Source: a bacterium (GTDB lineage: Bacteria; SAR324; NAC60-12). Taken from it: a stretch of DNA of 64,000 nucleotides. Where the stretch lies: NCBI GenBank assembly GCA_965205865.1, contig CBDBHR010000029.1, positions 384,001-448,000 of the forward strand. The letters run 5' to 3'. The notes under the pieces were generated by a model that saw nothing but the letters and a program-made list of their open reading frames with translations, ran no database searches and was not told where the DNA came from. A program made the translations under genes and the position numbers. Below are positions 1 through 64,000 of the stretch, piece by piece. Every line of letters begins with the position of its first letter. Position 1 is the stretch's first letter.

Positions 1-83
1 GTAGCGAAAGGAGAGGTTTTGCTGCCTCGCAGCATCGCATGATACACGGCCCCAGGATAATGAATTCGTTGTTTGCGTGCCAT
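1..83 (-). CDS. N-terminus of a REP-associated tyrosine (HUH, RAYT/TnpA-Y1) transposase, running off the window edge; possibly a pseudogene
   Basis: Not in the ORF track; minus strand from ATG at 83 reads MARKQRIHYPGAVYHAMLRG, matching the typical RAYT start MAR.PRI..PGA.YHV..RG. Confidence 0.7.
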   Translation of the reverse strand, partial: MARKQRIHYPGAVYHAMLRGSKTSPFA

Positions 84-196
84 CGCTCTTTTTGCAAAAT
101 CTCCACGGCCGCTCCTAATCACCAAAGGTCTCGGGAGGAGACCATGACTCAATCCTATGTCTAGGCCTTTTCTAACAAATTAAATACCAATATGCA

Positions 197-2235
197 GTCA
201 CCGTAAAGAACTGACTTATAGTGGTTTCCAGCCACCTTTCGTCATTCCTCCGGTACAAATCCGGACGTGCGCTGCTAACGCATCCGGCTCCTGCTTCGAG
301 TCAGACGCTCAAACGTTGATTCGGATACGGGTGGGTTGTCCTTACAGAAGGAATGTGTAGTTTGACCAGTACTTTGAAGCGTTCCCAGTTCATCCTCTTT
401 GCTTTGTGACTCCTCCGTCTTAGTGATTTGAACCACGTCCGATGGATTTCCGTGCGAAAAGCATTCAAGGAACTCCGGTTGCCGGGGACTCCATAGTAGT
501 TGTACAGACCGTTTAAAACAGACCTGAGCCATTTTCCTTGTTCATGCGCATTTTCATGACGTTTGCGTTTCGCTTCAAGTTTGATCTCTTTGAGCTTCTT
601 TCGCAACCTTTTGGAAATGGTGAGACGGGTGAGCTTGAATTTTCTATCCTTTATCCGAGTGTCACAGACATGAGTGAATCCTGAAAAGTCGAAACTTTCC
701 GGTTTTCCCAGACCTTGTTTTTCCCGGTTATCGGCGGCAAATCGCCCGAACTCGATGAGGCGTGTTTTCTCTTCATGTAAAGTCAGTCCAAATTGAGAGA
801 GGCGTTCTCTTAGTTGGCGATTAAATTTCTGGCCATCTTCAGAATATTGAAAACCCACGACGAAATCATCCGCATAGCGAATGATGTAAACTTCCCCCCG
901 AGCTTCCCGCCTTCTCCATTGATTGACCCATAGATCTAAAACATAGTGCAGATAGATATTTGAATAGATTGGAGAAACTACCGAACCTTGTGGTGTTCCG
1001 ACCACCGTTTCAGACCACTTCCCCTCTTCGATGACTCCGGCGCGCAACGTTTTCTCTGCTAAACGCAGAATCCTTTTGTCGGAGATTCGATGCTCGATAA
1101 ATTTCAGCATCCAATCATGCTGAATTGTGTCGAAAAATCCTTGAATATCCGCATCTAAGATGTAGCTCACTTTCCGTTGGGTAATGGCCACATACAAAGC
1201 GTCTAAGGCTTGATGTTGGCTTCGTCCGGGTCGGAACCCGTAACTAAACCCAAGGAAATCCTCCTCATAGATCGATTCCAACGTCCAAACAAGGGCTTGT
1301 TGTACGATCTTGTCTTCAAGTGCGGCTATTCCGATTGGCCTTTGACGGCCATCCGGTTTAGGAACCCACACTCGCAGAGAAGGGTGAGGACGATAACGTT
1401 CTTGGTGGATCCCCCATCATAAAAAGGTAGACTAAAAAAGCCGTCCGAGGACACCCTATTTCCAGAGTTCGTTAATTCCGGGCTCCATCGATCCTCCCGT
1501 GCAGATCGTTAATCCGCTCCAGGAGATTTATGCCATACTCATTCCAGGTCTCCTCGTCCACTCCCGCCGCTGAGTTGCGATTGAGATCAAAGTAAGCTCT
1601 CCGCAGTAAGTCAGGGTTGATGTGATGAAAGAGATTGTTGAATTGAAGATGGGGGTTCCTCTTCGCCCTTTGGCGCACCCTGCTTAAACCGCTCTCTGAT
1701 TTTACCGGCCTCTGAGTTCCGAACACAGGAGGGCAAGCAGAATTCCTCTCAGCCAAGTCCCTTTGCTCCACAGGCTCCGTTGATTTCCTTTGCATTGTTA
1801 CTCTCTACAAATGATCTCATTGTTCGCCGCTTCATCGCTACTACGAACTTGTCCGACTTCCTGAAAACGTCGATGTCGGGGTTATTTATTAATTTTCCCG
1901 ATCCGACTACCAATGGAATGTTGACAGTCGTCTTCAGGATCTCCCAGGTTCCGATCAAGAAACTTCCACACATGCACCGGGTCTTCGACTCCGCCAGGCT
2001 CGACCGGGACTCACGCTAACGCCTTCGGTTGATGTTGCCTTCCCCACCAGACTACAAGGTCAGCACCTGAAACTATGATTTCGGAGCTCAATACCGAGCC
2101 TATGTTCTCCCCTGTCAACGCTTAGCGTCTATCCTTGCGAATAACCACTCATGACTCGGGGACTCGGCGGGTCGTTACTGCCTTACCGAGTAAGAGACTT
2201 TCACTCTCTATTTCTTGCCAGCTTTCCTGGCGCAC
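197..2235 (-). mobile_element. Group II intron (IIB, bacterial class D/E-like), full length, RT ORF disrupted
   Basis: 5' end GTGCGCCAGGAAAGC at 2235; domain V GAGCCGGATGCG..CGCACGTCCGGAT; domain VI ending ACGGTGAC at 197; RT ORF inside. Confidence 0.92.
301..1795 (-). pseudogene. ltrA: Group II intron reverse transcriptase/maturase (no endonuclease domain), split by an 82-bp insertion
   Basis: ORFs 1472-1795 and 301-1371 carry RT0-7 motifs (PKPDG.QRPIGI, DADI..FFD, GTPQG, YADD); removing 1408-1489 restores ...HGRIHQERYRPHPSLRVWVPK. Confidence 0.88.
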
Positions 2236-2288
2236 AGCCTGACCCCAGATGGATGAAAAACTCATACGCTTAAGACAATTTCTTAATA

Positions 2289-4690
2289 CATGACTTTCGG
2301 CTAAATAAATATTAACGAAATTTAAGTGTCATTTTTCTTAACTTCTCGATATAATCGCCGTATGCCAGGTGAAATAAAACCTTAAGCCCAAGGCGATTTC
2401 GTTGAGAACTATCAAAAAAGAAAAAGAAAGACTAGCAGAAATTCTTAAACTCTTTAAAAAGGTTGAAGAGTCAGTTCTCTCTGTGAAAGAATATTTTCAA
2501 AACCACCAAACTCCTATCAGTATGAGGCAGTATAGTCGCTTAAAGAAACGCTATACGCAGCAAGGCGTAGCTGGTCTTGCCGATCAGCGTCAGGTCGGTA
2601 ACGCACGAAAAATTAAACCCGACGAGATCAGTTTGGTTCATGGAACCTTGGCCTATAATCGCAACCTAACGTCCCAATCATTACAAGATGAATTGCAAAA
2701 TCAATGGGGAATTACGGTAGGCCAACGTCGTATTGAGCAAATCCGACAAGAGTTTAATTTAACGCGCATTAAGTCACAAACGATTCAGCAGGAAACACTC
2801 CCGTTTGCCGGTATTGAAATTTTTTCAGCCTTAGCGCAATATGTTGGTCTTCTCGAGCATTGGAATATTACGATTCAACAACGTTTACAACAAGTCCAAG
2901 AAACGCCATCGCCAAAAGCCAATAAAGGCGGAGATCATATCCGAGCCCGTCATCGTGATGGCACCTTCTCTGCCCGCTACAATCGTCTGGCCAGCGTTCG
3001 TCATACCAAGTTTGCCTCGATCACCGATAAAGTCAAAGATAAAGATTTCAGTAGATTCACCCTTTCTCAATTAAAAGCCGAGAATTTAAAGCGAAAAAAT
3101 TTAGCCCTCTTGTTTTTACCTTTAGTCACCAATAACGGTGCCATGCGTCATGTGAATACCCCCTTAGGGAATGCTTTACGATACGCCTGTGGGTACAATT
3201 ATAAAAATGCCACCCTGGACAAATACCTCAGAGAACTCAAGTATCTTCAAGTCTCGGCAGACTTGATTAACTGCAACGCTCGGTTTTGGCATCAATTTTG
3301 GCAACAATATGATGCTCCGGATCACAAAGTGGCCTGTTATTATATCGATGGTAATGTTAAACCTTTGTGGTCCTCCAAACGCTGCCGCAAAGGTAAAGTG
3401 ACGATGATGGGCCGCGTGATGGGATGTATCGAACAAGTGGTGATCCATGATGGCCATGGCCGGCCACTTTATCTGCGAACCTTTTCTGGCCATGCGGACT
3501 TACGAGAAAATGCGCTGCGGACGATGGATGAATTGGACATCGTTTTAAATAAAAAACGAGAGTCCCGCGCTAAAGAATCACCTGGCAGCCGCGCATTGAT
3601 CATTGATGGGGCGGGCAATGCTGTTCAAACACTGAGAGCTTTTTCAGAATCGGACTATCATTATATTACCATTCTCGATACCAATCAGATAGTAGATCGC
3701 AAATTTAAGCATCTGAAAGCGCCGCAACGTTATCAGTACGGTGAAGCCTTCCTGATTGATTGCCGCATCGAGTTAATGGACTCAAAAGAATCAGGCTATC
3801 TCTACGAGAGCCGCGCGCTGCGGGTTCAGTGGGATAATGGTAAAGAATGCTGTTTAGTCACCAGTATCCCCTCAAACCTCTTTTATGCTTCAGAAGTGGT
3901 CAAGGCTTATTTTGATCGTTGGCCCTATTGCGAAAAACAATATGCCCTGATGAAGGCCGCGACCTGTTTTAGTCAAGTGGTGGGTTATGGGAAAAAACTT
4001 TTGCCGGATGAAAATACTTTAGAAAAAATCGAAAAACTTCAAACCGACTTGCGAAAACTGCGGCAGGAATTAAAAATTCCGCTTTCGAGAATTACAGTCG
4101 AGGAGAAGAAACTCCAGGATTTATTTGAGAAAGAACGTCAATTTAAAGAAAGAAGCACAATTAACAAAAAAGGCCAACGGGATCAATCTCAACGAAATCA
4201 GGAAAATCTTGAATCTTGTCAGAAGGATATCCGAAGGATTCAACGTCAAATAAAGACGATAGAAGAAGCCTTCAAAAAACAGTTTCAGACTCTACGGCAA
4301 AAGAGCAAAGAATTCGCGCGTATCCAGGGTAAACGGAAAGTTTACCATGTCGATGTTGAACTCGACCAACTAATGACCAGTTTTCGACTAACGCTGGCAA
4401 ATCTTCTCGTTTTTCTGGCAAAGGAAATTTTAGATCATACGCCCATAGAAATGAATACCTTGATCCAGTCCATCTTATTTTTATCAGGAAGAATTGAACA
4501 TCTCCCGGATCGTCGAAAAATTGTCATCAACAAAAATGAAAAAGATCCTCAGTTTATGAATAAATTACAGAAGGGCTTATCGAAGCTTAACGCCCTAAAA
4601 ATCAGGTACTCCAGCGGGGTGGTTTACGAATTTGTCTTGAACTAATGGACATTTAAATTTCGTATATTTTTGATATAGCCGAAAGTCATG
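2289..4690 (+). mobile_element. Intact 2402-bp insertion sequence of uncertain family
   Basis: Perfect 15-bp TIR CATGACTTTCGGCTA / TAGCCGAAAGTCATG; 5-bp TSD TAATA (2284-2288, 4691-4695); single large ORF. Confidence 0.9.
2402..4645 (+). CDS. Large DDE transposase (747 aa) with N-terminal HTH and long coiled-coil insertion
   Basis: YIDGNVK, LIIDGAG and YFDRW..CE motifs; ORF fills the TIR-bounded element. Confidence 0.8.
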   Translation: MRTIKKEKERLAEILKLFKKVEESVLSVKEYFQNHQTPISMRQYSRLKKRYTQQGVAGLADQRQVGNARKIKPDEISLVHGTLAYNRNLTSQSLQDELQNQWGITVGQRRIEQIRQEFNLTRIKSQTIQQETLPFAGIEIFSALAQYVGLLEHWNITIQQRLQQVQETPSPKANKGGDHIRARHRDGTFSARYNRLASVRHTKFASITDKVKDKDFSRFTLSQLKAENLKRKNLALLFLPLVTNNGAMRHVNTPLGNALRYACGYNYKNATLDKYLRELKYLQVSADLINCNARFWHQFWQQYDAPDHKVACYYIDGNVKPLWSSKRCRKGKVTMMGRVMGCIEQVVIHDGHGRPLYLRTFSGHADLRENALRTMDELDIVLNKKRESRAKESPGSRALIIDGAGNAVQTLRAFSESDYHYITILDTNQIVDRKFKHLKAPQRYQYGEAFLIDCRIELMDSKESGYLYESRALRVQWDNGKECCLVTSIPSNLFYASEVVKAYFDRWPYCEKQYALMKAATCFSQVVGYGKKLLPDENTLEKIEKLQTDLRKLRQELKIPLSRITVEEKKLQDLFEKERQFKERSTINKKGQRDQSQRNQENLESCQKDIRRIQRQIKTIEEAFKKQFQTLRQKSKEFARIQGKRKVYHVDVELDQLMTSFRLTLANLLVFLAKEILDHTPIEMNTLIQSILFLSGRIEHLPDRRKIVINKNEKDPQFMNKLQKGLSKLNALKIRYSSGVVYEFVLN

Positions 4691-4705
4691 TAATACCAAT
4701 ATGCA

Positions 4706-5397
4706 GTCACCGTAAAGAACTGACTTATAGTGGTTTCCAGCCACCTTTCGTCATTCCTCCGGTACAGATCCGGACGTGCGCTGCTAACGCATCCGGCTCC
4801 TGCTTCGAGTCAGACGCTCAAACGTTGCCGTTTGGCGCACTCTGCTTAAACCGCTCTCTGATTTTACCGGCTTCTGAGTTCCGAACACAGAAGGGCAAGC
4901 AGAATTCCTCTCAGCCAAGTCCCTTTGCTCCACAGGCTCCGTTGATTTCCTTTGCATTGTTACTCTCTGCAAATGATCTCATTGTTCGCCGCTTCATCGC
5001 TACTACGAACTTGTCCGACTTCCTGAAGAAGTAGATATCGGGGTTATTTATTAATTTTCCCGATCCGACTACCAATAGAATGTTGACAGTCGTCTTCAGG
5101 ATCTCCTAGGTTCCGATCAAGAAACTTCCACACATGCACCGGGTCTTTGACTCCGCCAGGCTCAGCCGAGACTCACGCTAACGCCTTCGGTTGATATTGC
5201 TTTCCCCACCAGACCACAAGGTCAGCGCCTGAAACTATGATTTCGGAGCTCAATACCGAGCCTATGTTCTCCCCTGTCAACGCTTAGCGCCTATCCTTGC
5301 GAATAACCACTCATGACTCGGGGACTCGGCGGGTCGTTACTGCCTTACCGAGTAAGAGACTTTCACTCTCTATTTCTTGCCAGCTTTCCTGGCGCAC
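4706..5397 (-). mobile_element. ORF-less (internally deleted) copy of the group II intron, 692 bp
   Basis: Near-identical to 197-318 plus about 1665-2235; both ends intact; deletion junction near 4827. Confidence 0.9.
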
Positions 5398-5404
5398 AGC
5401 CTGA

Positions 5405-5760
5405 CCCCATTTCGCACTGCCTTTCTTGCCCACTTCAAAAGCAATCTGTTTGGAAAGCGATTTCATTTCCTTGATCAGATGCTCAAAATTCCTCGGGTGG
5501 ATGTTGTTCAAACCCAACTTCTCTAACGAGTTGCCACGGTGGTAGAGTCTTTCCACTAAACGACTGATCAAAGAAGAATCCGTCGGCCAGGCACTATTGG
5601 CCGCCACGACGGTACTATCCAGCTCGAGGACGGCAAAATCATCTAACTCCACCCCAATAATCATCCGAATTTGAACATCAAAAATGAAATGACGGGGCGA
5701 ATTACTGACCGCGTTGAGGTGATCCAAAATCGTACTCATCTCTGGCATTGTCAAACCACG
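5405..5760 (-). pseudogene. IS5/ISNCY-like transposase fragment
   Basis: LDSTVVAANSAWPTDSSL motif; truncated at both ends. Confidence 0.6.
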
Positions 5761-5781
5761 ATTCGCTAAAAAGAGATGTAC

Positions 5782-5924
5782 CTAAATTGAGCGATTCTGA
5801 AAAAGGATCAGATTTTCAAGATGATTTTTTTGCTTGAGAAATGCAATCATTCTGAAATCAGATTTTGATCATCAAATCCATGGATGTTTGAGTGAGAATG
5901 AGCATCAAAATGCTGTTTTCAGAT
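5782..5924. repeat. 143-bp dispersed repeat (probable IS end remnant), inverted copy at 35790-35932
   Basis: Near-identical reverse-complement match between the two loci. Confidence 0.8.
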
Positions 5925-5977
5925 GTGGAAAGTCTTCATTTCTCATGTCATGGACACACTCGTCCCCTTAAACTTTA

Positions 5978-6816
5978 GAATCCGTTTAGTTAAAAAACAC
6001 ACTTGTCTGAGGTAACTTTGATCATGGCAATACGAATCATATTTTCAGCAGTGTTTGTGAGGATTTCAAAATCTTTGGCTAATCTTCTGAATCCCCCGAA
6101 CCAAGCGAATGTGCGCTCCACAATCCAACGTTTTTTCAAGAGCGCCAATTGGCCCTTGATTCCTTTTGCGATGTCGAGTTTCGGTCCCAATACCTTTTCA
6201 ACAAACTCCCGCGAGGCGCCACAATATCCTTGGTCAGTGGAAAAAGCTCTCGAGCTTGGATATTTGCGAGTGGTTTGCTCAAAAACAGCACTCCCTTCCT
6301 TGGTTTCGGATTGGTTCGCCGCATGGACTTTCACATATAAAAGATTGCCCAAAGTATCGACGCTAATATGGCGTTTACGCCCTTTGATTTTTTTCCCCCA
6401 TCAACACCCCGCTCTTTGGAAGCGTATTGGGTTTTCACACTTTGAGAATCGACGATGGCATGACTGGGAAAAGGCTTCTTGCCCTGTTTCACGCGAGTGC
6501 GGGCATTGAGGAAATCCAAAACTTCTTGCCAAATCCCTCTTTGAATCCAGCGGCGATAATGATCATAAACGGTTTGCCAGGGAGGAAAATCATGGGGAAG
6601 CAATCTCCACTGACAACCCGTTTTCACTACATATAAAACCGCATTGACGATGGTATGTTTGCTATCAATACTCCTGGCCCCCCGAGGGTCGGAACATGTA
6701 AAAAAATGTTCAATCTCAGACCATTGTTGATCGCTTAAATTGCTTGAATACATCAATCTCATTTTTAAAAAAATGGAAATTTAGTAAACATGTAATTTTT
6801 TATCCAAACAGCTTCT
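5978..6816 (-). mobile_element. IS5 family element with two-ORF, frameshifted transposase (6331-6762 and 5990-6352)
   Basis: YSSNLSDQQW, KTGCQWRLLPHDFPPWQTVY, AIVDSQSVKT, KRWIVERTFAW motifs; GGGGAAAAAAA slippery site; imperfect terminal IRs. Confidence 0.85.
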
Positions 6817-6887
6817 TAGCGAAATTGAAATAAAACCTTCAGCCAAAGGCGATTTCTTGAAAACTATCAAAAAAGAAAAAGAAAGAC
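6817..6887 (+). mobile_element. Left-end remnant of the 2289-4690 IS family
   Basis: Matches 2371-2432 (gaaataaaacctt...atcaaaaaagaaaaagaaagac). Confidence 0.7.
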
Positions 6888-7238
6888 AGATCTTCGATGC
6901 GGAGTGCCGCTTCCGCGGACGTGGTCCGGCATCCCGGCCGCATCGGCGGTCGTGCGCGACTGCGACCGGCCCACAGGAAATCAAGAAAATTTTAAAGCAT
7001 ATCGGAGAGGAAACGGGCAGGGCCCCTTTCCTCCTCCCCTCTATCACTGCATGTGAGTTGGTAGTCTCTGAAGAGGTCTCTTTATTGACAATTGCCAAAT
7101 TCAGACAGAGAGCAGTGCGGAGAAATCGAGAAAATGACTGTGAGACAAAGCGAAAATAAATAAATCTCGCTGTTGCCCAAACACTTTGATATACTTATTG
7201 AAAATAGTGTTTTGTTGTTCCTTTCTTTGAGGAGTATC

Positions 7239-8048
7239 ATGCTGAAACATCCCATTGCTCCGACGGTAGACTGTATCTTCAAGGCCATTTTGGGGGCAGA
7301 GGAAAACAAAAATTTACTGATTGATTTTCTCAATAGTGTTCTTGCTCCGCAGTCTCCCATTTCGGATGTCGAAATCCTCAATCCTTACAATGAACGTGAA
7401 TTTTATAAAGATAAGTTGACGATTGTCGATATCAAAGCGAAAGATGAAAACGAGACGGCCTACCAGATAGAAATTCAATTATTGGTTTTTTCTTATTTGC
7501 CGGAGAGAATGCTCTACACGTGGAGCGACATCTACCAGTCCCAGCTAACAAGCGGGGAAAAATTCTCAGAATTACGTCCGGTTATCTCCATTTGGCTGTT
7601 GACTGAAAACCTGTTCCACCAAAGCCCAGCCTACCATCATCACTTCCAAATGCTCGATGAAGCGAACCAACAACGATTATCGGAGCATTGCTCAATCCAT
7701 ACGTTAGAATTGGAGAAATGGCAGTTTTCCGAGACACTGAACCCTGAAGGTGAATGGCTTTATTTTTTTAAGGAAGCCGAGAATTGGAGAGAATTACCCG
7801 AAATCATCAACACCCCTAAAATGAGGCAAGCGATGGCAGTCTTAGAGAGATTTTCTGAAAAAGAAGCGAATTATCATTTATACCAAGCCCGTCAAAACGC
7901 CATCCGTGAGGAGAAAACAAGGCAACAACTTTTAGAAGAAGCGATGCGAGAAAAAGAAGAAGCGGTGCGAGAAAAAGAAGAGGAGAAAGCGAAAAATAAA
8001 CGTCTCATGGAACTCTTGAAAAAAGAAGGAATTGATCCAAGTGTGTAA
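7239..8048 (+). CDS. Rpn family PD-(D/E)XK nuclease (PDDEXK_2 type)
   Basis: D.IFK.ILG, VDIKAKD, IEIQ motifs; GAGGAG RBS before ATG 7239; acidic/basic repeat tail. Confidence 0.85.
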   Translation: MLKHPIAPTVDCIFKAILGAEENKNLLIDFLNSVLAPQSPISDVEILNPYNEREFYKDKLTIVDIKAKDENETAYQIEIQLLVFSYLPERMLYTWSDIYQSQLTSGEKFSELRPVISIWLLTENLFHQSPAYHHHFQMLDEANQQRLSEHCSIHTLELEKWQFSETLNPEGEWLYFFKEAENWRELPEIINTPKMRQAMAVLERFSEKEANYHLYQARQNAIREEKTRQQLLEEAMREKEEAVREKEEEKAKNKRLMELLKKEGIDPSV

Positions 8049-8105
8049 GCTCTTTCGCCTCTATTTCTCATGATAACCGCGCATGTAACAATTCAAGAAC
8101 AAAAA

Positions 8106-8166
8106 TGCCAACAAACCGTTTCAGGCCACGCTTCCTCCACCGTTTTGCGCTTCAAAATTTGGGAAG
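8106..8166 (+). other. Truncated attC-like site
   Basis: TGCCAAC inverse-core-like motif after the gene, followed by an imperfect hairpin; cut off by a GGGGTCAG mini-element. Confidence 0.35.
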
Positions 8167-8246
8167 GGGGTCAGGCCTTTGATTAAATGAAAAGGTGGCA
8201 AAAAAACTGAACTCGTTCCTAATAAAATAATCAAAGGCCTGACCAC
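8167..8246. mobile_element. 80-bp mini-element with GGGGTCAG-type terminal inverted repeats
   Basis: GGTCAGGCCTTTGATTA ... TAATCAAAGGCCTGACC perfect 17-bp IR. Confidence 0.7.
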
Positions 8247-8249
8247 TTT

Positions 8250-9120
8250 TCAGGTGCGTCTTCGTAACGCAAATGGGCCCAGTAAGCGCCCATGTCCCCA
8301 AGTATTTCAATCTCCACGTCAACGCCAATCCGGGACCAGTAGATTTTGAGAATCCGTGCCATATCGGAGTTGCCGGAAATCCGATGTTTTCCATCGCCCA
8401 CAAAAAGCTAGACCTTAATGCAATTGGGGTAGCCGGCTTCCGCCAGCGGTTCTTTTGCCTTCTTCGGATCAAAGGCGTAGCCCTCTTGAACCGCTTTTGG
8501 CAGCTCATGAAACGGAGTGTAGAACCCCTTCACATTTATCATGGGCGGAGGAATCGCCTCGACCGCACCCTGGTAGTAGGTCCTGGCGAGTTCCTCAAGA
8601 TTGATTGCTTTCTGCATGGCCTGCCGCACCCTGATGTCAGGGTAAACCGGTGCGCAGGGCCGCATGGGCGGTAGCCTCATCCAGGGTAACCAAGAATTTC
8701 AATTCGTCCACATAGGGCAAGCGGAAATTGTACTCTGGGAAGAGCTCGTCGCTACGATGGTAATTGGGTTTTTTGCGGTAAGTGTAGGAGGTTCCTTTTT
8801 GGAATTTCTTCGCTATAAACATACCGGTCCCTATCTGGAGCTCAAAACTACCAATGCCCTTGAAATGGTCAACCGCTTCACGGGTATGGATATGCATCGT
8901 GACAAGTTGGGCCATGAGATCGACGGAGAAATTAAAGGCAAATTTGTGATGGAAAACCACCGTATACTTATCGGGTACCTCCACAGAACTCACGCCTTCG
9001 ATTGAGGCGTAAGAGATAGCCTGGCTTTTCTCGGTAAAACCGCTACCCGTTCCCAACATCTGTTCAAATGAAAAAGCTCCAGGAGCACTGCCCGACCCTG
9101 CCGAGGTTCGCGGGCACTGA
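8250..9120 (-). pseudogene. Fragment of a family-5 (peptide/nickel) ABC substrate-binding protein
   Basis: IGTGMF, RLPYVDEL, AALRTG, DIRVRQAMQKAI, LAEAGYP motifs spread over three frames. Confidence 0.8.
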
Positions 9121-9132
9121 TTTTTCATCGGC

Positions 9133-9354
9133 TTGGAGTGGGTGAGCGATCGTGCCACCAAAACCCCCGATCGTGACAGTGCTGTGGTAGTCATCAATCG
9201 CCTGAAGGCCAAGGGGTTCTTCATTAGCAATGCCGGGACATTGGGCAATGTTCTCAAAATTCGACCACCGCTGGCGTTACAACAGGAACATGCCGATTTG
9301 TTTCTCACCGCGTTTGAAGAAAGCATCGGGGAGAGCTATGGCAAAGGCTCTTGA
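9133..9354 (+). pseudogene. C-terminal fragment of a class-III aminotransferase
   Basis: G..GNVLKIRPPL motif; N-terminus missing. Confidence 0.75.
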
Positions 9355-9590
9355 CGAGGACACCTTGCGGGCAGTCGCCAAGTGGGCGTTGGAGGAGTGG
9401 GACCTCCACGTCGTGCAGCTCGAACTGATTTCGATCTCCGAGAATACTGTGTTTCGAGTCGATACGGACGCTGGCGCATCCTATGCTTTGCGTATCCATC
9501 GCCCTGGCTATCACAACCTCGCCGAACTGAATTTCGAACAACAATGGACCACGGCGTTGAACCGCGCAGGCATCAGCGCACCGGCGCTCG
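9338..9590 (+). pseudogene. N-terminal fragment of an APH/type II homoserine kinase-like phosphotransferase, fused to unrelated sequence
   Basis: SENTVFRV...YALRIHRPGYH motif, similarity lost after about 9585. Confidence 0.7.
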
Positions 9591-9827
9591 AAAAATGGCC
9601 ATATCACGATCTCGGGGTTGGTCTGCCGGAGACTCCTTACCACATCGAGGGTTCTTATGTCAACGACTCCGGCGTGTTGTTTTATCAACTTTACCCGTGC
9701 GTAGTGCCAAGATACGTATGGCTTCTTCTGGCATTAAGAGGGCCCCAAACTCGTCAACGTAGGGATTTTCGCGGCAGACACAACGTCTGCCACGATCAAC
9801 CCCACGAATCGGGCCAGAAAATACTTA

Positions 9828-10021
9828 ACCTGAATTCGACATAGATCTTCAATAATATGAGTATCCTAGTGTATATGTCATCCTCGCGAAAGCGGGGATC
9901 CGGATTTCAGTCTGGCTGCATACCTCTGGATTCCTGTTTTCGCAGGAATGACAAGGTTTCTCTAAGATATGAAGATTCCATAACATATTGAATTTATTAA
10001 ATTCTTATCTCGAATTCAGGT
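9828..10021. mobile_element. MITE family A (IS982-like ends) with internal REP hairpin
   Basis: TIR ACCTGAATTCGA; 6-bp TSD TACTTA; four copies in window. Confidence 0.85.
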
Positions 10022-10149
10022 TACTTAAGATACATCGTGACCTTTCTAATGAGGGAGTGTTGAAAATCGTGCGCTCGTCCGCATGGATGAAGAAAAAAAG
10101 ATTCCTGGGGTAGAGAAATCTTTTCAATTAAACTCACTCTTCCCCAAAC

Positions 10150-10293
10150 GTAACTATTCAGGTGTGAATGTCCTGGGCTTGCGGGTATTTTCCTTAGAAA
10201 AAGCGAACTAAATCATCCACTTTCGAGGTATTTTGACGCAATTTAGAGGTTCTGTCGACCTCTAGCCCAGTGTTTTCGCACCTGAATAGTTAC
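10150..10293. mobile_element. MITE family B (IS66-type ends), 144 bp
   Basis: TIR GTAACTATTCAGGTG; 8-bp TSD CCCCAAAC; second copy at 49900-50043. Confidence 0.88.
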
Positions 10294-10342
10294 CCCCAAA
10301 CAATATAAAAATGCAATTTCGGTCATTTTATTTGATTTTATT

Positions 10343-10537
10343 CAATAACGCTGCAACGCTCTCTGGTTTTGGGCAGGAGTGCACATTCCTGGAGGGGACC
10401 TCCGAACGCTGAGGAGGGATGGCAAGCAGCACGAAAAAAAGATCAAGGAAAGGGGATTCCCTGATAGGGAGCGGGAGCTTCAGCGGCTGAACCCGGTGAG
10501 CATCCGGAGCGCGTTCCGCGCCCGACTAGCGTTAAGC
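10343..10537 (+). other. Long attC-like imperfect palindrome preceding yefM-yoeB
   Basis: CAATAAC...GTTAAGC ends; AACGCTCTCTGG pairs imperfectly with CCGGAGCGCGTT; longer than typical attC. Confidence 0.35.
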
Positions 10538-10589
10538 CTCATAAATCCATAAAAGTCTGTATCCTTCAAAAAATGATTTCATTCTGTAA

Positions 10590-10625
10590 ATTGCTGTGAT
10601 AATATGTACAGAAATCCCGTACAAT
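10590..10625 (+). promoter_or_regulatory. yefM-yoeB promoter/operator
   Basis: GATAAT -10-like box followed by TGTACA and CGTACA repeats typical of YefM operators. Confidence 0.55.
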
Positions 10626-10639
10626 ATAAAGGAGGTATT

Positions 10640-10924
10640 ATGACGATTCAAACCTCATATACAAATGCCCGTCAAAATTTAGCAAATTTGTTAGATGAAG
10701 TGACACTCAATCAAGAAGTGGTCATTGTTAATAGAAGAGGGAAAGAAGATGTCGCGATGATTTCAGCATCTGAATTAAATAGTCTGTCAGAAACGGCGCA
10801 TCTCTTTCGATCCCCTAAAAATGCAAAGCGTTTACTCTCAGCATTACAAAGAGCAAAGGCAAACTCCGTATCACCGCAAAATATTGAACAGCTTAAAAAA
10901 GAGATAAAGCTTGATGAAGAATAA
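10640..10924 (+). CDS. yefM: YefM/Phd family antitoxin
   Basis: YTNARQNLA...ETAHLFRSPKNAKRL; AGGAGG RBS. Confidence 0.9.
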   Translation: MTIQTSYTNARQNLANLLDEVTLNQEVVIVNRRGKEDVAMISASELNSLSETAHLFRSPKNAKRLLSALQRAKANSVSPQNIEQLKKEIKLDEE

Positions 10925-11183
10925 ACCTCGTGATGCGGTTTTTCAGTTAGAATTTCGAGAAGATTTAAAATACTGGGTTAAGCAGGATCGAAAAATTGCT
11001 TTAAAGGCTTTTGAACTGATCGAAGCCATCATGAGAGATCCATTCAAAGGAATAGGAAAACCTGAGCCTCTCAAATACTTGGATTCAGGCACATGGTCTC
11101 GTCGATTAACTCAAGAGCATCGAATTGTCTACTTGGTGAGTGATAATAAAATAGATTTTCTACAAGCACGGTATCATTACTAA
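10914..11183 (+). CDS. yoeB: YoeB/Txe mRNA interferase toxin
   Basis: DPFKGIGKPEPLK, WSRRLTQEHRIVY, C-terminal RYHY. Confidence 0.92.
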   Translation: MKNKPRDAVFQLEFREDLKYWVKQDRKIALKAFELIEAIMRDPFKGIGKPEPLKYLDSGTWSRRLTQEHRIVYLVSDNKIDFLQARYHY

Positions 11184-11191
11184 TATTAATT

Positions 11192-12053
11192 GGCAGTGTT
11201 TTAAAAACTGTTGATATTGATCTAAACAACGAGTCCAAACTCATAGCGATTCACAAATAATCCAATGACAATATCATGCATTTGTCGAGATTTAGAGAAA
11301 CAAATGGTTTTACGGGCTAACCTTTTAATTCGAGTCCGCAAAGTGAGGTGTTTTCTCTCAATTTTTTGCGTATTTCTTTTTCCGATCTGATGTTTATCTG
11401 GGTCGAGGTCTCGCTCGCAGGCTCCCCAGTCTTCGCTATAAAAACATGGAATGCCAAAAGGTTTGAGGAGTTGTTTCAACTTGAGAAAAACCTCATCTTT
11501 TCGGCTTCCTGAGACATAGGCTGAGACTTGACCTGTTTTGTGATCAATGGCGTGCCACAGCCAGCGCTGCTGTTGTTTCTTTCCTACAAAACTCCACATC
11601 TCATCCATTTCAGCCTCTTCGACTTTGACAATCTTGATTGTCACTTCATTGGGGTCGAGTTGATGGAGTAAATTCAGATTCACCGAATCGAGATCGGATT
11701 CTTTTTTTTTAATTCATTAATGACGGGCAGTGCTGATCCCCAGAACCCGAGAGGTGTCTCGAGTGCCGCTACCATTGAGGGCCATCTCAATAATTTGTTG
11801 ATTCGTTTCTGTCAGGCGACCCTTCTAAGAATAATCTAAAATAAAGGTTTGACAGGAACAAAATTGACACTGACAAAGATACCTTTTCCTGCCTTCAGAG
11901 CTTTTGCCATGTTTCACGACTCCAGTGCCCAGGCAAGAGGGGCGGCGAACTGGTTTGAGAACCATATATACCTCCATTGAATCATCAAAGATTGAAAAGC
12001 AAATGTAGAGAATACATGATTTTTGGATAAATCAACAGTTTTAAAACACTACC
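11192..12053 (-). mobile_element. IS1 family element (InsA has an in-frame stop; InsB-like ORF 11222-11683)
   Basis: TIR GG(C/T)AGTGTTTTAAAA; EMDEMWSFV and TQKIERKHLTLRTRIKRL motifs; poly-A frameshift window at 11702-11710. Confidence 0.88.
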
Positions 12054-12248
12054 CAGGAGTTGAAGGAGTCGCTGGGTTTCTAGGGAGTTCACCCCTCCTG
12101 ACCGACTGAAGAGGGAGCTGGGAGGGGCATGCTTCCCCGCTCCTATTCTCGTTAAATAATGGGAGGGCGACGGGATTGGGACATTTCGGCTCGCAATGAT
12201 AATTGAGGGTTGGCAATGACGGGGGAACTCGTGACGAGGAGTGTTACA

Positions 12249-12514
12249 TGAGAGCCTATATCATCAGGAGATTGTTACTGATCATCCCCACCTTGTTTAT
12301 CTAGAGCATCCTGGTCTTTCTCTCCGTCCGCTTCATCCCGGGCGATGTCATAGACGTAATAGTGGGCAGGATGGAGTATTCCTTTGCCGACGTAGACCGT
12401 GAAGCGCTTGAGCGTATGCTGGGATTCGATTTTTTCGCAACTGGAGTGGTGCAGCTCAATCTCCTGATCAACCTGATTTATCCTTATTTAGACGCGAGGG
12501 TGCGGTATGAATAA
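12249..12514 (+). pseudogene. Collapsed remnant of a DppB-like ABC permease (N-terminus joined to C-terminus)
   Basis: MRAYIIRRLLLIIPTLFI... joined to ...NLLINLIYPYLDARVRYE; paralogous to 31884-32897. Confidence 0.8.
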
Positions 12515-12568
12515 AGAGGATTAGACTGAAGGCTGTTAGGGCAAATCAGTTTATAAGCAGTGTTAAAC

Positions 12569-12678
12569 TGTAATGGTTCGATAGCTTATATCCAATTCAC
12601 AAATGTGTCATTCCGAACGAAGGTGAGGAATCTCGAGGATCTCTCCCCGCGGTCGAGATGACATCAAGGAATACAACT
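12569..12678. mobile_element. MITE family C, truncated copy
   Basis: Matches 29433-29540; right end lost next to MITE D. Confidence 0.75.
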
Positions 12679-12682
12679 TAAC

Positions 12683-12891
12683 TAGTGCTTGGCCGAAAAT
12701 TAGATAACTACATGATATTTAATGGTATTCACATATTTTCAAGAAACGAAGATTTTGGGGAAACTCATCAAAAATCTCTTTTTTTGTTGATTTTGGCAAT
12801 CTGAACACTGTATCAAACAAATCTTCATCCTATGAAATTGAAGAAATGTCATTTAATATCAGCAATTTGAGTATTTTTCTGCCAAGCACTA
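12683..12891. mobile_element. MITE family D (TA-flanked, IS630-like)
   Basis: TAGTGCTTGGC.GAAAA ... TTTTCTGCCAAGCACTA inverted ends. Confidence 0.65.
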
Positions 12892-13194
12892 ACTAACCAT
12901 TATATAATTTTCTAAAAGTACTATTACCACCTCACGGGTTGTTTTACCTTCTGCTTTTGCAAATTGATTCACTCTATTTTAGAGTTTTGGATCGATACGA
13001 ATAATCATTTGAGTAGACAGAATGATTCCAGGCTAATGGTTGATATTGTATATACGAGATATGTAAACATTTTTTTAGGGGGTCAACTGGAAAAAGAGGG
13101 GTGGGATTGCTGAGAGAAATCAAAGTGATAGGCAAAATAAACCTTTCCTAAATTGTCCTCATAAAGATAGCCCCATATATTTTCTAAATCACCT

Positions 13195-14147
13195 TTATGT
13201 TGTGTTCCGATTTTTTTCGTTGTTCCTTTTGTGTTGCAAATCATATGCTTTCTCAACCAATTCATAGGTTGACTTCCAACACTCCTCACAAAAATGCTCA
13301 AATTTTAAATAATCTTCATTTTCAATGACTAGAGGTATTCCTACCCTCGGTCTACCATTAGAGATTTGCCACCTTGCCAGAGTTTGGATGTATTGAGATC
13401 TTCTTGTATTATCTATTACAATAGGAGGAAGTCCTGAAATGATTAGCGGCAAGTTTGACAGCAGTCTCGCTAACCTTCCATTCTCATCAGCAAAAGGATG
13501 AATTCTTACAAATGATGCGTGTAACCAGGCATAGTCTTTCACAGGTTTGGTATTTGGACTGATGAGAAAACTATTTAATTGTTCAATCCATCTTTTCATC
13601 AAATCGGATACCTCTTCAGGCAAGGCATAGGTATCATTAATGACTGTTTTTTCATCTAAAATAATACTTGTTGAATTGGGGTCTCTTTTCCAGTCTCCTA
13701 CTGGATGATAAATATCTATGATGACTTGAGACTGAACTACTTTGTGGAGATCAAATATCTCTTGAAATATTATTTGACCGTTTTTTTGAGTATATGTCTG
13801 AATCAGGTCAATTGCTTTAGCATGTCCGACGACTTCATTATGATGAGATAGTGGTTTTCCATTTATAGTTAATCCTTCGGTCAAAACCTGGTAAGTTTCT
13901 CCTAAAGTGAGAGTATTCTCTTCAATAGCACTAGAAGTATATGTCCATAATATCCTTAATTGTTCTTGGAGTGACTTTTTTAATTGTTCTTGGAGTGACT
14001 TTTTTCGGTCAAAACCTGGTAAGTTTCTCCTAAAGTGAGAGTATTCTCTTCAATAGCACTAGAAGTATATGTCCATAATATCCTTAATTGTTCTTGGAGT
14101 GACTTTTTTAAATCATCGTCTAAAACACTAAGATAATTGTTAGCCAT
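13195..14147 (-). pseudogene. Fic domain protein, frameshifted by a 128-bp tandem duplication
   Basis: HPFADENGR (degenerate Fic motif), SSAIEENT; ATG at 14147 with GAGG RBS; about 13877-13981 repeated at about 14005-14109. Confidence 0.8.
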
Positions 14148-14175
14148 AAATCCTCTAATGAAAGATTATTTTTTA

Positions 14176-14246
14176 ATGCCTTACTATTTGTGAAAGTCGG
14201 GTGAAAAAATGAGATGCGCTGTTAAGCGTCATCTCCAGTGGCTTGT
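14176..14246 (-). other. attC-like site upstream of the fic gene, interrupted by an intron
   Basis: Minus strand ACAAGCCACTGGAGATGACGC..GCGCATCTCA..GTAAGGC hairpin with degenerate core site. Confidence 0.5.
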
Positions 14247-14500
14247 ATTCGCCCGGCACATAATCCAGTGGGGTGCAAGTCCCCTGTAGGTAAACCACTG
14301 ATCCCCATTCATGGAACCGATCATTCGGCACTGGCGGGAAACCAGCCAGCAAACAGTGAACATACGGTGTTTCTACCAAAAGGGTTTATCATTAACTATT
14401 AGCGACTGGCAAGGGCAAACTTCCGAGGGGCTGTCTGAAGGAAGCCACGAGCAAAACGACCAGCCGACGAACAGAAATTGCATTAAAGGCCAGCTTCCCA
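14247..14500 (+). mobile_element. 5' remnant (domain I) of a group IIC-attC-type intron
   Basis: TTGT|ATTCGCCCGGCAC..GGGGTGCAAGTCCCC start; inserted after TTGT on the attC bottom strand. Confidence 0.6.
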
Positions 14501-14807
14501 ATTTAACGCTTGATCTGATGAAATAATAAGATTAGCGTTTCCTTATCAAATGGAGAAATCTTTTGAGAACCGATGAATTGTTTTATACTCTACAAGGTTA
14601 CAACTTGTGAATTTTTTAATGTTTGAAACTTAAGAACCCGATTGGTTAAATAACGTTGAAAAAGATTCCCGGGGAGGATCCATCGCCTTCACATCCTCCC
14701 ACAGTATTGTTCAATCGATCGAGCGGGAACTCTCTCCTTCACTAAAACAACTTGTGAAGGCATGATTTTAGCACTACTACGCAGCGTCAAGCCCCTAATG
14801 TAAAATA

Positions 14808-15023
14808 ACCTGAGTTCGACATAAATCTTCAATAATATGAGTATCCTAGTGTATATGTCATCCTCGCGAAACTTGTCCCCGCGAAAGCGGGGAGCGGGGA
14901 TCCGGATTTCAGTCTGGCTGCATACCTCCGGATTCCTGCTTTCGCAGGAATGACAAGGTTTCTCTAAGATATGAAGACTCCATAACATATTGAATTTATT
15001 AAATTCTTATCTCGAAATCAGGT
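14808..15023. mobile_element. MITE family A copy 2
   Basis: Near-identical to 9828-10021 with an extra 22 bp in the hairpin; TSD TAAAATA. Confidence 0.85.
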
Positions 15024-15384
15024 TAAAATAAATGCAGGATTCGCAAAAAATTAAAAAATCAATAATTCCGGGAGATCCGCTCCTTGATGATATGGATAAA
15101 GCAAAAGGAGTTATTGGGGAACAAATACGGAAGATTAAAAAAAATTCTTTAGCAAGTCAGGATCAGGAGGATTGCGCAACAATGGAGGTCAGCTATAAAA
15201 AATCTTTAGCGGTCCATCGGCATGAGCCAAAAAATGAGGAGTTCTAATTGCTCTTGCTTTCATTGCTCTCGTTCTTTTTCAAAGAGTTGACATGTTTCTT
15301 GAAGAGCCTCGAGGTTGTGAGTCGATGAAATGAAATCAATATATTTTTGAACTTTCGAGAGCATAATGTCCTTTTTGGATTTTG

Positions 15385-16506
15385 GTACTGTACGAAAAAA
15401 TTAGGGTGATGGAAATTTCATCATCAAGAGTTCTTCAAGAGCAAGCCGATGATCGATCAACCCTTCAATCATGGCAGCTGATTGTTTTTGATATTTGACT
15501 TCAAAACGCTTCGCTTCCGGATTGATACATTCTTGAGCGGCTTGATTTTCATGAACGAAATTGTAAACGGCTGTAATCCAGTCAATATGGGCATCATGCA
15601 GTTTCACTTTTTTAGAATGACACTGAGTCTGTCGTATCAGTCGTTTGTTGTCTTTACGATATGTGCCATTGCGGCTCTCCACATAGCTGGTGTTGATGGT
15701 TTTGGCTCGGCCTGCCGCTTGAATTATGCTCAAGATCTCTTGTTCGTCTCCTAGAATGATTCGCGTTTCGATTTCAGTTAAACGCCCGTTGGTTTAATGT
15801 TTGACGACTTGAGCATATTTCAAAGAATTATCCACAATCTGAATCGGATGAGGAGGGCGTCCTCGCCCCGAATAAGGAACAGATTTCCAGAAACAGTAGT
15901 GTTTTTTGAGAATCTCCTCGTAGCTACTCCAGCCATCACTGAGGAAAAGAGGTGCTGCTCCATCGCTGTTGGCTTTGATTTTGCCGATGAATTCATCGGC
16001 CATCTCTTGAGTGCGTTTGCCATGATGGACTGTGTGAATGAATCCACTGTCGGGAAGGACATTGACAAAACTCCAGCGATCACCCCGATCTTCCCACGGC
16101 TTTTGCTCGTCTGGAAGCTTGGCTTTTTTTTAAAGTAAAGGACCAAAACTCATCAATTTGACATTGATCCAAGTGCGCATCACGCTCCAAATAAACGGTG
16201 ATTTCACACACATGTTGGGCTGCTTTGAGTAACCAACCCGAGTTCGAGATAAGAATTTAATAAATTCAATATGTTATGGAATCTTCATATCTTAGAGAAA
16301 CCTTGTCATTCCTGCGAAAGCAGGAATCCGGAGGTATGCAGCCAGACTGAAATCCGGATCCCCGCTCCCCGCTTTCGCGGGGACAAGTTTCGCGAGGATG
16401 ACATATAAACTAGGATACTCATATTATTGAAGATTTATGTCGAACTCAGGTTAAATAACACAGTTTTAGGGAAAACTCAGTTTATCCTAATTTTTTCGTA
16501 CAGTAC
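15385..16506 (-). mobile_element. Degenerate IS1-like element with fragmented transposase, interrupted by MITE A
   Basis: 21-bp TIR GTACTGTACGAAAAAATTAGG; INTSYVESRNGTYR and FLSDGW motifs in separate frames. Confidence 0.7.
16236..16451. mobile_element. MITE family A copy 3 (inverted)
   Basis: Reverse complement of 14808-15023; flanks TAACCA/TAAATA differ, suggesting an adjacent deletion. Confidence 0.85.
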
Positions 16507-16612
16507 AAAAAATCTTGGTAGTGGTTTAATATTAAATCTTGACATGTAGTAAAAAAATTACCACTATAACATTATAATTTGAATCGCTTGGCGAAGGAGT
16601 GAAAGATGTACG

Positions 16613-16873
16613 ATGTTCTTGAAAAAGAAGGTCGTGAAACAATTGAAAAAGTTACAGATTCAAATTCAAGAAAAATTTGATGATTTGGTAACAGATTTAG
16701 AGGAGACTGGCCCGATTCAAATCGAGTGGCAGAACTATAGCAAATTGAGTGATAAGGAATATCACTGCCACCTTGCATACTCCTGGGTGGCTTGCTGGAG
16801 ACATGAAAAAGAAACCATCATGATTGAGGTGTATTATGCAGGTGGTCGTGAAAAATCCCCCTATTCGAGTTGA
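16613..16873 (+). CDS. RelE-like toxin (toxin-first TA pair)
   Basis: WQNYSKL..YHCHL..WVACW..IEVYYAG.REK motif; overlaps the HTH antitoxin. Confidence 0.7.
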   Translation: MFLKKKVVKQLKKLQIQIQEKFDDLVTDLEETGPIQIEWQNYSKLSDKEYHCHLAYSWVACWRHEKETIMIEVYYAGGREKSPYSS

Positions 16874-17201
16874 GGGGGAGATCCCAGAGACCGTTCTAGC
16901 CTTTTTTCAATCAAATTTTGAGGAAGTCGAAGTCATTGAAGATGATGACGAAGAGTTGGTCAATATCCGTGATACCGACTGGTATCAAGAAATGCGAAAA
17001 AACTGGTACCCTGGCAAATCGGTTAGAACGTATCGAGAAATTATGGGACTCACTCAGCAAGAATTGGCCGAGCGAGTGGGGGCGACGGATCGTCAAGTGA
17101 TCTCAAAGATTGAACGAGGGAAGTTGCCGATTTCAAAGAAAATGGCCTTGGCTTTAAGTGAGCTTTTCAATCGCCCCTTGGAGCGGTTTTTGAAGGTTTG
17201 A
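16836..17201 (+). CDS. XRE-family HTH antitoxin
   Basis: GLTQQELAERVG..RQVISKIERG HTH; GAGGT RBS. Confidence 0.8.
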   Translation: MQVVVKNPPIRVEGEIPETVLAFFQSNFEEVEVIEDDDEELVNIRDTDWYQEMRKNWYPGKSVRTYREIMGLTQQELAERVGATDRQVISKIERGKLPISKKMALALSELFNRPLERFLKV

Positions 17202-17286
17202 GAGAAAAATAGGGATTCCCAGGGCACAGGGGATTGGCTCAGGATCGTACGAAGATCGGCTTGCAACTCGCTGACCACGGGCAAGG

Positions 17287-19244
17287 CTATTTCGTCTTGC
17301 GGAGGCCGGGAGAGGGGGGCGAGTGGGCCAGACGGTTCAGGGCATCCATCGCGAAGCCCACACAGAAGACGTTCTTGTCCTCACGAACTACGGCTTTTAA
17401 AGCGAGCACCGTGGGCTCCAAGGCCGGACTCATGATCTCGGTACCGTGGGAACTGAGGATGACCAGGGAGCAAAGGACGTTCTCCCGTACCGCCGAACGG
17501 ACCGGCTCAAACCGGTCGAGGCCAAAATCTTTGCCGATCCCCTCGCAAATGTCGCACTCCTCGGTGGGCCGCACGTGATGGATGTGTCCTCCTTGTGCCT
17601 GGTCCATACTCAACCGATTCGCCTCACGAGATAAACTGCGCACGAGCGCCTCCAGACATGCGGGAACCAGGGAGACCCCGACCCCGGTGGCGATCGCTCG
17701 ACGGCCCAGAAAACCGAGGGATCCGGCCGCAACGTGGCGAACGTAGACCGAGGGATCCGCCTTGAGTCGTGTCACCACGGCCTGCAAGACTTCCTCGCTC
17801 AGTGGACTCGCGTCGCCCAGCCCATAGACGCCTGCCTTGCGGACCCATTTGACAGGCGATCGCGTCGCTTCCAGCAACGTCTCCGTCGCCCCTGGCCCAA
17901 CGGCTATCAGGCCATAGGTGGCGGCTCGCCGCACACTCTCTTGCTCGTTGTAGAGTGCCTGACCCAACAGCCGTACGGCCAACCTCGTATCGCCAAGGGA
18001 GGCGAGTTGGTACGCTGCGCCAATGCGGACCGGTTCACCTTCGTCGTGTTTGGTGCGCAGCTGCGCGAACAGACGATCCGCCTCTTTTTGCCGGGCTTGA
18101 GAGGAAAGGTCCGCCACTGCCGGTCGCGGAGGCGGAGGCTAGCCCGTTTTCTTCCAGTGATGGTGGTAGCGCCAGACCGCGGTGACGTCTTCGGTAGCCT
18201 CGGCGAGATCGATGTGGGTCAACGGATCCGGACCCCGGGTGTTCCAAGGGACTTCGGCAGGGGAGGCGCTGCTGAAGCAGACAGGGTCCGTGGTGCGATA
18301 CACCCAGAAACGCCACATAAAGCGAGGCTTATCGGGCCACGTCTCCCAATCGTCTCGGCGGGGGTTGCCACTGTGGTATGTGTTGTGGGAAAGGAGAACG
18401 ATACTACCGGCCTGAAGCGGGGCGGCTGCGAATTGCCGCACCAGTGGCCACCCCGTAGTCGTGACCGCCTCGCGCATCCAAACGTCGTGGGAGGTGCGGC
18501 GATTGACAATCTCGTCTCTATCGTATTTGGAATCAGGGCCGCTGACAGGCTCAGCCAGGATCGTGTCATTCGGGTGGCGCAGGTCAACGTATCGGCTAAA
18601 TGGACGGTACGTGAAGTCAACGTCAAGGTCGCTCATACCGCTCCGCTCGTAATTATTGAAATTGAATTGGTCCAAGGCAAAGTTGTCCGGGTTCTCTTCG
18701 TGATTGATTGTCCAGTAGTGGGAGTAGGGGATGATCGCGGTTGGCCCCATGTCCTCGTCAACCCTCTGTGGGAAATACAGTATCTTGATCTGCACGGCCT
18801 GATGATGGCGTTGTTTCCTCCCGTTCCATGGGCTGTTGTCGTCCTTGTGCCAGATCTGAACATTGGGCCCGCTGCTAGGGGGCATATTCATTACGAACGG
18901 CACGATCGCCCAGTTTTCGCCAATGAGCCGATTGCATGTCGCGATGAGCCCAGGGGCGTTGAGTACCTCGAGCACCGGCGGAATGCAGGCTGCCCTCAGC
19001 CCTGATGCCAGGCTGAGCGTCATGAGATTCGGATTGGCGACGGGCCGGTGGTCTCCGGAGTGAACCTCTTTTTCTCTGCCGAAGGCTTTTTTTGCTGTTC
19101 GTAAAGCTGATTGTGGACGTCGGAGGGGATACCAAGATTTTCCGGTGCCAACACGACAAATCCTCTACTGACAAAGTCCTCAACCAACCGTTCCGGCGTG
19201 CTGAAGGTCAAGGGAGTGGAGGTAGAATCTGAGCGCTTCATCAT
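17287..19244 (-). pseudogene. PhyH-like 2OG/Fe dioxygenase-HEAT repeat fusion, broken by a frameshift (about 19050) and an in-frame TAG (18139-18141)
   Basis: WHKD, MGPTAIIPYSH, AGSIVLLSHNTYH motifs; PBS/HEAT repeats (VRRAATYGL); 18139-19023 and 17287-18117 are in frame. Confidence 0.75.
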
Positions 19245-19261
19245 GTTTCCCCTGATTCTAT

Positions 19262-20146
19262 TCACTTAACACTCCCGCCCATGAGGCCTCTGACATAGTA
19301 ACGCCACAGGATTAAGAACAGGAACAGGCAGGGGATGATGTTGACCATGACGCCGGCCTGGAGTGCCCCATAGTCAACGTTATGTGCCCCCGCCTGGCGG
19401 AATTGCCCGGAGGCCGCATCCTTGAGCATAATGGGCAGGGTATAATTTTTGTTATTGGACATGAGAATCAAGGCCGTCAGGAATTCATTCCACGCATTGA
19501 TAAAGGCGAAGATGGCAACGGTGATGATCCCTGGGCTCACCAGTTTAATCATCACCCGCCAGAGCATTTCCAAGGTATTGCAGCCATCCAGCAAGGCGGC
19601 TTCTTCGATCTCGCGGGGAACCATGTCAAAGGTATTGCGCATCAAGAAGACCCCAAAGGGCAGTTGCCAGATGATGTAGACCAGCGCGAGTCCTAACAGG
19701 GTATCATTCAGATTCACCTTCACAAAAAAGATATAAAGCGGGGTCAGGAGGGCTTGGTAGGGAATCATCAAGGTCATCAGCACCAGGATAAACAGGGCGT
19801 TTTTGCCGGGGAAGTCAAACCGTGAAGAGCCATAGCCGCCCACCGTGCTGAGGACGATCGTCCCGATAACTGTGAAAATCGCCACCGCCGCACTGTTGAA
19901 GACATACTGCGGAAGGCCCACGCCATAATCATAGAGCTTTAGATAGTTCGCAAAGGAAATGGCTGAGGGCAGATAGGTCGGTGGCACTGCCGACGCCTCT
20001 GCGGGTGTTTTGATTGAGTTCAGAGCAGACGAAATGATTGGCAACAAAAAGATGATCGCCAGAGTAATGCACACGACATAGAGGCTACGCCTTTCGATTT
20101 TGCGCCACGAGCGGGCCGGCGATTGTGTGGTTGTCCTTGAATTCAT
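19262..20146 (-). CDS. Carbohydrate ABC transporter permease (MalG-like)
   Basis: EIEEAALLDG EAA motif; hydrophobic segments; AWNEF. Confidence 0.9.
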   Translation of the reverse strand: MNSRTTTQSPARSWRKIERRSLYVVCITLAIIFLLPIISSALNSIKTPAEASAVPPTYLPSAISFANYLKLYDYGVGLPQYVFNSAAVAIFTVIGTIVLSTVGGYGSSRFDFPGKNALFILVLMTLMIPYQALLTPLYIFFVKVNLNDTLLGLALVYIIWQLPFGVFLMRNTFDMVPREIEEAALLDGCNTLEMLWRVMIKLVSPGIITVAIFAFINAWNEFLTALILMSNNKNYTLPIMLKDAASGQFRQAGAHNVDYGALQAGVMVNIIPCLFLFLILWRYYVRGLMGGSVK

Positions 20147-20190
20147 GGTCAGTTTCCTTCGAGTAGCCTCTTATTGTGCGCCATATCGGG

Positions 20191-20515
20191 TCATAACCGG
20201 GTGTCATCACGCAATAAACGGAGTTGCAGGTAACTTAAAAACAGCAGAATCACCAGCAAGACTATGGAGAGGGCTGCCGCATCGCCCATCTCGAAAGATT
20301 GGAACGCCTCGACAAAGATATTGTAAACGACAGTTATTGTTTTTTGCCGCGGGCCGCCGCTTGTCATGATATAGAACTGTTCAAATGCCAGAAAAGAGAC
20401 GATCATTTGTATAATGAGCACCAAGGCAAAGGTACGGCGCAGCAGCGGCAAGGTAATACGGATATATCGTGACCAGGCGTTGGCGCCGTCAACCTTGGCA
20501 GCCTCATATAGTTCT
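20191..20515 (-). pseudogene. C-terminal half of a carbohydrate ABC permease (MalF-like)
   Basis: ELYEAAKVDGA..MTSGGP; 5' half deleted and fused to the SBP gene. Confidence 0.8.
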
Positions 20516-21795
20516 TCACCTGCGCTTCTTCCGACGACAACCACGCTATAAACTCCCACGCTTCATCCGGGTGCTTCGAGCCAGCGGGAATAGAAATGCA
20601 GTCACCGCCGATGTAGACACTTTTGCCACCTTCCCTGCCGGGCATTACGAAGGAACCTAAATCGATATCAGGGTGATCTCTCAAAATGGTTGAAAGGCCC
20701 ACCGAGTTTGTGCCTTGCATGCCAAATTTCCCAGCCTTAAACAAAGTATCCCAACCGGCACCAGTATCCCCCTCCGCACTGGGCGTCACGTGCCCGTTCG
20801 TCCACATCCAACGGTAGAATTCCAAAGCAGCTTTGAATTCGGGGGCGTCGAAATAGGCCTCAGTAGCGTCTGCGTTTAAGAAATCGCCACCGCTCGCCCA
20901 AACTGTCCCCACCATGATGTAGGCTACGCAGCCCATGCAAGCTCCGGAGAAGTAGAAACCGTAAATGTCGTCACCCAGCGCAGTGACCTTCTCTATCGCC
21001 TCCTTCATTTCGGCCCTGTTCGTGGGTGGACTTTCAGGATCAAGACCGGCCTGTCTGAACAGATCTTTGTTATATATACTGTGAACGGATGATTTCTTCA
21101 TTTTTTGTCATCCTGAGGGAACCGAAGAATCTTCTTGATTCCCATGAGATTCTTGCTTAGGCAGCCCCCTTAGCTCGGAATGACAGTTCTTTTGAAAAGT
21201 GAAATTTAAACCCGTTTAGAGTATATCATAACTGAGTTATCGAGGAATAAGGGAATCCCATAGAGTCTTCCTCCGACCTTGGGATAGGTAGCCACCTCTA
21301 TATCCCCTTTAATAAAATGATCAAAGTACGGCAGGGCTTGGGCCTTGTCGGTAATATCCAATAATTGACCATCCTTTATTGAACTCCGGAACAAAGGCAC
21401 AATCAATCGCAGCGATGTCGGGCGGTGTGCCGGAAGCCATGGCGATCCCTAGTTTGGGAAGGTATTCAACCATCGCAATCGAGCTGAGCTTGATCCGGGT
21501 CTCATGCGTTTCATTCCAGCCATCGACCAGCGCCTGAAGCTGGACCGCGTTGGTATCGCGAGACCATAAGGTTATCTCTTTAGCCGGAACAAGGGATCAC
21601 CCCCAGTTCATAAGCGAGCAGGACACTTGACATTAACAACAGTGTTTTTTTAAAGAAAATCACTATTGTTGATTTGCTTTTTTGATTATTCATCTTGTTC
21701 CTTTCGAATGTATGTTCAAAATTAAGGTTTGATTTAAAACCTGTTTTGATTCCCCAAAGCACGTTCTCGACGATTATTCTGATTATTCTTTTCAT
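20516..21795 (-). pseudogene. Sugar ABC substrate-binding protein, fragmented by MITE E, frameshifts and a 3' deletion
   Basis: LYGIPL..NSVMI|YNKDLFRQAGLDPESPP, SKHPDEAWEFI motifs. Confidence 0.8.
21077..21223. mobile_element. MITE family E (TA duplication, IS630/Tc1-like) with internal REP hairpin
   Basis: TACTGTGAACGG / CCGTTTAGAGTA imperfect TIR; removing it and one TA restores SVMIYNKDL. Confidence 0.75.
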
Positions 21796-21849
21796 TTTTA
21801 CCTTTAAGGACGCACTCAGACGTCCATACTTAAGAAAGGATCATGGACG

Positions 21850-22887
21850 ATGGCCCAATCTAAAAAGTCCTCCAACCGAAAAGGCACGCCTCACAATGAT
21901 TTTTTCATTCAGCAGTGGAGTGATTTAAAGGTGGCTCAGGCTTTTTTTAAAGAATATTTGCCCGCTTCCATTCAAGCCATCATGGATTGGTCCCGATTAC
22001 GGCTAGCCTCAGGGGATTTTGTACAAAAAGCTTTGAAGAATCGTAAAAGTGATCTCCTTTATGAAACCCGTTTTAAAGGAAGCGAGGGCAAGGAAATCAA
22101 GGGCTTCTTCTTGATTCATTTCGAGCATCAAAAGGAGCCGGAAGCCAACATGAGTTATCGCTACTTGAGCTATTTAGTGGGGATTTATGAGCAATACCTG
22201 AAGCAATTTCCCAAAGAAGGCCTCCCGATTGTTTTCCCAGTGACCCTTTTTCAAGGCCCTAAAAAATGGACCGCTGCCCTCCACTTTCATGACTTTCTCA
22301 GGGTTCCCGAGCCTCTCAAACCCTATGTGCCTTCCTTTGAGTATCACCTGGTGGATTTATCAGGAATGAGTGATGATCAAATCAAAGGGAGCTTGTTTTT
22401 GAGGGTGTTTTTGATGATCATGAAACATATCGATTCCCCAGAGCTTTCTACTCTTTTAGCCACTGTCATCTGGCCTTTGTTTGAAAAACTATTTGAAGAA
22501 GGCAGTGGTTTGAGGTATCTTGAGGATGTACTCTACTATTTATTCAAAGCCAGTTCCCACCTCAAAGAAGAGGAAGTGGTGCAACAAGTTCAAAACATGC
22601 TTAGCTTTGAAGACGCTCAAGAGGTCATTATGACAGTCGCCGAACAATTAGAACAAAAAGGAATCCAAAAAGGAATCCAAAAAGGAATTGAACAAGGGAA
22701 AATTTTGGTGGCAAGCAAACTTTTATACAAAAAATTTGGCCACGCTGCAAAACCTTATCAAGATAGACTGGCTTCCCTTTCTACCGATGAACTCGAAATC
22801 CTCATTGAGAGACTGATCATAGAATCTTCTCTAGAAGACATTTTTCAAGGGTTTTCCTGGAGCAGTCCTCCGACAAAGCTTTCTTAA
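21850..22887 (+). CDS. Rpn/YhgA-like nuclease (Transposase_31 type)
   Basis: HNDFF, SDLLY, IHFEHQ motifs; MTVAEQL..(KGIQ)n tail. Confidence 0.88.
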   Translation: MAQSKKSSNRKGTPHNDFFIQQWSDLKVAQAFFKEYLPASIQAIMDWSRLRLASGDFVQKALKNRKSDLLYETRFKGSEGKEIKGFFLIHFEHQKEPEANMSYRYLSYLVGIYEQYLKQFPKEGLPIVFPVTLFQGPKKWTAALHFHDFLRVPEPLKPYVPSFEYHLVDLSGMSDDQIKGSLFLRVFLMIMKHIDSPELSTLLATVIWPLFEKLFEEGSGLRYLEDVLYYLFKASSHLKEEEVVQQVQNMLSFEDAQEVIMTVAEQLEQKGIQKGIQKGIEQGKILVASKLLYKKFGHAAKPYQDRLASLSTDELEILIERLIIESSLEDIFQGFSWSSPPTKLS

Positions 22888-23179
22888 ATTCCCCTCGTTT
22901 TTCTAAACGGCTAGCTTCATCTCCCCCACAGTATCCCTTGCCACTTGATCCTGACTGCCTCTTCTTTTTGAAGCTCAAAAGGCCACTTTCAGAAAAATCT
23001 ATGGGGGGTAACCATTTCTCATGGTGTTGGCCTCCATTGAAGATCACACAAAAAATAATATTGAACCCAGACAACGGGAACAAAAGGCTTCCTTGCGATT
23101 GCATGCGCAAACCTGCAAACACTGTTGGCATCTTATTCAAGCGAACCCATTCCAGGCAAGTGCTCCCAAGGCGATCCGG

Positions 23180-24391
23180 TTACAGCATGTCCAGCAGTAT
23201 TTCAGCCACCTTGTCGGCAAAGGGTGGATCGTTGATGTTATTGTCCAGCTCGACTAGTGGGATGCCCGGTTTGAGCTTTTCCTTGATCGTTTCAAAGCAG
23301 GCCTGATTGGCCTCCGGGTCCCAAAAATCTCCGTCGATGCTATCCAGCATCGAAATACGCCTGAGTGGAATCACAATGGAAATCGGGCCCTTGGCGGCGT
23401 TAGCGGCGGCGGCAATCATGTGGCCGTTACGACGGTTTTCCTCTACATTGGTTCTTAGCAGAGTGATGCTAGGATTCCACTTGTAGAGATTACGGTCCTT
23501 ATACTGTTCCGGTACCGTATCAAAGGTTCCGAAATTCGCCATATTGACACAACCTAGGACAAGGACCGTGGGGATCCCAGCCTGAGAGGCGGCCAGACAA
23601 CGATGCGGTCCGGCACTCGATCCACCACCACAAACTTCGTCGGCTAGTTCGGTGGTGGTCACATCCGGACAGCCCTCGATGAGGCCCTCCTCAATCATGC
23701 TTTCCATCATCCTTCCGCCGATGCCGGTGACGTGGAAGACCAAGACTTCGAAGCCGTTGTCCTCCAGGATCCCCCGGGCATGCTCCACACAGGCCGTGGT
23801 ATTCCCAAACATGGATGCACTGATTAAGGGGCGTTCGTTTTCAATTTCAGGGGGCTCTAAAGATAACATGCCGGCCACTGCTCCGGCTGCCTGCGTATAG
23901 ATCCTGCCGCTGATGCGATTGATCCCAGCGATGTCAACGATCGATTGAATGAGGGTGATATCCTTGGTCCCCACAATCCCCCGAACATCCCCGCCGCCTA
24001 CGGTGGTGACCAGCACCTTGGACACACCCAACGGCAACGCGCGCATCGCTTTGGCAGCAATGGCGGTGCCCCCGCCCCAGCCCATAATCGGGATCCCGTC
24101 CAACTACCCTTCATCGAACAACCGGCGGACAATAACCGGGAAACCATCAGTCATTATTTGCATGGCTGCATCCTTTCGCCGGCCCAAGCGCATTTCCTCA
24201 ATGTCTCCGCCACCGACTTTGGCAACTTCTGCTCGGCCAATATCCGGTTCCAGGCCAGACTCTCCCATAACGCCGAAATCCATCACAAGGGTACGGAGGC
24301 CCTGCTTTTCAATGAGATTTTTAACGAAGGCAAACTCCCGGCCTTTCGTGTCCAATGCTCCGGATAAGATGACTGTTTAAATGGTTTTCAT
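23180..24391 (-). pseudogene. Tm-1-like ATP-binding (UPF0261) protein with internal stops
   Basis: LDTKGREF, MRALPLGVSKV, LVFHVTGIGG, DVTTTELAD; in-frame TAG at 24104-24106 and TAA near the start. Confidence 0.82.
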
Positions 24392-24392
24392 C

Positions 24393-25070
24393 TTATTTTC
24401 TTTGTCGAACCGGATAGTCCCTGAACGCTTTCACGGTACCCATCACCGCCTTTTCCACCGGAATCCGTTCGATACCAGAGGCTCCGACAAAGCCCTGGGC
24501 GTCTGTTTGTTCATACAACGCCTGCAAATCTCGAGGTTCAGCGAAGGGACCGCCGTGGGCCAGACAAATTGCATTGGAATCCACCGCCCAAGCCCCTTTC
24601 ATAATTTTTTGGCATTCTCCAGACTTTCTTCCAACGGATCGGCTATGAACCCAATCAGCCCCCCGGACGTTCCCCCAACGTGGGCGCAGACCACGTCCAC
24701 CCCAGCCTTAACCATGTCTGCCGCCTGTTGTGGAGTGCAGACATAACACATGGTAAACACGTTTCGGTCACGGAGTTTCCGAATCATTTCCACTTCTCGG
24801 GCAAACCCCCAGGATATGCCAACCGCTTTCACTCTGGCATCATTTTGATCTTTAGTTCCAGGAAGACGCATTTCTATATCTGCCTGGGTAGGAAAATTGA
24901 TCACCCCATCAAACCCCTGGTCAATGAACTTCTGGATCATTCTATCCAGATCATAGTCCGTCTGATCATTGGCCATGATCCCGGCAATGATCGGCGTATC
25001 TTTGACAACATTCTGGATTTCATCAAACATGCGCAGGGTAACGGGATTGGAATGCCCGATTGTATCAGTA
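24393..25070 (-). pseudogene. TIM-barrel/PEP-hydrolase-like protein (Tm-1 partner), internally deleted and 5'-truncated
   Basis: GFDGVINFPT, AGVDVVCAHVG, LAHGGP, GFVGASGIERIPVE motifs in two frames. Confidence 0.75.
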
Positions 25071-25073
25071 TCA

Positions 25074-25373
25074 GGGTCAGGCTTCGTTATTTCGTATAAA
25101 GGAGATAAATTGAAAATTCAATAACTAAATAACGAGTCACCGTAAAGAACTGACTTATAGTGGTTTCCAGCCACCTTTCGTCATTCCTCCGGTACAAATC
25201 CGGACATGCGCTGCTAACGCATCCGGCTCCTGCTTCGAGTCAGACGCTCAAACGTTGATTCGGATACGGGTGGGTTGTCCTTACAGAAGGAATGTGTAGT
25301 TTGACCAGTACTTTGAAGCGTTCCCAATTCATCCTCTATTTCTTGCCAGCTTTCCTGGCGCACAGCCTGTCCC
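25074..25373. mobile_element. GGG(T/A)CAG-terminated mini-element whose right IR contains the intron remnant
   Basis: Left IR GGGTCAGGCTTCGTTATTT; right IR AAATAACGA|intron|AGCCTGTCCC. Confidence 0.7.
25136..25363 (-). mobile_element. 228-bp remnant of the group II intron (5' about 29 nt joined to 3' about 200 nt)
   Basis: Matches 197-398 and about 2206-2235; CTCT microhomology at the junction. Confidence 0.88.
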
Positions 25374-25379
25374 GGACTT

Positions 25380-25890
25380 GATCCGGGGGATGCAAAGCCC
25401 GAGTGAGCAACTCGAGCATGGATTTCCCCTGTTTTCTGGTAGTGGAAATGGGCTCGGATACAAAATGCCTGCGTTCCTTCAGCAGTTCGGAAGCCGCCTG
25501 AGATTTTCTGTTTCAATTTGACCATGCGGATATCTCTCTCGGCTTGGTTGTTGTCAAAAGGAACTTGAAAGTCATGCATGAACAACAAGCTTTCCTTTTC
25601 ATAGAGGATCAAACGATCGAGTAAATTTTTTGCTTTCGTCTGTTTGGGGCGTCCTCGTTTCTTTTTTTGAGGTTTTGCAGGATAGAGCTCGAGTGCTTCT
25701 TGGTTGATGTCGTGGTAGCGTTGCCGGAAGCGATCGAGTTGGGTTCGACATCCATTCCCGCTTTGCCGCGTTTGTCATGGATAAAATAAAAAGTCATCTG
25801 TTTGCTCGAGGCCGAGTGAAGCCAATGACGTTGTTTGTTTTCAAACAGGGAAGTTTCATCAAAATGAACGAGCGGGGATTGAATAAAAGC
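25380..25890 (-). pseudogene. IS66 family transposase remnant
   Basis: VHFDETSL..WLH and VPFDNNQAERDIRMVKLKQKISGGFR motifs; deletions and frameshifts. Confidence 0.82.
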
Positions 25891-25911
25891 CTGAATGACC
25901 CCGTTTCCTAG

Positions 25912-25962
25912 TCTGCCCCGATTCATCACATGATACCAAGCAGGGGGATATTCAATTTTGAG
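25912..25962 (-). pseudogene. RAYT/TnpA-Y1 N-terminal fragment
   Basis: LKIEYPPAWYHVMNRGR. Confidence 0.65.
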
Positions 25963-26085
25963 TTTTGAGAGGAAAGAAAAGGATGGAGAGTTAGGGAAGA
26001 AGAAGTATAATGGCCAATCACCATCAAGGTTAAACAAAGAGGAGGTATGGGACCAACTGTCGCTATTCAGATCGGGAAAGAGGTT

Positions 26086-26682
26086 ATGAAAAAATGTTGG
26101 ATCTTGTTCTTCGGAGCAGGGATCATGGGACTGCAGGCTCTGCCGGTTTATGGACAACCCACCATTGGATTTACCCAGGAAGATCGAGAGCGCATCATTC
26201 GGTTGGAAACGACCTTGACTCTCTTTATGGAAGCCACCGATCAACGCTTTGAACAGGTGGATCAGCGGTTTATCGAATTACGGGAAGACATGAACAACCG
26301 CTCGGAGCAGATGGACAAGCGCTTTGTCGAATTACGGGAAGATATGAACAAGCGCTTTGAACAAGTGGATAAACGCTTTGAACAGATGATGGATACGTTG
26401 CAACTGATTGCCGGCATTTTTACCGCCCTGACCCTGGGAGTGATTGGATTTGCTTATTGGGATCGACGTACCATTATTCGGAAAGCAAAAGAAGAGACCC
26501 TGGAAACGCTGGAACGCGAGGCCGTCCCTAAAGAAGAAGCGATGATCGAGCGGGCTGTAGCTCAGACTGTCCAAGAAATCAAAAAAGACAATCGTCTGCA
26601 AGACTTGATTGCTGCTTTACGCAAACTGGCAGCCACCGACCCGCCTCTTGAAAACGTGCTAAAAGAATTTCATTTATTGTAG
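26086..26682 (+). CDS. Membrane-anchored coiled-coil protein with RFEQVDK-type repeats
   Basis: Signal-like N-terminus, repeated RFEQ.D.RF.ELREDMN units, one TM segment; GAGG RBS (alternative start 26047). Confidence 0.7.
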   Translation: MKKCWILFFGAGIMGLQALPVYGQPTIGFTQEDRERIIRLETTLTLFMEATDQRFEQVDQRFIELREDMNNRSEQMDKRFVELREDMNKRFEQVDKRFEQMMDTLQLIAGIFTALTLGVIGFAYWDRRTIIRKAKEETLETLEREAVPKEEAMIERAVAQTVQEIKKDNRLQDLIAALRKLAATDPPLENVLKEFHLL

Positions 26683-26952
26683 GTTCTAAAGGAAGAGGAT
26701 CCTATAGAAATGGAGCAGCCAGGAAGGAAGATAGAGGGCACCCAAGGAACCCCCCTCCTCCTCAGCTAGTCCCAGAGGGACGACACTTCTTCGATCCAGC
26801 GAGTTACTCCCAAATATAACGCTCATGATGTCAAATAAGGAAAAAGGCGCTTTTTGATTTCAGGAGTCATCATCTCAATTCGGCTTTTTGTGCTAAAGAC
26901 ACCATGAAGATGATTGCCGAGGTAGGAATGGGACATGAAACCTCATTGGTGT

Positions 26953-27094
26953 GTCGTCCCTCCGGGACTTTGAAGGAGACTGTCTTTTGTTCCCAGCGAT
27001 GAATCGCTGGGGTACTTCCTTTCGTCCCTCCGGGACTTCTTCTGACAGACGAATCTCAAACCTCCGGGACTTCTTCTGACAGACGAATCTCAAA
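26953..27094. repeat. REP-like GTCCCTCCGGGAC hairpins plus a 34-bp tandem duplication
   Basis: Copies at 26953, 27023, 27061; related GTCCC..AGGGAC at 26770 and 31822. Confidence 0.6.
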
Positions 27095-27119
27095 CCTATA
27101 TTTACCGGAAGCATAACGA

Positions 27120-28020
27120 CTATTCATACCGCACCCTCGGGTCCAAATAAGCATAAACCAAGTCGATCAGGAGATTGATCCCCACTACCACGGTGGCGAA
27201 AAACATGTTGATTTCGGAGATCACCGGGTAATCCCGGTCAGAGAGGGCCGTGAGCATCAGACGACCCAACCCCGGCAGGTTGAAGATGTTCTCCATTATA
27301 ACGGCGCCCCCGACCAGGATCGGCAACTGCAGGCCGCAGAGAGACCGGGCGGCCGCAGCGCGGCCAATAAGCACAGCTGAACGCGTGACCACCGGGATGA
27401 GGGCATTCTTGATGGCATGCCGGATCACCACGATCCGCTCTCGGAGCCCCTTGGACCAGGCGGTGCGGATATAGTCCTGCCGGAGCACCTCCAGCATCAT
27501 GGTGCGCGTCATGCGCATGGTGGTAGCGGCCATGGCCGTCCCCAGAATCAGGCTGGGGATGAGGAACACCTCCAGATTCCCCAGCGGGTCTTCGCTGAAA
27601 GGAATCAGCCTCATCAAGCAACGCTTCGGCACCGTCCGGGTCATACATAAAGCCTTTCTTGACCTCTTCGGGCCACTCTTCAAATGGGGTGGCAATCGCT
27701 GTTACTTTACGGCTTACCCCCTGGTGTATCGGATCCCCCAAGCCCCATAGAAAGCGTTGTTCACTTCTTCGAGGTTTATGGCCACCTGCATTGCCTTGCG
27801 CGCTCTGACGTCGGAAAAGTAGGGTAACTGAACGTTCAGACCAATAGCATTGTCCGACCGAAAGTAGTACGGCCATATCACGAGTTCGGGGTTGGACTTC
27901 CGGAGTCTCTCTAACTGGTCGAGACTTGTGATTTCAGTTGCGCCGATCGGACCTATGTAATCAACCCGGCCCGTGCGCAGTGCCGCCAGTCGTGTTGCCA
28001 CTTCGGGCATAACCAGGGCA
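27120..28020 (-). pseudogene. Collapsed peptide ABC module: SBP fragment fused to the C-terminal half of a DppB-like permease
   Basis: AALRTGRVDY..DVRARKAMQ joined near 27605 to EDPLGNL..QDYIRTAWSKGL..LDPRVRYE. Confidence 0.82.
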
Positions 28021-28399
28021 CTTACCCCCCCTTCTTCACTCCCTCGAGCGGGAAGCCTTCTCGGAGGATTCTCTCGAACTTCCCACTCCCGAGTCATTCA
28101 GATGGGAGGAGCACAAGATTGCTCGGGAAGGTGATTTTTTTTATATTATCGCCTGCCCAAACGATCCTAAGGAATATGTTATGCAAGAGAGATTTGTCAA
28201 ACCCTTTTTTTCATTTTTTTGCAAGAGGCGTTGACATTCTAAAAGCAAATTGATAACCGTTTCAGGTAATGGGCAAAATTCAAATTGAGTGGAGGTAGGT
28301 CTCCCGATATGATATATGTAGAAAAAGTTGATTTCCAGGAGGAGAAAAACCTTTTATTGTGCTGCGCAAATCCCTGTAGAAAAATAATAGGAGAGCGAT

Positions 28400-28639
28400 A
28401 TGACAACAGTCCGTATCGAAGAAATTAAACAGGATATACTTCGCTGGCTTCAAAGAGTCGAAGCAGGAGAAAAAATTGTTATCCTAAAAGCGAATAAGCC
28501 TATGGCAGAAATTATACCACTCTCAGAAAAAAGCATGGAATTACGACCGATAGGACTCTGTAAAGGGGATTTCTCTGTTCCTGACGATTTTGATGCCTCC
28601 TTGCCAGAGGAGGTCATGCAACAATTCGAGGGAAAATGA
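28400..28639 (+). CDS. Phd/YefM family antitoxin
   Basis: RVEAGEKIVI..KPMAEI; VPDDFDASLPEEV; ATGA overlap with PIN gene. Confidence 0.85.
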   Translation: MTTVRIEEIKQDILRWLQRVEAGEKIVILKANKPMAEIIPLSEKSMELRPIGLCKGDFSVPDDFDASLPEEVMQQFEGK

Positions 28640-29019
28640 AACTTTTGTTAGATACTCATATATTCCTTTGGTTTATCAGTGGAGATGAACGATTATCAGA
28701 AAGATTTCAAAAAGAGATTCGTCTACAAGAAAATGACGTGTCTTTGAGTGTTGTTTCTCTATGGGAGATCATTGTCAAATATCAGCTTGGTAAACTTCCC
28801 TTACCTCAGCCTCCTGAAATATACATTCCACAACAACGAGAAAAGCATTTGATTAAAAGTGCAATGCTTACCGAAGAGGACATTTCACAACTACCGACAT
28901 TACCATCGATACACCGTGATCCTTTCGATCGAATGATCGTCTGTCAGGCACTATCACAGAATTTAACGATCGTGACAGTCGATGACAAAATTCATCAATA
29001 TCCTGTTAAAGCTTTATAA
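28636..29019 (+). CDS. vapC: VapC PIN-domain toxin
   Basis: LLDTHIFLW, SLWEI, HRDPFDR motifs. Confidence 0.9.
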   Translation: MKLLLDTHIFLWFISGDERLSERFQKEIRLQENDVSLSVVSLWEIIVKYQLGKLPLPQPPEIYIPQQREKHLIKSAMLTEEDISQLPTLPSIHRDPFDRMIVCQALSQNLTIVTVDDKIHQYPVKAL

Positions 29020-29039
29020 TTTATCCAAACACTAAAAGA

Positions 29040-29161
29040 TGCCAACAAAAGGCTGCTCTTGATTTTCACCACAGCCGATTCGATTATCAAGCAACATGAA
29101 TTTACAAGTTCAGTTCTCCATCATACGTTATGGTGAAAAACGGGAGAACTAAACGTTAGCG
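29040..29161 (+). other. attC-like recombination site after vapC
   Basis: TGCCAAC ... GTTAGCG ends, internal IR TTTTCACCA/TGGTGAAAA, 122 bp. Confidence 0.6.
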
Positions 29162-29432
29162 CATCGAGCGAAGACTGACACATTTTGCGGGGGCTAGCTG
29201 TCCGAATGAGTTCTCCGTCTGGTCAGACCAAGCCAGTCAGACGAAGCGGCATTCCACTCCTCCACCTGCCTGGCCGCATTGTGCCATTCTGAGTCCCTGG
29301 AAATACTGCTGAAAATCCGCATCATTTGAGCAATGCGGCCTTTTTAGGCAGATGCTTCTTGAGCAAGCAGAAGGGAAAAAAGATAAATGATCAGCTTCAA
29401 CCTATTTACAAACAATTTAGGTATCGACTAAA

Positions 29433-29557
29433 TGTAATGGTTCGATAGCTTGTATCCCATTTATAAATGTGTCATTTCGAATGAATGTGAGGAATCTTAA
29501 GAATCTCTCTATGCAGTCGAGATGACATCAAGGGATACAAGCTATCGAACCATTACA
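29433..29557. mobile_element. MITE family C (TGT..ACA ends, IS481-like) with internal REP hairpin
   Basis: 26-bp perfect TIR TGTAATGGTTCGATAGCTTGTATCCC; 6-bp TSD ACTAAA. Confidence 0.85.
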
Positions 29558-29565
29558 ACTAAATA

Positions 29566-29596
29566 TTGCAATTATGCCATATGGCTTTATTATTAT
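29566..29596 (+). promoter_or_regulatory. xre-res promoter with palindromic operator
   Basis: TTGCAA -35, TATTAT -10, GCCATATGGC palindrome in the spacer. Confidence 0.5.
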
Positions 29597-29635
29597 GGAA
29601 ATGTGTCTTTATCTTCAAAACGTTAGAGAAGAGAA

Positions 29636-30064
29636 ATGCAAAAAAAAATTCAGAACCGCCTCATGTATGGTGCCGTGATTGGGATTACGACCGCTGACAA
29701 TCATAAAGTGATTCAGTTTCTCAAAGAAGGGTTACCCACTTCCTCATTTACCAAACTTCAGAATGCGTTGGCCATCTCCAGTAAACAGCTGGCGAGTGTG
29801 GTCAACATTTCCCAACGGACAATCAATCGACGTCAAAAGGAAGGGAATTTACGTCCTGATGAATCTGAAAGGGTCCTGAGAATTGCCAGACTTTTTGATA
29901 TGGCCAGAGAGTTGTTTGAGGATGACCAATTGGCCCGGCAGTGGTTCAAGTCTCCGAAACGAGCATTGGATGGGAAGACTCCTCTGGATTTTGCTGATAC
30001 CGAGCCGGGGGCTCAGGAAGTCGCAGATTTACTAGGACGACTGAAGCATGGAGTGTTCTCTTGA
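29636..30064 (+). CDS. Xre/MbcA/ParS antitoxin
   Basis: RTINRR..G.LRPDESER; ARQWF..P..ALDGKTPL; RLKHGVFS. Confidence 0.88.
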   Translation: MQKKIQNRLMYGAVIGITTADNHKVIQFLKEGLPTSSFTKLQNALAISSKQLASVVNISQRTINRRQKEGNLRPDESERVLRIARLFDMARELFEDDQLARQWFKSPKRALDGKTPLDFADTEPGAQEVADLLGRLKHGVFS

Positions 30065-30531
30065 AAAAAGCCTGGCGCATGGTGGCTCCTCAATATGTGG
30101 ATCAGGCATTTGATGGAGAAGGCGCGAGGATTTATGGGGGACGGTGGAACAGTAAAGGAACTTCCATGGTCTATACTGCGAGTTCTTTATCGCTTGCTGC
30201 AATGGAAATTTTAGTCCACTTGGATTCAGATGAAATATTGAACCGTTATGTTTGCATTCCAATCGAGTTCCCCTCTAAACTGTCGCTCCTATTCAATCAG
30301 CAGACTCTTCCCAAAAATTGGAGGAACAGGGTCGTGCCTCTATCGACAAAACGGATTGGAGATCAATGGGTGCTCAAGCAGCAATCGGTACTGCTCGAAG
30401 TGCCAAGTGTTCTTGTTTCTGAAGAGTCTAATTTTCTGATCAATCCTGCCCATCCTGACTTTTGCCAAATTTCAATAGGCCAAGCCAAACCCTTTGAATT
30501 CGATACTCGCCTCATAAAAAGGTCAAAATGA
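30061..30531 (+). CDS. RES-domain toxin (NAD+ phosphorylase)
   Basis: FDGEGA..GGRWN, YTASSLSLAAME, VPS, NFLINPAHPDF. Confidence 0.9.
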   Translation: MKKAWRMVAPQYVDQAFDGEGARIYGGRWNSKGTSMVYTASSLSLAAMEILVHLDSDEILNRYVCIPIEFPSKLSLLFNQQTLPKNWRNRVVPLSTKRIGDQWVLKQQSVLLEVPSVLVSEESNFLINPAHPDFCQISIGQAKPFEFDTRLIKRSK

Positions 30532-30662
30532 AAAGGTGGCAAATATTAAATTGTCTTTCCATCTCATCCATTAGCTGCCGTAGCTTTTACTCGCAGATCG
30601 CGTCGCCACAGGAAAGGGGTCAGAAACTGAAACGAATTGAAACCCGGTGAACGTTTGCAATA

Positions 30663-30825
30663 ATGGCTCTCGCCTTATATCTGGATCACCATGTCCCTCG
30701 CGCTATTCCTGTTGGGCTTCGTATACGGGGAGTCGATGTGACGACCGCTTGGGAAGATGGGTCGCATGAATTATCTGATCCGGATATACTTGATCGTGCC
30801 ACCGAACTCAATCGGCCCCTTTTGT
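30663..30825 (+). pseudogene. Truncated DUF5615 PIN-like protein
   Basis: LYLDHHVP..GLRIRGVDV..LSDPDILDRA; runs into the 3' end of the ABC permease gene. Confidence 0.7.
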
Positions 30826-30829
30826 CCGC

Positions 30830-31798
30830 TTACATTTTGAAAGGGGAGATCAGTCGGGCCAGGAAGCCTCGTTTGCGTTTCTTTGCGGCGCCGTAACTGC
30901 CCTGACCGCCCCGCATCCGGGGGTCGAGCAGGTCCCTGAGGGCGTCGCCGAACATGTTGAGGGAGTAAACGACAATAGTCAGGCAAAGGCCAGGCCAGAG
31001 CGCCAGCCGTGGCGCCATCTCCATGTAGAGACGTCCTTCCCGGCTGAGCATCCCTCCCCAGCTGGGAAACTCTACGGGCAGACCGAATCCCAGGAAGCTC
31101 AGAGAAGCCTCAGCCATAATCACCCCCCCGATGTTGATGGAGAAGACGATGATGATCGGTGCCATGATATTGGGCAGGACATGGCGGATCAGGATTTGGC
31201 TCGTGGGGGTGCCCACCGCCCGGGCGGCCAGAAAATAGTCATTCTCTTTTATGCCGATCACCGCGCCTCGCATGATTCGAGAACCGCCGATGCCGCCGGC
31301 AATCCCCAGGACCACGATGATTTGGAGGAGACCCTGTCCCACGATGGACATGATGGTCAACAACAAAAGCAGCCCCGGAAAAGCCATCCAGGCATCGACA
31401 AAGCGCTGCATGGCCAGGTCCACTTTCCCACCCAGAAATCCGGAAATGCCGCCGATCAGGACAGCGACCACCACATTAATGGTCGTCGCTGCCAGACCTA
31501 CCGCTAAGGAAAGACGAGCCCCGTAGATCATGCGGCTCAATATGTCTCGCCCCGCGAAGTCGGTACCCAACAGATACCGGGCTGATGGGCCCTGCATCCT
31601 GTCTATCAGGTTTATTTTCATATAAGGATAAGGAGCCAGAGCCTCGGTGAAGATCGCCACCAGAATCAAGAGCAATATGATAATCCCACAGGCAGTCCCC
31701 AGGGGCTTCTCCCTGACCAGCCTGATCAAGAATGCAGCCAGCCGGCCCCGTCGCTTGGGCTCGATGATTTCGGTTGGTGTCTCTGTGGTGTTGTTCAT
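30830..31798 (-). CDS. Peptide/nickel ABC permease (DppC/OppC-like)
   Basis: LLGTDFAGRDILSR, HVLPN, EASLSFLG, GDALRDLLDPR. Confidence 0.92.
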   Translation of the reverse strand: MNNTTETPTEIIEPKRRGRLAAFLIRLVREKPLGTACGIIILLLILVAIFTEALAPYPYMKINLIDRMQGPSARYLLGTDFAGRDILSRMIYGARLSLAVGLAATTINVVVAVLIGGISGFLGGKVDLAMQRFVDAWMAFPGLLLLLTIMSIVGQGLLQIIVVLGIAGGIGGSRIMRGAVIGIKENDYFLAARAVGTPTSQILIRHVLPNIMAPIIIVFSINIGGVIMAEASLSFLGFGLPVEFPSWGGMLSREGRLYMEMAPRLALWPGLCLTIVVYSLNMFGDALRDLLDPRMRGGQGSYGAAKKRKRGFLARLISPFKM

Positions 31799-31883
31799 GT
31801 CCTTGATTTTTCTATAATACAGTCCCGAAGGGACTTCTCCTTATATACGAATCTCAAACCTATATTTACCAGAAGCATAACGA

Positions 31884-32897
31884 CTATTCATACCTCACCC
31901 TCGGGTCCAAATAGGGATAAATCAGGTCGATGAGGAGATTGCTTCCCATCACGACGACGCCGAAAAACAGGTTGATTCCGGAGATCACCGGGTAGTCTCT
32001 GTCAGTGAGGGCATCCACCATGAGACGACCTAGCCCCGGCAGCATAAAGACGTTCTCCATGATCACGGCGCCCCCGACCACGATCGGCAACTGCATGCCG
32101 ATCAGGGAGACCACCGGGATGAGGGCATTTTTGATGGTGTGTCGGATAATCACGACCCGCTCCTTGAGACCCTTGGACCAGGCCGTCCTGATATAGTCCT
32201 GCCGGAGCACCTCCAGCATCATGGTGCGCGTCATCCGCATGGTGGCGGCTGACGAGGCCGTCCCCAGAATCAGGCTGGGAATGAGGAGCATGCCGAGATT
32301 CCCCAGCGGGTCTTCGGTGAAAGGAACCCACTCCATCGGTGGCGACCATCTCCACCAGATGGCCGGGTAGATCATGACCATCAGTCCCAGCCAGAAGTTA
32401 GGCGTGGCCAGGCCGAGGATGGCGATGGAGCGCCCCACATAGTCAGCGGCAGTATCCTGGCGAATCGCCGAGTAGATGCCGACTGGCAGGGCGATCAAGA
32501 CCCCGATTACGATTGCCATGACACCAAGCTCAATGGTGACCGGCAATCTCTCTATTATCTTCTCCTCTACCGTCCAAAGGCCGCCCATCAGTGAGTCGCC
32601 CAGGGTGCCCTGGAGGAGACCTTTCAAGTGGGACTCACCGCTAACCCAGTCAGGGGTCGGCAACACTCCTATCCAGCGTCCATACTGCACCCAGACCGGC
32701 ACGTCCAGTCCCAGCAAACGCTCCAGAGCTTCACGGTCAATCTTGCCACCAAATCCCGAATCCGGACCTAAATTTCTGGCCACCATCAGGTCTATTACAT
32801 CGCCCGGGATGAAGCGCACCGAGAGGAAGACCAGGATGGTCAAGATAAACAGGGTGGGAATGATCAGCAATACCCGCCTGATGAGATAGGCTTTCAT
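31884..32897 (-). CDS. Peptide/nickel ABC permease (DppB/OppB-like)
   Basis: YLIRR, RLPVTIEL, QDYIRTAWSKGL, LDPRVR; GGAGG RBS. Confidence 0.92.
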   Translation of the reverse strand: MKAYLIRRVLLIIPTLFILTILVFLSVRFIPGDVIDLMVARNLGPDSGFGGKIDREALERLLGLDVPVWVQYGRWIGVLPTPDWVSGESHLKGLLQGTLGDSLMGGLWTVEEKIIERLPVTIELGVMAIVIGVLIALPVGIYSAIRQDTAADYVGRSIAILGLATPNFWLGLMVMIYPAIWWRWSPPMEWVPFTEDPLGNLGMLLIPSLILGTASSAATMRMTRTMMLEVLRQDYIRTAWSKGLKERVVIIRHTIKNALIPVVSLIGMQLPIVVGGAVIMENVFMLPGLGRLMVDALTDRDYPVISGINLFFGVVVMGSNLLIDLIYPYLDPRVRYE

Positions 32898-32911
32898 GTG
32901 ACACACCTCCT

Positions 32912-32997
32912 TGTCATTGCGAGCCCCGATTTATCGGGGCGTGGCAATCTCGTTGCTCCACCAGATTGCTTCGTCGCTAACGCTCCTCGCAATGACA
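32912..32997. repeat. REP-like hairpin TGTCATTGCGAG...CTCGCAATGACA between SBP and permease genes
   Basis: 12-bp terminal IR with internal GCAATCT/AGATTGC IR. Confidence 0.75.
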
Positions 32998-33026
32998 AAC
33001 TATGCACGAACTTTTGCCCTACGTTA

Positions 33027-34895
33027 CTAAAACCCCATTTCTTCCTTCAGATCCTGGTCAATCCAAAGGTGGATCAAGACGCTAACCATATTCGTAGTAT
33101 CCATGTCCATTTCACCGTTAAAACCTTTGAGCCACGGCTGGTTCAAGTTATATACTGGAGCGATAGGAGTCCATATATTCTTGTGCTGCTTTATTATGAG
33201 CATATCTGCCTCGATACCCGGTCTCTTCTGCTCCTCCTCGGTGGTAGCGGCTAAAAAGGCCTCATAGACGGCGTCCATCTCAGGGGTCTCGATTGTGCCC
33301 CCCCATTCGCGTTGAAATAGGTTCTCACTGCGATACCAGTCTGCCCACGCTGAAGGGGTGCGATTAAAGCCCAGGTCGCCAGAGGCCATCTCATAATTAT
33401 GGTCTGATACAAGACCGACCCAAGTAGCCGTGTCAACAATATTAATCGTTACCTCAACGCCAATCTCAGCCCAGTAGCCGGCAGCTATTTCTGCATAGCC
33501 CAAATCATAGTTGGGATGGCGGTGGTGATGGGTGACCTTGAATCGAACGCCGTCCGCGCCGCGCGGATATCCAGCCTCATCAAGGAGCTTCTCAGCACCT
33601 TCCGGGTCATACCTGTAGTATTGCTTGACCTCTTCGGGCCACTCTTCAAATGGGGTGTACCACCCCGGGAAGGCAAACCCTATATGCCCCATGGGTACCC
33701 ACTTTGCGAAACCGCCAAAGTAGGTATTGTTAATCGTCTCGAGGTCGATTGCCATCTGCAGTGCGTGGCGCACCCTGACGTCGTCAAAGGGCGGCTTGCG
33801 GTGATTCAGAAGAAAAGTCCCGAGCGCCCGAAAGAAACCAGCGGTCACCTGGACTTCGGGGTTGGTCCGCTGGAGGCTCGTTACTAAGTCGCGGTTCACT
33901 AGAGTAGTGCCGCCGCCGGCGGCATGTACTATATCAACCTTACCCGTGCGTAGTGCCGATACACGTGCTGCTTCTTCTGGCATATACAGGCCCCTTATCT
34001 CGTCAATATAGGGCAGGCGGTTCTCGGGGTATTTTGGGTCGTAGCCCCAGTAGTCAGGATTCTTGACATAGGTTTTCGAGACGTCTTCGACATAGTCAGT
34101 CATCATCAGGGGTCCGGTGCCGACCACGTTCCGCCAATCGTTGTAGTCGCCGTATTGCTCGATTACCTCGGGGGGTAATATCCAAAAATTAGAGTCGGCG
34201 AAGATAACCGCCAGCGCACTGAGGTATGGCTCCTTCAGCTTGATAACAACCGTATATTTGTCGGTGGCCTCTATCGATTCCCATGGCAGGTAGTAAGCCG
34301 GGCCTGGCTGCTGGGGACGTTCGGTGAACTTGCCCAGACCCAACATACGGTGAAAGGTGTATTCGACATCCTCGGCAGTTAGCTCCCGACCGTTCATCGG
34401 TGGCTTATTCTGCCAGTGAACGCCCTTGCGGATGTGGAAGATGATAGTTGTATCGTCGGGCTGCTCCCAGCTTTCCGCCAGCCCCCCTGTAAGGGCAGGT
34501 CCTCTATAGGGGAACCAGGTTGAAAAGTCCCATACGTCCCTATCTATTCCCCAGTCCGCCCAGGCGAGCTTCTCCTGAACGGCAATGATTTGGAACGTCG
34601 CATAGCCGCCAGTAAAGGGGTCAGTAGTATCGCCCTTTGATACGTAGGGAAAGGTGATTGTCCCGCCGTACTCGGGTGCGCTCACCATCACACCAGTGGT
34701 GGGATCTGTGACCATCTTTTTCTCGGCAGCCACGGCCGGGCTGCCCAAGAAAACTGCCACCCCCATGATGAAGGCCAGCAGGGTTGCAATGAATTTTGAA
34801 ATACTCCATTGATTATCCGTCTTTTCCCTTTCGATTTGATGTTTAAAACTAAGGATTGATTTGAAACATGCGTTCATTCGTTTTTTTAAAGACAT
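33027..34895 (-). CDS. Family-5 ABC substrate-binding protein (start uncertain: 34895 has AGGAGG, 34964 also has an RBS)
   Basis: PEYGGT, LAESW, VGTGP, PPFDDVRVRHAL, LLDEAGYP. Confidence 0.9.
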   Translation of the reverse strand: MSLKKRMNACFKSILSFKHQIEREKTDNQWSISKFIATLLAFIMGVAVFLGSPAVAAEKKMVTDPTTGVMVSAPEYGGTITFPYVSKGDTTDPFTGGYATFQIIAVQEKLAWADWGIDRDVWDFSTWFPYRGPALTGGLAESWEQPDDTTIIFHIRKGVHWQNKPPMNGRELTAEDVEYTFHRMLGLGKFTERPQQPGPAYYLPWESIEATDKYTVVIKLKEPYLSALAVIFADSNFWILPPEVIEQYGDYNDWRNVVGTGPLMMTDYVEDVSKTYVKNPDYWGYDPKYPENRLPYIDEIRGLYMPEEAARVSALRTGKVDIVHAAGGGTTLVNRDLVTSLQRTNPEVQVTAGFFRALGTFLLNHRKPPFDDVRVRHALQMAIDLETINNTYFGGFAKWVPMGHIGFAFPGWYTPFEEWPEEVKQYYRYDPEGAEKLLDEAGYPRGADGVRFKVTHHHRHPNYDLGYAEIAAGYWAEIGVEVTINIVDTATWVGLVSDHNYEMASGDLGFNRTPSAWADWYRSENLFQREWGGTIETPEMDAVYEAFLAATTEEEQKRPGIEADMLIIKQHKNIWTPIAPVYNLNQPWLKGFNGEMDMDTTNMVSVLIHLWIDQDLKEEMGF

Positions 34896-34929
34896 ACGTC
34901 CTCCTTTATTTTTATTTAGATTGAAAGAA

Positions 34930-35058
34930 TAAAAATTCATTTTCTGCTTACGTGATTTCAACATAGGGTTCTCCTTATAAAAAATGTAGGAAAAAAATTC
35001 ATTTTCTGCTTACGTGATTTCAACATGTTGTTCTCCTTATAAAAAATGTAGGAAAAAA
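34930..35058. repeat. 62-bp tandem duplication spanning RBS and start codon
   Basis: aaaaattcattttctgcttacgtgatttcaacat..ttctccttataaaaaatgtaggaaaaaa occurs twice. Confidence 0.85.
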
Positions 35059-35075
35059 GGACGCACTCAGGCGTC
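35053..35075 (-). terminator. Short hairpin plus U-tract in the SBP leader (possible attenuator)
   Basis: Minus strand GACGC-CTGAGT-GCGTC-CTTTTTT; similar hairpin at 21827-21844. Confidence 0.45.
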
Positions 35076-35220
35076 GATGATTTTCCAAATTCCCCATTGC
35101 CCTTCTGTTACTGGAACGGGGAACGAGTGATCTTAAGGATCTCTCCCTGATGTCGAGATAATATAAGGGGGTAGAACTTGGGATTGGGGACTTGTGACTT
35201 GTTGCTTGGAACTTATTACT

Positions 35221-35328
35221 GGGAACTGGGAACTGGGAACTGGGAACTGGGAACTGGGAACTGGGAACTGGGAACTGGGAATTGGGAATTGGGAATTGGG
35301 AATTGGGAATTGGGAATTGGGAATTGGG
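35221..35328. repeat. Heptamer tandem repeat (GGGAACT)8(GGGAATT)7
   Basis: Counted directly in sequence. Confidence 0.95.
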
Positions 35329-35462
35329 TGTTTGATCTTACTCTCATATCTACCTTATTGTCAATAATTTTTTATAATTGAAACGGGTTAATTCCAGACT
35401 TTCATGTCATCCTGAGCAAAGCGAAGGGTCTCATTATTGCCCTTCTGTCTCTGGAATAAAAT

Positions 35463-35493
35463 ATTGTATAATTGCTCTGCAAATGTTTGTCAA
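35463..35493 (-). promoter_or_regulatory. Sigma70-like promoter of the SBP operon
   Basis: TTGACA-N17-TATACAAT on the minus strand; conserved at about 41874-41904. Confidence 0.5.
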
Positions 35494-35566
35494 GCATTTA
35501 AGGCTATCTGTTCTCAGCTAACCGTTTTCACTGACAAAAAAACGGTATATCAATATGATTCAAAAA

Positions 35567-35792
35567 CTGGTAGCTGACAGCAGACGGCTAAAAGCCATTT
35601 CGCGACAGCGACTATTTAAGGAATATATTTTATTCTAGCAATAAATCAACTTTTTTTAATCAATATCCGATTTATTTAAATTATTCCCTAACTGATAGCT
35701 GACAGCAGACGGCTAGAAGCCATTTCGCGACAGCGACTATTTGAGGAATATATTTTATTCTAGAAATAAATCAACTTTTTTTAATCAATATC
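35567..35792. repeat. Direct repeat of about 100 bp (period 125)
   Basis: tagctgacagcagacggcta..aatcaatatc at 35567-35667 and 35692-35792. Confidence 0.85.
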
Positions 35793-35932
35793 TGAAAACA
35801 GCATTTTGATGCTCATTCTCACTCAAACATCCATGGATTTGATGATCAAAATCCGATTTCAGAATGATTGCCTTTCTCAGGCAAAAAAATCATCTTGAAA
35901 ATCTGATCTTTTTTCAGAATCGATCAATTTAG
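35790..35932. repeat. Inverted copy of the 5782-5924 repeat
   Basis: Reverse-complement match. Confidence 0.8.
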
Positions 35933-36015
35933 CTTTAACTCTTTACAAAACTCATAATACACAGTAAAATTAAAATCATGTGTATTTAGCTATTCATACT
36001 AAAGAGGAGAATATT

Positions 36016-36222
36016 ATGAAACGAACCAATATAGTGATAGATGAAAATTTAATTGAAAAAGGGCTTGAAGTTACAGGATTATCAACTCGCCGTGCGTTAG
36101 TGGATCATGCTTTACGTGAACTATTAAGGAGAGAATCTCAAAAGAGAATTTTGGAACTGAAAGGTCAAATAAAGTGGGAAGGAGACCTTGATGCTATGCG
36201 TCAAACGAGGTTTCCAGAATGA
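36016..36222 (+). CDS. vapB: VapB family antitoxin
   Basis: MKRTNIVIDENL..WEGDLDAMR; GAGGAG RBS; upstream IR AATACACA/TGTGTATT over a TTTACA-N17-TAAAAT promoter. Confidence 0.85.
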   Translation: MKRTNIVIDENLIEKGLEVTGLSTRRALVDHALRELLRRESQKRILELKGQIKWEGDLDAMRQTRFPE

Positions 36223-36674
36223 TATTAGTCGATACATCCGTGTGGATTGATCTGTTTTCCGGACAAGATACTCCGCATGTTTTAAAACTTGAATCACTAA
36301 TTGAAAATCAAGAAGACCTATGTACTTGTGGCGTCATTATGACAGAAGTATTGCAAGGAATTTGTAATGATCAAGAGTATAGCAAAACACAATTTATCCT
36401 TTCTGGCCTCATTTACTTACCAATGAATCAATCAATATTTGTTCAGTCAGCTAAAATCTACAGAGAATTACGGAAAAAAGGAATTACTATTAGAAAACCA
36501 ATTGATTGTATGATTGCATCTGTTTGCTTGGATCATGAAGCACAACTTTTACATAATGATAGAGATTTTAAATTCATTGCAAACTTATTTCCTCTACAAT
36601 TCACTCATACCACAGAAGGTTATCATGCCATCAATATCGATGTTTTATGGGATAATTGTCTACCTGTACTTTAA
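36219..36674 (+). CDS. vapC: VapC PIN-domain toxin
   Basis: ILVDTSVWID, TEVLQG, IDCMIA, HNDRDF. Confidence 0.9.
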   Translation: MILVDTSVWIDLFSGQDTPHVLKLESLIENQEDLCTCGVIMTEVLQGICNDQEYSKTQFILSGLIYLPMNQSIFVQSAKIYRELRKKGITIRKPIDCMIASVCLDHEAQLLHNDRDFKFIANLFPLQFTHTTEGYHAINIDVLWDNCLPVL

Positions 36675-36894
36675 AGACAATAAACAACACGGGGTTCCTC
36701 ACATTCATGCAAAATATCAGGGGCAAGAAATCGTTATTGCCATTCCTGAAGGTGATATTCTGGAAGGAAGAATTCCAAAACCAAAATTGAAACTTCTTCA
36801 AGCATGGGTCGAAATTCATAGAGATGAATTAGTAGCAGATTGGGAAATAGCTGTTTCAGGACAGCAACCATATAAAATTGAACCTTTGAGGTAA
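36625..36894 (+). CDS. DUF4160 protein (DhiT-like toxin)
   Basis: MPSISMFYGI..H..PHIHAKY..W..IH..EL..W..IEPL. Confidence 0.85.
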   Translation: MPSISMFYGIIVYLYFKDNKQHGVPHIHAKYQGQEIVIAIPEGDILEGRIPKPKLKLLQAWVEIHRDELVADWEIAVSGQQPYKIEPLR

Positions 36895-36896
36895 TC

Positions 36897-37151
36897 ATGA
36901 ATCCAAGAGTGACAGCAGTGACAGCACTGCCGGGTTTTAAATTAGGACTTATTTTTTCAAATGGAGAAGAGGGAATTTATGACTGTTCTGAACTTCTTGA
37001 TTTTGGTGTTTTTAAAGAATTGAAAGATGAAACCTTTTTTAAACAAGTAAAAGTTTGGGATGGTACAATTGTATGGCCTCATGAACAGGATATTTGTCCT
37101 GATACTCTCTACTTAGACTCTAAGAAGATAAATACTGAATCGGGTAAGTGA
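36897..37151 (+). CDS. DUF2442 protein (DhiA-like antitoxin)
   Basis: L.FSNGE..D..GVFKELKD..F..GTIVWP..DICPDTLY. Confidence 0.85.
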   Translation: MNPRVTAVTALPGFKLGLIFSNGEEGIYDCSELLDFGVFKELKDETFFKQVKVWDGTIVWPHEQDICPDTLYLDSKKINTESGK

Positions 37152-37325
37152 GGGATACTCTCCCTCACTCCCCACAACACCCGGCATGCTTGCGAGGCCC
37201 GGCGGCTCCGCAAAGGGCGTTTCATCAACCGGAATGAATAGCCACCCAAATGTCTCTGGGAGAGATGAGTCCTTTAGCAGCGAGATATTCATTTGATAAT
37301 CCAAGTTGGATCCCGAGGGTTTTTT
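37139..37325 (-). mobile_element. 3' remnant of a group IIC intron (RT C-terminus, domains V-VI)
   Basis: KTLGIQLGLSNEYLAAKGLISPRDIWVAIHSG*, then GAGCCGCCGG..CCGGGTGTTGTGGGGAG and GTGAGGGA..TCCCTCACTTACCCGAT. Confidence 0.75.
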
Positions 37326-37512
37326 TGTGGCTGATGGTGGATTCGTTTGACTCTAATCAGGTGCCTGGTGAGGCAGCTATCATTTTTGACTATCAGACGG
37401 TGTAAAACATGAAGACTGAGTGTTTGCCATGACTTTCCATCAGCAAGCGAGGATTTTTACAATTTCTATGCGCTTACCCGTTGAAAGGGTTGATCAGTCG
37501 GGCCAGGGGGCC

Positions 37513-38415
37513 TCATTTGCGTTTGACCTTCGCGGTGCCGTAACTGCCCTCACCGCCCCGCAGCCTCGGGTCGAGCAGATCCCTGACGGCATCGCCGAAC
37601 ATGTTGAGACTATAGACGACGATTGTCAGGCAAAGTCCCGGCCAGAGTGCCAGCCGGGGTGCCATCTCCATGAACTCCCGCCCTTCCCGGCTGAGCATCC
37701 CTCCCCAGCTCGGCACCTTGAGGGGCAGCCCGAATCCCAGGAAACTGAGCGACGCCTCGCTGATAATCACCGCCCCGATGTTGATGGAAAAGATGATGAT
37801 GATCGGCGGCACAATATTGGGCAGCACATGGCGCATCAGAATTCTCCCTTTCGAGCAGCCAATCGCCAACGCGGCCTCAAAATAGACATTCTCTTTGATG
37901 CCAATCACGGCGCCCCGGACCACTCGGGAGCTGCCGATGCCGCCAGCGATCCCCAGGACCACGATGATCTGAGGGAGCCCCCGTCCGGCAATGGACATGA
38001 TGGTTAACAACAAAAGCAGCCCCGGGAAGGCCATCCAGGCATCGACAAAGCGCTGCGCAGCCAGGTCCACTTTTCCTCCCAGGAATCCGGAAATGCTGCC
38101 GATCAGGATGGCGAGGAGCACATTGAGCGCGGTCGCGGCCAGACCGACCGTTAAGGAAATTTGAGCCCCTTAGAGCAGACGGCTGAGGAGGTCTCGCCCC
38201 AACTGGTCGGTCCCCAGCAGATACTTCTCGGAGGGCTCCTGCATCCGGTCAAAGATACTGACTTTATCATAGGGAAGCGGCGCCAGCACATCGGCAAAGA
38301 TCGCCAAAAAAATAAAGATCAAGACGATGATCCCGCCGAACATCCCCAGCGGTTTCTCCTTGACCAACCTGATGAAGAAATTCGCCAATACGTTACGTCG
38401 CTTGGGCTCACTCAT
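37513..38415 (-). pseudogene. DppC-like permease with a single nonsense codon (TAA at 38170-38172)
   Basis: SRLL*GAQISL where the paralog has SRMIYGARLSL; both halves in frame. Confidence 0.85.
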
Positions 38416-39370
38416 ACCGCACTCTCGGGTCCAAATAGGGATAAATCAGGTCGATCAGGAGATTGAGCCCGACCACCCCGGTGGCGAAAAACAGGTTGAT
38501 GCCGGAGATCATCGGGTAGTCTCTGTTATTGAGGGCAGTGAGCAAGAGACGACCGATCCCTGGCAGGTTGAAGATGTTCTCCATGATCACGGAGCCCCCC
38601 ACCAGGATCGGCAACTGCAGGCCGATCAGGGAGACGACCGGGATGAGGGCATTTTTGATGACGTGTCGGATAATCACGATCCGCTCCTGGAGCCCCTTGG
38701 ACCAGGCGGTGCGGATATAGTCCTGCCGGAGCACCTCGAGCATCATGGTGCGCATCATGCGCATGGTGGCGGCCGCTGAAGCTGTCCCCAGAATCAGGCT
38801 GGGGATCAGGAACATCTGAAGGTTGCCTAGCGGGTCCTCTGTGAAATGAATCAATTCCAGCGGCGGCGACCAGCCCCACCAGATGGCCGGGTAGATCATC
38901 ACCATCACACCCAGCCAGAAGTTCGGGGTGGCCAGGCCGATGATGGCCACGGAGCGCCCCGCGTAATCGGCAGCGGTATCCTGGCGAATCGCCGAGTAGA
39001 TGCCCACCGGCAGCGCGATCACCAGCCCGATGAAGATGGCCATGACCCCGAGTTCAATGGTGACCGGCAGTCTCTCCAGGATCGCCTCCCCGATCGATTC
39101 ACCGCTCAGCAGGGATACGCCAAGGTTGCCGTGCCGGAGAATCTCGCCGATCCAGCGTCCATACTGCACGTAGGCCGGCACGTCCAGTCCCAGCTGACGC
39201 GCAAGCGCTTCACGGTCAATCTCCCCACTGGCCACGGACATTTCCATCCTGCCTTGGATGACATCTATGACATCGCCTGGGATGAAGCGCACCGAGAGGA
39301 AAACCAGGATGCTCAAGATAAACAGAGTGGGGAGGATCAGCAATAACCGCCTGATGATATAGACTCTCAT
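38408..39370 (-). CDS. Peptide/nickel ABC permease (DppB/OppB-like)
   Basis: Close paralog of 31884-32897. Confidence 0.92.
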   Translation of the reverse strand: MRVYIIRRLLLILPTLFILSILVFLSVRFIPGDVIDVIQGRMEMSVASGEIDREALARQLGLDVPAYVQYGRWIGEILRHGNLGVSLLSGESIGEAILERLPVTIELGVMAIFIGLVIALPVGIYSAIRQDTAADYAGRSVAIIGLATPNFWLGVMVMIYPAIWWGWSPPLELIHFTEDPLGNLQMFLIPSLILGTASAAATMRMMRTMMLEVLRQDYIRTAWSKGLQERIVIIRHVIKNALIPVVSLIGLQLPILVGGSVIMENIFNLPGIGRLLLTALNNRDYPMISGINLFFATGVVGLNLLIDLIYPYLDPRVRYE

Positions 39371-39409
39371 GTGCCACACCTCATATCATTCCCTACCTAA
39401 CCCCTTTGT

Positions 39410-39439
39410 ATCGTTCCCACGCAGAAGCGTGGGAACGAT
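39410..39439. repeat. REP-like hairpin ATCGTTCCCACGC..GCGTGGGAACGAT
   Basis: Perfect 13-bp IR; half copy at about 48807-48819. Confidence 0.7.
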
Positions 39440-39464
39440 TTCTTGGTCATTAGGTCTGAAATCC

Positions 39465-41424
39465 CTAATACCCCATTTCTTTCTTCAGCGCACTATCTAT
39501 CCAGAGGCGGGCGAAGACGTGGAGATCCGCATAATCTACAAGCTTGCTTTCACCGTTAAAACCTGTGAGCCACGGCTGGACCGCCACAAAACTTTGGGCC
39601 ATCGGAGTCCAGATCTGCCAGAACTCCTCTATTGCCCACATATTCAAGCTCATTAGAGAGCCTGTTCATCTCCTCGATGGTAGTAGCTTCTGTGGCAGCT
39701 TTCCACTTGGCGTCATACTCAGGCAGCGAGACGTTGGAGGAGTTCCATGACGCTTTCGTTGTATAGATCATAGGGGGACTATAGGGGATCTGTTTAAAAG
39801 CCGCTACCGCAGTAATCATATCGAAATCCCTGGCTTGTCTTTTGGAGACAAATGTCGCCAGCGGTGTTACCTGAACATCGACCTCAACGCCGATCTCAGC
39901 CCATAATGAAGCGATTAATTCCGAATAGTTCGCATCCCAGGGTTCGAGGTGGACCATCGTGGTCTTGAAGCCATTGGGATAGCCTGCTTCCGCCAGAAGC
40001 TTTTTTGCCCCTTCCGGGTCGTAGGTAAAGACTTTCTTGACATCTTCGGGCCAATCTTCAAATTGGGTGACCACATCTTTCATGTCACGGCTGATGTGCC
40101 CCTGAGGTACCGGATCCGCCCAACCCTTAAAGTAGCCCTGGGCAATAGCCTCGAGGTCCAGCGCCATCTGCATGGCCTTGCGCACCCGGATGTCGTCAAA
40201 GGGTTTCCTCTGAACGTTCATACCAAAACCTTGATCCGATCGAACCACATACGGCCATATCACGAGTTCGGGATTGGTCCGCTGGAGGCTCTCTACCTGG
40301 TCTATATTCCTGATTTGAGCCCGCCCGATCACACCCATGTAATCGGCCTTGCCCGAGCGCAGTGCTGCCAGTTGTGTTACCGTTTCCGGCATAACCAGGG
40401 CCTTTATCTCGTCGACGTAGGGCAAACGGTTCTCCGGGTATTTTTCGTCAAAGCCCCAGTAGTCAGGATTCTTTTCATAGGTGAGAGAGCTGCCCTTGGT
40501 CCAGTCTGTCAGCTCAAAGGCTCCGGTGCCAACCAGGTTCCTCCAATCCCTCGCGTCCCCGTGTTCCTCGATGACGTCAGGGGGGTATATATACGCGACA
40601 TTGTCGTCTATGAGACCCTTCAGCATAGTGAGGTTGGGCTCCTTCAGCTTAAAGACAACCGTAAATTTGTCGGTGGCTATTATCGATTCGAATTTTATAA
40701 TCTTGAGAACTGTAGAAAACACAGATGGTTCGGTAAAGCCGCCACCCCAACCTATAACACGGCGAAAGTTATATGCGATATCGTCAGCGGTCAACTCTCG
40801 TCCGTTCATCGGTGCCTTATCATGCCAGTGAACGCCCTGGCGGACTTTGATGATATACGTCAACGGATCTGGTTGCGACCAGCTTTCCGCCAGAGCCCCT
40901 CTCGTGGCAGCTGGGGGGTTCAGAAACTGGAAGTTCCATTCGCCCCTTTTTATGCCCCAGTCCCCCATGCCCAGCTTCTCAACAACACCGCCGACATAAC
41001 CCCCCGCCCAAAGCTGTAAGGCTATATCCATATGCTCGGCCTCTTCTGCTTTTAAAAAGGTTAATGTCCCGCCGTATTCCGGTGCGGTCACAACTTTTCC
41101 AGTGGTGGGATCGGTCACATACTTCTGGGCGGCTGCCGGGCTGACCCAGAAGACGGCCACCATCAGGGTGAGGGTGAGCAGGATTGCACTGAAGGTTGAT
41201 TTGCTTTTTTGATGATCCATCTTTTTCCTTTCGATTGCATGTTCAAAATTAAGGATTGCTTTAAAACCTGCTTTCGTTCCCGAAAGCACGTTCTCGACGA
41301 TGCTTCTACTTTTTTGACGATTCATGGTGCTCCTTTCTGCTTTTTGATTAAAAACAAGATTGCGGGTTGCTTTAAAACCTGCTTTCGTTCCCGAAAGCAC
41401 GTTCTTGAAGATTTCTCCACACAT
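39465..41424 (-). pseudogene. Family-5 ABC substrate-binding protein with a +1 frameshift near 39647
   Basis: Paralog of 33027-34895; the true C-terminus (QPWLTGFNGE..LWID..KKEMGY) lies in ORF 39465-39653. Confidence 0.85.
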
Positions 41425-41643
41425 TGGGTCTCCTTCATTTTGGAGTGATCAAAAAATCGATTCATTGGCTCCAGGATTGGGCAATGAACCCTGAGCTTTC
41501 AATTCTCTTGAGGAATTTCCATTTGCTGAAATGAACTTTGGTGTAATTTAAGGATCTCTCCCTGAAGTCGAGATGACATAAGGGGGACAACCCAATGAAC
41601 TTGAGATTGGGGACTTGTGACTTGTTGCTTGGAACTTATTACT

Positions 41644-41720
41644 GGGAACTGGGAACTGGGAACTGGGAACTGGGAACTGGGAACTGGGAACTGGGAACTG
41701 GGAACTGAGAACTGGGAACT
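41644..41720. repeat. Heptamer tandem repeat (GGGAACT)9 GAGAACT GGGAACT
   Basis: Counted directly; same flanks as the 35221-35328 array. Confidence 0.95.
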
Positions 41721-42066
41721 GACTGGTGTTTGAGTTTACTCGCATATCCACCTTACTGTCAAGATTCTTTTATACTTGAAACAGGTTAATTTTAGGCCTT
41801 CTTGTCATCCTGACGGTCCGCCGATGTGTTAAATCGAAAGATCGCATTATTGCCCTTCCGTTCCTGGAATAATATTGTATACTCGCTTTGCAAATGGTTG
41901 TCAAACTTTTTTTAAATAGGGCGACTCATTCATTCATGAGTGTCTTCTAAAGATCAACGAAAATACTTTTTCATATTGAGATCAAGAAGTCAACATTTTT
42001 ATTTGGCACTGTTCAATTCCCCGTTGAGCGTTTCTAAAAATCCTCTGGGGACGAGATGAGGTTTGA

Positions 42067-42290
42067 CATAACTTTCGGCTAAATAAGTAGCGAATTTGAA
42101 ATAAAACCTTTTTTTGCGCAGATACTCTGTTTTTTAATGGACGGCAGCAGCCGTCATCTCAGTTGGTTCGATCACCTCAAAAGGGACGAGGGTTATGCCG
42201 CGTTGTTGTCATGCAGTGAGCAAGACCTTGCCTCCTCGCATGCCGTGAAAAGATTTTTTGGAAAGTTCTCTTTTGTACGAGTCTACCTGT
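42067..42290 (+). mobile_element. Left-IR remnant of the 2289-4690 IS family followed by an IS1380-like transposase fragment
   Basis: CATAACTTTCGGCTAAATA; DGSSRHL..FD.LK.D.GYA..SSHAVKRFF. Confidence 0.6.
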
Positions 42291-42493
42291 TAAAGAGTGG
42301 GGGGAAACTCAATCAAAATTTGCAATTGCCGGATTTAGGTCAAATTCATATTTTCAAATGAATTGGAGCATGTTAGTGCTTGAATAAGCCCGGAAAGCAA
42401 GGTATGTTACAAGAAAATATCACAATAACCCTTCATTTTCCTTAAGCAAGTCTGCAAAAGGCTTGGGGAGCGTGGTTTTTTCCGGAGTACTAT

Positions 42494-43780
42494 TTGGTAA
42501 ATCAGGACTTTGCTGTTGAATCGAAGCGAGTAATGCTGATCGCGGTTCAACTTCCTTCCCAATCGGAGCGAGAGATTCTTCATTCCCTGGAAGAACTGGC
42601 ATCCCTGGCATCCTCGGCGGGCTTTCAAATTGCAACTCAAATCATTCAAATTCGTCCTCAGATTCATCCTGCAACCTATGTAGGAAAAGGAAAAATTTCG
42701 CAAATCAAAGAGACGATCCATCGTTCCCACATCGATTTGATCATCATCGATGGACCATTAACCCCCAAGCAGGAAAAAAACCTTGAAGCCGCCAGCAAAT
42801 GCCTGGTCTGGGACCGCACCCAACTGATCCTCGAGATTTTTGCCCAAAATGCCAGAACCTATGAAGCCAAACGGCAGATAGAATTGGCGCAACTGCAATA
42901 TACTTTACCCCGTTTGGTCGGCCTCTGGATGCACCTGGACCGGGAACGTGGGGGGATCGGCGCCTCTCGAGGTATGGGTGAAAAGCAGATTGAAACGGAC
43001 CGACGCGTGATTAGTACCAGGATTGCTCATTTAAAAGAAGAACTGAAACGTGTTGCCAATGAACGGAAAATACAGAAAAAACGCCGCGGTGATTGTTTGC
43101 AAGTCAGTTTGATAGGATATACAAATGCCGGAAAATCCACCATCATGAACGCGCTGACGGATTCAGAATTGCTGGTAAAAGATAAATTGTTTGCCACCTT
43201 GGATTCCACGACACGCTTGCTGGACGAGAAAAATCGTCCTGAAATATTACTTTCGGATACGGTGGGTTTCATTAAAAATCTGCCACACGAGTTAATCGCA
43301 TCATTTCGCTCCACCTTGGAGATCATCCGCGATGCCGATTTGCTGCTGCATGTAGTAGACGTCAACGCCATCGATTATGCAGAGCATATCGACACGGCCC
43401 TGCAAGTCTTGGATGACCTGCAGGCCCATTGCATCCCCCAACTACTGTTATTCAATAAAATTGACCGGGTGGAATCTCCAACACGGTTGCCAATTCTCAA
43501 GAAAAAGTATCCCGAGGCTTTGTTTGTTTCCGCATTCAATGGCAGCATGCCGGGACTGCGTGAGGAAATCGTCCGTTTTTTTGAAAAGAAAATGGATACG
43601 GTAGAGGTGCTTCTCGATTATCAAAACTCGCATAATTTGGCTCATATTTACGAATGGAGCCGTGTGGATTCCATTGAATATAAAAACGATGGCATCCATC
43701 TGACACTGACTTCCTCCACAGGCAATCTAGATCGTCTCCGACATCATATAGGTCCCGCTTATTTTCAGGAAGAGTTATGA
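42494..43780 (+). CDS. hflX: GTPase HflX
   Basis: GYTNAGKST, LFATLD, DTVGFI, NKID. Confidence 0.95.
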   Translation: MVNQDFAVESKRVMLIAVQLPSQSEREILHSLEELASLASSAGFQIATQIIQIRPQIHPATYVGKGKISQIKETIHRSHIDLIIIDGPLTPKQEKNLEAASKCLVWDRTQLILEIFAQNARTYEAKRQIELAQLQYTLPRLVGLWMHLDRERGGIGASRGMGEKQIETDRRVISTRIAHLKEELKRVANERKIQKKRRGDCLQVSLIGYTNAGKSTIMNALTDSELLVKDKLFATLDSTTRLLDEKNRPEILLSDTVGFIKNLPHELIASFRSTLEIIRDADLLLHVVDVNAIDYAEHIDTALQVLDDLQAHCIPQLLLFNKIDRVESPTRLPILKKKYPEALFVSAFNGSMPGLREEIVRFFEKKMDTVEVLLDYQNSHNLAHIYEWSRVDSIEYKNDGIHLTLTSSTGNLDRLRHHIGPAYFQEEL

Positions 43781-44601
43781 ATTCACACCGCATTGGGCTG
43801 GTCCAGATGAACTCGGGGGACGATTTCCGGCAAAATTTAAAGTTTGCTCATCAGCAAATCCAAAAAGCCAGTCGGCAGGCCGTCACTTTGCTGGCATTTC
43901 CTGAAGTTTTTTTGTATTTGGGAAACACGTCGGAAGGTAAATTTAAAATAGCTCAAACGCTGGATGGCGAGATCGTGCAAAGCTTTCGGAACTACGCAGC
44001 GCGCTATGGAATCTCCGTTCTGCTGGGAAGCATCTATGAAATTGTGCCAGATTATTCCGAACACCTCTACAATACTTCGATTTTGCTGGACGGTCGGGGA
44101 GAAATCCGTGGGATCTATCGAAAAATCCATCTCTTCGATGTCGATGCCCCGACCTTGCGAAGTTTGGAATCGCGGCAAATTGCGCCAGGCATGGATACGG
44201 TGGTTGTCGAGCATGAAATTGGAAAGATCGGATTGAGCATCTGCTACGATGTCCGCTTTCCAGGGTTGTATCAGCATTTGAGAGATAAAGGAGCGGAAGT
44301 TGTTTTTGTCCCTTCCGCTTTTTTCCTGCAAACGGGAAAAAGTCATTGGTTCCCTTTGTTGCAAGCCCGCGCCATTGAAAACCAAGTCTATATTGCAGCA
44401 CCTGCTCAATGGGGACGTCATCCCGGCAACCGTTTCTCTTTTGGAAATAGCGTCCTCATCGATCCCTGGGGAACGATCATCTCCCGTGCGTCCGAACGCG
44501 TGGAGACCATCATCGGCACGATTGACCTCGATTATCTCCACAAAATACGGCAGCGTATGCCGATAGTGGAACATCGGCGCTCAAAATATTACCCTTCGTG
44601 A
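43777..44601 (+). CDS. Carbon-nitrogen hydrolase (Nit1-like amidase)
   Basis: FPE, YRKIHLFD, ICYDVRFP triad motifs; ARAIENQ. Confidence 0.9.
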   Translation: MNSHRIGLVQMNSGDDFRQNLKFAHQQIQKASRQAVTLLAFPEVFLYLGNTSEGKFKIAQTLDGEIVQSFRNYAARYGISVLLGSIYEIVPDYSEHLYNTSILLDGRGEIRGIYRKIHLFDVDAPTLRSLESRQIAPGMDTVVVEHEIGKIGLSICYDVRFPGLYQHLRDKGAEVVFVPSAFFLQTGKSHWFPLLQARAIENQVYIAAPAQWGRHPGNRFSFGNSVLIDPWGTIISRASERVETIIGTIDLDYLHKIRQRMPIVEHRRSKYYPS

Positions 44602-44667
44602 CAGCAAGTGGTAGCCAATCTTTCTGCTTCCACCAAGATTACATTTTTGCGTTAGGGACCATTTCAA

Positions 44668-45969
44668 GTGGATCAGTTTATTGTAGAAGGTAGCAATCCG
44701 ATTTCAGGTGAAATCACGCCAACCGGCAATAAAAATGAAGCATTGCCTGTGCTGGCGGCTGCTATTTTAACAAGCGAACCCATCATCCTGCGGAATATTC
44801 CCGATATTCTGGACATTCAAAGCATGTTGGAACTATTGGAAAGCCTGGGAATGCGAATTAGCCGTTTGGATGCCCACACTTTCTGTTTGCATGCCCAGTC
44901 CATCACCTCGGATACGCCTTTCTTTCACCAGGCTTCTTTGATCAGAGGATCGTTTTTATTAGCAGGCCCTATGCTGGCTCGCTATGGATCCATTCACCTT
45001 CCCGGACCGGGAGGCGATACCATCGGCGTCCGTCCGGTCAACACGCACTTGCAGGCATTGAAAGATTTGGGAACCCGAATAGAATTGGGAGAAGGGGCCA
45101 ATTACCGCATGTTCACCAACGGACTGAAAGGCGCCGACATCTATATGGACGAGGCCAGTGTGATGGGGACCGAGAATACGATTATGGCTGCGGTGACGGC
45201 GGTGGGGAATACGACCATTTACAATGCTGCTTGTGAACCGCACGTCCAGGGGTTGTGCCATTGTTTGAATGACATGGGAGCCAAAATTATCGGGATCGGG
45301 AGCAATACTCTCTTCATTGAAGGAGTGTCCGGTTTGCACGGATGCGAATATACGATCCAGCCTGACCATATCGAAGTGGGATCCTTTATCGGATTGACGG
45401 TGATGACTCGAGGCGAATTGTTGATTCGACAAGCAGGGATTCCCCACATCCGCATGATTCGTATGATGTATGACAAACTGGGGGTGGAAATACAACTCCG
45501 GGGAGACGATATCTGGGTTCCCCAACAGAATAATTTGCGGATTCGTTCCGATCCTTTTGAAGGCGTTCCCAAGATCGATGACGCACCATGGCCTGGTTTC
45601 CCTTCCGATTTGCTCAGCATTATGATCGTTGTTGCCACTCAATGTTCAGGGACAGTATTGATTTTTGAAAAAATGTTCGAAAGCCGATTGTTTTGGGTGG
45701 ACAAACTGATTAACATGGGAGCTAAAATCATTTTATGTGATCCGCATCGGATCGTAGTCACCGGTCCGGCTTCTCTGATGGGCGCTCCTGCCAGCGCCCC
45801 TTTGTTCTCTCCCGATATTCGTGCCGGGATGTCACTCCTGATTGCCGCCCTCGGCGCGAAAGGCAATAGTGTAATTCAGAACATTCATCAGATTGATCGA
45901 GGATACGAAAAGATTGATGAGCGCCTGAACACGTTGGGAGCCCGAATTCAACGAGTACCGCAAACATGA
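44668..45969 (+). CDS. murA: UDP-N-acetylglucosamine 1-carboxyvinyltransferase
   Basis: [36 protein letters not shown]. Confidence 0.93.
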
Positions 45970-46550
45970 CACCGCAAACATGCCCGCATTGCCACAGCAA
46001 AATTTCTGATCCTAAAACTTCATTCTGTCCCATTTGCGGATTGTTCCGCTTTGGCGGACTACGCAATCCACAATCTTTTCCTTCGCAATTCCCGGAAACC
46101 AAGCTGGCAACGAACCACTATGCGTCGCTGGGAACCCGATTCCTGGCCCGTATTATTGACTATACGATCTTGGGAATTTTAACTTGTTTGATCGACTGGA
46201 GCAGCGGAGGAGCCTTGATCGAAGGTTGGATCTGGTTCTACAACGGCATCTCAGGTATCCCTCAGGTTATTTTTGCCGTCTGTATTTCGATGATTTTGTT
46301 TTTGGGATATTTTGTAGTTTTTCAGAGTTTCAGTGGACAAACCCCTGGAAAATGGCTCTGCCGAATTGTAGTGCTCAAACAAGGCCTCCGCATTCCTGGG
46401 TTTTTCTCAAATGTTTTCCGCGAAATCGGAGTTTGGATCACTGTGTCGACCGGGGGTTGGCTTCTGTTGATTCTCATATTTTCTTCACGAAACAAGGGCT
46501 TCCATGATTTTCTCTCAGGAGTGGAAGTTTACCGTTCAAGTGAATCATAG
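45966..46550 (+). CDS. RDD family membrane protein with N-terminal zinc ribbon
   Basis: [26 protein letters not shown]. Confidence 0.8.
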
Positions 46551-46557
46551 TGCTCAG

Positions 46558-47847
46558 ATGGATAGCGATGCATCCTCCAGTCAGTCCGTGCGGTTTACTC
46601 ATGGAAAAATACCTCGACGCCCTGGTATTGCGCTGGTTCTGACCATGTTGGTAATGTTGCTGGTGACGATTTTCATGACCGAATTTCACTTTGAAACCAC
46701 TTTGGAAATCCGGGCAATTGAAAATTTCCAATCTTCCTTTGTGGCTCAGTCCGTCGTCAAATCCATGTTCAAAGCCGTTTTGGCGGCGCTTTCATTCAAC
46801 GAAAACATTTTTTTTGAACAGCTTGCCTATATCTACCAGTTTACTGGTGCTGATTCAGAGTTTTCCTTCCAAGATTCACCCAGTGAATTGATTCCTTTGC
46901 CGGAAGGAATTTTTCCTGCTTCCACGGAACACGATTTCAAAGGAGCCATCTTTTATACGCCGTATGTCCGTCCCATCGACCACCTTTTCAATCTCAATCG
47001 CATTCAAACCAAAAAAGGAACTCGGGCGCCAGATACGCCGACAGATCGCATTATTTTCAATCAGTTCGTCAATCAGGTCACTCAGATCCCCATCGAAATC
47101 CGGCAACCGGAAGGTACTACGGAACGACCGGGATATTATTATCTGGAGTTGGAAGAGATTGCGCCTTTGTATGCCGCTATTTTCGACTGGTCCGATGCCA
47201 GGGATAATGGAACACCCTACTCCAACGAGGCAGGAGTCCAAGGAATCGAGGATCCGGCCTACCTCGATTTTCAAGCAGCTCCTGATTTGAAAATTAAAAA
47301 CCGCGGCTTCGATCGGCTCACTGAACTCAAATTGATCGAGGGGATTGTGGAAAGTGAAATCCCCTATGAAGATTGGAAACGGCATTTCACAGTCCATCAG
47401 GTGGGTATTGCCCAAGGACTGGACGTTGAACCCCGCCTGAATGTGAATTTAGCAACCCGGGATGAAATTGACGTATTCCTCAGGCGTTTCGAGCAAAATA
47501 CCCAATATTATGCAGAGTTGGGAAGACCTCCCGAAAATCAGGAACATTTACAGGAATTTGCTGAGTTTTCTGAAGAAATTGCTGCGGCTCTGATGACTTA
47601 TGGTGAAGAAGGGAAACGCGCGCGTTTTCCGGATTTCAGAAGTATCGATGAAGCCCTGCGTCCTTTGGATTTGACAAGACACAACTATCAGGACTTTTTC
47701 ATCCTCCACAGTAATTGGTACGAGATTCGTCTGGTGGCGGAAGTGGTCGGGATTCAAGCAGAAATCCAAGCGGTCGTCTACATCCCTCGAGACCAAGATG
47801 GTGATGCAAATGGTAGGGTAGTGATTAAAGATTTTCTGTTGCGCTAA
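46558..47847 (+). CDS. gspK: Type II secretion minor pseudopilin GspK-like protein (start uncertain)
   Basis: GIALVLTMLV prepilin motif; FNLN, AIFDWSD, KNRGFD.LTEL.LIEG, LNVNLA. Confidence 0.75.
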   Translation: MDSDASSSQSVRFTHGKIPRRPGIALVLTMLVMLLVTIFMTEFHFETTLEIRAIENFQSSFVAQSVVKSMFKAVLAALSFNENIFFEQLAYIYQFTGADSEFSFQDSPSELIPLPEGIFPASTEHDFKGAIFYTPYVRPIDHLFNLNRIQTKKGTRAPDTPTDRIIFNQFVNQVTQIPIEIRQPEGTTERPGYYYLELEEIAPLYAAIFDWSDARDNGTPYSNEAGVQGIEDPAYLDFQAAPDLKIKNRGFDRLTELKLIEGIVESEIPYEDWKRHFTVHQVGIAQGLDVEPRLNVNLATRDEIDVFLRRFEQNTQYYAELGRPPENQEHLQEFAEFSEEIAAALMTYGEEGKRARFPDFRSIDEALRPLDLTRHNYQDFFILHSNWYEIRLVAEVVGIQAEIQAVVYIPRDQDGDANGRVVIKDFLLR

Positions 47848-47879
47848 TTTGCAAACGTTCCCGTTGTCAGGAGGCTCTG

Positions 47880-48665
47880 TTGACCTCTCATAATCTTATT
47901 GGACACCGCATTATTTACCTGGATGAAGTTGATTCAACCAATTCATTTCTAATGAGGGAAAATCAATATCTGAAAGTGCATGGCTTGGTTGTGACCGCAA
48001 AATCGCAACGGGGGGGCCGGGGAAGAAGCGGACGCGAATACATTTCTTTTCCTGGCAAAAATCTCACATTTTCCGTCGTCATTCATCCCCAAACCCACAG
48101 GGAGCAACTCGGAATTTATTCTTTATTGGCAGGTATTGCCGTCACCCGGACATTGAGCCCCTTCGTCAACACTCCACCCAGGCTCAAATGGCCCAACGAT
48201 GTTCTGATAGGCAAGCGAAAAATCTGTGGGATTCTCCTGGAAAAAACCAACCTGGCTGAAGTGGGTTCCCCCATTTTGGTGGTTGGGATTGGCATCAATT
48301 GTCTGGGGAGTCCGCAGGATTTTCCTCAAGACCTGCAGCAAACTCTTACCACGCTTCAAGTAGAATCGACAAAGAATATCGAACTGGATTTGGTATTTCG
48401 GGAAACATTGCTGCAAGTGGAACAAGTGATTCTGGAACTGACAAAACAAGGGACTGCCGATCTGCTGGAAGAATGGCTACGTCATTCCAATTCATTGGGC
48501 GCTGCTGTGCAGTATGAGACAATCGAGGGTTGGGATTTTGGCACCATAGCCGGCCTGACGGCAGAAGGATATTTATTGATCCGTCATCACTCGGGCAAAC
48601 TGATCCCCCATGTCTCCGGGGATGTCCTCTATCAAGAATCTCCCTATGGCATCAAAAAACGCTGA
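47880..48665 (+). CDS. birA: Biotin--[acetyl-CoA carboxylase] ligase (no N-terminal HTH)
   Basis: VDSTN, Q.GGRGR.GR, LKWPNDV, KICGIL, GIGIN. Confidence 0.92.
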   Translation: MTSHNLIGHRIIYLDEVDSTNSFLMRENQYLKVHGLVVTAKSQRGGRGRSGREYISFPGKNLTFSVVIHPQTHREQLGIYSLLAGIAVTRTLSPFVNTPPRLKWPNDVLIGKRKICGILLEKTNLAEVGSPILVVGIGINCLGSPQDFPQDLQQTLTTLQVESTKNIELDLVFRETLLQVEQVILELTKQGTADLLEEWLRHSNSLGAAVQYETIEGWDFGTIAGLTAEGYLLIRHHSGKLIPHVSGDVLYQESPYGIKKR

Positions 48666-48826
48666 ATCCATCGTCCAAAAAATTAATCTTTTCGAGTCGA
48701 ATTTCCCATCGCTCGCTGCTTGATTGACCGTTCCGTCGCTTTACGACGGAACGCATATGCAGCCCTTGCGACCGTTTAGTAGTTGAAACGGTATCCCCGT
48801 GAAAAACGTGGGAACGATTCTACATA

Positions 48827-49000
48827 ACCTGAGTTCGAGATAAGAATTTAATAAATTCAATATGTTATGGAATCTTAATATCTTAGAGAAACCTTGTCAT
48901 TCCTGCGAAGCTTGTCCCCGCTTTCGCAAGGACAAGCTTCGCAGGAATGACATATACACTAGGATACTCATATTATTGAAGATTTATGTCGAACTCAGGT
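48827..49000. mobile_element. MITE family A copy 4 (inverted, rearranged hairpin)
   Basis: Same ends as other copies; 6-bp TSD TACATA. Confidence 0.85.
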
Positions 49001-49020
49001 TACATAGTTTTGCTTGAGTT

Positions 49021-49551
49021 TTAGCGCCTGAAGAGCAGTACGAGGATCCAAATTTCCAATAAAACGATGATTCCCCACAGTGTCCAAAGGTACCATTGCC
49101 GGTCAATTGCAGGAAGTTGGACAACCTGATTGAATTCAATTGGGAGTTGCGAGTCGAAAGACGAAGGGCGGAGTCCTTGATCGGATTCAGAAAAAATCGC
49201 AATATGGCAGAAATCTCTGGCAGTGAAAAAATCGTCAATTTCCTCAAATGGAAGATCAAGAGTAGTATCGAATTCGATACCAATCCAGCAACCTTCTCTG
49301 TAAGGGAAAGTCCATACCACATTCCCTTCACGCTCCCAGGTCCCTTCCGTGAACTCTATCTCTTCGCCAAATCGGTTTCGCTCCAAAAAAAATTGGATGC
49401 GATAGGAGACCGCTTCACAAAGTGGCTCTGCAGAAAGTATTTGGATTCCTTCAGGGGACCAGTTTGTAACCTGCCCGTGTACCGTTTCGCCATCAATCAT
49501 CAGTTCTGCTGACAAAAGATGCGGATAGCGTTCTTTTGGCGTATGGGTCAT
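49021..49551 (-). CDS. PilZ-like domain protein with C-terminal TM segment
   Basis: KERYP, NWSPEG, VVW, IGIEF; RxxxR motif degenerate. Confidence 0.65.
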   Translation of the reverse strand: MTHTPKERYPHLLSAELMIDGETVHGQVTNWSPEGIQILSAEPLCEAVSYRIQFFLERNRFGEEIEFTEGTWEREGNVVWTFPYREGCWIGIEFDTTLDLPFEEIDDFFTARDFCHIAIFSESDQGLRPSSFDSQLPIEFNQVVQLPAIDRQWYLWTLWGIIVLLEIWILVLLFRR

Positions 49552-49899
49552 AGAGAGAATCCTCTCGGTTTGGAAACAAATCTTTGTTTTTGGTCACAAA
49601 CCCCGTATTCATTCAAGATTGTCGGCAATCATGCAAGCACAAAATTGCTGTTTCCTGCCACTTTTTTAAGCAAGTGATTAAAAAATGTGCGGATTGCATA
49701 AATTAATTTTAAAAAAAGCATTGAAATTCATACAGTTATGGAATGGTTTGGATTTTGCTGCATGGAGAATTACTATGGTACATAGAGGGAGATTTATTGA
49801 AAACTGAGACCGGCGCGTTCGATGGTGGGATTTGCTTGCATTTTTCGCAAGCCTCTTCTAATCTGCTTCACTGCAAGCCATTGTTAAAATAACTCATTG

Positions 49900-50043
49900 G
49901 TAACTATTCAGGTGCGAAAACACTGTGCTAGAGGTCGACAGAACCTCTAAATTGCGTCAAAATACCTCAAAAGTAGATGATTTAGTGGGCTTTTTCTAAG
50001 GAAAATACCCGCAAACCCAGGAAACTCGCACCTGAATAGTTAC
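49900..50043. mobile_element. MITE family B copy 2, upstream of glnA
   Basis: TIR GTAACTATTCAGGTGCGA; 8-bp TSD ACTCATTG. Confidence 0.88.
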
Positions 50044-50148
50044 ACTCATTGATTCAATAAAATTGACCAACATGTAACCCAACCTCAGTGCGAATTTAAC
50101 GATTTCACTGATTCAGTTCCTTCCAGCAATAAAGAAAGGGAGACTCGT

Positions 50149-51561
50149 ATGACACCAAAAGAATTGATTACATTTGTTAAAGAAAACAACGTAGAGTTTA
50201 TTGATTTGCGTTTCATTGACCTTCCGGGAGTGTGGCAGCATTTTTCGATTCCTGCGCATGGCTTGACGGAAGATGTCTTTGAAGAAGGAGCCGGATTTGA
50301 TGGTTCCAGTATTCGTGGATTTCAGGGAATTCAAGAAAGCGACATGTTGCTCTTTCCAGATTCGGAAGGGCATTTCATGGATCCTTTCACCAAGGTATCG
50401 ACCCTGAATGTTATCTGTGACATTGGGGATCCGGTCACCGGGGAACGCTATTCCAAAGATCCACGATATGTCTCCCAAAAGGCGGAAAATTATCTAAAAT
50501 CGACAGGCATTGGAGATACCATTTATTTTGGACCGGAAGCCGAGTTTTTTATTTTCGATGACATTCGTTTTGATCAGACCTATCATCATGGTTTCTACTA
50601 TATCGATTCGGAAGAAGGCTTTTGGAATTCAGGCAAAGAAGAAAATCCGAATCTCGGATATAAACCTCGCTATAAAGAAGGGTATTTCCCCGTTCCCCCG
50701 ATGGACAGTCAGCAGGATATTCGTTCTGAAATGGTGATGGAAATGGAAAAAGCCGGGATTGAAATCGAAGTCCATCACCATGAAGTAGGAACTGCGGGTC
50801 AAGCCGAAATCGATATGCGTTTTGACACGATGACGAAGATGGCGGACAAACTGATCACTTACAAGTATATTGTGAAGAATGTGGCAAAACGTTATGGAAA
50901 AACAGCGACCTTTATGCCTAAACCCATTTTTGAGGACAATGGTTCCGGAATGCATTGTCATCAGAGCATTTGGCAGGACGGTAAAAACACTTTCTTCGGG
51001 CAGGGTTATGCGGGGTTGAGCGACGAAGCCCGCTGGTATATCGGTGGATTGCTGGAACATGCCCCGGCATTGTGCGCGTTTATCAATCCGACCACCAATT
51101 CCTATCGACGGCTGGTTCCCGGTTATGAAGCGCCAATCTATTTGGTTTATTCCCAAAGGAATCGCAGTGCGGCATGCCGGATTCCGATGTATTCTGCAAA
51201 TGAAGTAGCAAAGCGCGTGGAATTCCGTACCCCGGATCCTTCTTGCAATGGCTACTTGGCTTTTGCCGCCATGTTGATGGCCGGTCTGGATGGAATTCAA
51301 AATAAAATCGAGCCACCTGTTCCGATGGATAAAAATATTTACGATTTGAGCCCGGAAGATGCCGGAGATATCCGCGGTGTGCCTGCCAGTTTGGATGAGG
51401 CGCTCGACAATCTGGAAAAAGGTGGAGATTTCTTGCTCAAGGGCGGGGTTTTCACCGAAGATTTGATCGAAAGTTGGCTGGAGTACAAACGGGAAGTAGA
51501 AGTTGATGGCATGCGACTGCGTCCTCATCCTTATGAGTTTGCTTTGTACTTCGATATTTAA
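50149..51561 (+). CDS. glnA: Glutamine synthetase type I
   Basis: [36 protein letters not shown], adenylylation site NIYDL. Confidence 0.97.
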
Positions 51562-51595
51562 TTTCAAGGGGATCCTATAAAGGTCCCCGGATTCC

Positions 51596-54500
51596 ATGGA
51601 GACGATGTCAGAGTGGATGCAAAGTCTTATTGGACAATGTCAGGCTGATTCCGATTGGAATCAGCCACTTTCCGCTTATCTTCGAAGAAACGGTTTTTCC
51701 GCTTCCGATTCAATCCTACCTCTATTTCAAGAACTTCGCCGCCTTCCGGGATTTTCCGCACGATTCGAAAAAATCCTTCCTCCTTTGCTGTTGTCCGGTG
51801 ATTTAAAAAAAGCTCTAGTCCTGCTTGACGATTTTTGCGTGCTATTTGAAGAGAAAGTCTGCCATCCATTTGATTTCAATCATCCCCATTCGCCGGCACT
51901 TTTGAGTATTTTTGCAACCAGCGAATTCCTCACCCGACACTTACTGAAGTATCCTCGACTCGGCGCGACCGTACTGGAATCACCCTTTCTGCTGCAGTGC
52001 AAGTCGTTGCAGACGATGCTCGCTGAACTGTTGGAACGACTGAATCAATACGACTTTCTGGATAAAACTATTCTGAAAAAAGAGCTTCGTCTTTTCAAAT
52101 ATGAAGAGTTTTTGCGGATCACCATACGGGATTTGGCAGAAATAGCGCCTTTTGTGGAAATATTGGAAGAACTGACCGCAGTAGCAACCTGTTGTGCTCA
52201 AATTGCCCTGGAAGGGGCTCACAAAATCGCTCAGGGGATCATTCCTTTCAAAATCCCGCATGATGCTTCAGAACAGCCAGCACTGTTTCAGCAGTCCGCC
52301 CCTTTCATTGTCTTGGGTCTCGGAAAACTGGGGGGTAATGAATTGAATTATTCCTCCGATATCGATCCGATGTTGATTTGTACTGAAGATCCCAATGAAT
52401 ACGACCATCCACTGACCGCCGATAAAACCTTGATCAAAACCGCTCAGTGTTGGATTGAAATGCTTGGAGAGACAACTGAAGATGGATTTGTGGCACGAAT
52501 TGATATGCGCCTCCGTCCAGGAGGAGAAACCGCTCCTCTCTTCCAGAGTCTGGAAGGAACGGAGTTTTACTATGAAACCCAGGGAACAACCTGGGAACGG
52601 CAAGCCCTGGTCAAAGCCAGACCTGTTGCAGGTAACCTGACGGCTGGCACGATGCTTCTCAAGAATCTCTCTCCGTTCATTTACAGCAAACAGATTGATA
52701 AAAACATGCACAGCGAGATTCGAAAGATCAAGGAGCGGATTGAAAAGGAACACCTCAAAGAGCATTTGAATGTCAAATTGGGGGTGGGTGGTATTCGAGA
52801 AATTGAATTTTTTGTCCAGATTTTCCAACTCCTCTATGGTGGATCACAACCTTTTCTGCGCTTGCAAAATACCTTGAAGACGATCGACCTCTTAGCGCAA
52901 AAAAACTACATCCCTTTTTCGGATGCTAACGCCCTTCGGCATGCTTATATCTACTTACGTAAGTTGGAACATCGACTGCAAATGGTCCAGGAACTCCAAA
53001 CCCATGTCATTCCCGGAGACGTGAGACAGCAACAGATTCTGGCACGGCATATGGGGTATGAGGAAGAAGATATTGAAAGAGCGCGTCGTCATTTTCTCCA
53101 GGATCTCAAAGATGCCATGTTCCGAGTGCGTTCTATTTTCAGCGCTTTGTTTGACCAGGAGTACCTTGAAATAGAAGCCGCAATCCGCAACAACACGCAT
53201 TTTGTTGATATTTCTACAGAGGAGCATGCGCTTTTCGAGAATTCGGCACGTCAATTCGCTGCACTCATCCGCCAATCGGAAAGTGCGCATACCGATGCAT
53301 CTCGTAAAGATACCAACCCGCTTGCCCTTCGTTTTCAGCAGCTGTTCGAACGCATTCAAGCCCGAGTGGATTACTATCAACACTTACTAGAACACCCCGC
53401 TTCCCTGCAACGCTTGTCCCGTATTGCTGAAACCAGTGAATTTCTCTGGAATTATCTGCTTAACCACTTGGAACTGCTCAAACAGTTGGATGCCAGAGAA
53501 ATTCTGCATTCTCGTGTCGATTGGGAAGCACAATTAGCAGCAAAACTGGATGAATGTGAGGGAGAAGAAGATTGCTTGGACGCTTTAAGAGAATTCAAGC
53601 ATGCCATCACTTTTTTAATTGGTAGTGCGGAGTTGGAAGGCATCCAGTTTTATGAGCAAGCACGGCAACGCTTGACCATACTTGCCGAAGTTATCTTGCA
53701 AGCAACCTATCTTATCGTCCGAGAGCAAATGAGCGAACGATTCGGGTTTCCCTATACCTGCAAAGAACCCGCACGTCTGGCAATTATAGGCATGGGAAAA
53801 TTGGGAGGCAGTGAGTTGACATACCATTCGGATTTGGATCTCATTTTTATTTGTTCCGGGGAAGGGACAACATCCGGTCCCAGGCAAATCAGCAATTACG
53901 AATATTATGCTAAATTGATCCAGCGTCTCATCTCAGCACTTTCTTCCTTCACTCGAAATGGATATGCCTATCGAGTGGACACCCGTCTTCGTCCTTCGGG
54001 AAATGACGGACCTTTGGTCAGTACTTTGTCCTACTACGAAACCTATCATCAGACTTCCTTACCTTGGGAACGGCAGGCACTACTCAAAGGAAGGGTTGTT
54101 GCAGGAGACTTGGAGCATGACTGGGTTGTTGCGGTAGAAGAAACAAAAACGAGGGCCATTTTCGGAAACCGTATCCCCAAAGACCTCAAACAACAAATTG
54201 CGCACCTACGCGGACGAAAGGAAAAAGAGGTTTTGCAAGAAACGGAGCACCAGAAAAATATCAAAGAAGGATATGGAGGCATGCTCGATATTGAATACCT
54301 CACTCAATATCTGCAAATGTCTTGTGGAGAAAAAATCCCGGATTTGCAAAACCCCCGTACCTTGGAGGTCTTGAGAAAATTAGAAAAACACCAAATTCTG
54401 GATCACCCCACAAGTGAGACGTTGAGAAAGGCCTATACTTTTTATCGCCTGATGGAAAGCTATCTGCGCTTGCTTTGTGACACTGATACCAACATGCTCG

Positions 54501-54643
54501 ATTTCGATCACTTGCAATCCCGGAAGTTGATTGCGTTTTTGCATCATCATGGCTTCTCCGTTACCAATGTCTATAAAACATACCAAAAAACCAGTCAAAC
54601 CGTCCGCAGCCTTTATTCACAAATCATGAAAGATGGTCCATGA
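51596..54643 (+). CDS. glnE: Glutamine synthetase adenylyltransferase (bifunctional)
   Basis: Two NT domains: LGKLGGNELNYSSDID and MGKLGGSELTYHSDLD; D.RLRP.G; WERQAL. Confidence 0.93.
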   Translation: METMSEWMQSLIGQCQADSDWNQPLSAYLRRNGFSASDSILPLFQELRRLPGFSARFEKILPPLLLSGDLKKALVLLDDFCVLFEEKVCHPFDFNHPHSPALLSIFATSEFLTRHLLKYPRLGATVLESPFLLQCKSLQTMLAELLERLNQYDFLDKTILKKELRLFKYEEFLRITIRDLAEIAPFVEILEELTAVATCCAQIALEGAHKIAQGIIPFKIPHDASEQPALFQQSAPFIVLGLGKLGGNELNYSSDIDPMLICTEDPNEYDHPLTADKTLIKTAQCWIEMLGETTEDGFVARIDMRLRPGGETAPLFQSLEGTEFYYETQGTTWERQALVKARPVAGNLTAGTMLLKNLSPFIYSKQIDKNMHSEIRKIKERIEKEHLKEHLNVKLGVGGIREIEFFVQIFQLLYGGSQPFLRLQNTLKTIDLLAQKNYIPFSDANALRHAYIYLRKLEHRLQMVQELQTHVIPGDVRQQQILARHMGYEEEDIERARRHFLQDLKDAMFRVRSIFSALFDQEYLEIEAAIRNNTHFVDISTEEHALFENSARQFAALIRQSESAHTDASRKDTNPLALRFQQLFERIQARVDYYQHLLEHPASLQRLSRIAETSEFLWNYLLNHLELLKQLDAREILHSRVDWEAQLAAKLDECEGEEDCLDALREFKHAITFLIGSAELEGIQFYEQARQRLTILAEVILQATYLIVREQMSERFGFPYTCKEPARLAIIGMGKLGGSELTYHSDLDLIFICSGEGTTSGPRQISNYEYYAKLIQRLISALSSFTRNGYAYRVDTRLRPSGNDGPLVSTLSYYETYHQTSLPWERQALLKGRVVAGDLEHDWVVAVEETKTRAIFGNRIPKDLKQQIAHLRGRKEKEVLQETEHQKNIKEGYGGMLDIEYLTQYLQMSCGEKIPDLQNPRTLEVLRKLEKHQILDHPTSETLRKAYTFYRLMESYLRLLCDTDTNMLDFDHLQSRKLIAFLHHHGFSVTNVYKTYQKTSQTVRSLYSQIMKDGP

Positions 54644-54762
54644 AATCAGCTTTTATTTGAGCATCGAATGGGCTATACTTTTTATTGGAAAAATCACTAT
54701 TGCCAGGGCGAACATTGCTTTAAAGACCATCGGAATTTCCCTTTACATACCATGAGGAAAAA

Positions 54763-55332
54763 TTGTACGAAACATCGGATATTCGAAAAGGACTAAGAAT
54801 CGAACTGAACGAAAGTCCTTTCCAGATCATAGAATACCAATTTGTCAAACCTGGTAAAGGGAATGCTTTTACCAGAACCAAAGTCCGCAATATGATCACC
54901 GGAGCAGTCTTGGACCGCACTTTTAAAACCGGAGAGAAATTGAAACCGGCTGATACCGAAGACCGGGAAATGCAATATCTCTACAGTGATGAGAGCGATT
55001 TTTTTTTCATGGACAACACTTCCTATGAGCAAATCAGTCTGGAAAAAGAGGTTGTTGGAGACGCGGCGCATTACTTAATTGAAGGCATGCAAGTGACCAT
55101 TGGTTTTTTCAATGGAAGACCAATTGGCCTCAACCTGCCAAATTTTGTCATCCTGGAAGTCGTAGAAACGTCCCCGGGAGAGAAAGGCAATACGGTGACG
55201 GGCGCAAGTAAACCCGCGTCTCTGGTCACCGGTTATTCAGTGAATGTTCCACTTTTTATTAAAACAGGAGAATTGCTGAAAATTGATACGCGTACCGGTG
55301 AATACGTAGAACGAATGAAAGCGTACCAATAA
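54763..55332 (+). CDS. efp: Elongation factor P
   Basis: KPGKG, VPLFI, IDTRTGEY; TTG start with GAGG RBS. Confidence 0.95.
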   Translation: MYETSDIRKGLRIELNESPFQIIEYQFVKPGKGNAFTRTKVRNMITGAVLDRTFKTGEKLKPADTEDREMQYLYSDESDFFFMDNTSYEQISLEKEVVGDAAHYLIEGMQVTIGFFNGRPIGLNLPNFVILEVVETSPGEKGNTVTGASKPASLVTGYSVNVPLFIKTGELLKIDTRTGEYVERMKAYQ

Positions 55333-55338
55333 CAAATC

Positions 55339-56259
55339 ATGAAGCGAAATTTTATCTCCATATTGGATTGGACTTCTGAAGAAATTAAAGCCAATCTGGA
55401 ACTGGCGCAAGAAATGAAAGAGGCGACCCAAGAGGGAAAATGTCCACGATTCCTGGATCAAAAAACCTATGCCATGATTTTTCACAAGGCTTCGTTGCGG
55501 ACTCGGATATCTTTCGAAGTGGGCATTTTTCAACTGGGGGGCAAGACGATTCATCTGACAGCCAATGACTTTGAATTTGGAAAACGTGAGTCGATCCGGG
55601 ATGTTGCGAAGGTCGTTTCCCGCTTTGTGGATGGGATTTTGATCCGCACATTCGACCATCAGCATGTAGTGGAACTCGCCGAGTATGCGGAAGTTCCGGT
55701 GGTCAATATGTTAACCGACTGGGAGCACCCCTGCCAAATCATGGCAGATGTTTTGACAATCCAGGAACATTTGGGCGAGTTGGAAAACTTGAAGGTCGTG
55801 TATTTGGGAGATGGGAACAATGTGACCCATTCTTGGCTTGGTATGGCTGCTCGTTTGCCCTTTCATCTATGTGTCGCAACGGCTCCGGAAACCAAGCCGG
55901 ACATGGAATTGTTTGAGGCAGTGAGAGATTTAGGAATATCCACTGTCTCTCTTTGCCATTCTGCAAAGGAAGCCGTACAGGAGGCCGATGTCTTGTATAC
56001 GGACGTCTGGGCGAGTATGGGACAGAAAGAGCAGTTCGCTTCGAAATCTGCGCAGTTGAAAGATTTTCAAGTGAATCAAGAATTGTTGAGTCACGCAAAG
56101 CTCAATACGCTGGTGATGCATTGTTTGCCAGCAGAACGGGGGCGGGAAATCACAGACGATGTGGTGGATGGTCCGCAATCGGTAGTTTTGGATCAAGCAG
56201 AAAATCGGCTTCATGCGCAAAAAGCAATACTTGCGCAGTTGGCCCGCTGGCAGCACTAA
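55339..56259 (+). CDS. argF: Ornithine carbamoyltransferase
   Basis: SLRTR, HPCQ, DVWASMG, HCLP, QAENR. Confidence 0.92.
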   Translation: MKRNFISILDWTSEEIKANLELAQEMKEATQEGKCPRFLDQKTYAMIFHKASLRTRISFEVGIFQLGGKTIHLTANDFEFGKRESIRDVAKVVSRFVDGILIRTFDHQHVVELAEYAEVPVVNMLTDWEHPCQIMADVLTIQEHLGELENLKVVYLGDGNNVTHSWLGMAARLPFHLCVATAPETKPDMELFEAVRDLGISTVSLCHSAKEAVQEADVLYTDVWASMGQKEQFASKSAQLKDFQVNQELLSHAKLNTLVMHCLPAERGREITDDVVDGPQSVVLDQAENRLHAQKAILAQLARWQH

Positions 56260-56305
56260 ACCTTAAACAACATCCTGATTTGATTCAATGGATGACGGAG
56301 GAGTT

Positions 56306-57598
56306 ATGACAGAATATGCGGTATTGCATCTTCCTGATGGAAAATCGATCGAATTACCCGTGATTGTTGGTTCTGAGAACGAGCATGCGATTGACATCAG
56401 CAAGTTGCGAAGTCAAACAAGTTATATAACAATGGACCCGGGATATGTCAATACGGGTGCATGTGAGAGTTCCATCACCTTTCTCGACGGCGAAAAAGGG
56501 ATCTTGCGTTATCGAGGGATTCCCATTGAACAATTGGCGGAGCACGCTACTTTTATCGAAGTGGCCTATCTATTGATTTACGGTAAATTGCCCAATCAAA
56601 AAGAGTTGCATCAATTTTCTGATGCCCTCAGTAGCCATGCGATGATTCATGAAGAGATGAAACATTTTTTTGAGAGCTTTTCCACCAACGCCCATCCCAT
56701 GGCTATTTTATCAGCAATGGTGGGATCACTTTCCGCATATTACAGCGATACCTCCGGAGAAGCCAACATGGCCCAACTGGATTTGAATACGGCCCGTCTG
56801 ATTTCTAAAATTCGCACCTTGGCTGCTTTTTCCTATAAAAAATCCCTGGGACAACCTTTCATTTACCCTAAAGATACACTTTCTTACTGCGCAAATTTTC
56901 TACGAATGATGTTTGCCGTGCCTGCAGAAGATTATCAGTTGGATGAAGATGTGGTTCATGCGCTCAATCTGCTTCTCATTCTTCATGCCGATCATGAGCA
57001 AAACTGCAGCACCTCTACGGTGCGGGGAGTGGGAAGTAGCCACGCCAATGTCTATGCTTCTGTTGCTGCCGGAATTCTAGCACTCTGGGGCCCCTTGCAC
57101 GGAGGAGCCAACCAACAAGTCATCGAGATGCTGGAGCATATACGCGCGGAAGGAGGAAATACGGAAAAATTTCTCGAAATGGCGAAGGACAAGAATTCCA
57201 GGTTTCGTTTGATGGGATTTGGACACAGGGTTTATAAGAATTATGATCCTCGAGCGAAAGTGATTAAAAGCGCCTGTGATCGGGTATTGAAGAAATTAGG
57301 GGTACAGGATCCTGTTTTGGACATTGCGATAGAATTGGAAGAGCGTGCCCTTTCCGAGGATTATTTCATAGAACGTAAACTTTTCCCCAATGTCGATTTT
57401 TATAGCGGCATCATCTATCGTGCCATAGGTATTCCTACCAACATGTTCACAGTTATGTTTGCCCTCGGACGACTACCTGGTTGGATTGCCCAGTGGAAAG
57501 AGATGATGGAAAACCCCAACCACCGCCTTGCTCGCCCCCGTCAAATCTATACAGGTTCCACAGCCACGGATTATATTCCTATTGAACAGCGTTCTTGA
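56306..57598 (+). CDS. gltA: Citrate synthase
   Basis: LHADHEQN, GPLHGGAN, GFGHRVYK, PNVDFYSG; GGAGG RBS. Confidence 0.96.
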   Translation: MTEYAVLHLPDGKSIELPVIVGSENEHAIDISKLRSQTSYITMDPGYVNTGACESSITFLDGEKGILRYRGIPIEQLAEHATFIEVAYLLIYGKLPNQKELHQFSDALSSHAMIHEEMKHFFESFSTNAHPMAILSAMVGSLSAYYSDTSGEANMAQLDLNTARLISKIRTLAAFSYKKSLGQPFIYPKDTLSYCANFLRMMFAVPAEDYQLDEDVVHALNLLLILHADHEQNCSTSTVRGVGSSHANVYASVAAGILALWGPLHGGANQQVIEMLEHIRAEGGNTEKFLEMAKDKNSRFRLMGFGHRVYKNYDPRAKVIKSACDRVLKKLGVQDPVLDIAIELEERALSEDYFIERKLFPNVDFYSGIIYRAIGIPTNMFTVMFALGRLPGWIAQWKEMMENPNHRLARPRQIYTGSTATDYIPIEQRS

Positions 57599-57621
57599 AA
57601 AGGAGAGATATCAACGCGTCT

Positions 57622-58518
57622 TCAGGATTGTCCGTTTTGGACACGATCTTTTGTCTTGTTTGTGATGAGAGGAGCCAATTGCTCCACGGCCTTTGAGCGG
57701 TTGAGGGCATAAAGATGGATCCCATCCACCCCTTCTTTAAGAAGACCTTCGATTTGTTGCCTGGCAAAATCCAATCCTACCTGATACATCGCCTCGGCGT
57801 CTGTTTCATAACATTGTAATTCGTCAATCAAACGTGTGGGAATAAAACACCGACACATCTTGGCAAAGCGAGTGATTTGCGTTGCCGACAAGGCGGGCAT
57901 CACACCGGCTGCCAAAGGGACAGTCACTCCTCGGGAACGGACTTGATCACGCCATTTGAAAAAAAAATCGTTGTCCAGGAAAAATTGGGTGACGATGAAT
58001 TGAGCTCCTGCTTCAATTTTAAGCAGGAAATGTTCAAAATGCTCGTTCGGATCAGGAGTTTCAGGATGCCCTTCCGGATAACCGGCTGCCCCTATGCCAA
58101 AATCGCCACGTTGCTTCACGGCAGTAATCAATTCGCTGGCATACTCAAAACCATTTTCAGGTTTTTTGAATTGTGTTTCTCCGCGGGGAGGATCCCCCCG
58201 AAGGATCATGAGATTTTCAATGTTTACTTCTGCCAGATGATCGATCACTTCACGAATTTCTTCCCTAGTATGAGAAACACAAGTCAAGTGCGCCATGGCT
58301 TCAACAGCCAATTTACTTTTAATAAAGGATGCCAGCGCGTGCGTATTTTGACGGGTTCCTCCGCCAGCGCCGTAAGTCACGGAAATAAAATCTGGTGAGT
58401 ATTCTTGGAATATCGACAACTTTTCTTGAAGAGAAATCACTCCTTCTATTGTCTTAGGGGGAAAAATTTCGATAGAAAAAACAGGGGCATGGTGATGATA
58501 TAGATCGATGATACGCAT
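57622..58518 (-). CDS. metF: Methylenetetrahydrofolate reductase
   Basis: EIFPPK, SVTYGAGG, AHLTC, LRGDPP, YPEGH, TQFF. Confidence 0.93.
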   Translation of the reverse strand: MRIIDLYHHHAPVFSIEIFPPKTIEGVISLQEKLSIFQEYSPDFISVTYGAGGGTRQNTHALASFIKSKLAVEAMAHLTCVSHTREEIREVIDHLAEVNIENLMILRGDPPRGETQFKKPENGFEYASELITAVKQRGDFGIGAAGYPEGHPETPDPNEHFEHFLLKIEAGAQFIVTQFFLDNDFFFKWRDQVRSRGVTVPLAAGVMPALSATQITRFAKMCRCFIPTRLIDELQCYETDAEAMYQVGLDFARQQIEGLLKEGVDGIHLYALNRSKAVEQLAPLITNKTKDRVQNGQS

Positions 58519-58554
58519 ATTGAATTGGTCAGGGTAAATTAAAAAGCGAACCGT

Positions 58555-60924
58555 CTAGAACAAACCACTGATAGTAAAATTAAATTTGTCGGGAGACTCA
58601 CCCGGATGTTGATCCAGTTTTTGTCCGAATTCGAATCTTAAAACCCCAATGGGAGTAATCAGTCGTATTCCGATTCCTGCGCTGTGACGAAGATCAAAGA
58701 AACCCGGCTCTTTTTTGTCAAGAATGACATACTGCTCCGTTTCAGCATTGACGTTTCCAGCATCATAAAAAACAACGCCCCGGATGTTACTCACCGGATC
58801 ATTCTCCAATGGAAAAACGAGTTCCAGGTTAAATATCCGTCGAAAAATTCCGCCTTCCTGTAATTCGGTAATCTCTTGAGTTAAATCAGGAGGGACCTCT
58901 CCTCTGTCATAGGGACCGGCAATGGCACCAAAATCATGTCCTCGAACTGTACTGATGCCTCCAATGCGATAGCGGTCTTCACGGGGAATTTTCTTGCTTC
59001 CAATTTTTTCCAAGAATCCCAAACGGGTTTGGGCCATTAAGACAAGGGTCCGATTCTTGTTGAACGCCCAAAACTGCCGGTAGCGAAAGTCATATTCACG
59101 GAATTGGGTGTTTCCTCCCAATATCTTTCCACCCGTCTGTACGATCGTGAAGGCGGTATTGATCCCGGCATTGGGGAAAATAGGGTGATTTTGCGTATTG
59201 TATGTAAGGGACGGGGCGATGGATCGCTTGTGAATAGAAGGAGTGTCATGAACAAAGAGTCGGTCGACAGTACTGAAACGGATGGAAAAGCGCAAACGAC
59301 GATAAACAGGATAGCCGACGGATACTGAAAATCCGTTTTCTATCCGGTCATCCTCCGGATTCGAATCACTGGTAATGGATTTCCGGAAAAGCGTGACTGA
59401 AGAAGAAAAATGTGACCCGAAAACCCGCGGTTCAGTGAAGGTCACGCTGAAATCATTTCGTACCCCTTCCTGAGCAAATTTAGCATCGAAGCTCAACTTC
59501 TGTCCTCTCCCAAAGAGATTGATTTTCGAAGCTGAAACCCCTGCGGATAATTTAGACACTTCACTGTATCCCAATTGTGCCTGGAATGTTCCTGTTTGCG
59601 CTTCTTTTAAGGAAACAATAACGTCCAGAATATTGTCTTCCTCCTCCGTGGTCTCTTTTTCCAAAATCAAACCAGGTTCAAAAAATGCCAGCCTTTCCAG
59701 GTTGTCCTGGCTCTCTTTCAATTTTTTCCCGTTATAGAGTTCTCCTTCCTTGACCTCGAATTCCCGACGTATGACAAAATCCCGGGTTTCTACGTTTCCG
59801 GAAAATTCAACACGACCGATATAGGCTTTTTCCTTTTTCTCAATGTGATAGGTAACGTCAACTATGTGTTTTTGGTCATCAAGCCGAGTACGGGGAATCA
59901 CCCGAACAAAGGCATATCCTTGTTCCTGATAGACCTCATTCAATATTGCACGATCCTGATTTTGCAGAAAGGGATTGTAGACACTTCCTTCTTTTAACTC
60001 CAGCAGGGCCAGCAACGCTTCTTTATTCAGGAGGAGATCCCCACTGATATCCACTTTTCCCGTGAAATACTGTTGCCCTTCATTGATATTGAGGAATACC
60101 TCCAAGCGGCTGAATTCAGGATTATGAAAGAGGAGCACTCGGGGTTTGTCAATAAAAACCTTGATGTATCCTTCGGTGAGATAATTTTGCGCAATCAAGG
60201 CCAGATCCTGATTGACACGCTCTTCATTGAAAATACCCGACTCATTGAACCAGGAAAAACAATCGATCTCCGCGCTGGTGATAAAGCGCTTGATATCCAA
60301 TTCCGAAAAGAGTTGGTTGCCTTTCGTGTGGATATTGGTCAAAAAGACTTGGGGGGTTTCTTCAATGACAAAATCCACTCGATATTTTTTTTCGGTAATC
60401 GCTTCTGTATGTGTGGAAACTTTGGTGCGGACGTATCCTTCTTTGCGGTACAGACCCCGGATTATATTCTCATCCTGTTTGATTTTTGCCGGGTCATAAA
60501 TCCCATGATCTTTGGTCTGTATTGCCTCTTTGAGATCTTCTTCGGAAATCAAACGAGCCCCACTGAGTCGAATGGTCTGGATGCGTGGACGTTCCGTCAC
60601 CACAAAGCGCAATAAGAAGCCAGTTTCTTGCTGCTCCGTCTCTACCTGGACATTGCTGAACAATCCCATTTGATAAATGGCTTTGATATCCCGAATGATC
60701 CTTTGCCTGTCAATAGTTTGTCCAATCTGACTTTCAAGCTTGACGAGAATTTGTGAGGCTTCCAATTCGGATGTACCGACCACTTCGATTGCAGTAATAA
60801 CCGATTGTTGCGCCATACTTCGACCGACTACCAGCAATGAAAGAACAACAGTTAAAAGCATGCATAACAATAAAAACCGGAGGCAATTTCTCCAAACAGG
60901 TGATTGAGTCGCGGATAGGCTCAT
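58555..60924 (-). CDS. bamA: Outer membrane protein assembly factor BamA
   Basis: POTRA repeats, TRDFVIRRE, VRGH loop, TPIGVLRF, C-terminal F. Confidence 0.92.
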   Translation of the reverse strand: MSLSATQSPVWRNCLRFLLLCMLLTVVLSLLVVGRSMAQQSVITAIEVVGTSELEASQILVKLESQIGQTIDRQRIIRDIKAIYQMGLFSNVQVETEQQETGFLLRFVVTERPRIQTIRLSGARLISEEDLKEAIQTKDHGIYDPAKIKQDENIIRGLYRKEGYVRTKVSTHTEAITEKKYRVDFVIEETPQVFLTNIHTKGNQLFSELDIKRFITSAEIDCFSWFNESGIFNEERVNQDLALIAQNYLTEGYIKVFIDKPRVLLFHNPEFSRLEVFLNINEGQQYFTGKVDISGDLLLNKEALLALLELKEGSVYNPFLQNQDRAILNEVYQEQGYAFVRVIPRTRLDDQKHIVDVTYHIEKKEKAYIGRVEFSGNVETRDFVIRREFEVKEGELYNGKKLKESQDNLERLAFFEPGLILEKETTEEEDNILDVIVSLKEAQTGTFQAQLGYSEVSKLSAGVSASKINLFGRGQKLSFDAKFAQEGVRNDFSVTFTEPRVFGSHFSSSVTLFRKSITSDSNPEDDRIENGFSVSVGYPVYRRLRFSIRFSTVDRLFVHDTPSIHKRSIAPSLTYNTQNHPIFPNAGINTAFTIVQTGGKILGGNTQFREYDFRYRQFWAFNKNRTLVLMAQTRLGFLEKIGSKKIPREDRYRIGGISTVRGHDFGAIAGPYDRGEVPPDLTQEITELQEGGIFRRIFNLELVFPLENDPVSNIRGVVFYDAGNVNAETEQYVILDKKEPGFFDLRHSAGIGIRLITPIGVLRFEFGQKLDQHPGESPDKFNFTISGLF

Positions 60925-60948
60925 GGCTTTCAGGAATAGATTTTAATT

Positions 60949-61650
60949 TTAAGAAGGAAATCGGATTGGATGCAGCAATCCATCAGCAAGTTCATACTGA
61001 AATTCCATGCTGCTCGCCAATGTCGGATTGTGGGTAATCACGATGAGAGTGATCCCGTATTCTCGGTTCAGGTGGAGCAACAAATCCACAATTTGTTGTC
61101 CCGTCTCCTGATCCAGATTGCCTGTCGGTTCATCAGTCAGTAGAATTTTGGGAGAATTGGAAATAGCGCGGGCAATGGCCACTCGTTGTTGTTCTCCTCC
61201 GGACAACTGAAACGGTTTGTGATTATAACGTCCTTTTAATCCAACTTTCATTAAAAGTTTTTTTGCTTCTTTTTGAGCGAATTCCCGGGGTTTGTGTTTG
61301 ATAAGCAGGGGCATGACGACATTTTCCAACGCTGTGAAATCTTGCAACAAGTGATGGAATTGAAAAACAAATGCCACCTGTTCATTACGAAATCGCGCGA
61401 TTTCTTCACTCGTCATTTTTGACAGTTCTTTTTCTTCAATCCTGATTTCTCCTGAATCTGCTTTATCCAAGCCACCGAGAAGATGCAGAAAGGTGCTTTT
61501 CCCGACACCTGAAGTTCCCATGATAGAAACGGTTGCCGCTTTTGGCGCTTGGAAGGTCAGTCCTTTGAGGATGTGCAAAATCCGGCCTTCTCCGTCATGA
61601 TAACTCTTATGCAAATTTGTCACTTCAATTTGTATGTCTTCCTTGATCAT
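60949..61650 (-). CDS. lolD: Lipoprotein-release ABC ATPase
   Basis: [38 protein letters not shown]; adjacent to bamA. Confidence 0.85.
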
Positions 61651-61822
61651 AATTTAAAGTGAAAGCGATTTTCTTAATGTCCGGAGCAACCCTTTTTGAA
61701 AGGTAAAAAGACAATTACCGACGACTCAGCCGATCACGTCGTGTCTGCCATACAAGAAAAAACTCCACAAGGCTGACGGTTGATGTTTCAAGTGAATCAC
61801 CTGCATCGGCGTACCGACCCCT

Positions 61823-63073
61823 TTAAAAGGCAGGTAATTTTTTGGGAATGAAGTGTTTTTTCAATTGTCCATATCGTGGAATGCCAGCAGAAAAAGGTGG
61901 AAAATCTTCTCCTTCAATCAACGGGCGACAATATTTGATAAACGCCTCTGTGACGTCGAAACCGTCAGCACTGATATAAAAGTCAGGCAGCAATTTTTCT
62001 TGATTGGCAATGTTCGCGGCATCGGTATGACTGACACTCCAGCGGTAAGGATCGTTGTTTTCCCTCACAAGGATGACCATCTGACCATTCAATTGGTCCT
62101 TTGCCATGGCCACCGCATGCTGCCCGCACGCAATTGCCTGTTCGAGGTCCACCCGGGAGGCCAAATGCCTGCCTGATCGTTGACAGTAGTCCAAAAGAGC
62201 TCCGTGGGTTTTAAGTCCCAATTTTTCTTTGATGAGCGATTGTAGCACATGGACAACGCCCCCCAATTGCGCATGGCCAAATTGGTCGGTTGTTCCGCTT
62301 TCGGAAAGAAACCGTCCATCCTCTCCTTTTGCCCCTTCCGAAACGGCCACGACGCAAAATCCATTGAGAGCGACCACCTCTTGCACCTTCTTTAAAAATT
62401 GCTTTTCAACAACAGGTCTTTCGGGTAGCAAGATGAGATGAGGAGGTTCGCCTTCCGAACGACGTGCCAAGGCCGTTGCTGCAGCAATCCATCCCGCATG
62501 CCTTCCCATTGTCTCCATCACAAAGACTTTAGTGGAGTCCCGATACATGGAAGCCACGTCAATACCACCTTCCAAAATTGAAATGGCATTATATTTTGCA
62601 GTGGAACCAAATCCAGGACAATTGTCTGTGATGGGGAGATCATTGTCGACGGTTTTGGGCACCCCGATGCTGATCAGTTCATATCCCATTTGTTCAGCAA
62701 CCCGAGCGATTTTACAGGTGGTATCCATGGAATCATTACCACCGTTGTAGAAAAAATAGCGAATGTTGTGCGCATCGAGCACCCGGATGATTCTTTCAAA
62801 TTCATGACGATTTTTTTCCAAATCCGGTAATTTACGACGACATGATCCTAAAGCTGCTCCCGGAGTATAGCGCAATGTTTCAATCGTGCTGGGGGATTCT
62901 TCTTGTAAATCGATCAAATTTTCCTCCAGAATGCCATTAATCCCCTGGAATCCACCGTAAATTTTCTCAATAAACTCCGCCTTCATTGCTTCGGTAATCA
63001 CACCATAAGCGGAACCATTGATGACGCTGGTCACCCCACCCGACTGCGCATAAACTGCATTTCCTCTTAACAT
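61823..63073 (-). CDS. 6-phosphofructokinase, PPi-dependent signature
   Basis: QSGG, GGNDS, PKTVDND, ETMGR. Confidence 0.88.
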   Translation of the reverse strand: MLRGNAVYAQSGGVTSVINGSAYGVITEAMKAEFIEKIYGGFQGINGILEENLIDLQEESPSTIETLRYTPGAALGSCRRKLPDLEKNRHEFERIIRVLDAHNIRYFFYNGGNDSMDTTCKIARVAEQMGYELISIGVPKTVDNDLPITDNCPGFGSTAKYNAISILEGGIDVASMYRDSTKVFVMETMGRHAGWIAAATALARRSEGEPPHLILLPERPVVEKQFLKKVQEVVALNGFCVVAVSEGAKGEDGRFLSESGTTDQFGHAQLGGVVHVLQSLIKEKLGLKTHGALLDYCQRSGRHLASRVDLEQAIACGQHAVAMAKDQLNGQMVILVRENNDPYRWSVSHTDAANIANQEKLLPDFYISADGFDVTEAFIKYCRPLIEGEDFPPFSAGIPRYGQLKKHFIPKKLPAF

Positions 63074-63366
63074 GATCTTTCCGAATATAAAGACCGGAGT
63101 AGATGGATTTTCCCATCTTTCAGGCAAAAAAAAAGCATACTTTTTTTTGTGAACCGCCCGCTTGTTTACTCAAACTCGCTAATAATAACAAGTTTTATAT
63201 CTCCCGATCCAGGATTAGCCGCGGAGCAATTTTTGTCGGTGACTTTAAAGAATCAGGACAGTCATGCTTCCCATAATTATTCTTGGCAGCATCTTATCTC
63301 TTTTGGGGCAAAAGGGACGATAGGGGCTTGCCCAACGAAAAGAATATTTGCGTTTTGATGCCGGAA

Positions 63367-63768
63367 TCATTCAGAATTCATCACGAGTTGGGCCCATTTA
63401 TGAACCCTGTGAATGGCGGCCTGCATCGATATAATCACGTCTTCCGTGTTGAAGGGTTTTTCAAAATAATCCGTTGCTCCTGCTTTCAGACATGCGATCA
63501 CTCTTTGTTTATTACTGTGGGCGGACATAATGAATACTTGAATCAAATTGTTGAAGCCTTTGATAAAACGCAATAGATCAATCCCGGACATGCCGGGCAA
63601 TTGCAGGTCCGAAATTACGATATAAAAATCTTCTGATTCAATCAGTTCCATTGCTTCCTCCGCCGAATGAGCAATAGCTACTTCATGTCCCAGATCTTTT
63701 AGAATTTCACTCAACAACAGTGTCATGTTTTTGTCGTCATCAACAACAAGAATTTTAGTGTACTCCAT
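63367..63768 (-). CDS. Single-domain response regulator (start uncertain)
   Basis: ILVVDDD, SDLQLPGMSG, KPF. Confidence 0.85.
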   Translation of the reverse strand: MEYTKILVVDDDKNMTLLLSEILKDLGHEVAIAHSAEEAMELIESEDFYIVISDLQLPGMSGIDLLRFIKGFNNLIQVFIMSAHSNKQRVIACLKAGATDYFEKPFNTEDVIISMQAAIHRVHKWAQLVMNSE

Positions 63769-64000
63769 GACTCTTTCGGCTATTGAGTTAATTTTTTTCA
63801 GTTCCACCTGCCATCGAAAAAATTCTCTTTTTTGTTCGAATAAGGAGGTTGCGTGTTTTTGTCTAGAGAGAAGCAGCCATTTTTGCAGACGCTGTTCATT
63901 ATCTGACTTTTTACTTTCTAGCAAAATTTCAACAAAGTTGAAATCACATTTGTTGAGTCAGAGTATAATACATGGATTTTTACAAAAAAATTGCTACTCC

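Follow-up and report, generated by a model that had tools for sequence, protein, structure and literature searches.

The three intron copies in the window, the whole stretch of 64,000 nucleotides analyzed here, very likely belong to an active family of endonuclease-less group II introns with the ends of TIRtrons, a class of Y1-transposase elements, as their natural homing site. This reading agrees with the earlier note on this DNA, which had described a hyperparasite homing into a self-amplifying HUH/Y1 repeat, and is supported by the flanks of the copies, the mapping of EBS1 and relatives in other genomes; it withstood each refuting condition set in that note. On sequence criteria the three copies are one intron of the Rfam type group-II-D1D4-6, and they are arranged with their exons as follows (window positions).

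197-2235, minus strand: intron copy 1, full length (2039 nt), RT gene broken by an 82-nt insert.
1408-1489, no strand: the 82-nt insertion, consisting of a short, unrelated dispersed repeat, within the RT gene of copy 1.
2048-2053, minus strand: EBS1, AGUCUG in copy 1 and GGUCUG in most copies, within the loop that caps the EBS1 hairpin in the Rfam structure.
2236-2246, minus strand: 5′ exon of copy 1 (GGGGTCAGGCT), the outer 11 bases of a terminal repeat, containing IBS1.
184-196, minus strand: 3′ exon of copy 1 (TGCATATTGGTAT), the inner part of the element's terminal inverted repeat.
4706-5397, minus strand: intron copy 2, the 692-nt ORF-less form, with intron nt 572-1835 deleted.
5398-5408, minus strand: 5′ exon of copy 2 (GGGGTCAGGCT).
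4693-4705, minus strand: 3′ exon of copy 2, the inner part of a second, solo terminal repeat.
25136-25363, minus strand: intron copy 3, a 228-nt remnant in which intron nt 1-36 are joined to nt 1756-1957.
25120-25135, minus strand: 3′ exon of copy 3 (TCGTTATTTAGTTATT), the inner part of the inverted partner repeat.

Domains I-IV of the intron (RF02005) were matched at 164.1, 170.2, and 167.8 bits (gathering score 49), the first two values belonging to copy 1 (1979-2201) and copy 2 (5141-5363), and 30 matches were found in the genome. The match to domain V/VI (RF00029) is full length and correctly placed and scores 28.8 bits, under the gathering score of 40 (E = 0.0045), with 40-54 bits reached in several relatives; the AC at the 3′ end of the intron coincides with the end of this alignment. 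Copy 1 runs on the minus strand from GTGCGCC at 2235 to ...TTACGGTGAC at 197, and across the genome the intron begins with GTGCG at nearly all of the 41 5′ junctions, and 35 of 36 3′ ends read ...GGTGAC. The IEP matches TIGR04416 with 339.8 bits (cut-off 300) and RVT_1 with 126 bits, and its best relatives of solved structure are group II RT/maturases (7uim, 5e-43). RVT_1 is the sole Pfam family in this protein, which ends (...HPYPNQRLSV) soon after the maturase region and contains no HNH/En domain.

A census of the genome revealed ∼49 copies (50 blast loci less one spurious 69-nt match). Four are intact, each of 1957 nt with an open reading frame of at least 470 codons, 16 are complete ORF-less copies sharing the deletion of copy 2 with identical break-points, a further three are ORF-less with a 0.9-kb insert, and the remainder are broken. 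Copy 1 is 98-99% identical to the intact copies (blastn) and exceeds them in length by the 82-nt insert, the core of which matches ∼45 other sites in the genome; the pieces of its reading frame lie at 301-1371 and 1472-1795. Parts of window 1-5700 are contained in 20 public runs, and contigs from two RNA-library and two other runs were compared with window 1-2700, where only internal deletion forms and loose ends at the intron boundaries were observed. The deletion form of copy 2 (317 joined to 1665) was present in all four runs, 1407 was joined to 1490, with the insert absent, in runs X3 and X9, and contigs from other copies part from the window sequence at 2244-2247. A 197-to-2236 joint, which would represent ligated exons or an empty allele, was not seen in the contigs of these four runs; contigs cannot show transcription. 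As a separate observation on strand, 10 of the 12 loci on C30 lie opposite to the strand given by GC skew and gene orientation (switch near 600 kb) and all nine on C28 are on the plus strand, with the trend on C29 the reverse of that on C30; the GC skew is weak (±0.01-0.03).

The occurrence of all three copies at one target, claimed in the earlier note, was confirmed by direct reading and blastn. Read on the minus strand, the 5′ exons are GGGGTCAGGCT (2246-2236), GGGGTCAGGCT (5408-5398), and GGGACAGGCT (25373-25364), with T as the first base of each 3′ exon. Copies 1 and 2 do interrupt the same repeat, as had been proposed: ATACCAATATGCA followed by AGCCTGACCCCA is split between these two parts by both copy 1 (184-196/2236-2247) and copy 2 (4693-4705/5398-5409), and identical 13 bases form the two 3′ exons. 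Nearly all copies in the genome follow GGGGTCAGGC(T/C), which makes up the 11 outermost bases of the terminal inverted repeats in multi-copy Y1 elements. The insertion point is exactly 11 bases in from the outer GGGG, the intron is oriented into the element, and insertions are found at either end of full elements or of their miniature hairpin derivatives. Of the 41 5′ junctions, 28 come after the exact 10-mer GGGTCAGGC[TC] and most others after one-base variants; tabulated genome-wide, the junctions share this 5′ flank, contrary to the unrelated flanks that would have contradicted a common target. On the 3′ side, 29 of 36 flanks fall into four repeat families (f/a, b/c, e, and d), of which f/a, b/c, and e were shown to bound Y1 genes or remnants and d was assigned by its GGGGTCAGGCT terminus.

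The count of occupied and empty sites that the earlier note had called for gave 164 exact core sites in the genome, against 14.7 expected, with 28 occupied and 126 empty with T at +1. The targeting pattern is far beyond chance. About 154 of these 164 sites are repeat ends, and any intron with the same EBS1 would give the same picture; an incidental origin of the pattern therefore has to be weighed, in which an intron homing on ∼11 bases (EBS1 plus protein contacts) has no specialization on Y1 elements and its site was amplified by chance on transposon ends. Use of a look-alike site in an IS66 gene, described below, fits this account as well. The ∼6 unique non-repeat sites are all empty and have C or G at +1, being too few and too mismatched at that position to show selectivity beyond base pairing.

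The host units are 1.0-1.2 kb in length, with one gene of 328-330 aa between inverted GGGGTCAGGCY ends, and GGGGTCAG... is found at both ends of the elements at C29:722037-723082, C29:736586-737631, and C26:138255-139458. The host protein (P0003) matches Y1_Tnp with 46.8 bits (cut-off 23) and, over residues 223-287, Bac_DnaA_C with 34.9 bits (cut-off 31.5); an HVH motif (NHVHLVV) and a tyrosine region (RYVHLNP) are visible, and its only match of solved structure is a chain of DnaA domain IV (3pvp, 7e-05). A tblastn search revealed 47 Y1 loci in the genome, 11 of them near full length; five near-identical element copies have different flanks. Deletion derivatives range from 80 bp to 0.7 kb; the miniatures share the terminal repeats, and the 80-bp element folds into a 19-bp terminal stem. 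By these sequence features the elements are assigned to the published TIRYT/TIRtron class, described as Y1 elements with GGGGWSAS terminal inverted repeats (Di Nocera et al. 2013, PMC3733652) and as subclass 2.1 with a Bac_DnaA_C or HTH C-terminal extension (Quentin et al. 2018, PMC6006769). They share with the TIRtrons of these accounts the RAYT-like Y1 gene, the Bac_DnaA_C-like C terminus, the GGGGWSAS terminal inverted repeats, and the occurrence of repeat families and dimers, and they differ in that in this genome they are clearly multi-copy and have moved recently, five near-identical copies occupying different sites. A classical, REP-flanked RAYT was rejected because the units have terminal inverted repeats, not GTAG-type palindromes, are multi-copy, and score 65.6 bits with NF047646, below the NCBIfam RAYT cut-off of 80. 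Thus, of the RAYT/TnpA-Y1 host named previously, the Y1 element with GGGGW-type ends stands and the RAYT assignment gives way to TIRYT/TIRtron. No connection between these elements and introns is made in either paper, the word intron occurring 0 times in PMC3733652 and only as general background in PMC6006769.

The surroundings of the window copies contain four further features.

1-83, minus strand: 5′ part of a Y1 transposase pseudogene of TIRYT type (ATG at 83-81; tblastn with an intact copy).
2289-4690, plus strand: unrelated insertion sequence with a TA/TA duplication and inverted ends of 15 bp (CATGACTTTCGGCTA); its transposase gene (747 aa) occupies 2402-4645.
25074-25092, plus strand: empty target, the d-type terminal repeat GGGTCAGGCTTCGTTATTT.
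25364-25774, minus strand: 3′ end of an IS66-family transposase gene (Pfam DDE_Tnp_IS66, 53.7 bits).

The Y1 gene starts MARKQRIHYPGAVYH and copy 1 ends 113 nt upstream of its ATG, in keeping with the distance of ∼110 bp given before; the gene itself, however, is not a RAYT but a TIRYT-type pseudogene, in which residues 1-21 and 77-326 match an intact copy, residues 22-76, and with them the HUH motif, are missing, and stop codons are present. Its element leaves the window and reaches ∼G000:C29:383287, where the far terminal repeat is empty (AATACAAATATGCAAGCCTGACCCC). The insertion sequence at 2289-4690, with weak matches to IS630/HTH_32, is inserted within the solo end of the second Y1 element. 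Copy 3 had been placed in one arm of a mini-element with an empty second arm. The empty arm is indeed present at 25074-25092, inverted relative to TCGTTATTTAG adjoining copy 3, but the flanking sequences identify copy 3 as a chimera and not a simple insertion into the other arm, because its 5′ flank belongs to the IS66 gene and shares a stretch of 40 identical nucleotides with that of the C28:358767 copy. The IS66 gene ends in GGGACAGGCT (25373-25364), which serves as the look-alike 5′ exon, and this look-alike site is present in the genome in seven empty copies and one cleanly occupied one (C28:358767).

The proposed EBS1, the AGUCUG loop at 2048-2053, was borne out by the Rfam structure and by covariation. 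GGUCUG or AGUCUG pairs over six bases with the target CAGGC(C/U), and the loop covaries with the last six 5′ exon bases across relatives, at least five of the six pairs being formed in 55 of the 67 rows with a readable loop and all six being Watson-Crick in 39. On this evidence the intron RNA is assigned to reading the CAGGC(U/C) of the repeat via the EBS1 loop. The GCUCC put forward as EBS2 was rejected because it sits within a helix (GCUCCG/CGGAGU) kept in relatives with unrelated targets. When domain I was aligned across 22 relatives and scanned for stretches able to pair with GGGGU or the A-run, no consistent candidate was obtained; the loop at the expected place of EBS2 (AAAUCAUAGUU) is not complementary to GGGGU, and plausible EBS2 pairings were found only in some relatives outside the local clade (L013 and L015).

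Phylogenetic analysis of the IEP placed the local intron in a clade of 12 rows (SH-aLRT 97) with copies from genomes labeled Deltaproteobacteria and Gammaproteobacteria, every member having a GG(G)(G)WCA-type exon or a neighboring Y1 gene. The start of a Y1 gene lies 47-140 nt downstream of the intron in L033 (Y1_Tnp, 32.6 bits), L030, L035, and L037, mini-elements with inverted ends are present at L026, L006, and L009, and the association with Y1 repeats was also found in one same-genus and one same-family genome. Homologues of the RT in other genomes, which the earlier note had suggested examining for flanking repeats, are thus found beside Y1 genes or inverted GGGGWCA mini-elements. The gammaproteobacterial Y1 calls are weak (Pfam under cut-off or silent, NCBIfam partial at 37.3 bits, BLASTP to the local protein 2e-7), a sequence search of solved structures with the gammaproteobacterial Y1-like ORF gave no match, and the Y1 start at L005 was read by eye only, the reference for comparison containing stop codons. 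On the metagenome contig L073 the Y1 gene is antisense, ∼0.26 kb downstream of the intron. The IEP tree places a Planctomycete intron at GGGGGACAGGCG outside the clade, and therefore the trait is older, or convergent, or the tree is wrong there.

These relatives bear on the incidental account. In roughly half of the D1D4-6 relatives sampled the targets are quite different and unrelated, as that account would expect, and no Y1 domain was detected by Pfam in 78 ORFs neighboring the relatives outside the clade, where housekeeping genes, IS66, IS1595, phage integrase, and others were found. Against it, relatives keep the GG(G)(G)WCA context although their EBS1/IBS1 differ (GGC-A, GGC-G, CCC-A, and GCUCU), and several lie <150 nt from the start of a Y1 gene. 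Within the final 14 bases of the exon, a loose form of the motif is present in 16 of 31 genome-locus rows and 10 of 54 metagenome-locus rows, compared with 6.7% of random 14-mers from the same loci, where multiple copies from one genome are not independent rows and the metagenome 5′ ends were placed by nhmmer alignment. Incidental targeting consequently appears improbable. The pairing of intron and TIRtron would instead be a lineage trait and not an accident of one genome, because related introns elsewhere occupy the same conserved end with matching changes in EBS1.

The number of copies could also have arisen by hitch-hiking, most of them being products of Y1-transposase copying of miniatures or TIRtrons that already bore the intron, and not of retrohoming. 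Many occupied sites are 80-bp miniatures of a single family (15 of 36 3′ flanks), and occupied elements are locally clustered (C28:322-359 kb and C29:717-734 kb). Insertion, however, puts 0.7-2 kb between the outer 11 bases and the rest of the repeat, and one intron (96-99% identity) is found in four repeat families that are unrelated in their subterminal sequence, at non-repeat sites, and in the IS66 gene. Moreover, on a tree of the intron copies, built from the 29 of 50 loci with both ends and poorly resolved (one of 26 inner branches well supported), the copies do not cluster by host family, with five changes for five rows in b/c, four for four in e, and two for two in d, and values as low in 500 of 500 shuffles. 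Hitch-hiking as the main route is therefore held to be very improbable.

A composite symbiosis of the IStron kind, in which the intron serves the transposon as a functional module (e.g. for control of Y1 transcription or splicing) and is co-moved and co-selected with it, is more doubtful still and seems hardly credible. Three of six near-intact c-type elements do have the intron in the repeat that precedes the Y1 gene, pointing the same way as that gene, and the same layout recurs in L033, L030, and L037. Most elements of every family nevertheless lack the intron (126 empty versus 28 occupied core sites), the far end is also invaded (L073 and miniature elements), and the window's own host gene is a pseudogene.

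Homing of an independent intron into TIRtron ends thus remains the preferred reading. The 470-aa RT/maturase of the four intact copies would also mobilize the 692-nt ORF-less form in trans, and the intron would spread by retrohoming into the ∼150 repeat ends scattered by transposon amplification. Insertion would part the outer 11 bases from the subterminal repeats, probably crippling that transposon end, and the intron would therefore act as a parasite of a parasite.

The pairing is a variant of the already known homing of introns into mobile DNA, and no printed report of a group II intron paired with TIRtrons was found. Like RmInt1 of Sinorhizobium meliloti and its relatives, the local intron is an endonuclease-less group II intron at high copy number in one genome. 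The natural homing site of RmInt1 is in the insertion sequence ISRm2011-2. That site lies within the DDE transposase gene of one insertion sequence, whereas the present intron enters the terminal inverted repeat itself, in Y1/HUH elements and in their miniatures; its site, unlike that of RmInt1, therefore has ∼150 occurrences in both orientations, and sites of this kind are, again unlike RmInt1, occupied by relatives from other bacterial groups. Class C (IIC) introns, found at terminators and integron attC sites, are likewise endonuclease-less and live on a repeated structural motif of another genetic system, attC sites being imperfect inverted repeats that the integrase recognizes (review, PMC4424553). 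The analogy to IIC-attC introns drawn in the earlier note holds for lifestyle and not for the ribozyme: IIC introns are described as using 3-4 bp of EBS1 pairing plus a stem-loop and no EBS2 (PMC7923331), and membership of that class was rejected, D1D4-6 being the best Rfam family in every copy and relative, EBS1 pairing covering 6 bp, and insertion occurring within the repeat arm, not after a hairpin.

In Thermosynechococcus elongatus a single ORF deletion in TeI3/TeI4 gave rise to many ORF-less copies mobilized in trans (Mohr et al. 2010, PMC2882425). The local intron resembles TeI3/TeI4, as described there, in its proliferation within a genome, in introns nested in introns, and in EBS variants matching new sites; TeI3/TeI4 diversified onto several unrelated sites, whereas the local intron multiplied on a transposon-amplified site. 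IStrons, group I introns fused to IS200/IS605-type elements (PMC4227781), also tie an intron physically to a Y1-transposase element. They are presented in that source as single composites moved by the transposase, with the intron making insertions harmless, whereas here an independent retroelement invades the end of a transposon. Dispersed Y1-related repeats as landing sites for other mobile DNA have a precedent in a Pseudomonas putida group II intron with two of nine copies at REPs (Tobes and Pareja 2006, PMC1525189); that association, as reported, is weak (22%), whereas 29 of 36 3′ flanks are repeat ends here and the junction is fixed to the base.

The absence of an apparent EBS2 raises the question of what reads the GGGGW block and the A-run. 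It is conceivable, although we regard it as doubtful, that a multi-phylum clade co-evolved with TIRtrons and recognizes these bases by means other than EBS2, possibly in a single-stranded or hairpin form of the end during Y1 transposition or at the replication fork. In that case a mechanistic link would tie retrohoming to HUH transposition, and the spread of TIRtrons would have a natural brake in the intron. Whichever way the end is read, the system comprises three nested layers of selfish DNA, namely the transposon with its miniatures, the intron with its ORF-less forms, and a second intron nested in the first. TIRtrons have barely been studied, and a lineage that repeatedly inserts at one fixed position of the GGGGWSAS end independently marks which end bases matter. 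To the ordinary homing sites, terminators, and attC sites given in a review as landing places (PMC4424553), the TIRtron end adds a fourth recurrent one for group II introns, and the changes in the 6-bp EBS1, which follow the repeat variants from genome to genome, make up a clean natural retargeting series.

A blastn search of the genome containing the window (30 contigs, 4.74 Mb), with the intron as query, returned 50 chained loci, including a spurious match of 69 nt. Four copies are intact, each 1957 nt long with an ORF of at least 470 codons, and 16 are complete ORF-less forms of 689–703 nt sharing a single common deletion. Three further complete ORF-less copies carry an ∼0.9-kb insert at intron nt 396–401 (C28:326218-327823, C29:627016-628615, and C30:1205902-1207500, where C numbers are contigs of this genome and C29 holds the window; strand not given), and the remaining loci are truncated. 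The same insert occurs in six ORF-less copies altogether, three of them truncated. The three copies in the window lie among the following features, where c-, d-, and e-type denote repeat families flanking the local Y1 elements.

Intron copies and neighboring features of the window
From 83, minus strand: Y1 pseudogene, TIRYT class, residues 22-76 absent, stop codons present
197-2235, minus strand: intron copy 1, starting with GTGCGCC at 2235 and ending in ...TTACGGTGAC at 197
1408-1489, no strand: 82-nt insert interrupting the RT gene of copy 1
2289-4690, plus strand: insertion sequence (IS) bounded by 15-bp inverted ends (CATGACTTTCGGCTA) and flanked by a TA target duplication, splitting the solo e-type end that holds copy 2
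4706-5397, minus strand: intron copy 2, a 692-nt form with intron nt 572-1835 missing
25136-25363, minus strand: intron copy 3, a 228-nt remnant
26992-27037, strand not given: Acido-Lenti-1 RNA (RF01687, 46.6 bits)

Copy 1 and the region 5141–5363 of copy 2 match the Rfam model group-II-D1D4-6 at 164.1 and 170.2 bits, respectively, as does an intact genomic copy, L001 (167.8 bits, intron nt 35–257). The domain V/VI match of L001 (28.8 bits, E 0.0045) is below the gathering score of 40 and ends exactly at the terminal AC. The 470-aa protein of the intact copies scores 339.8 bits against the NCBIfam group II RT/maturase model (cut-off 300) and RVT_1 is its sole Pfam domain; thus, the intron-encoded protein (IEP) is without an endonuclease domain. 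The ∼54-nt core of the 82-nt insert is a dispersed repeat that recurs at ∼45 other places in the genome, and the intron form without this insert is present in contigs of two public runs. The IS at 2289–4690 contains an unusually long 747-aa ORF (2402–4645) with just weak N-terminal IS630/HTH_32 matches, and the Acido-Lenti-1 RNA family was found in a relative's intron locus (L007) too.

Genome-wide, 41 junctions were counted at the 5′ side of the intron and 36 at the 3′ side. At nearly all 41, the 5′ exon reads GGGGTCAGGC(T/C) or closely resembles it, with one departing junction belonging to a head-to-tail tandem intron copy. The 3′ exons, sorted by eye from the junction listing, form families of TTTGATTA-type (n = 15), TG(C/A)AAGTTTG-type (n = 6), TGCATATTGG-type (n = 6, including two loose matches), and TCGTTA-type (n = 2), and these four are the inner portions of terminal inverted repeats. 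Together they account for 29 of the 36 3′ exons, which confirms the site pattern described in an earlier note and supports its proposal that the intron homes into the repeats of a Y1-transposase element. Of the other seven, three are of CCTTTGG/CTTTTG type, two are singletons, and the last two are an IS66 site and the tandem copy.

The host elements are units of 1.0–1.2 kb (C29:722037-723082, C29:736586-737631, and C26:138255-139458; strand not given) with a 328–330-aa gene between inverted GGGGTCAGGC(T/C)T... ends. The protein matches Pfam Y1_Tnp (46.8 bits) and Bac_DnaA_C (34.9 bits) and scores 65.6 bits against the NCBIfam REP-associated tyrosine transposase model, under its cut-off of 80. 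Passages in Di Nocera et al. (2013; PMC3733652) describe a RAYT-like gene between terminal inverted repeats as a TIRYT, the elements as TIRtrons, and GGGGWSAS as a motif common to them, and a passage in Quentin et al. (2018; PMC6006769) places most TIRYTs in subclass 2.1, with Bac_DnaA_C or HTH C termini. Set against these descriptions, the local elements are of the same class, and their GGGGTCAG agrees with GGGGWSAS. The name RAYT given previously to the host was therefore imprecise, as the class is TIRYT/TIRtron and not RAYT/REP, and the earlier statement that such ends were already known for a Y1 subclass is correct.

A tblastn search identified 47 Y1 loci in the genome, 11 of them near full length, and five near-identical c-type copies sit in differing flanks within C29:722-746 kb; the elements are thus multi-copy and recently mobile. 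A hotspot of ∼30 kb (C29:717000-746000) combines the five c-type TIRtrons with four intron copies. Shorter deletion forms, of 0.72 kb, 0.37 kb, and 80 bp, retain these ends, and the shortest folds into a REPIN-like hairpin with a 19-bp terminal stem. In every TIRtron family, short direct repeats directly follow GGGGTCAGGCY (TTGATTA..TGATTA, GCAAGTTTGCAA, GAAAGTTTGAAA, and CGTTATTTCGTTA; for example at C27:50737-50816), and these could be binding sites for the DnaA_C-like domain. Outside the GGGG, the flanks of 154 core sites (exact GGGTCAGGC[TC] matches) have (G/A)AAA-N preceding the repeat end, suggesting that TIRtrons prefer certain insertion sites. The window's own Y1 pseudogene has its far repeat, AATACAAATATGCAAGCCTGACCCC, near C29:383290, where it is empty, and copy 2 is located in the solo end of a second e-type element.

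Exact GGGTCAGGC[TC] sites number 164 in the genome, with 14.7 expected from base composition. The intron follows 28 of them and a T follows 126, nearly all of the latter within repeat families; consequently, about one in six repeat ends is occupied. The remaining 10 include ∼6 unique sites in ordinary DNA, all empty and with C or G at +1, which are too few to establish selectivity beyond base pairing. An A at −16, outside the repeat, is found at 18 of 28 occupied and 30 of 126 empty sites (Fisher p = 7e-5), and the difference is present within each of both −1 variants.

A second target in use, GGGACAGGCT/T (the slash marks the insertion point), lies at the 3′ terminus of a transposase gene of the IS66 family; one copy is cleanly occupied (C28:358767) and seven are empty. 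This look-alike bears on copy 3, which had been placed in one arm of a mini-element: a d-type repeat is on its 3′ side and the IS66 sequence on its 5′ side (remnant and IS66 flank together, window 25136–25774). The two flanks mark copy 3 as a chimera, for which recombination between two intron copies is the simplest explanation. Close by on the minus strand, at ∼25900–25960, is a TIRYT-like N-terminal remnant (..YPPAWYHVMNRG..).

The intron loop earlier suggested to read the target as EBS1 is carried by the hairpin GAC-CUU-GU[GGUCUG]G-UGGG-GAAGGC of the Rfam structure. Most copies have the loop GGUCUG, which pairs with CAGGCC and CAGGCU alike, and about ten have AGUCUG. An nhmmer profile aligned 82 related loci as 85 rows, 67 of which have a readable loop; at least five of the six loop-exon pairs form in 55 of the 67, and 39 have six of six Watson-Crick pairs. 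Exon ends and loops form a series among the relatives, CAGGCA occurring with UGUCUG, CAGGCG with CGCCUG, CACCCA with UGGGUG, CGCUCU with AGAGCG, CGCUCA with UGAGCG, and CGUUAA with UUAACG. The pairing counts and this series therefore settle the EBS1 assignment. The companion proposal of GCUCC as EBS2 was rejected, as this segment forms one side of a helix that every relative conserves, regardless of target. Complementarity to GGGGU is absent from the internal loop in which IIB-type introns hold EBS2, and a passage in PMC3753933 reports EBS2 pairing to be dispensable for in vitro splicing in classes E and F.

Copies of this one intron, 96–99% identical, occupy four repeat families with unrelated subterminal sequence as well as non-repeat sites, and a poorly resolved tree of the 29 of 50 loci with both ends intact has no grouping by host family. 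Because the introns span unrelated families in this way and do not group by host, sequence comparison favors a common pool as the source of the insertions over amplification together with the host element, although some copies may have arisen in the latter way.

Scanning one genome per species for the IEP gave 37 loci at 46–86% identity, and RF02005 is carried by 28 of the 35 relatives' loci scanned with Rfam. In an IEP tree of 25 rows, with frameshifted copies left out and two partial rows included, 12 rows including the local intron form a clade (SH-aLRT 97). Its members include L026, in the same GGGGTCAGGCT mini-element; L005 and L033, labelled Deltaproteobacteria; and gammaproteobacterial loci from Psychrobium, Candidatus Thiodiazotropha, Endozoicomonas, a Spongiibacteraceae MAG, and one other MAG. 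The 5′ exons in the clade are (A-rich)GGGACAGGCA, GGACACCCA, GGGTACACCCG, GGGGACACCTT, GGGGACACACA, and GGACAGCCA. In the Thiodiazotropha locus L032, inverted IS1595-family transposase genes (2262–3215 and 5569–6522) lie either side of one intron copy, and its 5′ exon, GGGGACACACA, may be part of an IS1595-family IS end.

A Y1-type gene lies 3′ of the intron in L033 (47 nt after; Y1_Tnp 32.6 bits), L030 (60 nt after; a partial NCBIfam match of 37.3 bits and a BLASTP hit to the local protein at 2e-7 that spans the HUH and YxxLNP regions), L035 and L037 (83–97 nt after; Y1_Tnp 19.8 bits, below cut-off), and, by eye only, L005. Short elements in which the target recurs in inverted orientation 35–60 nt downstream are found at L026, L006, and the Planctomycete L009. 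Three copies in a same-genus genome are inserted at GGGGGTCTGGCT, carry EBS1 AGCCUG, and have 3′ flanks similar by eye to the 5′ region of the local c-type element; for the copies in a same-family genome, the site is GGACAGCCA and EBS1 is UGGCUG.

Among the final 14 exon bases, a loose form of the motif occurs in 16 of 31 genome-locus rows and 10 of 54 metagenome rows, compared with 6.7% of 14-mers drawn at random from these loci; counted by genome, from record titles, it is present in 7 of ∼21. The metagenome set consists of the 80 best contigs, most hardly longer than the intron, and ten of these have the motif; one locus, L073, has an antisense Y1 gene ∼0.26 kb downstream, 53% identical to that of L030. 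Two results count against this reading: the Planctomycete intron is placed outside the clade on the IEP tree, and no Y1 gene was found among 78 neighboring ORFs tested around the remaining relatives, whose targets are unrelated.

The openly searchable literature, excluding subscription journals and supplements, yielded no report of a group II intron paired with Y1-transposon ends, and an earlier report may exist; the word "intron" is absent from Di Nocera et al. The nearest printed hints are a table in Tobes and Pareja (2006; PMC1525189), part of which lists a Pseudomonas putida intron with two of nine copies at REPs, and a remark on the clustering of introns, attC sites, and an IS200/605 element. 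A passage in a 2015 review (PMC4424553) names three target specificities of bacterial introns: homing sites, terminators, and attC. Homing of group II introns into other mobile DNA is known behavior, on which the present case is a variation; it stands out in targeting the conserved end of a family of Y1 transposons, an end that is tracked across bacterial groups.
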